This document shows positions 1 to 32,000 of a DNA stretch of 32,000 nt, piece by piece. The stretch comes from Promethearchaeota archaeon (GTDB lineage: Archaea > Asgardarchaeota > Lokiarchaeia > Sigyniarchaeales > SOKP01): NCBI GenBank assembly GCA_030606485.1, contig JAUWGH010000008.1, positions 30,001 through 62,000 on the forward strand. The letters are read 5' to 3'. The position numbers were made by a program, and so were the translations under genes. Each line of letters starts with the position of its first letter. Positions within the stretch are counted from its first letter, which is position 1. Below the pieces are notes generated by a model. It ran no database searches, was not told the origin of the DNA, and saw only the letters and a list, made by a program, of their open reading frames with translations.

Positions 1-2213
1 AATAAGGGTTTTAGAATTTGATGTAATTGTTTTTGAATTTCCCATTTCGAAATCGAATTATTCACATTAGAGGTATATTTTTTGCAAACTTCTTTTGATT
101 TAAGAGTAGCAATTTTTCCGATTTCGCTTAGATTTTTATGAATTTTATTATTTTCATTGTATTTTTCTATTGGAAACTCTAATGCTTTTTTGAAAATATG
201 GCGCGAACTTTTTCTAATTTTGATTTGCTCGGAAAATATGGGAGAATTTAAAATTGCTGTTAAGTAATGAGCTTCATTAATATTAGTTGTATCAAGAAAG
301 CTCAGATCACCTGTAATAATACAGTCGCCAGTAATAACTGCTGCGTTTAACATTGAACCTGAATTGTTATATACTACTTTAATATGCGAAAATTGTCTTT
401 TATTTAACAATTTATTCCATCGATTTAAGTTTTCCATTAAGGATTTATGTTTAGTAGTTTTTTTTTTATATTTCAAGTATTTTTGATTGATTAATTCGTA
501 AAATAATGAACCATATTTTGATAAAGCTTTAGGGTCCCAAGTTAAATTATTTTTCTCAATGGGCAAGAAGACGCTGTAGGTATGAAAGATATTAAATTTT
601 ACCAATTCAGTACTTTTTACACATTTAAAGATATATTTTTTTTCAATAATTTGATTTTGGTATTCTATCTTATTCCAAGGAGATTTTGCTTTTTTGAGAA
701 TTTTTTTATCCAGGTTAATAAGAGCCAATGTGTTAGATTTCTTCTTAAATTTTATGAATATAAGATTTCGTGGATTTAGGTCAGCACCTTTATGAAACAA
801 GTCAAAATAATGAGATTTGGCATATGGATACATTTTATTTTTAATTTCTTTTGGAATTAGCTTTTTCACATAAAATTTTCCGCTTTTTTCGACAACTGCA
901 TAAGGGATATAGATAACTTCCTTCATTTTCACTATTTTAAAACTAGAATTTGATTTTTTAAAATCAAAATGTTCGACGGGTATTTCTCTTTGCTCAAGTT
1001 CTTCCCTACTTTTATTGTTATTTAGTTTATCTTTAATTGCAAATAAACAAATAAAATCTACATTAAAGATTTTTTTAGTAAATTTCCAGATTTTAATATT
1101 TCTAAACCCACGGAATGTTCTAAATCGGTCATTATGACTTCCTGTGATAATTCCGGATGTTATTACAAAAAATATTTTACCCTTATTTTTCAAGTAGAGA
1201 TTACTGCATTGATAAAAAAACACAGCAGATAAATCTAAATTCAGAATATTCTTAGGGGATGGTTTTATTTGTAAATTTTCGACTAGAACCTTTAATTTAT
1301 TTTGTTCTTTTAAAGATTCTAACGAGCCATATGTCAGCCAAGGCGGATTTCCGATTATTAAATCGAACTTATTTTCGATATTTTCCTCCAGAAATAATGA
1401 ATCACGCAATTCTATATTTATTTTACAATGTGGAATTAAATCCTTGATTAATAGGAAAATATTTATTTTGGAAATAAATACTGCAAATGGATTCAAATCG
1501 TATCCATAAATATTATTAATTGCTGAAATTTGATTCTTTAAGGGGGTATCTTTTGATATAATATATTTAATTAGCTCAATAATGAAAGTACCAGAACCAC
1601 AAGCTGGGTCTAATACTTTATCCCCAAAATCATAGGATTTGATAATCATTTTTCTGGCAAGATAAGAAGGAGTGTAGAACTCCCCCATTGAATGCCTTAA
1701 AGTAGCAGAAATCAATTCTTGATAAATATGATGGAATAAATCCTCTCTGAGGATTTTAATATTGAGAATTGAATTATAAATATTATGGAGATTTAAGACC
1801 AATTGCTTTATCATATCATTTATTTCTTTTGGGTTATTTTCTACATTTAAAAATATCCAATTACGTAGATTCCGTTCAAAATCACTGAAATCGTTAGCAA
1901 AATTATTCAATAAACCAAAAATATTTTTTAAATCAATAAGTTCAAATTCAATTTTGCTCAAAACAACTCGGATTAAAATTATTTTTATTAATAAGGTTAA
2001 ATAAGTGTGTGTAAGAAATAATTCTTTATTACAGTTCTTCTCACTATAAATTTTGATGAATATATTTTTCCATTCGTTAAATTCTTCATTGTTTTGAAGA
2101 TTATGTAATCCAAATAGAGAATCTAAGATTTGGTATGTATTTTTAAAAATATCTGAATGTATTCCAAATAAATGAGCGATTAATTCTCCAGAGAGAGCTC
2201 TTGTTTCAATCAA
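1..2213 (-). CDS. N6-adenine DNA methyltransferase (Eco57I/type IIG-like M+TRD architecture); 3' end lies outside the window
   Basis: Absent from the ORF track because it has no stop in the window. Manual minus-strand translation from TTG at 2213 (AAGGA upstream, in-frame TAA at 2234-2232) is open to the window edge in the segments I translated. Motifs GEFYTP, VLDPACGSGTF (motif I) and IIGNPPW (motif IV, near 1349) are all in the same frame. Confidence 0.9.
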   Translation of the reverse strand, partial: MIETRALSGELIAHLFGIHSDIFKNTYQILDSLFGLHNLQNNEEFNEWKNIFIKIYSEKNCNKELFLTHTYLTLLIKIILIRVVLSKIEFELIDLKNIFGLLNNFANDFSDFERNLRNWIFLNVENNPKEINDMIKQLVLNLHNIYNSILNIKILREDLFHHIYQELISATLRHSMGEFYTPSYLARKMIIKSYDFGDKVLDPACGSGTFIIELIKYIISKDTPLKNQISAINNIYGYDLNPFAVFISKINIFLLIKDLIPHCKINIELRDSLFLEENIENKFDLIIGNPPWLTYGSLESLKEQNKLKVLVENLQIKPSPKNILNLDLSAVFFYQCSNLYLKNKGKIFFVITSGIITGSHNDRFRTFRGFRNIKIWKFTKKIFNVDFICLFAIKDKLNNNKSREELEQREIPVEHFDFKKSNSSFKIVKMKEVIYIPYAVVEKSGKFYVKKLIPKEIKNKMYPYAKSHYFDLFHKGADLNPRNLIFIKFKKKSNTLALINLDKKILKKAKSPWNKIEYQNQIIEKKYIFKCVKSTELVKFNIFHTYSVFLPIEKNNLTWDPKALSKYGSLFYELINQKYLKYKKKTTKHKSLMENLNRWNKLLNKRQFSHIKVVYNNSGSMLNAAVITGDCIITGDLSFLDTTNINEAHYLTAILNSPIFSEQIKIRKSSRHIFKKALEFPIEKYNENNKIHKNLSEIGKIATLKSKEVCKKYTSNVNNSISKWEIQKQLHQILKPL

Positions 2214-2303
2214 TAAAAAATCCTTTGACTTTTAGTTTTTATATTAATTATTACTTTTTATTAAGATTTTTATTATTTTTTATTTTATTAATATATAATA
2301 ACA

Positions 2304-2888
2304 ATGCAGTTCAAACTATGCGAATCGGTAAAAAATGGATTTAAATTTGGTTGTCAGATATGCGGAAACTGTTGCAAAGGTAAGAAAAAAGGTTATATTT
2401 TTATTTACAAACCTGATTTAGAGAAACTATTTGAATATTTTAAATGTACAACTGAAGCGGAAAAATGTGAATTCGCAAAAAAGCATTTAGAGATTATTTC
2501 GCAAAAGTTTGTTTATAAAGATAATAATACAGATGTAAAGAAGAACTATTATTATGATACTCTTGTCTTTAAGTTAGTTGGAGAAAATGAAGAGTGTTGT
2601 TTTCTTGGAGAAAATAATATGTGTAAAATTTATTCAGTTCGGCCTTTTCAATGCATTTCATATCCAGTTTGGCGTATAATTCTTACCCTAAAGAAGAATT
2701 GGGATGAAAATTTAAAAAAATGTAAAGGAATTAATATCACTAATGGAGAATCTTACTCTCGAAAAAGGATTTTGGATATTTTAAAGAAAGAATTTCAATT
2801 AGAAAAGAAATTTTTCTTAGAGATGAAAGGCAATAATTTCAAAATAAAGGAAGTTTATTCATTTTTAAGAAATATCAATAAAGATTAG
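2304..2888 (+). CDS. YkgJ / CxxCxxCC family cysteine-cluster protein
   Basis: FGCQICGNCC at the N-terminus, CCFL...CKIYSVRPFQCISYP, distal CKGI. Confidence 0.8.
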   Translation: MQFKLCESVKNGFKFGCQICGNCCKGKKKGYIFIYKPDLEKLFEYFKCTTEAEKCEFAKKHLEIISQKFVYKDNNTDVKKNYYYDTLVFKLVGENEECCFLGENNMCKIYSVRPFQCISYPVWRIILTLKKNWDENLKKCKGINITNGESYSRKRILDILKKEFQLEKKFFLEMKGNNFKIKEVYSFLRNINKD

Positions 2889-2901
2889 ATTTAGATATTA
2901 T

Positions 2902-3600
2902 TTACCATGGAACTTTCTTTAAATCGAGATAATATGCAACAACATTTGAAAAAATTGCTACTAATGGTGTTGAGATAAAAATAAAAATTATAAAATACCA
3001 TGGTATGGGAAAAATCGGATACACCATAATAACTGAGAAAGCAATAAAATCTAATTGATCTATCAAAAAGATTTGTCCACCTCTTTCTTTTCCCATCCGT
3101 CTTTTTATAAAACTACCAATTAAATCTCCAATTGGTGCCCCTATACTCATAAGAAGAATTCTTAAGAGAAAATTATTAAATTTATCTCTAATTTCTACAA
3201 AAAAGAGTATATCCTCTTGACTAAAAAGCTTTAAAACAGTTGAGCTAAGTTCAAATCGATATATTGTAATGTCAGCAAGAGGAAAGTATATAAAAGAGGT
3301 AATCAAACAGATTAAGAAACTAAAAAATATTCCAATAATAATACCATTCCAAGTTTTTCCATCACCAAGAATTCTCTTGTTAGTGTTTTTATATACTCGA
3401 CCTCCATCAATAGGATAAAGTTTTACTGGAAATTTTCCAGCAAATGTCATACACGCATTACTGAGAAAAGCTGGTAATAAGCAGAAATATGTCAAACCAA
3501 GAAGAACTAACCAATCAAAAATTGAAAAAATAAATATGATTAAGCAGAAATGGGTTATAAAAAGAATTCCAAAAATAATTATATATCTTTTAAGCCACAT
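2902..3600 (-). CDS. carS: CDP-archaeol synthase (CDP-2,3-bis-O-geranylgeranyl-sn-glycerol synthase)
   Basis: PAFLSNA, PIDGG, ILGDGKTWNG, GDLIGSFIKRRMG, DQLDF and terminal LKKVPW; multi-pass hydrophobic. Confidence 0.9.
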   Translation of the reverse strand: MWLKRYIIIFGILFITHFCLIIFIFSIFDWLVLLGLTYFCLLPAFLSNACMTFAGKFPVKLYPIDGGRVYKNTNKRILGDGKTWNGIIIGIFFSFLICLITSFIYFPLADITIYRFELSSTVLKLFSQEDILFFVEIRDKFNNFLLRILLMSIGAPIGDLIGSFIKRRMGKERGGQIFLIDQLDFIAFSVIMVYPIFPIPWYFIIFIFISTPLVAIFSNVVAYYLDLKKVPW

Positions 3601-3818
3601 AAGATCTTCTTGCTTTAGATTCGGATCACTAAATATTTTTTCTAAAATAGAATCAAATCCTTTAAGTTATTGGAAGTTATATAAATTTTAATTAAGAATA
3701 CAATCTAGAAAGTTTATTAATTATTTTTAAAATTAAGTTAATAATATTTAACTATTATAGAAAATAAATTAAATGTTTTATTATTCAAATTATTGTTTAT
3801 AATTAGAAGGGGAAAAAT

Positions 3819-6173
3819 TTGAAAATCGGAGTTTTTATTTGTCATTGTGGTACTAATATTGGAGGAGTATTAGATATTAAAGGCATAATGGAACATTTTA
3901 AGAGATATCCTGATTTGAAAGTTTTTGAAGATAAATATTTATGCGCTGAATTGGGATTAAATTTGATTGCGGATGAAATAAAGGAAAATAAAATAGATAG
4001 AGTAGTAATTGCTGCTTGTTCTTTCAAATTACACGGAGAATTATTTCGCAATTCAATTGAAAAAACAGGAATCAATAGATATTTGATATCTTTTGCAAAT
4101 ATTCGGGAACAAAATTCATGGGTCCATGCAAATGAACCCAAAAGAGCTACACAAAAGGCTATAGACCAAATTGATATGGCGATTGAACGAGTAAAATTAT
4201 TAAAGCCATTAAAACGAAAAAAATCAAAGATTACACCTTCGGTTTTGATTATTGGGGGAGGTATTGCTGGAATTAAAGCGTCATTACAAATTGCTGATGC
4301 GGGATATAAAGTGTACCTTGTTGAAAAGGAGCCAACAATTGGAGGAAAAATGGCTTTATTTGATAAAACCTTCCCAACTCTAGATTGTAGCATATGTATT
4401 TTAGGACCTATAATGGTTGAGGTAAAAGATCATCCAAATATTGAATTATTAACTTATTCAGAAGTAGAAGAAGTATCTGGTTATATTGGAAGTTTTGAAA
4501 TAACTGTTGAAAAAAAACCTCGATTTATTTTTGAAGATAAATGCGTTGGTTGCTTTGAGATATGTAGAGAAGTTTGCCCAATTGATGTTGAAGATACTTT
4601 TTTCCCCAGAAAAGCAATAGATGTTTCATATCCACAGGCAATACCACTAATTCCAAATATATTAGAAGAATATTGTATAGGATGTAAAGCATGCGAAATA
4701 GCATGTGGAGAACGGGAAGCAATTAATTTTTCTCAGACTAAAGAAACAAAAAAATTTAAAGTTGGTGCAATTATTGTCGCAACGGGATATAAAACATTCG
4801 ATCCATCAATTTTGGGAGAATATAATTATACAAGATTTCCTGATATAATTACAGGATTGGAGATGGAAAGATTACTTAATACAGATGGGCCGACTAAGGG
4901 AGTGATTTTAAAACCTTCTGATAGTAGCATTCCAAAACATATTTCTTTTATATTATGTGTTGGCTCAAGAAATAAAAAACTAGGTCATGAATATTGTAGC
5001 CAAGTTTGTTGCAATTATTCTGTAAAACAAGCAATTTTGGCTAAAAAACAAATTAAAAATTTAGATATAGTAATATATTATACAGATATTAGAGCCATAG
5101 GAAAATTTTGTGAAGAGTTTTATAATAGAGCGAGAGAAGAATTTCAAGTTAGGTTTATCAAAAGTAATATTTCAACCATTATTAAGAGTGATACCACCAA
5201 TAAATTATTAATAAGAGGAGAGAATATTTTAGATGATCATTTATTTGAAAATCCTACAGATTTAGTAGTCTTAGCTGTCGGAATCGAACCAGCTGAAGGA
5301 ACGGAGGAATTGGCACAAATTTTAAATATTTCTACAGATACTTACGGATTTTTATTAGAAAGTCATCTCAAAGTTAGACCTTCAGATTCCTCAGTTAAAG
5401 GGATTTATATTGCAGGGGCAATTCAGTTTCCCAAGGATATTCCGAATAGTATTAGTCAAGCAGAATCTACTGCTTCTAAAACAATTTCTCTTTTAACTAA
5501 GGGAGAAATAGAATTAGATCCATTAGTTGTGCGATATAACCGTGATTTATGCGATTTATGTCGCTTATGTGAAAATGTCTGTGGATTTAATGCCATTGAG
5601 ATTAAGGGAGACAAACTCACTATTATTAACGCTAATTGCGTAGGTTGTGGAGCATGCGCAGCCATGTGCCCAAAAAATGCATTGACAGTTCCAGGATTTA
5701 CTAAAGAAGAAATCATAAAACAATTAAAAGTCATAACCGATAAAAAAAAAGAGTCACCTTTAATTGTGACATTTCTTTGTAATTGGTGTTCTTATCTTGG
5801 TGCAGACTTAGCAGGGACCAGTAAAATTCAATATCCAACCAATACTAGGCCAATTCATGTGATGTGTACCGCTATGATTGACCCCGCTTTAGTTTTTGAA
5901 GCTTTATTCAATGGTGCAGATGGTGTTTTAATAGCCGGTTGCCATCCCCAAGATTGCCATTATAAAACTGGATTCATTAAAGCAGAAAATAGATATGAAA
6001 GTATAATTTCAATGCTCGAAGAATTAAAAATAAATAATAATAGGGTTAAAATAATAAGTATTTCTGCAGGAGAAGGGCAGAAATTTGCTAATACAATTAG
6101 AGAATTTACTGAAACTCTCAAAACTTTAGGTCCGATATCTAAAGATCTTAAATATGTTAAAAAATATGAATAA
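3819..6173 (+). CDS. hdrA: Heterodisulfide reductase subunit A fused to a C-terminal MvhD (hydrogenase delta) domain
   Basis: KIGVFICHCG, IIGGGIAG FAD motif, FPTLDCSICI, CVGSR...YCSQVCC, four ferredoxin-type Cys motifs; C-terminal FLCNWCSYLGAD, VMCT and GCHPQDCHY (MvhD); TTG start. Confidence 0.92.
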   Translation: MKIGVFICHCGTNIGGVLDIKGIMEHFKRYPDLKVFEDKYLCAELGLNLIADEIKENKIDRVVIAACSFKLHGELFRNSIEKTGINRYLISFANIREQNSWVHANEPKRATQKAIDQIDMAIERVKLLKPLKRKKSKITPSVLIIGGGIAGIKASLQIADAGYKVYLVEKEPTIGGKMALFDKTFPTLDCSICILGPIMVEVKDHPNIELLTYSEVEEVSGYIGSFEITVEKKPRFIFEDKCVGCFEICREVCPIDVEDTFFPRKAIDVSYPQAIPLIPNILEEYCIGCKACEIACGEREAINFSQTKETKKFKVGAIIVATGYKTFDPSILGEYNYTRFPDIITGLEMERLLNTDGPTKGVILKPSDSSIPKHISFILCVGSRNKKLGHEYCSQVCCNYSVKQAILAKKQIKNLDIVIYYTDIRAIGKFCEEFYNRAREEFQVRFIKSNISTIIKSDTTNKLLIRGENILDDHLFENPTDLVVLAVGIEPAEGTEELAQILNISTDTYGFLLESHLKVRPSDSSVKGIYIAGAIQFPKDIPNSISQAESTASKTISLLTKGEIELDPLVVRYNRDLCDLCRLCENVCGFNAIEIKGDKLTIINANCVGCGACAAMCPKNALTVPGFTKEEIIKQLKVITDKKKESPLIVTFLCNWCSYLGADLAGTSKIQYPTNTRPIHVMCTAMIDPALVFEALFNGADGVLIAGCHPQDCHYKTGFIKAENRYESIISMLEELKINNNRVKIISISAGEGQKFANTIREFTETLKTLGPISKDLKYVKKYE

Positions 6174-6178
6174 AAATT

Positions 6179-7498
6179 ATGCAAAACAAATCTATTTCTT
6201 ATATAATAATAGCAAACCTTCTGTGGAGTTTCATCCCCATTGTTGTTTTAGATTTATTTGATGAAATTTCCGTTCTTATGGTTGTTTTTTTAAGATTTTT
6301 TGTGTCTGGAATTATTTTGTTAATTATTGCAATAATTCTGGTCCTAATTAATAATAAACTTACTTCAAATCCTCCAATTTCACTAAAAATACTATTCAAT
6401 TTTATCTTTTTTAAAAATAAAGAATTTTTTCGAATGAAAAACATTATATATTTTGCGATAGTTGGATTTTTTGGAATAATAATACATTTAGTTTCTTATT
6501 TTCTTGCATTAAAACTGACTACAATATCATTAGTAATGGTAGGATTTCCGATTAGTATAATTATTATAGCTTTTTATGAACATGGGGTTAAAACAGAAAA
6601 ATTGGATATTTTTAAAAGTTTGTATATCATAATTTTAATATTTTCAATAAGTTTGATTATTTTCGTTAAATTCCAAGAATCTATTTTATTTGGTACTGAA
6701 ATTTCATTCGATGGATTAATTTATATTGTTATATTTGGAATTAGTTTAACTTTTTACCAAGTAGCAGTAAATCGAGACTCATATTCTAAAAAGGAAGTAC
6801 TAGAAATAAATAAAAATAGATTTTATAAAATGCCTCGGCTCTTTATAAAGATTTCATTAACTTTTTTAACAGGAATTGGAATAATGATTCCTTCTATGCT
6901 AATTATTCAAATATTTCCCATTTTTCCTGCCTTAACACAGGAAATAAATCTATTTTTCAATCAATTTGTTGATATTAATTCAATTTTATTTCGCTGGGAA
7001 ATTATTTTTTTGATAATAGGTGCAACTATAATTCCTCATTTCTTAATCTTTTGGGCTTCTGTTAAGTGGAATCCTTTTAGTCTTACATTTCCTCAGTGGA
7101 ATTGTATCTTAACTATTATTGAACCTATTGGCGGACTATTTTTTGGAATTTTATTACTAAATGAATTTTTTCCTATAGAATTTTTTGTAATTGTATTATT
7201 TTTATTAATAATTGCAATAATGCTTAGATATATTCATGAAAAAACTAGTAAGATAAATGCTTATTTATTATTAAGCAGAAATGAGGTATCCTCAAAGAAG
7301 TTAGTTATTAAATTATTAAAAATTAATGGAATTTATGGTGTTGATTCATTAATTGGAACATATGATCTAAGGATTAACGTAAAAACAAATTCAATTTCAT
7401 CATTTCACCATTTAGTCAACAATAAACTTAGGAATTTAAACGGAATAAAAGAGATAAAAATACTTTTTATTAATAAAATCCATAAATTGAATATATAA
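6179..7498 (+). CDS. EamA/DMT-like transporter with a C-terminal Lrp/AsnC ligand-binding (RAM) domain
   Basis: NLLWSF...VFLRF start, about 10 hydrophobic segments, IIEPIGG near the end of the DMT region; soluble tail INGIYGVDSLIGTYDLRINV matches the Lrp/AsnC ligand-binding pattern. Confidence 0.75.
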   Translation: MQNKSISYIIIANLLWSFIPIVVLDLFDEISVLMVVFLRFFVSGIILLIIAIILVLINNKLTSNPPISLKILFNFIFFKNKEFFRMKNIIYFAIVGFFGIIIHLVSYFLALKLTTISLVMVGFPISIIIIAFYEHGVKTEKLDIFKSLYIIILIFSISLIIFVKFQESILFGTEISFDGLIYIVIFGISLTFYQVAVNRDSYSKKEVLEINKNRFYKMPRLFIKISLTFLTGIGIMIPSMLIIQIFPIFPALTQEINLFFNQFVDINSILFRWEIIFLIIGATIIPHFLIFWASVKWNPFSLTFPQWNCILTIIEPIGGLFFGILLLNEFFPIEFFVIVLFLLIIAIMLRYIHEKTSKINAYLLLSRNEVSSKKLVIKLLKINGIYGVDSLIGTYDLRINVKTNSISSFHHLVNNKLRNLNGIKEIKILFINKIHKLNI

Positions 7499-7517
7499 TA
7501 AAATCTATAAAATAATC

Positions 7518-7763
7518 ATGACACTTACAGCACTTATTTTCTGTCAAATTGAACATAAATCCTTAATTAAAGTTGTTGAAAAATTTAAAGAAATTCCAAA
7601 AGTCCAAAAGGTTTTTTCATTAACTGGAGATTATGATGTATTAGCAGAATTAATTGTTGATTCTACGGAGGAATTATATGAGATTTTTGCTAATAAAATT
7701 GATTTAATTGACGGAATTATTGAGACTAACACTCATATGATTATGAGTTCATGGAAAAAATAA
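7518..7763 (+). CDS. Stand-alone Lrp/AsnC ligand-binding domain protein (no HTH)
   Basis: IPKVQKVFSLTGDYDVLAEL...IDGIIETNTHMI; 81 aa. Confidence 0.85.
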   Translation: MTLTALIFCQIEHKSLIKVVEKFKEIPKVQKVFSLTGDYDVLAELIVDSTEELYEIFANKIDLIDGIIETNTHMIMSSWKK

Positions 7764-7964
7764 AGGAAGTCCCTTTTAAAAGTGATTATTAACGCTTTTT
7801 TATTCTAAAACCTATGCTTAATATATTATTTATAAATATTATTTTTTCCTTTCTTTGCTAAGACATTCTCTCTCAGAAATTATAAAATAAACGAGAGAAA
7901 TTTTTGTTTTTATATTCGTTCTCATTAAATTAAAATTAAATTAGTTTTTAATTTTTAAAAAGAG

Positions 7965-8144
7965 ATGATAAATATACCAAAATTATTTTGTGAGATTTGT
8001 GGTTCAGAAATAAAGGTTCCAAAATGTTGTAATCAATCAATGATATTAAAGGAAGGTTATTTATTATGTTGTTGTTCAGAAGATTGTGGTCATCAACCCA
8101 TACCAAAATGCTGTGGACAAAATATGACATATAAAGATATATAG
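7965..8144 (+). CDS. Small Cys-rich metal-binding protein, 59 aa, two desulforedoxin-like modules
   Basis: Manual translation MINIPKLFCEICGSEIKVPKCCNQSMILKEGYLLCCCSEDCGHQPIPKCCGQNMTYKDI*; ATG at 7965, TAG at 8142-8144, 10 Cys. It is below the track's length cut-off. Confidence 0.72.
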   Translation: MINIPKLFCEICGSEIKVPKCCNQSMILKEGYLLCCCSEDCGHQPIPKCCGQNMTYKDI

Positions 8145-8256
8145 AGTTTTATAATTCTATTTTCAATTAGAAGAGCTGAGTTATATTTAATAAAAATTAG
8201 GTATAATAATATTATATAAAAAATTATGTATTTTCAGAGACTTCTCATATTTTAAG

Positions 8257-8709
8257 ATGATTAATAACTTGATGTCCAAAAAATCATTGACAACTGGTAA
8301 AATAAAGTTACATATCTTAAATCTTGGTGAATGTTCAAAGTGTAGTTTAGCTCTTACTTCATTTTTACTTCATAAAAAAGAAAATGGGTTTAAAAATATT
8401 TCACAAACAAATAATCCTGAAGATTGTAATTGTTTAATAATTACAGGATGTTTATTGAAAATCCATAGAGAGAAATTATTAGAAACCTGGCAGAGTATTA
8501 AGAAAAATCATATTATAATATCTTTTGGAGATTGCGGAACTGAGAAGCAAAAGATATTTAATGTTGAAGGTCAAAATTTTAAAAATTTAACAATTGATTC
8601 AGAAGATCTATCAGAAATAATTCCGATAGATTATATTATAGAAGGCTGCCCACCCGACGAAGAAAATGTAAAAAAAATATTTCAAGAGATACTAGGACAA
8701 AAAGTTTAA
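8257..8709 (+). CDS. NuoB / [NiFe]-hydrogenase small-subunit-like Fe-S protein (Oxidored_q6-like), divergent
   Basis: Four Cys in the family pattern: GECSKC, LIITG, SFGDCG, IDYIIEGCPP. Confidence 0.7.
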   Translation: MINNLMSKKSLTTGKIKLHILNLGECSKCSLALTSFLLHKKENGFKNISQTNNPEDCNCLIITGCLLKIHREKLLETWQSIKKNHIIISFGDCGTEKQKIFNVEGQNFKNLTIDSEDLSEIIPIDYIIEGCPPDEENVKKIFQEILGQKV

Positions 8710-8713
8710 GAAT

Positions 8714-10078
8714 CTAAACAGGAGCTCCACATGCCCTACAAGCCTTATCATTTCCTTTCATGGGCGCACCGCAAATTTTGCAAAAACTTAATGTAGGTTT
8801 TGTTTTTGGAGGTTTTAATTGAGTAATCGAAGTAATTTGAGAAGTTGTTGATCCAGCCGGAGACCAATATTTTGAGGGCTCTTTTTCTTTTTGCGGTTGT
8901 TGTTTTCCTTCAATTTCTATTTCAGGCCCAAAAAAACCTCCAGGTCTTATCTTTTTCTTAATAGTTGGTGGAGGTGGGGGAGAAGGTACCAAATCTTCAA
9001 AAGTTTTTGACTTTTCACCATTTATAATTATAAGATCAGCCTTATTATCATCTGAAATTTCTGTTTCGGAAGATATTGAGAGAAATTCTTCGGAACTTGA
9101 AGAAATCGGAGTTTTAACTGCTTTACCTCTTTTTTCCTCTAAAGTTTCAATATCTTCCTCAATAAGTTTTAATTGTTCAAGATTTTTTACTTTTTCGAGA
9201 ACCATATTTTCCTCTAATTTTAATAGAGTACCACAACCTGCGCATCTAAAAATATGGATAAAACCAATATTTTTAAGCCCGGAATATTGAGCAGCGCAAC
9301 ATTCATGATATGCAGTATTGCAATTAAAACATTTGTAAGGAGTATCATTTTTATCTAAACATATTGGACAAATGGGCATATTACATATTGTGCAAGTTAA
9401 TTCTTCTCCAGGTTCTGGAGAAAGTAAATCACTAGCCAATTTTTCATAAAATAGTTTATCTTCTGGTTGTATCTGTTTCTTAATTTCTCCAACAATAACA
9501 TTTTGAATTTCTTTATTTTTTGCAAGAACATTCATAATGTTCATAAAATAATCCCTAGAATCAGCATAAAACATCCCACCAGTAGTTTCCATTGTAATTA
9601 TTTTAAGTTTTACATCATCTGCATAAAATTTTTTATCTCCTACTCTTACGATATCTATGAAAGTTGGAAGAATCTTTACTTTACTTATAAGATCAAATAA
9701 GGTTGCTTGCATTTCTTCAGGGATTTCACTTGGACTATCTGTAATTACAATAATACGATAATTTGCAACACGTTTTTTTGCTTTTTTTAGAATTTCAGAT
9801 AAAGTTAGAAACATCCCATTCTCAAATAGGCTTGTTTTATTTCTATAATTCCAGTTTTCAGATAAAATATTAATTATCTCTCCGTAAGATGTTTTATCCA
9901 TTATTAACAATGGAATAGCATCTTCTTTAAATAACAGTAAATTAAATATTGTTAAAATATTGATTTGTTTCTTTTTTTCAATTAATTCTTTAATTCCTCT
10001 GAGGATTATCTTTTTTTTTAGGAAATCTGTTGTAATATCAATGAAAATGAATACATCTTCTTTCTGGAGTTCAATCAT
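8714..10078 (-). CDS. VWA-domain protein with a central C4HC3 (PHD/RING-like) zinc finger, Pro-rich linker and C-terminal zinc ribbon
   Basis: VFIFID..., RIIVITDSP, IDIVRVG, TTGGMFY (VWA); CTIC-x4-CPIC-x9-CFNC-x4-H-x2-C-x17-CAGC; PSPPPPP; CKICG-x9-CRACG. Confidence 0.75.
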   Translation of the reverse strand: MIELQKEDVFIFIDITTDFLKKKIILRGIKELIEKKKQINILTIFNLLLFKEDAIPLLIMDKTSYGEIINILSENWNYRNKTSLFENGMFLTLSEILKKAKKRVANYRIIVITDSPSEIPEEMQATLFDLISKVKILPTFIDIVRVGDKKFYADDVKLKIITMETTGGMFYADSRDYFMNIMNVLAKNKEIQNVIVGEIKKQIQPEDKLFYEKLASDLLSPEPGEELTCTICNMPICPICLDKNDTPYKCFNCNTAYHECCAAQYSGLKNIGFIHIFRCAGCGTLLKLEENMVLEKVKNLEQLKLIEEDIETLEEKRGKAVKTPISSSSEEFLSISSETEISDDNKADLIIINGEKSKTFEDLVPSPPPPPTIKKKIRPGGFFGPEIEIEGKQQPQKEKEPSKYWSPAGSTTSQITSITQLKPPKTKPTLSFCKICGAPMKGNDKACRACGAPV

Positions 10079-10227
10079 GTTCTAGCCTAGTAAATATCTC
10101 ATACCAATTAAAAAAAATGTCTTATATTTTATAATAATACTTTTAATTAAAAAAAAAAATTAAGTTTTTTACAGAATTCTTTTAATAAATTTATTAAATC
10201 TTATTTATCTTCTCCTAAAAATTAAAT

Positions 10228-10980
10228 TTATTGCCTTTCTAATCCTTTTATTAAAAATCTTTTTACCCATTTAGGTAAAATAAAGCCAATATAAAATTCT
10301 ATCGAACTTGATATTAAAATTAATCTTGTAATGACTACGGTTATTGGAATTAATGAAATTGATGAGTCTAAAATCGCACCAATAGTGAATGAAAGAAATG
10401 CAACTATGAGAAATTTCCCTTTCAATTTAATTTCTTTGTCCTCTGACTTTAGTGATTCTCGAGCAAATAATAAGCCACTTATTAATAATATAACAATAGT
10501 AAATAACAATGTAAATGTGATAAAATCACCAAATTCTACATGAAATGGTCCTAGAAATGTTCCAACTAATGTAGAGTCAATAAAGAGTAATGTAAAAAAA
10601 ATTATTTCAAAAATTACAGTCCAAATAAGACATAATATGAGTATCAACTTTTGTCTTGCTTTATACAAAAAATCCGTAATTACTATTAACCAGCAAATAA
10701 TAAAAAGCGGCATAAAAACATTTCCTATAATGAGATAGGCTTCTTCTGTTAGAATAGAACTAAAACCTAAAATCATTATAAAATTAATTGAATCAGGAAT
10801 CCAAGGACTCGCTATTCCAATCCACGAAATACCGACAAGGATTAATTCTCTTCTCTTATATTCAAAATATTTAAATAAAATTCGTAATCCTACAAATATA
10901 GAAATAATGGCAAAAATCAAACTAAAACTTCCTTGAAATACTTCTAACAAATCAAGCGGGAGAGTATAGGGGACAATCAT
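10228..10980 (-). CDS. Seven-TM membrane protein (sensor-like), no cytoplasmic output domain
   Basis: Seven hydrophobic helices counted by eye; short basic C-terminus. Confidence 0.7.
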   Translation of the reverse strand: MIVPYTLPLDLLEVFQGSFSLIFAIISIFVGLRILFKYFEYKRRELILVGISWIGIASPWIPDSINFIMILGFSSILTEEAYLIIGNVFMPLFIICWLIVITDFLYKARQKLILILCLIWTVIFEIIFFTLLFIDSTLVGTFLGPFHVEFGDFITFTLLFTIVILLISGLLFARESLKSEDKEIKLKGKFLIVAFLSFTIGAILDSSISLIPITVVITRLILISSSIEFYIGFILPKWVKRFLIKGLERQ

Positions 10981-11166
10981 TTGTATTTAACCTCAATTCT
11001 TTACGATAATATAATTTACTTTAATCTAAATAATTTATATTTTCTCATTAGTATATATGTTAAATAATTTAAATTTATTTCTCAACCTTAACCTAAAATT
11101 TGCCTGTAGATAATATGAAAATACATGAGCGATTTAAATTAAAAAAAAAATATAAAATAAAATTCC

Positions 11167-12291
11167 CTATCCTTTAAAATAATTTAGCACCTTCTTTAAA
11201 CAGTTAAATGAAGTTTTAATTTTTTTAATGTCAGAAAAAATTGTAGCATTTTGGATTACAATATGTTTCAGGCCAACTTTAGCATACTCTTCGATTTTTC
11301 CAATAATTTCGTCTGGGGTACCAAATAGGAAGATATCTTCACACATTTTTTTTGGAATTTTCTCAATTGCCTCTAACGCTGTTTTTCGATCAATCCTAGT
11401 GGGTATAAAATCGAAAAGCCCTTTATAATTCTCACCTAGAGGGTGTGAAATACCATATTGTTCGAATTTTTCATGGGACATAACCAACCCAAGACATTTA
11501 ATTAACGGAGTTTCAAGCATCTTTAGACAACCCTCATGATCCTCATCTAAAATTGCGTAACACCATAATGCTGGAGTAATATTATCTGGATTTTTACCTA
11601 TCTTTTTTGCCGACGCCCGTATAATTTTTAGTCCTTTTTTATACGAATTGAGATCCAAATTTGCAGGTAACCATCCGTCTCCTAATCTTCCAGTTAATTC
11701 AAGCATTTTGGGTCCGTGTGCTCCAATCCATATTGGAGGATATTCCCCATCTTTATAGGGACCTATTGCAAGAATTGCATCTTTTAGTTTCCAGAACTTT
11801 CCATCGAAATCTACTTTTCCATCATTTTCCCAAAGAAGTTTGATAATCTTAATCGCCTCTTCCAACCTACTCACGGGTTTATTCCATTCAATACCGTATG
11901 GGATGACGTTTTCACCTTCACCAGCTCCGATACCAAGAATTATTCTACCTTTAGAGATATGATCTAAAGTTAAAAAAGATTGTGCGAGTACAGCAGGGTG
12001 TCTCCTAAAAGTTTCAGTTACAGATGTTCCCAATTTTAGTTTTTCAGTATTCCAGGCTGCAACAGCAATCGTAGTATAAGCTTCATAGAAGAAATGGGGT
12101 GTTTTTTGAAAAGATGCCACGTTAACTATATCTGGTGTAAAAATTGATTCGGGTATCCAACCCATCAAATGATCAGCCCACCATACAGAATCGTATCCTA
12201 TTTCATCGAGTCGCTTTACAGTCTTAATACCATTTTCAAAAGGCGGGAGAAATGTTCCCTCTGTTCCTATTTTTATATCATGAATATCCAT
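11167..12291 (-). CDS. LLM-class (luciferase-like) flavin/F420-dependent oxidoreductase
   Basis: GYDSVWWADH, LGTSVT...RRHPAVLAQ, SKGRIILGIGAGE, PPIWIGAHGPKML...GDGWLP. Confidence 0.9.
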   Translation of the reverse strand: MDIHDIKIGTEGTFLPPFENGIKTVKRLDEIGYDSVWWADHLMGWIPESIFTPDIVNVASFQKTPHFFYEAYTTIAVAAWNTEKLKLGTSVTETFRRHPAVLAQSFLTLDHISKGRIILGIGAGEGENVIPYGIEWNKPVSRLEEAIKIIKLLWENDGKVDFDGKFWKLKDAILAIGPYKDGEYPPIWIGAHGPKMLELTGRLGDGWLPANLDLNSYKKGLKIIRASAKKIGKNPDNITPALWCYAILDEDHEGCLKMLETPLIKCLGLVMSHEKFEQYGISHPLGENYKGLFDFIPTRIDRKTALEAIEKIPKKMCEDIFLFGTPDEIIGKIEEYAKVGLKHIVIQNATIFSDIKKIKTSFNCLKKVLNYFKG

Positions 12292-12469
12292 TTTAATCGC
12301 TACTTATAATACTTTCAAATTATGATTTCTTTTTTTATATAATATTCTAGAAAAATCTTGTAATTTATAAAATTTAAGAAACCTAACTTAAAACTACTCA
12401 TAAACAAAAAATATAAAAATCTAAATCAAATATTTATACAAAATAACCTTTTCTATATAGTGTTTATTA

Positions 12470-13963
12470 ATGAAGAATAATAATGATAAAGATTTTCTAA
12501 TTCAATTATTAAATGAAATAGAACTCTCGGATGGTAGTATTGACCTTTATTTAAAAATTATTGGAAGATCCCCGTTAACATGGGAAGAGATCGCCTTAAT
12601 TATGAATACTACGAAGAAAGAACTGAATAAAAGCTTAATCGAAGAATTATTAAATAAAGGATTGTGTATTTCTAACTCAGAATCTTCTGAAGAAGATTTA
12701 ATCTACTATTACGCTATACCCCCATATCCGGCATTTTTAACTTATTATGAAAAGTTTAATGCGAAATTAAATCAAATGTCAAATGATTTACCGGATAAAA
12801 TATCTAGCATTTTTCAAGAGATTAAAAAAGAGTCAGGTTTTTTACTAAATTTAAAAAATTATATTAAGAATTTTCAAGAAGCAAAAACCACAATTGTAGG
12901 AAATTTGAGTTTAATGAAAGCTGATTATGAAGATGGAGTTACCTTGATTCCTGAATTGAATCTATTATTAAATAATTCCGGAAAATTTTATGAGATGGTA
13001 GAGAATGTTTTTAATTTACATTATCAAAATTTTCTAAAGCAAGTGGAAAATATAAAACAAGAAATTATAGATAACCTCGAGGAATTTAATCTTAAAAAAA
13101 AAAAGGATGACATAAAAGCATTAATAGATAAAATTATTGATGAAAAAATTAAAGAACTTAATGAAAGCTACAACGAAAAATTACCTGAAATTTTTAGAAA
13201 AAATTCAGAGAGCTTACAACAAAATATAACTGAAATTTCTTCCCAAGTTGAGAAGATTGAAAATGAGATTCGAATGAGTTTATTTGATTTAATGTATGAG
13301 TATGAACAAACTATTAACGATCAAGAAAAAACTTTTAATATAGTTTTAAAAAAAGAAGAAGAAAAATTTACTATTTTTGATGAATCTCTTAGCCAAAAAA
13401 TATTTGAGTTATTAGCAAGTATTTTTAATTTCATATCTTCACCAATGCAATTAAATAATCAAGCATTTCAATTTCTACTTGAAAAAACAAAACAGATACC
13501 AATTAAAATCGTAGAAAAAATTGAAAAAATAGAAATTCCAGTTTCAACTCAAGAAATTCATGAAAAAAAAGAACCGGGAGGTGAAGAGATCGATAAAATT
13601 TCGTTGTTTATTGAAGAGAAGGAAAAACTTATTAAAGATCCTGATAAAAAGGAAGAAAAATTACCATTAAAATCTATTAAAGATGAAATTCTTAAAAGTG
13701 GAGTTCTAAAGGGAGAAATGACCGAGATTGGCTCTCGATTTTTCGAAATTTTAGAAGAATTAGATATTAAAAATGGAAATGAAATTTCAAAACATTTAGA
13801 AGAATTAAATGATTATATTCTTGAAAATAAAGGCTTCTCTGTAGTTTTAAATGATATACGCCGTTGGATTACAGATCTTAAAGGTAAAGGAAAACTTGAT
13901 GAAAATTTAAAAAAAATTTTAGTAAGTCGAATGAAATCTTGGATTGAAAGATTGGCAAAATAA
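12470..13963 (+). CDS. TrmB-like winged-HTH protein with a long coiled coil and a C-terminal helical domain
   Basis: LYLKII...LTWEEIA...LIEELLNKGL...YYAIPP (TrmB-type wHTH), then roughly 250 aa of E/K/L/I-rich predicted coiled coil. Confidence 0.7.
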   Translation: MKNNNDKDFLIQLLNEIELSDGSIDLYLKIIGRSPLTWEEIALIMNTTKKELNKSLIEELLNKGLCISNSESSEEDLIYYYAIPPYPAFLTYYEKFNAKLNQMSNDLPDKISSIFQEIKKESGFLLNLKNYIKNFQEAKTTIVGNLSLMKADYEDGVTLIPELNLLLNNSGKFYEMVENVFNLHYQNFLKQVENIKQEIIDNLEEFNLKKKKDDIKALIDKIIDEKIKELNESYNEKLPEIFRKNSESLQQNITEISSQVEKIENEIRMSLFDLMYEYEQTINDQEKTFNIVLKKEEEKFTIFDESLSQKIFELLASIFNFISSPMQLNNQAFQFLLEKTKQIPIKIVEKIEKIEIPVSTQEIHEKKEPGGEEIDKISLFIEEKEKLIKDPDKKEEKLPLKSIKDEILKSGVLKGEMTEIGSRFFEILEELDIKNGNEISKHLEELNDYILENKGFSVVLNDIRRWITDLKGKGKLDENLKKILVSRMKSWIERLAK

Positions 13964-13978
13964 GTTTTTTCATAAATA

Positions 13979-14770
13979 TTAGCTAGTTGAATTAAGTTCC
14001 TCTTTTAAATCCTTTCGTGAATTCAAATAATTTTTAAAACCGATGAAAATATAAAACCATCCCATTACAAAAGATACTATAAATAAACACAAGATAGGTA
14101 AAGCAGCAAACTGTTTTGGAAAAGTTAGTCCAATTATACCAATTACGATTGTGAGAATACCTCCGCTAATAAACACGTATTTTAAGTTTCCAGACTTTTT
14201 CTTTAACTCTTCACCATATATAATAAAAGTTGTAATATTTAAGTAGCCCAAAAATCCTAATAAAAATGGAAATAGTAATTGAACCCAAATTGAAATAAAA
14301 TTATTTTGATAAAAAGTTTGAATACTAAAATAATCAATATAATAAAAGACGGTAACTATTAATCCACTAAATGGTGTTACTATTCCAGTATATCCCTTAG
14401 CATCCATAATATTAAATCTTGCTAATCTAAGTAGGGCACCTAAAATGAAAATAATGACTGCTGGAATATAAAATATTAATTCAAAAGGTAAATCATTACA
14501 ATAACCAATAAAAATTAACATTGCAGGTACAACTCCAAAACAAAATAAATCATTTAATGAATCCATCTCTTTTCCAATTTTATTTACTTGGTTTAATTTC
14601 CTTGCCACATACCCGTCTAAAAGGTCAGTCCCCTGACAAATCATAATAAAAAAAAATGCCAATGATAGATCGTTAAGTAAAATTCCAACCATTAAGGCAA
14701 AAATTCCGCAAATTGTCCCTGAAAGAGTGATATAATCCTTTAATTTTAAAAGTCGAATAATGTTACTCAT
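13979..14770 (-). CDS. CDP-alcohol phosphatidyltransferase (archaetidylserine synthase / PssA-like)
   Basis: DLLDGYVARKL...GKEMDSLND signature, CFGVVPA, LRLARFNI, TGIVTP. Confidence 0.85.
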   Translation of the reverse strand: MSNIIRLLKLKDYITLSGTICGIFALMVGILLNDLSLAFFFIMICQGTDLLDGYVARKLNQVNKIGKEMDSLNDLFCFGVVPAMLIFIGYCNDLPFELIFYIPAVIIFILGALLRLARFNIMDAKGYTGIVTPFSGLIVTVFYYIDYFSIQTFYQNNFISIWVQLLFPFLLGFLGYLNITTFIIYGEELKKKSGNLKYVFISGGILTIVIGIIGLTFPKQFAALPILCLFIVSFVMGWFYIFIGFKNYLNSRKDLKEELNSTS

Positions 14771-14908
14771 TGTAAAAAACCTATTATAATTTCTACTTAT
14801 TTATATAAATATCTTTTTAATTAACATAAAATATCTTTTAATAATTACTTTAGGTTTGAATAAATAGTTCTAGTAAAAAGGAAATTAAAAAAAAAGAATT
14901 TATTAAGA

Positions 14909-15601
14909 TTATTTATCATGCAAGACGTTATCTATTGATAAAACAAACCCCAACAAGATGCGTCTATCTGTTTTATTATTATGAATCCGTAAGGCGTATG
15001 TGTCCTTAAAATCAAACAGACCGCCCAAAAAAATATCACGCCATCGATCCGCTTTCTCTATCTCTGCAACTAATTCGCCAGTTTTAAAATTTGTAACTTT
15101 GTAAGACCAACCCATGAATTTTCCTTGGGCTTCATACCATTTTTCTCCATCTGGAGATTCTAAGAAAAATTTAGGGCGAAAAACACTCAAAATTGCTTTT
15201 TTGATTCTGGCGATCATATTTCCCTCTGGATCTTTTAAGTCTTGAGATCCTCTTGCACTAACAATCTTAGCATGAATTGTTGCCTGGATAGTTCCATCAA
15301 GTTCCATAAGCTCAACTTTTCTTCTAAGCGAAAATATTTTACGGTGCATCCTTCCAATAGGTTGCCCTTTTTCATCAAGAATATCGCCAGATCCCCAATC
15401 CCAGTATTTCTCTTTCAAGACATAGTAGTTTCGGTTAATGTCGAAGAGACCACCACTCGGTGCGGGTTTGGCAACACTTTCAGTTTGAGAAGGTACTGGT
15501 GCAGACTCATCAATTTTAGCACCGCATTTTTCACAAAACTTCTGACCAGGTTGTAAAGGATCACCACAACCCGGGCAAAATTTGGCTCCCATTTTATTCA
15601 A
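14909..15601 (-). CDS. Zinc-ribbon + LURP-one/scramblase (Tubby C-terminal-like) domain protein
   Basis: FCPGCG-x9-FCEKCGAKI at the N-terminus; YVLKEKYW, ILDEKGQPIG, LVAEIEK, DTYALRI, LLGFVLSID. The true start may be ATG at 15592. Confidence 0.8.
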   Translation of the reverse strand: MNKMGAKFCPGCGDPLQPGQKFCEKCGAKIDESAPVPSQTESVAKPAPSGGLFDINRNYYVLKEKYWDWGSGDILDEKGQPIGRMHRKIFSLRRKVELMELDGTIQATIHAKIVSARGSQDLKDPEGNMIARIKKAILSVFRPKFFLESPDGEKWYEAQGKFMGWSYKVTNFKTGELVAEIEKADRWRDIFLGGLFDFKDTYALRIHNNKTDRRILLGFVLSIDNVLHDK

Positions 15602-15947
15602 ACCTTTTAATAATTGTATTAATTAATTCAATTTAATAACAATATGAGAATAAAGATTTATATAATTTTTGTTAAACTTGTTATAATTTATTTGATTAAA
15701 TTAATTTATTTTGTTTGCTAGACGAGAGTTTAATTGTTGTTATTGAAATTTTTCAATTAGATCATTATTATACTTTATTAATAATCTCAAACATAAAGAT
15801 GGATAAAAATATATATAGATATTATATGATTATATTAGTTTTTGTAAATTCATAGAAAATTAAAAATGAATATATTCAAATAAGAGAGCTTTTATTTAAT
15901 CGTCATAAAAAAATTTTTTTTATATAAGGCAAAAATAAAGAAGAATC

Positions 15948-17054
15948 ATGATTGAATACAATGAATTCATGGCTTTTGAATTATTGGATGATGGAACTAA
16001 AAATGAACTGGATACATCCCCTAAAGAATTAGGTTCAATTTTGAATCCTAACCAAGTATTTGTGATAGTGAGGGAAGATCTACGCCGTATTTTTATTTGG
16101 AAAGGCTCAAAATCTCCAGTTCGAAAGCGGTTTATTTCTTCACGAGTTGCCCAAGAACTCCAAAACGAGCTAATAAAATCAGCAGGATTTCATCGATGTA
16201 TAATAAAATCAATTGATCAAGGGGATGAATTAGTTGAGTTTTTGAATGCATTTGGTCTAGAATCGATGGAAGTAACTGAAAGATTACCAGATATGAGATA
16301 TATTAGAAATATTGAAAGGGATGGAATGGCTCAAGGCATAGTAATGGATGCAACTCCTGTTTCGAAAAAAATAGAAAGTAATGATTATTATTCCCCTGCT
16401 TTAGGTATTTTTGATGGGAATACAATGGAATCTGCTTTAGTATCTTCTGGTATTAAACCTCAAACTCCTAAAAAAGAAACTTTTAAACCTATTCCAATAA
16501 CTCCATCAAGTATAAGTCCTGGATATATTACTAGAAAACCATCTTTTTCTCAAGATCAAGTTAAAAAAATTTTAAATGAAATCTTAAAAAATGATATTCC
16601 AGATGGATATAAACGGCAAAATATCATAATGGGAAACTATTTATATGGAGTTGTCTCTAAGATGACCACAGTTCTTGGAAAGGAGGTTGAGGATACAGAA
16701 TGGGAAAGAATTAAAAAATTTCCCAATGAGGTAATTGAACTAGAAAACAATAAGATAAGGGCTTATATTGATGAAAAACGTGCTATAATAAAAGGGATTG
16801 AAGTGTTAACATTAGATAAAAAGACTCCAATAAGATCTAAAAAAATAGCAACCAGAACTCCAGTAAAAAAAACAATCACTAGAACACCGGCTAAAAAAAC
16901 AACTGCAAGAACCACATCTAAAAAGGCTATATCTAAGACATCGAGTAAAAAGAAAGACACTTTAGGAACAACTAAAGATAATCAAACTAAACCTAAAATG
17001 ATAAAAGTTGCTGGAAGGACACTTCCCAAAATTCCAAAAGCAGATGATGAATAA
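15948..17054 (+). CDS. One-domain gelsolin-like protein with extended C-terminus (1DGelX-like) and Lys/Thr-rich tail
   Basis: LNPNQVFVI...RRIFIWKGSKSPVRKRFISSRVAQEL...IDQGDELVEFL matches the gelsolin-repeat consensus (F/Y-x-W-x-G, QGxE, F). Confidence 0.8.
   Translation: MIEYNEFMAFELLDDGTKNELDTSPKELGSILNPNQVFVIVREDLRRIFIWKGSKSPVRKRFISSRVAQELQNELIKSAGFHRCIIKSIDQGDELVEFLNAFGLESMEVTERLPDMRYIRNIERDGMAQGIVMDATPVSKKIESNDYYSPALGIFDGNTMESALVSSGIKPQTPKKETFKPIPITPSSISPGYITRKPSFSQDQVKKILNEILKNDIPDGYKRQNIIMGNYLYGVVSKMTTVLGKEVEDTEWERIKKFPNEVIELENNKIRAYIDEKRAIIKGIEVLTLDKKTPIRSKKIATRTPVKKTITRTPAKKTTARTTSKKAISKTSSKKKDTLGTTKDNQTKPKMIKVAGRTLPKIPKADDE
16839..16946 (+). repeat. Four imperfect 27-bp (9-aa) tandem repeats in the gelsolin tail
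   Basis: KKIATRTPV / KKTITRTPA / KKTTARTTS / KKAISKTSS, followed by KK. Confidence 0.8.
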
Positions 17055-17129
17055 GAAGTAATGAATTTGTGCTTTCTATAACTTTGTTTTAATAAATAAT
17101 TTTAAAAAAAAATATTTAAAATTACATTT

Positions 17130-19292
17130 TTAAGATAATTTCGCTTTCCATTCTTTGATTTTTTTGGTAATTTTGTCGTGAGATTCACCAACAATGGTTT
17201 TTTCTCCTAGATCTTTAAACTCTCTTGCAAGTTGTCCAATTTCATGAATAAAGGGGCCAACTCTCGCAATGTTAGCAATAAAGTCTCTCATTTTTTCAAT
17301 TATATTGGCAACATCCACTGATTTTAATCCAGGCGTAATTTTTTTCTCAAGATTAATAATTTCATCAAAAATTTGTGATTTAATTGAGAATGAAAGGTTT
17401 TCCGCAAATGAACCTATTGATGATTCAGGTGTACTACTTACTATTGGTTCAGTCTTTTCTTCAGGCTTAGAAATAGTGTCTTTTCTTCCTTCAACAATAA
17501 CTACTGGTTCATATCTTGGGTATTCACCGCTACCAGAACAGTGATATTTGATCTGCAATGCAGTATCTGCTTTAATCTCTGCAATTCTTACTACTAATTC
17601 AGATTCATTTTCAATCTTATTTAACTCATATTTCAATTCCATTGGAGAAAAGCTTATTAATTCAAAATTTACTGGAATTTTATCCTTAAATAGAATATTT
17701 TCCAATTCAACATTTCCTTGATTTTGGAGTCGAATACTCACAATAAATTCTCCCGTTACACTACCTGGTTTAATGCTTTTAAGAGTTTTGAACTTTCTAG
17801 CAATATATTTAATTCTTATCTCCGGTGTTTCACTTGGTGCAATAATATAAGGTTTTCCTTCAATTTCTGTGTTTAATTGAACAGTAATCGGAATTTGATA
17901 TGATTTATCAGGTTTTGGATTTCTAGCAATTATTGGATATGATATTTCTAAAGTACTATCTGATGATAAGTCATTTGCCATATTAAATAGTTCAATTTCT
18001 ATTCTATGAGATTTTGTTAAATCCTTATCATCTGGTGTAATTCTAAATACTTTAACATATTCATTACCGAAAATTCCTTTTAATTCTCCGCCAGTTTTTG
18101 CAAAGATTTTAATATTATTTAGGTCTGGAGGTTCAAAATCATCAGCTATTTCATCTGTAATCAGTACTTTATCGATTGGAGCAGATCCTTTATTAAAAAG
18201 AGTGTTAACAATTTCCATATCAGTATTTGCATAAGCTCCTACCTCATTTGGTTTAATATCTTTTGAAACTTCTGCCCGAAGTACGGGATAATATAATGGT
18301 TCTTTATATATAGTTCCCTCAACTCGTTTTATCGCTGTAAATAAAGTAGTAAATTCGAAAGTTGGTTCTAATTGAGGGACTTCTTTAGATTCAACAATGA
18401 AATCATAATCCCATGCTTGATCTCTGTTTAAAATCTTTCCGGGTGCTTGGGATACTACAATTTCTTTACCAGTAATAATATTATGTTCTACTCTTACATC
18501 ATTTAACTTTACTTGAAATTCAGATTCATTAATAAATTCAACATTACAATCCCATACCCCTGGTTTACTACCTTCATCCCTTGTTACTCCACTCATCGAA
18601 TCTGTTATTGCAACTATATCTGGATCAATCATTGTTAATATTCTATTGTTTACTAGATATGTAGCACTTATTGCTCCAAGTGGTTGCATTTCTACGGAAT
18701 TTGCTAATGCAATACAATTTACTATTAATTCAGCCGATTGACCAACTCCTAAAGAGTTTAATTCCCAAAATATTTTATTCGAACCTTCCTCTTCTTTCAT
18801 TGAAGCTGTTCCATTATTAGGTGGAACGATCTCAATATCTTTAAGTATAGGTGGAATCTCTTTAATAAGTTTAATATTGATAATATCTCCACTTATTTGA
18901 TTTGTTAAATGGATTTTTAACTGACATTTAGTGTCTTGAGCAAAAAAAAGCGTGTTATTTTCTCGATCTGAAAAATCTGATAAAGTATCGAATTTTTCAG
19001 CAATTGTTAAAAGAGGTTCTTTTATGTTAGAAATTGTATAATCGGAAGAAAAATCCTCTAACGGGTCTAGAGTATCTATTTTTATTTCACGTGCAGAAAA
19101 TGAAGTTTTTACCGTTTCTTTTAAATCACATGTAATATTCCACAATCGACTTTTATCTGACGGATTTTTTATAATAAATTTGCCGTTTCCACTTATTTCC
19201 TTCACATTTCCTAAATCATTAAGAACGACATTTTCTTTTTCGGTTATATCTATTACGATTAATAAATTCTTTTTTATTTCTATATCACTCAT
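17130..19292 (-). CDS. Large beta-sandwich protein: N-terminal mu-homology-like domain, further Ig-like modules and a C-terminal helical domain
   Basis: IDITEKENVVLNDLGNVKEISGNG, NIKLIKEIPP, NGTA, NKIFWEL and AISATY align by eye to the delta-COP/AP-mu MHD; later N-x-G...D-x-I-P/A Ig-like motifs. Confidence 0.65.
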   Translation of the reverse strand: MSDIEIKKNLLIVIDITEKENVVLNDLGNVKEISGNGKFIIKNPSDKSRLWNITCDLKETVKTSFSAREIKIDTLDPLEDFSSDYTISNIKEPLLTIAEKFDTLSDFSDRENNTLFFAQDTKCQLKIHLTNQISGDIINIKLIKEIPPILKDIEIVPPNNGTASMKEEEGSNKIFWELNSLGVGQSAELIVNCIALANSVEMQPLGAISATYLVNNRILTMIDPDIVAITDSMSGVTRDEGSKPGVWDCNVEFINESEFQVKLNDVRVEHNIITGKEIVVSQAPGKILNRDQAWDYDFIVESKEVPQLEPTFEFTTLFTAIKRVEGTIYKEPLYYPVLRAEVSKDIKPNEVGAYANTDMEIVNTLFNKGSAPIDKVLITDEIADDFEPPDLNNIKIFAKTGGELKGIFGNEYVKVFRITPDDKDLTKSHRIEIELFNMANDLSSDSTLEISYPIIARNPKPDKSYQIPITVQLNTEIEGKPYIIAPSETPEIRIKYIARKFKTLKSIKPGSVTGEFIVSIRLQNQGNVELENILFKDKIPVNFELISFSPMELKYELNKIENESELVVRIAEIKADTALQIKYHCSGSGEYPRYEPVVIVEGRKDTISKPEEKTEPIVSSTPESSIGSFAENLSFSIKSQIFDEIINLEKKITPGLKSVDVANIIEKMRDFIANIARVGPFIHEIGQLAREFKDLGEKTIVGESHDKITKKIKEWKAKLS

Positions 19293-19489
19293 TTATAATT
19301 ATACCTTAAAATTTTGATTAATTGGGGGGTAATGTATAATATTACTTATAGATTTAATATAAATTATATAATAAATAATTTATAGTAATTCTTATATGGT
19401 ATTTATACCTTTTAGGTGAAAAAGTGTTTTATCAGATAAAAGATTTTTTCGTCAATATATTATTCTAAATAATTATCGGGTATTAAAAA

Positions 19490-19918
19490 ATGATACTTGA
19501 AGAAACTAATGATATAAGCTTAATCCGTAAGGTAGATTGTATCAGACTCCCTGTATCAGACCTTGAGGATGGTCTTAAATTCTACCGAGATTCCCTCGGT
19601 CACCGACTCAAATGGCGAACAGAAAGTGCTGCAGGGCTTCAACTTCCTGAAAATGATGCGGAGTTAGTTATTCACACCGAACCTGAGGATCCCGAAACGG
19701 ATTTACTCGTAGACTCTGCTGAGGTGGCAGCTAAACGTTTTGTTGATGCAGGAGGGACGGTGGTAGTGGGTCCTTTCGATATTCAAATTGGTAAGTGTGT
19801 CATCGTTAAGGATCCATGGGACAATAAGTTAGTATTACTTGATATTAGCAAAGGTGCATTAATTACAGATTCGGAAGGAAATGTAATCGGCAACGAAGAC
19901 ATCATTGATCCAACATGA
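19490..19918 (+). CDS. VOC family (glyoxalase/bleomycin resistance) protein
   Basis: VDCIRLPVSDLEDGLKFYRDSLG...GPFDIQIGKCVIVKDPWDNKLVLL. Confidence 0.85.
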   Translation: MILEETNDISLIRKVDCIRLPVSDLEDGLKFYRDSLGHRLKWRTESAAGLQLPENDAELVIHTEPEDPETDLLVDSAEVAAKRFVDAGGTVVVGPFDIQIGKCVIVKDPWDNKLVLLDISKGALITDSEGNVIGNEDIIDPT

Positions 19919-20240
19919 TGATAAAATAAAGTCAATAAATTTTTTTTTCAATTATTTATAGGAGGTATTTAATCAAACCTAAGAAAAGAGAATCTAAATC
20001 GTACAATTTGTGGTCAAACGGATGTCATTTTACCCAATCCTCTTTAATGGCTTTTATTTAATCTGAAAAAACTTTTATTCTAAAAAAAGGTATAAATACC
20101 CTTAAATAAAAATTTGAATTCTTAAATCCTTTTTAATATTAAAAAACAAAATAAATTTAATTCCGATACGTTTTGAATGATATTAGAAATTACTGCTATG
20201 TTTTTGCTTAATCCCCTTTTATTATAATAAATGAAAAAAT

Positions 20241-21089
20241 TTGAAAGTAAATGATCTAAATACAGATGGAAATCAAAATATCCTTGAAAAGGATATATTA
20301 GAAATTATCAGGAATTACAATAAATTAATGATGGAGGGAATAACAGGTCCTGATTGTACAGACCCAAATATTTGCCATGGAGATTGCTGCTCTATATTTA
20401 TCGATGTCCCAAAAATATTAGCTGAAGAAATTATAAGACAAGGATTAGGTAAAGAAAAAGATTTTATAAGAGGAGATGTTTTTTCATTTCAAATACGGAT
20501 TGATGATAATACAGGAAAGTGCGCATTTTTTGATAAAAAGCTTAATGGATGTAAGCTCCATTCTACAGATCTTAAACCACCTCAGTGTTGGATTTACCCA
20601 ACCAATTTTGATAATTTTGAAAATAAAAATATTAAATGTAAAAGAGCAGATGGTTGGAGAATAATTTCGCCTGAAAAGGTCATAAAAGCCGAAACTTTAC
20701 TCCAAATGTATAGTAATTGGAGCCAAGCAGAATTTGTTATTGAATTGAAAAAAATAAAACACCGTTTAAAATTCAAATTCAATGAAAAATCTTTAAAAGA
20801 GAGACTTCAAGAAATAAAACCTTGTGAGTTTGCTGGATTCAAAGACTCATGGAATTATTTTGAGACACTTCAAGCAGAAGGATTTTCACTACAAATGAAA
20901 AAATATTGTGAAAAATTTAATCCAAGATGTCCTCTGCTTCCAGATAATTACTTTGATTGTAATAATATTTGTGAAGTAGTCGCAAATAATATAATAAAAT
21001 TCTTTAATAGTGTCTTAGATTCATATTTAGAAAAATTTGGATCTAATAATGGAGATTATCCATTAATGAAAATTAGCGATTTTTTTTAG
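20241..21089 (+). CDS. YkgJ-like zinc/iron-chelating Cys-cluster protein, extended
   Basis: CTDPNICHGDCC, GKCAFFD...GCKLH...KPPQCWIYP, plus C-terminal Cys pairs; TTG start. Confidence 0.65.
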   Translation: MKVNDLNTDGNQNILEKDILEIIRNYNKLMMEGITGPDCTDPNICHGDCCSIFIDVPKILAEEIIRQGLGKEKDFIRGDVFSFQIRIDDNTGKCAFFDKKLNGCKLHSTDLKPPQCWIYPTNFDNFENKNIKCKRADGWRIISPEKVIKAETLLQMYSNWSQAEFVIELKKIKHRLKFKFNEKSLKERLQEIKPCEFAGFKDSWNYFETLQAEGFSLQMKKYCEKFNPRCPLLPDNYFDCNNICEVVANNIIKFFNSVLDSYLEKFGSNNGDYPLMKISDFF

Positions 21090-21211
21090 GATTTTTATCA
21101 GGTGAATCTTTTTATATTCTTTTGTCGGCTTTATTTGATTTATTTATATAATTTAAATTAAAAAAGTAGTCGTAATCCCTGGATATCACAATGTATTTAA
21201 TATTCCACTGA

Positions 21212-21226
21212 TCTAGATTTAGATAC
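21212..21226 (+). repeat. 15-bp upstream motif, copy 1 (TCTAGATTTAGATAC)
   Basis: Exact copy at 21559..21573; copies lie 63 and 58 bp upstream of the two paralogous TTG starts. Confidence 0.75.
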
Positions 21227-21274
21227 TTTCTAAATAATATATTGTAAAGAAGAAAATGTAAATATTGATGTAAG

Positions 21275-21484
21275 TTGGATATAAAAGAAAAAAATCTGAG
21301 AGAATTAGCAAAAATATTGTCTTATGGGAGATTTCGAGATACAGATATAGGAAAAATTGAATTCTCTAATAGATGTGAAGTCTTAGCAAATAATTTAGTA
21401 AAAGATTTTAATAATATTTTTGAAAAATATCTGAACAAAATTGATTCAAATAACAGAGATCATTCATTCGATAAGTTAGATTAA
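21275..21484 (+). CDS. Small hypothetical protein whose N-terminus is paralogous to the downstream nuclease-like gene
   Basis: MDIKEKNLRELAKIL vs MDLVDKNLRELAKTL; TTG start. Confidence 0.5.
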   Translation: MDIKEKNLRELAKILSYGRFRDTDIGKIEFSNRCEVLANNLVKDFNNIFEKYLNKIDSNNRDHSFDKLD

Positions 21485-21558
21485 TAAAAAATGGCAATCC
21501 GACAAAAATACATATACTGTGTAGATATTATATTATATTAAATATTTTTTAAAAATAG

Positions 21559-21573
21559 TCTAGATTTAGATAC
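21559..21573 (+). repeat. 15-bp upstream motif, copy 2 (TCTAGATTTAGATAC)
   Basis: Exact copy of 21212..21226. Confidence 0.75.
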
Positions 21574-21616
21574 CATCTCAATATTACATTAAAAAATAAA
21601 AAAATGTGTATGTGAA

Positions 21617-21976
21617 TTGGATTTAGTAGATAAAAACCTGCGGGAATTAGCAAAAACATTGTTTTCTGCGAATTATCGATATGTAGATGAAGAACAAACA
21701 TTTCGAGGTAAATCAAAAAAAATTTGGAAATTTGATGCATTAATATTAGACAATGGAGGAAAATTTGGAGTCTTTATTCGAGATTGGAAACGAGAGATTT
21801 CAATAACTCAGATCCGTCAATTGCACAAAGCTTGCAAGGATGTTGAAGATATTGAGGGTGGAGTTATGATTTGTAGTAAATCTAGTGAATTTTCAGAAAA
21901 ATACGGAAAAAATAACGGCATACAGGTGTTAGACCGCGGGCAGATAATATCAAAATTGAGAATACAATTTTATTAA
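21617..21976 (+). CDS. Mrr-like / PD-(D/E)XK restriction-endonuclease-fold small protein
   Basis: FRGKSKKIWKFDALI...GVFIRDWKREISITQIRQL...GGVMIC...GIQVLDR; TTG start. Confidence 0.65.
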   Translation: MDLVDKNLRELAKTLFSANYRYVDEEQTFRGKSKKIWKFDALILDNGGKFGVFIRDWKREISITQIRQLHKACKDVEDIEGGVMICSKSSEFSEKYGKNNGIQVLDRGQIISKLRIQFY

Positions 21977-22093
21977 TTTTATATGATTCCTTTCAAAATA
22001 ATAATTTTTAGAAGGAAAAATCAACCTGTAAAATTTTAAATAATTGGATTTGTAGATATTATCTCCTAAAAATAAAAATAATTTAAAAAAAAA

Positions 22094-23236
22094 TTAAGAT
22101 TTTAATCTTGGAGGAGGGATATAAACAGTTCTTCTCCCTTCTATTAAGGATATTGCTGTTTCTGGGCAGAAATGAGCGCATACTCCGCATCCTATACAAT
22201 TGGACTCATTCACTTCAGCTATATTATCATCATTTAATGATATTGCACTAATGGGACACTTTTCTGTACATGTTCCACAACCTATGCATAGATCAGGATT
22301 TACACACGCTAAATAATTGGTTATATTAATTATAGGCAAAGCACCTTTCCTAAATTGATCAAAAGTTTCACAACAGCAAGTGCAACAGTTACAGATTGAA
22401 GTTTCATCTTTAGATATATCTGAATGTGGATGAAACGCTTTATGTACTAAACCATTTTCTTCAGCGTCCCTTAATATTTTTAATGCCTCATCTTTTGTAA
22501 CCATTCTAGCAAAACCTTGTTTAGTAGTAAATCTAGCTGACTTTCCAAAAGTGAAACAATTCTCTCGCGGTGCATTAATTTTGCACGAATCGCCCAATAA
22601 ATCTTTATGATGTCGGCAATAACAATATCCAACAGCAATATCATCAAATTTGTTAATAATTTCTTCAACATTCTGGGCAAGGAGAACTTCCTCTTTGGGC
22701 ACTTCTAATTCTTTATTAATTGATATTTGAATATCTTTTCCTTCAATATTTTTTTCTACTATTGGAATTGTGCGATCAACAGGAGGCATGGTCTGAAGAA
22801 AGGGTGTAATTGTATCATAGTTATCTTGAACGAACTCTTTATATTCATCAAATAATTTTTCAAATAAGATTGCAAATTTCTTTTCCTTTTCTGAGAACTC
22901 AAGCTTTTTCATAAAAGTATATTCAAAAACGCCAACGTTCAATAAAGGTAGTAATCTATAAACCACAATACCTTTAGAACTTGGTTGATCGAAAATTAAA
23001 CCCTTATTGGCTAAAGACTCGACTTTTTTTATTATTTCATTTTCATCCATTTTGCTACTCTTTTTTAATTGCTCCATAGTTTGAGAAACTTGTCGTTTAA
23101 AAGCAAAAATTAAATCCAATTCATTTTCATTAATTAATATCTTCAATATTTCAAGTAAAGTATCACTAATTGGAAAAGGAAGAAATCCAGCTTTCACAAT
23201 TATTCTTGCGGCTTTTTTATATTTTTCTTCTGACAT
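22094..23236 (-). CDS. 4Fe-4S dicluster ferredoxin-domain protein with N-terminal wHTH-like region
   Basis: YCYCRH, NCFTFG, GLVH, ICNCCTCCC, CIGCGTCTEKCP, CIGCGVCAHFCP. Confidence 0.85.
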   Translation of the reverse strand: MSEEKYKKAARIIVKAGFLPFPISDTLLEILKILINENELDLIFAFKRQVSQTMEQLKKSSKMDENEIIKKVESLANKGLIFDQPSSKGIVVYRLLPLLNVGVFEYTFMKKLEFSEKEKKFAILFEKLFDEYKEFVQDNYDTITPFLQTMPPVDRTIPIVEKNIEGKDIQISINKELEVPKEEVLLAQNVEEIINKFDDIAVGYCYCRHHKDLLGDSCKINAPRENCFTFGKSARFTTKQGFARMVTKDEALKILRDAEENGLVHKAFHPHSDISKDETSICNCCTCCCETFDQFRKGALPIINITNYLACVNPDLCIGCGTCTEKCPISAISLNDDNIAEVNESNCIGCGVCAHFCPETAISLIEGRRTVYIPPPRLKS

Positions 23237-23440
23237 AATTTTTAAAATCCTTTTAAATCACTATTTTTTGAAATAATCTAAAGAATTTTAAAATTATTAT
23301 TTGTTAAAAATGCTTTAACTTATTTGAAAAAAAAGAGTTTCTAACACAAACTGATTCAATATAGATAACTGTTTTAATTGAAAATAAAAAAAAAAAGTAG
23401 ATAAGTATTGTCGATGTAACGACGTTTTCTAGTTTAGATT

Positions 23441-23728
23441 TTATTTTGGTGGTTTCAATGTAATTTCAATGGAACTTACATTATTTTTTTGCCCACCTTC
23501 ACCTTCTAATTCCTCTGTGCCCAAGATAATATCTCCGTATTCTGTTCCCTTTAAAAATCGGTTGCGAAGGATTTCGCATACATCTACAGCATGAGAAATT
23601 GCTCTACCTCGTGCCTTTACTGTGCATTCATCGCCTCTGTTAAGTACCATCATTGTCGCCATAACATAATTCATTGTGGGGCGTCTTCCAACAAATACAT
23701 TGTTCTGATTGGATTGATCATCTGCCAT
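23441..23728 (-). CDS. albA: DNA/RNA-binding protein Alba
   Basis: VFVGRRPTMNYV, VKARGRAISHAVDVCEILRNRF, VSSIEITL. Confidence 0.95.
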   Translation of the reverse strand: MADDQSNQNNVFVGRRPTMNYVMATMMVLNRGDECTVKARGRAISHAVDVCEILRNRFLKGTEYGDIILGTEELEGEGGQKNNVSSIEITLKPPK

Positions 23729-23918
23729 TTTTAAAACCTCTCTTTAATTTATTTTTGTATTATTGTTTGATAGAAATTCTGCGTATGCAGAGATTTTTAT
23801 GTTATTAATCAATTAATAATGTTCAAAAGAACATTATATTCAAAAAAAGTATAATAGTTTTAAAATTTTTCTTTTAGAACCATATGTATATAAAATAATT
23901 CGAAAAAAATATAGGGTT

Positions 23919-24671
23919 CTATTCCTCAAATTCATCTTGAATTATAATTTTTTCAGAAGTTAATTGTCGTTCCTTACCTTTATTCTTTATGAGTATAGAT
24001 TCTTTTTCTTTCTCTTTCTCTTTTTCGGGGGTTACAATATCCCAAATGACAGAAATTATTAATAAAGTGCCAAGAATCCCTATTATTAGATAGAGAAATA
24101 TATTATTCTCTGATAAGAAAATATTAACATAACCAATAAATGGAACGCGACCAATAACAACTCCAAGTATCTTATCTTCTGGGACTGGATATTTATAATC
24201 AACTTGAAAATATCCATCAGGCGGGTCAATATTTGTATTTGTAGCATCATTATCTCCCTTAGTATAAAACATCCATTTTCCCGTAGAATCATCAAACCAT
24301 TTATTTACTATCCTATGAACTATTGGTTCATCTGGAACTTGACCATTTGGCCATCCATCCCATACCCCATGTGCATCATACACAATTATATCACCTTCTT
24401 TTCCCGTGATTGTTCCATTTACGATGTCTATGGGATTTTTTCCTTGCAAGATCAATAAATCGCCTCGATAAATTGCTGGATTCATGGAATCAGATACTAC
24501 TACTACAATTGGATGTTGAGTTTGAAGAATTGCTTGCATTAATAAAGTTATAATAAAAGGGCTTCCAAATCCAATTGCGATAATAAGAATTCCAATTGTT
24601 ATTTTTTTAGATAACTTTTTTTTCTTCAATTCTCCGTTTTCAGAGATGGAAGTTTTTTTATTATTTTCCAT
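23919..24671 (-). CDS. Signal peptidase I, archaeal/Sec11 type (S26B)
   Basis: N-terminal TM helix, PIVVVVSDSMNP (catalytic Ser), PIVHRI (His), YTKGDN, C-terminal TM helix. Confidence 0.9.
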   Translation of the reverse strand: MENNKKTSISENGELKKKKLSKKITIGILIIAIGFGSPFIITLLMQAILQTQHPIVVVVSDSMNPAIYRGDLLILQGKNPIDIVNGTITGKEGDIIVYDAHGVWDGWPNGQVPDEPIVHRIVNKWFDDSTGKWMFYTKGDNDATNTNIDPPDGYFQVDYKYPVPEDKILGVVIGRVPFIGYVNIFLSENNIFLYLIIGILGTLLIISVIWDIVTPEKEKEKEKESILIKNKGKERQLTSEKIIIQDEFEE

Positions 24672-24763
24672 AATCTCAACAATTATTTCATTCTAAATAT
24701 ACTATAAATTTCTGGGATTTAAAGGATAACTTATGCAATTTTAATTTATCATAATAATTAGAA

Positions 24764-25975
24764 TTATTTCAATTTTATCTTATTCTTAGTTTTTTGAAAT
24801 TTATTTTTCTTTTTGATAATTATTAAAAAAACTCCTATTCCAACAATTAATACAAAAAAAATAACATAATATATAATATCTAAATTGATATTTCCATTAA
24901 TATCTTTCCATGGATAATTTCCTGAGTCATTTTCATATTCGGGGCTGTTTAAATAATGATTATAGATAAATTTTTCAACTGTTTTTCCTGTTATTTCAAG
25001 ACTTTCTTGTGAAATATGACTGATATTATCCGATGTTGTATGATGATAAGGCCAGAAACTTGATGGACTCCAAAAGTTGATAATTAAATCAGCGACTGGT
25101 ATTTCAAGTTCTTTAAAAGGTAAATGATCATCAGTTATTGCGCTAGATACCGGATTGGAAGGGAATGCATCTAAATATCCTAAAGATCTCCCAATTTCAA
25201 ATAATTCACCAAGTAATAGCATATTCGAATTCAATTCATTAATAAATTCTAAATTTGTTCCACCAACCATATCTAACAAAATCATTGCTTCAATTGATTG
25301 GGTTTCAGGATTATAATAATTAGTAATATTTTCAACAAGTCTTTTTGAGCCTTCACACCAATCCCAACCAGACATGGCTCCATTACCTTGGTCTTCAGCG
25401 TCAAATAACAAAATCCATATTGAACAATTTAGGGATTCTCTTTTTTCATAGAAGATTCTAATCAATTCCAAGAGTGTAGCAACTCCACTTGCTCCATCAT
25501 TTGCTCCCGGACATGGTTCATTTCTTTTATTTACTGTAGGATCTTTTTCAGAGATTGCTCTACTATCATAATGAGCCCCGAGAATTATTATGCGAGGGTT
25601 ATTGGGATTAATAGTTATAAGAAAATTCCGACAATTTATTGTATTTACACTAAAATTATGTTGAAAAATTGGAAGCGTGGGTGAAATAGCAGTCATATGT
25701 TCAATAAAATAATCTCCACAATTTTTGCTAGATTCAGTTCCTGGAATTCGAAATCCAAAATTAAGTTGGGTTTCAATTATATTATATGCATTTGTAGAAT
25801 TAAATTGAAAATAATTGTTGTTATTAAAAAAATAAATAGTTGTGGCTTGTGATTTTCCAATTTGGAGCAAAAAAAAAGAAGTTAGAATAGTTGAGAAACT
25901 TAAAAACCATATTAAATAGGTATGTTTATCATATGACATTTTGTTATTTTTTATATTCTTAATATTCAATACCAA
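24764..25975 (-). CDS. M28 family Zn peptidase / glutaminyl cyclase-like, secreted with a C-terminal membrane anchor
   Basis: LGAHYDSR, PGANDGASG, FDAEDQG, LLDMVG, TDDHLPF, HHTTSD; hydrophobic N- and C-terminal segments. The true start may be ATG at 25939. Confidence 0.88.
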   Translation of the reverse strand: MVLNIKNIKNNKMSYDKHTYLIWFLSFSTILTSFFLLQIGKSQATTIYFFNNNNYFQFNSTNAYNIIETQLNFGFRIPGTESSKNCGDYFIEHMTAISPTLPIFQHNFSVNTINCRNFLITINPNNPRIIILGAHYDSRAISEKDPTVNKRNEPCPGANDGASGVATLLELIRIFYEKRESLNCSIWILLFDAEDQGNGAMSGWDWCEGSKRLVENITNYYNPETQSIEAMILLDMVGGTNLEFINELNSNMLLLGELFEIGRSLGYLDAFPSNPVSSAITDDHLPFKELEIPVADLIINFWSPSSFWPYHHTTSDNISHISQESLEITGKTVEKFIYNHYLNSPEYENDSGNYPWKDINGNINLDIIYYVIFFVLIVGIGVFLIIIKKKNKFQKTKNKIKLK

Positions 25976-26474
25976 GGCGGGCTTGTATACCCTTAGTTGA
26001 GAAGTAATGTTTTATCATCTTCATTTCAGTAATAAGATCTGCTCTTTCCTTTATTTTGGGATGTATTTTTTGCCCACCGGTTAAAATTAATTCAACTTTT
26101 TCAGGTTTTTTTTCAATTAAATTCATTACGTCATCAATCTTGATTATATGCATTTCAAGAGCAACTCCAATTTCATCAAGTATCACGAGATCATATTTAT
26201 CACTCATAATAATTTCTTCTGCGTATTTTAGGGCTTTTTTACCTTCTTCGATATCAATTTTCTCTGGTTCCATTATTAAATCAATTCTTCCAAACTGGTG
26301 TATTTCAAAATTTTCAATTTCTTTGATAGCGTTTAATTCGCCATATTTCGTATTACCTTTCATAAATTGAATCATATTTACCTTAAATCCATGTCCTGAA
26401 GCACGTAAGCCAAGACCAAGCGCAGCAGTTGTTTTTCCTTTCCCTCTACCAAAATATAATTGAATTAAACCCAA
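25959..26474 (-). CDS. cobO: Cob(I)yrinic acid a,c-diamide adenosyltransferase (CobO/BtuR)
   Basis: GLIQLYFGRGKGKTTAALG, IQFMKG, YDLVILDE, ELILTG, ADLITEM, GIEY. Confidence 0.92.
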   Translation of the reverse strand: MGLIQLYFGRGKGKTTAALGLGLRASGHGFKVNMIQFMKGNTKYGELNAIKEIENFEIHQFGRIDLIMEPEKIDIEEGKKALKYAEEIIMSDKYDLVILDEIGVALEMHIIKIDDVMNLIEKKPEKVELILTGGQKIHPKIKERADLITEMKMIKHYFSTKGIQARLGIEY

Positions 26475-26706
26475 TTTTAACCTTTTTTGAATAATTATCG
26501 ACTCCTTTTTTTAATAATTAGAATAAATGCAAGTTATAATAATGCAAAATTATCTGTACTTTAAAAATTTTCAATGAAATTATTAAAATTGTCTTATATT
26601 TCCAAATTAACTCTTTAAAAATTAAATAGAATTTTAAAAGAAATAGAAATAGGATTTTAATTTTTATATTTAAATAATATTAAAAATTTCAATAATAAAA
26701 ATCCGG

Positions 26707-26854
26707 AATGTAAGAAAGGATTGGAATGCAAGAGGAAAAAGGAATTATAAATTAATAATCAATTACCATTCAATATTAGCGGAGGAATAAATTATGGCAA
26801 AAAATCCATTATTTCCAATGCATTCCAATTTTTTTTTATAAAATTTCTTACATT
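26707..26854. repeat. Nested imperfect inverted repeat in an AT-rich intergenic gap
   Basis: AATGTAAGAAA (26707-26717) / TTTCTTACATT (26844-26854) and ATTGGAATGCA (26720-26730) / TGCATTCCAAT (26819-26829) are exact reverse complements; GGAAA (26734-26738) / TTTCC (26812-26816) extends the pairing inward. Confidence 0.8.
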
Positions 26855-27332
26855 ATATCTATATCCCAATCTATATTTAAACTTTTCTCCAAAAAATATG
26901 AACGTTTGAAATGATTAGAGAATAAATTGTAATTATATTTCAAAATTAATTGAATTAAAATATAGTGTTTTTATATAAATTCAAATAAATAAAAGTAAAA
27001 GAGAAAATAATCCATAATTCTTAAGAAAAATAAAATTTTCTTTTAAAATTTACAACGACAAAAATTGAAATTTTTTTGAATTTTAAATTTGTTTTTATTT
27101 TGATTCATAATTTTCGATTTTTCGAGAAAATGGGTTGGTTTATTAACGCATTATTAATCCTTATTATTTTTCATAATTTAGAGGAAAATAAATTTTATAT
27201 GATTTATGAAGAGAATTTAAATTATTTCTAGAGAAAAAAGCAAATATTTTAGTTTTTTCTGTTATAGATATCTAATTTTTGATTTAACATTAATTTGGAA
27301 ATTAAAATAAAAAAAAATTAATTTAATTTAAG

Positions 27333-27875
27333 TTATGATATCCACTTCTTCTCTGAAGTCTTTTTGATGAATTTTAGAGAATATGCAAAGATTAAAACCA
27401 AGATTGTGAATGTTATAAAGCCAATTAGATAATACCAACGTCCAGAATATCCAGCTACTTCTACATACAAGTACCAGAAAATCCAGAATATTACTGCTCC
27501 CAACATTACAAATATTATATCCCAAATACTATTTAGTATAGAATCACGGCGATTTTCAAATTTTTTACCTGCATACCAGAAAATTGTATTTTCAAATAGT
27601 TCCCAAACAAAGGCAAATAATAATGTTAGAAGAAATACAACCCACAATTCAAAAAGAGGGGGAAATCCATAATATTGATAGATAGAATAACCCAGAGAAA
27701 TAATCAACCACGCCATTACACCCATTGCAACATGACCAATTGAATATGAATCTAAAGGGGATACACCTACCTGAGAGATATCTTGTGCAACTGGAGGTGC
27801 GGTTAAATCAGCATAACAAAAAGGACACTTATTTAAATCTTCACCTATTTCCGCATCACAATGAGGACATTTCAT
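27333..27875 (-). CDS. Zinc-ribbon + DUF2585-like membrane protein
   Basis: CPHC-x10-CPFC at the N-terminus; DSYSIGH, WELFENT, RRDSILNSIWDI. Confidence 0.65.
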   Translation of the reverse strand: MKCPHCDAEIGEDLNKCPFCYADLTAPPVAQDISQVGVSPLDSYSIGHVAMGVMAWLIISLGYSIYQYYGFPPLFELWVVFLLTLLFAFVWELFENTIFWYAGKKFENRRDSILNSIWDIIFVMLGAVIFWIFWYLYVEVAGYSGRWYYLIGFITFTILVLIFAYSLKFIKKTSEKKWIS

Positions 27876-27953
27876 AATTTAGAACTCAAATATTTTTTAT
27901 TGATATATTACTTTATTACGGGATTATTTAATTTAAATCATTGTTATTCAGTT

Positions 27954-28823
27954 TCATTGGTTCCAACCTATTCCAAACATTGAAAAGATCATCAATATTC
28001 CCGTAAAAAACGCTAAACAAGCAAGTATTTTCCGTATTATATTACCCTTAACTCGAGAGGTTAAATATACTCCAATTTGAGCACCAACAATTCCTCCTAA
28101 TGTCCCAAAAATTGGCCATAACCATGAACTTGTGTAAGAGCCCAATAAGAGATGAACAATTAATCCAAAAAATGGACTCACAATATTACCTAATTCACCT
28201 GTAGCAGCAGCTTTTTTTGGTTCTAAATCGAGAAGTATCATTGAAGTGGTATCAACAGTGCCACCACCTAAACCTACAAGCCCCGATATTAATCCGCCAG
28301 AAAATGAACTAAAAGAGGCAAAAGCAAAACTTTCAATACGAATTTTTTTTCCCTTAATTGTAGTTGTTGATTTTAATGTATCATTTGAATTCTTGGGCAA
28401 TATATTTATAGATTCATTGTTTTTAGAGATATGCTGAGTACTTACTTCAATTTCCTTTCTCCTAAAGAGCAAGATACTCAAAATCATTATTACTGAGCCA
28501 CAAAGACCAGCTAAAATATTGTTAGTTACTACTAAAGTTATAAGGCCCCCGATTATCACCCCTGGAACATCCCAAATACTATATAATAACGCTAATCGAT
28601 AATCAACCAATTTTAATTTCATATACCTGATTGACGCGCTTATTACTGTCCCAGTCATAAAGAATAGTGAGATAACAATAGAATCTTTAACAGGAAATCC
28701 AAAAATAAATATAAAAGTAGGCATAATTAGAATGCCACCACCTAGACCCACCATTGAAGCGATAGTTCCTATACCGAGACCAAAAAAAATCGCAAGAAAA
28801 GCAAATTCGTCCCCAAGTGGCAT
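27954..28823 (-). CDS. Sulfite exporter TauE/SafE family protein
   Basis: ASMVGLGGGILIMP, SGLVGLGGG internal repeat, about 8 TM. Confidence 0.88.
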   Translation of the reverse strand: MPLGDEFAFLAIFFGLGIGTIASMVGLGGGILIMPTFIFIFGFPVKDSIVISLFFMTGTVISASIRYMKLKLVDYRLALLYSIWDVPGVIIGGLITLVVTNNILAGLCGSVIMILSILLFRRKEIEVSTQHISKNNESINILPKNSNDTLKSTTTIKGKKIRIESFAFASFSSFSGGLISGLVGLGGGTVDTTSMILLDLEPKKAAATGELGNIVSPFFGLIVHLLLGSYTSSWLWPIFGTLGGIVGAQIGVYLTSRVKGNIIRKILACLAFFTGILMIFSMFGIGWNQ

Positions 28824-28941
28824 TATAACTGAATAAATTACTCAGAGTTAAAGAATTTTTGGATAAATTATTACTTTTAATTAAAAATTTTTAAAAAAAA
28901 TTAATATATCATTTTTCTATATTAATTGAGAGGAAATTTTT

Positions 28942-29745
28942 TTGATAAATAATGTGAAATATAAAGAATTTTATGAAGAACATAAAAATTTTTCATTGAG
29001 AACATTATCAGAATATTATCTATCTCCAGGCATAAGATGTAAATTCGATTTACTTCTTAAAAATTTGGGATCAGAAAGGAAATTTACTAATGCTTTAGAA
29101 ATTGGATGTTCTGGCGATTCATTTCTTTATTTTTATGAAAAGATTATTCATAAATCATTTTTAGATATAGCTATAACTCCCTTAAAACAATATATTCCAA
29201 AAATTAGAAAATTGCAGAATAAGCCTGAACATAAAATGCATCCAATTTGCGTTGATATGGTTCAGCTGCCATATCAAGCAAATCAATTTGATTTAATTAT
29301 TGCTTTAGATGTGCTTGAACATATAAAAAATGATAAATTAGCTGTAAAAGAAATTAGTAGGGTTGTAAAATCCAAAGGAATTGTAGTAATTACCGTACCT
29401 CACCGAAAAAAGTATTATACTCAACAAGATAAAATTATTGGTCATTATCGTAGATATGAAATAAGGGAATTGAAAGGTATGTTTGAAGTTAATGGCTTTA
29501 AAGAAATTAGAACTTTTGGAATTTACGGGCAATTGATGAAAATTTCTGAAATTCAAGCAGTAAATCCAGATAAAGTTGAAAAAAATTTAATTAAATTACG
29601 AACAAAATATGGCGATAATCCAGTTTTCAGAAGTTTTTGGAAAAAATTCGTTAAATTTTGCTCTATCTTAATGAAATTAGATGCTACCCATCGATCAATT
29701 AGGAGTGCTATGAATATTGCGATGATTTTTCAAAAAAAGATGTAA
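28942..29745 (+). CDS. Class I SAM-dependent methyltransferase (Methyltransf_11-like)
   Basis: ALEIGCSG, LPYQANQFDLIIALDVLEHI, RVVKSKGIVVITVP, GHYRRY; TTG start. Confidence 0.85.
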   Translation: MINNVKYKEFYEEHKNFSLRTLSEYYLSPGIRCKFDLLLKNLGSERKFTNALEIGCSGDSFLYFYEKIIHKSFLDIAITPLKQYIPKIRKLQNKPEHKMHPICVDMVQLPYQANQFDLIIALDVLEHIKNDKLAVKEISRVVKSKGIVVITVPHRKKYYTQQDKIIGHYRRYEIRELKGMFEVNGFKEIRTFGIYGQLMKISEIQAVNPDKVEKNLIKLRTKYGDNPVFRSFWKKFVKFCSILMKLDATHRSIRSAMNIAMIFQKKM

Positions 29746-29801
29746 GTGTGTTTTTTTTTAAGATTAAGAAACCATAAAAGAAAAGAATCACTTAACGAGT
29801 C

Positions 29802-30611
29802 ATGGACTATTATTGGTATACTATTCTCTTACTCTTTTTAATTGGAATTCTAATAGGCACAATTGCAGTTTTATCAGGGATGGGCGGAGGTGTAATATCT
29901 GTCCCATTGATGACTATACTTTTTATGGTGAGTGAAGATATCGCCATAGGAACCTCAACGCTAATTATTCTTATTTCCTCAGGTTTTGGATTTATTTTAC
30001 TCAAGAGACAAAAGAGGATAAACATAAAATTATGTTTAATATGTTCAATATTCTCTATTATCGGAAGTTTAATCTCTACGATTTTATTTATCATATATCC
30101 AATAGATAATTATCTATTGAGGTTGATTTTTGCGTGTGTAATGATATATGTATCAATTAATTTAATATTCAGAAAAGATCCAGCAAATAAAAATAAAAAC
30201 TCAAATGAAAGTGAAAATACAAGCGAGAGTTTTTCCCTAGAGTTTAAAAATCATAAAAATTTTTTTAAAAAAGGGATACCCTTATTTATTTTGGCAGGAT
30301 TTCTTGCAAATTTATTGGGAATTGGAGGAGGAATTGTTAATACACCAACTTTACATTATATATTTCAATTTCCAATTTATTATGCAACTGCAAATTCAAC
30401 AGGAATTATCTTTTTTACTGCAATTTATAATGTAATAGTTAAATCAATGTTGGGAAAGGTTGATTTCATCATGGGAATTCTAATGGGGTCGGGAGGTCTA
30501 ATTGGTGCATATTTTGGTGCAAAAATATCTCAAAAAATATCTCGTAAAAACCTTACAATAATATTAGCAATTGTCCTTTTAATGGGCTCAATAAGAATGT
30601 TTTTTCCTTAG
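29802..30611 (+). CDS. Sulfite exporter TauE/SafE family protein
   Basis: SGMGGGVISVP, AIGTS, ANLLGIGGGIVNTP, ATANS. Confidence 0.9.
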   Translation: MDYYWYTILLLFLIGILIGTIAVLSGMGGGVISVPLMTILFMVSEDIAIGTSTLIILISSGFGFILLKRQKRINIKLCLICSIFSIIGSLISTILFIIYPIDNYLLRLIFACVMIYVSINLIFRKDPANKNKNSNESENTSESFSLEFKNHKNFFKKGIPLFILAGFLANLLGIGGGIVNTPTLHYIFQFPIYYATANSTGIIFFTAIYNVIVKSMLGKVDFIMGILMGSGGLIGAYFGAKISQKISRKNLTIILAIVLLMGSIRMFFP

Positions 30612-30693
30612 GAATAGAGTTTTCTATATGAATACCATAAAGTACTAATAATATCATAGTTTAATTTCTAATTAAATATAAAAAGTGATTTAA

Positions 30694-31524
30694 ATGTCCC
30701 GCAGGATTGATTTATTAAGACTTGATTACACTTTTTCGGTCATTGTTCCCCTTCTTATCGCAATTTTTATCAATAATTACCTAATTTGGAACCATATCGA
30801 TATTATCGTAGGATTTGTAATGTTCGCAATTACGGGTAATACTTGGAATGATGTAGTGGATATGAGAGATCCCAATGAAATAGAGACACTTGAAAGAGTT
30901 GAGGGGTATCATTGGAAGGAAATATTTACAATAGGTTTGGTTACATTTGTTATGGGCTTGACATTATTATTAAGGACATGTTTTGAAAAATGGGTCAATG
31001 GAATCCTTCTCATCGTAATAATCACCTTGGTTTTATTATACTGTGTAAAATATAAATCAGTTCCAATATTGAATCACATCTTACTCGGAGCTTCTCACAT
31101 CATATTACCATATTTTATGATAAAAATAGACCATATTGGAATTCCCTTAACCGAACCCCTTATGGGTGATTTTGAATGGTTTTTAATGTTTGCATTCTTT
31201 ACTTTCGCAATAACAGGTCAATTTGTTCATGAGGCAATAGATGGGGATAGTATTACCAGATTTTCTTTAAAAACTCAACAGAAAATAATATGGGTTTCAT
31301 CAATTCTTACACTTATAATAGCAGTCTGTACATTCATTGTTTATCCAATAATCTACTTTTTACCATTTATTCTTTTCCCAATCGGAACTATGTATACATT
31401 TAGACGCCCTACAAAATCCACAAGGGGTGTAAAAGATGTCGGGATATTAATGGGAAATTTCCTTCTTGTTTATTTCATTACCCTAATTATTATGCAAATG
31501 AATGGATTTGTTATTCTTCCCTAA
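30694..31524 (+). CDS. UbiA prenyltransferase family protein (divergent)
   Basis: LLRL start, GNTWNDVVDMRD Asp-rich motif, second HEAIDGD motif, about 8 TM. Confidence 0.7.
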   Translation: MSRRIDLLRLDYTFSVIVPLLIAIFINNYLIWNHIDIIVGFVMFAITGNTWNDVVDMRDPNEIETLERVEGYHWKEIFTIGLVTFVMGLTLLLRTCFEKWVNGILLIVIITLVLLYCVKYKSVPILNHILLGASHIILPYFMIKIDHIGIPLTEPLMGDFEWFLMFAFFTFAITGQFVHEAIDGDSITRFSLKTQQKIIWVSSILTLIIAVCTFIVYPIIYFLPFILFPIGTMYTFRRPTKSTRGVKDVGILMGNFLLVYFITLIIMQMNGFVILP

Positions 31525-31688
31525 AATCTATTAACAAGACAAATTAAATCCATTAAAAATAATTTAATTAAATTTATTACCAGAAAAGTGGTATTTTCTA
31601 ACAAATGTTTAAATATTCGAATTTTCATCATATGAATTCGACAGAAATAAAGACATATAAGTTAAAATAAAATGGTGTAAATTATAAA

Positions 31689-32000
31689 TTAGAATTCAAT
31701 CATACCTGATTTTTTTAATAATATTAAACCATCTAAAGTCCATATTGGTCTCCACCAAGGAAAGTTCTGATAGAATATTCTAAGACCACCATCGTCTTGA
31801 AGACCATTAAACCAATTATCTGCTTCATTTTCGATAAACTTTTTATCCACAATATCGAGAGCATAATACCAATGTCGACCAAATAATGGATAACGTTCTT
31901 TATTATTTTCAAAAATACTCGGGAGTTGGGAGATAATATGTTGTAGCATCTTTTTCTCCTCTTTATTTTCTCCTAAGTATTTCAGATATTTAAAAAAAAT
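31689..32000 (-). CDS. C-terminal part of a hypothetical protein whose 5' end lies outside the window
   Basis: The frame stays open upstream of the track's ATG (31949) to the window edge (IFFKYLKYLGENKEEKKM...); contains GLQDDGGL. Confidence 0.6.
   Translation of the reverse strand: MFFKYLKYLGENKEEKKMLQHIISQLPSIFENNKERYPLFGRHWYYALDIVDKKFIENEADNWFNGLQDDGGLRIFYQNFPWWRPIWTLDGLILLKKSGMIEF

Follow-up and report, generated by a model that had tools for sequence, protein, structure and literature searches.

A divergent mu-homology domain predicted in a soluble multi-sandwich protein of a Lokiarchaeia-type Asgard archaeon

The window, the whole 32,000-nucleotide stretch of DNA that was analysed, contains an open reading frame at 17130..19292 on the reverse strand, with its stop codon at 17130–17132, which according to the open-reading-frame list and its translation encodes a 720-residue protein that combines several beta-sandwiches with a mu-homology domain. 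Judging from the predicted structure, residues 8 to approximately 335 of this protein make up a mu-homology domain that is genuine, though divergent, and the assignment of the protein to the mu-homology group is based on family profiles together with the predicted structure. We suggest, with a probability of roughly 0.8, that the protein is a soluble cytoplasmic Asgard scaffold with a mu-homology domain, which may bind short motifs by analogy with its eukaryotic counterparts. In clathrin-adaptor and COPI coats, cargo is read by mu-homology domains, and the domains of AP mu, delta-COP, muniscins, and stonins bind short peptide motifs of cargo and accessory proteins, with a YxxPhi site in mu2 and WxxF and di-Trp sites in mu2, delta-COP, and muniscins. 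The host is an Asgard archaeon of the Lokiarchaeia type, associated with cold-seep or marine-sediment metagenomes, and its genome carries one copy of the gene.

The AF2 model of residues 1–345 (pLDDT 93.0, pTM 0.82) exhibited the two-sandwich all-beta fold, with subdomain B within subdomain A, that in mu-homology domains takes up approximately 250–280 residues, and the full-length model of 720 residues had a pLDDT of 89.1. When the 1–345 model was compared with 48,161 PDB representatives by VIA-align, a structure search independent of Foldseek, ranks 1–10 were occupied by mu-homology domains only, namely those of mu2, mu3A, mu4, mu1, delta-COP (bovine and yeast), SGIP1, and Syp1, with Z scores of 13.1–16.2, rmsd of 2.5–3.4 Å, and 211–229 of approximately 250 residues paired. 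The top match was mu2 (9fiw; Z 16.2, 229 aligned residues, rmsd 3.2), and the Z scores of the others were 16.0 for mu3A, 15.9 for mu4, 15.2 for mu1, 15.1 and 13.1 for delta-COP, 14.9 for SGIP1, and 13.2 for Syp1, at sequence identities of 7–14%. The first unrelated chain appeared at Z 11.2 with 129 aligned residues, and generic pilin, CLIPPER, and macroglobulin sandwiches reached Z scores of at most 11.2 over at most 146 residues. The structural alignments took in 84–91% of each complete mu-homology domain, and both parts of subdomain A were among the aligned regions; because the alignments cover the whole target domain (mu2 168–435), both subdomains and their split A/B order are matched. Foldseek returned only mu-homology domains among its top 50 matches to the same model (E 1e-11 to 1e-9). 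The coat/adaptor-type mu-homology fold put forward in the original prediction thus emerged from both searches, and the outcome named beforehand as speaking against it, superposition on generic DUF11/Ig sandwiches only with no match to any mu-homology profile, was checked for and did not occur. In the ESM Atlas, eukaryotic PF00928 clusters aligned at TM 0.58–0.60 over 227–236 residues, and a cluster labelled mostly Thermoplasmatota (row 3) aligned with residues 6–345 at TM 0.83 over 327 residues.

At the level of sequence, the PF00928 comparison proposed along with the original prediction gave a divided result, as the window protein had no match at E≤10, whereas 19 of 50 homologues matched at E≤0.01. 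PF00928 gave zero matches across the whole genome, phmmer matched the 720-residue protein to no PDB entry, and single-protein searches of Pfam, NCBIfam, and the PDB (phmmer) returned nothing specific to mu-homology domains. Three homologues exceeded the PF00928 gathering score of 31.6 bits (P0120, 36.7; P0146, 40.9; P0239, 39.7). In P0146 the alignment occupied profile positions 12–236 of 259, and in P0146 and P0150 alike it ran from position 12 to 234–236, subdomain A included. A family profile of residues 1–248, run against 177,635 PDB sequences, matched 26 at E≤1, 21 of which were AP mu subunits (best match mu3A, E 1.8e-4), and it matched no solved DUF11/CLIPPER chain among them. This profile paired residues 107–220 with mu3A 279–396, with mu2 303–404, and with mu1, placing the strand pair 'CQLKIHL...IKEIPP' and the tryptophan of 'IFWEL' on the equivalent mu3A strands. 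The sequence matches to mu chains centred on subdomain B, and most of the significant alignments comprised subdomain B alone. On this sequence evidence, the mu-homology likeness exceeds chance for the family, but not for the single sequence of the window.

Translation placed 18630–19271 at residues 8–221, and the strings quoted from it in the original prediction, NLLIVIDITEKEN..., KEPLLTI, CQLKIHL...NIKLIKEIPP, NKIFWELNSLGVGQ, and LGAISATY, all lie there. The N-terminal part of subdomain A comprises residues 8–105 (18978..19271), with six strands in the secondary structure of the models, and contains the family-invariant residues N43 and W51. The likeness of its D-x-x-E-x-x-N...GNV...G motif to mu1, put forward in the original prediction, finds its support in the structural alignment, where model residues 7–10 begin the alignment with mu2 168 and delta-COP 271; the HMMER score was negative over this part. 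D15, a putative equivalent of the tyrosine-binding aspartate of mu2, is the majority residue in the family with a conservation below 90%. Subdomain B comprises residues 106–222 (18627..18977), a seven-stranded sandwich that PF01345 and hhalign also identify as a DUF11/CLIPPER repeat, with N131 and W176 invariant. Residues 223–245 (18558..18626; model strands 225–229 and 232–240) probably return into subdomain A, and the most conserved block of the family, approximately residues 228–262, in which E240, P244, W247, N255, and S257 are conserved at ≥90%, begins within them.

An extra beta-sandwich of seven strands in the 1–345 model (residues 246–335, 18288..18557) packs rigidly on the mu-homology domain and is lacking in eukaryotic mu-homology domains; as the alignments to these domains span model residues 7–332 and pair only 211–229, approximately 95 residues are extra. 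The segment WDCNVEF...LNDVRV is present here at residues 247–267 and belongs to a sandwich, though not to one with a specific likeness to subdomain B as had been proposed, since the hhalign probability of this sandwich was 1.8% with subdomain B vs 76% with the C-terminal DUF11 domain of the protein. A middle beta region (residues 336–500, 17793..18287; all-beta, pLDDT ~90) contains at least one more DUF11-like sandwich, and is followed by a C-terminal DUF11/CLIPPER domain matched by TIGR01451 and PF01345 (residues 501–603, 17484..17792), a disordered linker rich in Ser, Thr, Pro, and Glu (residues 604–625, 17418..17483; pLDDT <50 at 605–624), and a C-terminal bundle of five helices (residues 626–720, 17133..17417; pLDDT ~90). 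The helical bundle matched none of the Pfam families, and an ESM Atlas search with it yielded no usable structural counterpart. It is present in Loki-type proteins of 687–720 residues, and the matches of the 575–600-residue forms of other classes stop near residue 600; the bundle is a lineage-specific accessory module.

The mu chains of AP-1 to AP-5 and COPI delta-COP have the same two-subdomain all-beta fold, with B inserted in A, as predicted here, and mu chains and the family of the 720-residue protein both keep the tryptophan of the 'W-x-I/L' strand. The 720-residue protein adds a sandwich of approximately 95 residues, DUF11 domains, and a helical tail, and its beta domains are all net acidic, in contrast to mu2, which has PIP2-binding basic patches. 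An N-terminal longin domain defines the mu subunit; here, the mu-homology domain begins at residue 8 and is not fused to a longin as in AP mu or COPI delta, and the protein is thus not a mu or delta subunit. PF01217 (Clat_adaptor_s) matched neither the protein nor its N-terminally extended homologues, whose extensions consist of an unknown domain of approximately 90 residues, polyproline tracts, or HEAT-like helices. One such extended subfamily occurs in Helarchaeota, Sigynarchaeum, and other Asgard MAGs, and its profile found no mu match in the PDB. The expectation that the fold would occur without a longin and be extended by additional Ig-like modules proved correct in the profile searches and models.

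Muniscins (FCHo1/2, SGIP1, and yeast Syp1) and stonins likewise have a mu-homology domain without a longin, and in these and in the 720-residue protein a single chain joins the mu-homology domain to a helical module through a disordered linker. The muniscin architecture itself was not found, as the order is reversed, with the mu-homology domain N-terminal, and a BAR-type domain is absent; the helical part is a bundle of approximately 95 residues vs the F-BAR dimer of muniscins, and, unlike in muniscins, DUF11 sandwiches lie between the mu-homology domain and the helical module.

A stronger version of the scaffold explanation would see in the protein the counterpart of a medium subunit within a primordial adaptor or coat complex of several subunits, which would sort membrane cargo together with separately encoded proteins of the longin (sigma/mu-N-like) and HEAT/adaptin-like kinds and with an Arf-like GTPase. 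Eme et al. (2023; PMC10307638) report that each of the five AP domain types occurs in Asgard archaea as separate proteins, which would suit such a complex. The only longin in the present genome lies on contig 2 as a fusion with an Arf-like GTPase (longin residues 1–126, PF01217 at 21.1 bits, narrowly below the cut-off; Arf E 1e-17); the genome also encodes long HEAT proteins matching Adaptin_N, and an Arf/RagA-type GTPase lies two genes from the mu-homology gene in one related contig. However, longin, HEAT, and Arf genes showed no linkage to the mu-homology gene, whether in the window or in the 24 loci of the family that were compared, the homologues examined contained no longin fusion, and Adaptin_N also matched in the control genomes of Bacillus subtilis and methanogens, so that its matches represent generic HEAT repeats. 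We thus regard a primordial complex of this kind as improbable.

Over the same 24 loci, no partner conserved across classes was found. A divergent CxxCxxCC protein and an Mrr_cat-like protein of 119–122 residues are neighbours in Loki only, and in seven loci of other families a metallo-beta-lactamase-fold gene lies 40–147 bp upstream on the same strand. A cluster with a DUF87 ATPase, 2–5 kb off, looks like plain synteny. The neighbour at 15948–17054 was considered as a gelsolin and rejected, with PF00626 at only E 0.011, below the cut-off; in other Loki genera its position is occupied by an unrelated 116-residue gene, and no functional link was thus read from it. The 497-residue gene at 12470–13963 gave no significant BLASTP match to the C-terminal module of the 720-residue protein, and a profile–profile comparison of the two gave a probability of 57.5% (E 1e-4, 73 collinear columns), from which we do not claim a shared module. 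In one metatranscriptome library, a contig of 171 bases matched 18690–18860 with one mismatch, a weak hint of transcription of the mu-homology gene, and a second RNA run contained nothing from this gene.

The 720-residue protein also matches DUF11/CLIPPER repeat profiles. TIGR01451 matched at residues 519–549 (27.2 bits, cut-off 24), and PF01345 matched at residues 121–198, inside subdomain B, with an E value of 7.7e-5, and its score in this protein was 23.4 bits, just below its cut-off of 24.6; PF01345 was found in 49 of 50 homologues (best E 5e-16). The solved CLIPPER domain 9ifr aligned at Z 10.2 over 120 residues, and residues 106–222, 336–425, and 498–603 are of this same sandwich type (PF01345, TIGR01451). 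By hhalign, subdomain B matched the DUF11 domain of the protein itself (498–603) with a probability of 97.2% (E 3.5e-11), and residues 336–425 matched it with 93.9% (E 1.5e-7), which makes subdomain B paralogous to the DUF11 sandwiches within the same chain, a relationship added by the present study. A weak profile match of residues 507–578 to the gamma-adaptin ear (E 0.008) is treated as general Ig-fold likeness.

This relationship could also be read against the main conclusion, in that the protein may be an ordinary DUF11/CLIPPER Ig-repeat protein whose mu-homology likeness is convergent, the PF00928 matches reflecting the Ig-fold similarity of subdomain B. PF01345 and PF00928 do match the same residues in P0146, P0161, and P0239; the restriction of most significant mu-chain alignments to subdomain B and its clear paralogy with the C-terminal DUF11 domain point the same way, and Foldseek with the full-length model was led by generic multi-Ig proteins such as integrins and PrgB, the clean answer coming only from residues 1–345. 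Convergence accounts poorly, however, for structural alignments that extend over nearly the whole mu-homology domain and stand well apart from single-sandwich matches in Z and aligned length, for the reach of the PF00928 alignments of P0146 and P0150 into subdomain A, and for a family profile that finds mu subunits in the PDB and no solved DUF11/CLIPPER chain. Typical DUF11/CLIPPER proteins are secreted or surface proteins with tandem independent sandwiches, whereas the 720-residue protein has no export signal and nests one sandwich in another, which is the mu-homology arrangement. We consider convergence quite unlikely. That the protein is an adhesin or S-layer-associated protein of the cell surface or envelope, exported via an unrecognised route, is scarcely credible, even though DUF11, CARDB, and CLIPPER domains typically occur in secreted proteins and bacterial clusters with such domains are weak structural neighbours in the ESM Atlas (rows 5–10), because it has no signal peptide, membrane segment, or anchor (highest 19-residue Kyte–Doolittle mean 1.18), its homologues share the leaderless N-terminus or bear soluble N-terminal extensions, and its C-terminus is a soluble helical bundle.

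Considering these results, we favour the following scenario for a protein that appears from its sequence to be soluble and cytoplasmic. The mu-homology domain stands alone, without a longin and with one extra sandwich, and is followed by two to three DUF11/CLIPPER-type sandwiches, a disordered linker of approximately 20 residues, and a helical bundle of approximately 95 residues. If its mu-homology domain works like those of eukaryotes, the protein may serve as a hub of protein–protein interactions, which would capture short linear motifs of its partners through strand addition at the sandwich edges, and docking or oligomerisation would fall to the helical module at its C-terminus. A role in membrane trafficking is possible but finds no support in the gene neighbourhood, which is not informative about work in a coat either.

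Eme et al. (2023, Nature 618:992; PMC10307638) surveyed Asgard genomes by Pfam matches and, in Supplementary section 4.3.1 and the table of eukaryotic signature protein candidates, listed 44 Asgard 'Adap_comp_sub (PF00928)' candidates, with a distribution called sparse. A fragment of the first candidate listed, a Jordarchaeia protein, by eye carries the N-terminal signature of the family, in which N and W of the 'N-P-S ... R-x-W-N' block are invariant and present as here, and a second fragment resembles, by eye, the extra-sandwich region of the 720-residue protein. These candidates, as listed, are stand-alone mu C-terminal domains with no longin fusion, like the present protein, which on the evidence of these published fragments belongs to the Asgard 'Adap_comp_sub' family of 2023; the architecture left unrecognised in the original prediction had thus already been listed in stand-alone form. 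Adaptor-like proteins have been described as 'patchy' in Asgard archaea in two reports (PMC10307638; PMC12962969). The copy in the window is invisible to PF00928, whereas the listing was drawn up from Pfam matches. A family-specific profile detected the family in 167 of 201 sampled Asgard genomes (83%), in 54 of 59 sampled genera, and in 73 of 86 high-quality genomes, and for this family the patchy distribution looks like a detection artefact. Full-length homologues numbered 231 at E≤1e-3 in a word-indexed search and 288 cluster representatives in an exhaustive one, the named ones being Asgard without exception. Among the papers searched, only Eme et al. (2023) connect mu homology with archaea or Asgard, and structure-based surveys of eukaryotic signature proteins contained no discussion of the mu-homology domain. 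The present study adds a structure-predicted fold for a Pfam-invisible copy, its full predicted architecture, the tie to DUF11, and the broad distribution.

The archaeal relatives of mu-homology domains bear on the origin of vesicle trafficking. It is possible, though we hold the idea only tentatively and think it on balance doubtful, that the Asgard family, which is nearly universal in its group, represents the prokaryotic stock of all eukaryotic mu-homology domains, those of AP mu, delta-COP, muniscins, stonins, and TSET, and preserves an origin by nesting, in which a cytoplasmic protein of several sandwiches came to have one of its DUF11/CLIPPER sandwiches lodged within a neighbouring one, with the fusion to a longin occurring later. 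If the Thermoplasmatota relatives are real, the module would be older than Asgard archaea, and its presence alone would not indicate vesicle trafficking. The DUF11-type nature of subdomain B offers a definite path, open to testing, by which the mu-homology domain could have arisen.

The mu-homology gene, an ORF at 17130..19292 on the (-) strand according to the ORF listing and its translation, encodes a 720-aa protein in which a hydrophobicity scan of the whole sequence revealed neither a leader nor a membrane-spanning-type hydrophobic segment, and in which the net charge of every beta domain is acidic. Translation of 18630–19271 yields residues 8–221, and all of the strings quoted in the original prediction of a mu-homology-like domain were found there. 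The window is AT-rich (GC approximately 0.23–0.33); cold-seep and marine-sediment metagenomes contain DNA near-identical to it, and one 171-base contig of an RNA library falls within the mu-homology gene.

AlphaFold2, run with an Asgard-only alignment and no templates, modelled the whole chain at a pLDDT of 89.1, with an all-beta part (residues 9–600), a disordered stretch (605–624) and a five-helix bundle (626–719), and modelled residues 1–345 at a pLDDT of 93.0 and a pTM of 0.82. When the latter model was searched against the PDB with Foldseek, the top 50 matches were mu-homology domains only (E 1.2e-11 to 1.4e-9, target TM 0.33–0.67). VIA-align, a Foldseek-independent search of 48,161 representative PDB chains, placed ten different mu-homology domains at ranks 1–10 (mu2, mu3A, mu4, mu1, bovine and yeast delta-COP, SGIP1 and Syp1; Z 13.1–16.2, rmsd 2.5–3.4 Å, 211–229 residues aligned), the aligned chain ranges covering the complete target domain (e.g., mu2 168–435). 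The first unrelated chains were pilins, CLIPPER and macroglobulin domains (Z ≤ 11.2, ≤ 146 residues aligned), and clusters of eukaryotic PF00928 proteins in the ESM Atlas matched at TM 0.58–0.60. An alignment that follows the sequence order over approximately 90% of a mu-homology domain is possible only if both subdomains are present and subdomain B is inserted within subdomain A, and the superposition is thus not limited to generic DUF11/Ig sandwiches. The structural model shows the fold of the window protein to be a genuine, divergent mu-homology domain, as originally proposed.

The mu-homology domain was not recognisable from the 720-aa sequence taken alone: Pfam returned nothing except a sub-threshold DUF11 match (residues 121–198), NCBIfam a DUF11-type repeat (TIGR01451, residues 519–549), and phmmer against the PDB no match. 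PF00928, the mu-homology profile suggested as a check, matched no protein in the entire window genome, the window protein included, but it did recognise the family, with 19 of 50 aligned members matching at E ≤ 0.01 (DUF11, 49 of 50) and three homologues scoring above the Pfam gathering score of 31.6 bits (P0120, 36.7 bits; P0146, 40.9 bits; P0239, 39.7 bits). The P0146 alignment spans profile positions 12–236 of 259. A word-indexed search with the 720-aa protein retrieved 231 proteins at E ≤ 1e-3, the best 120 being mostly approximately 700 aa long and 42–48% identical, and an exhaustive HMMER scan gave 288 cluster representatives; the named homologues are all Asgard (Promethearchaeota, Lokiarchaeota, Thor-, Hod- and Hermodarchaeota). 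A family profile built from 93 diverse copies of residues 1–248 had 26 matches in the PDB at E ≤ 1, among them 21 AP mu subunits (best E, mu3A 1.8e-4, mu2 0.008, mu1 0.04), two delta-COP and two gamma-adaptin ears, with no solved DUF11 chain among them. The significant alignment to mu chains spans residues 118–220, where the strands 'CQLKIHL...IKEIPP' and the tryptophan of 'IFWEL' were matched to the equivalent mu3A strands.

Segments of the family alignment were compared by hhalign with the C-terminal DUF11 domain (residues 498–603), which matched subdomain B (106–222; probability 97.2%, E 3.5e-11), residues 336–425 (93.9%, E 1.5e-7) and the extra sandwich at 243–335 (76%, E 2.2e-5). In several homologues, PF00928 and PF01345 (DUF11) both score on the same residues. 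These sequence comparisons indicate, as a modest addition, that subdomain B is of DUF11 origin. The segment WDCNVEF...LNDVRV (residues 247–267, after the flagged interval) had been taken for a second subdomain B; it does belong to a sandwich, but the hhalign probability between this sandwich and subdomain B was only 1.8%, indicating another sandwich and not a copy of B. Alignments to mu-homology domains run from model residue 7 to approximately 332 and leave approximately 95 residues unaligned, and the sandwich at 246–335 is therefore extra relative to eukaryotic mu-homology domains, either as an insertion ahead of the domain's final strand or as an appended module packed against it. The helical tail is present in Loki-type proteins of 687–720 aa and missing from the 575–600-aa forms of other classes.

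With a profile of residues 1–345, the family was found, usually along the entire profile, in 167 of the 201 genomes that sample the Asgard phylum, in 73 of the 86 high-quality genomes and in 54 of 59 genera, a near-universal distribution that modestly extends what was known. The searched genomes of three families, one with genomes of approximately 1.3–1.4 Mb, gave no match. A single copy was found in the window genome, and between three and six matches in other Loki genera. In paralogue subfamilies the N-terminus is extended by a conserved domain of approximately 90 aa, long polyproline repeats or HEAT-like helices. The approximately 90-aa domain, which matches no known family, precedes the mu-homology domain together with a low-complexity linker in homologues P0146, P0150, P0152, P0172, P0173, P0181, P0186 and P0190 (alignment A4) and at loci L006 and L007, from Helarchaeota, Sigynarchaeum and other Asgard MAGs; the strongest PF00928 scores come from this subfamily. 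In five distant members (P0159, P0175, P0191, P0206 and P0263), N-terminal polyproline repeats of 100–380 residues (A-P-P-A-P-P-G-x-P-P-M-P type) and acidic stretches lie before the mu-homology domain. A 52-member ESM Atlas cluster labelled mainly Thermoplasmatota matched residues 6–345 (TM 0.83, 327 residues aligned; 100% of members with DUF11 and 23% with AF2028_C), so the modelled combination of mu-homology domain and extra sandwich may exist outside Asgard archaea.

The mu-homology gene stands alone in the window. A 368-aa gelsolin-like gene (15948–17054, (+)) is convergent with it, with 75 bp between stop codons; its product has a weak gelsolin-repeat match at residues 32–99 (PF00626, E 0.011, under the cut-off) and a long Lys/Thr/Ser-rich tail, and in other Loki genera the gene for an unrelated 116-aa protein occupies its position. 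Divergently upstream lie genes for a CxxCxxCC protein (PF03692; 20241–21089, (+)) and a 119-aa Mrr_cat-like protein (21617–21976, (+)), an arrangement that recurs in three other genomes of Loki type (46% and 53% identical to the copies at locus L002); in the window, a divergent glyoxalase-family gene (19490–19918) is inserted between this pair and the mu-homology gene. No neighbour was conserved throughout 24 loci from many families. At seven loci of other Asgard families (L022–L026, L034 and L035), a metallo-beta-lactamase-fold gene of approximately 230 aa (PF13483, E 7e-16 to 5e-23 in two copies scanned), absent from the window, lies 40–147 bp upstream on the same strand, and the two genes may form an operon in those lineages. 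Gene context in the window and the 24 loci gave no tie of the mu-homology protein to membranes. Near the gelsolin-like and mu-homology genes is a lipid-related pair, a CDP-alcohol phosphatidyltransferase gene (PF01066; 13979–14770, (-)) adjoining that of a zinc-ribbon protein with a LURP-one-related/scramblase-like domain (PF04525, E 6.5e-10; 14909–15601, (-)). The 454-aa product of a gene at 8714–10078 (-) contains several zinc-ribbon-like Cys-x-x-Cys motifs, together with a polyproline stretch and a middle part rich in Ser and Glu; it had no Pfam match at E ≤ 0.001.

A 497-aa protein (12470–13963, (+)) whose N-terminus is weakly TrmB-like and whose middle is a long coiled coil has six full-length homologues (40–99% identity) and four weaker matches (approximately 24–25% over roughly half of the query). 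In an hhalign comparison (probability 57.5%, E 1e-4), its last approximately 75 residues aligned in collinear order with the mu-homology protein's helical tail, and the two proteins possibly have a C-terminal module in common. The helical tail of the mu-homology protein would serve in docking or oligomerisation.

AP mu and delta-COP subunits have a longin domain, whereas the mu-homology protein, as anticipated, has none, nor do the N-terminal additions of the extended homologues scanned; it is therefore not a mu or delta subunit. Nor is it a muniscin, because its domain order is reversed and it lacks the BAR domain. The sole longin-type match in the window genome is a 290-aa longin-Arf fusion identified by profile matches (PF01217 21.1 bits, Fuz_longin_1 E 5e-5, Arf-family GTPase E 1e-17) on another contig (contig 2, 121466–122338, (+); L013:1498–2370), unlinked to the mu-homology gene. 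Adaptin_N matches in this genome were rejected as generic HEAT matches.

The expectation that the fold class might be known in Asgard archaea was borne out. In their passages on PF00928, Eme et al. (2023; PMC10307638) report the 'C-terminal domain of the mu subunit' in most Asgard phyla, as a stand-alone protein never clearly joined to a longin domain, and put down its sparse distribution to 'the high divergence'. Their candidate table holds 44 PF00928 entries; by eye, the first entry's fragment shows the N-terminal signature of the window family, and another fragment resembles the extra-sandwich region. Asgard adaptor-protein homologues are still termed patchy in a 2026 structural survey (PMC12962969), and our literature search found no paper on the fold, architecture or function of the window family. 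By analogy with eukaryotic mu-homology domains, the protein would bind short motifs of partner proteins. The 720-aa protein is thus a signal-less multi-sandwich member of an Asgard family already published, to which the present analysis makes two modest additions, namely a near-universal distribution and the DUF11 origin of subdomain B.
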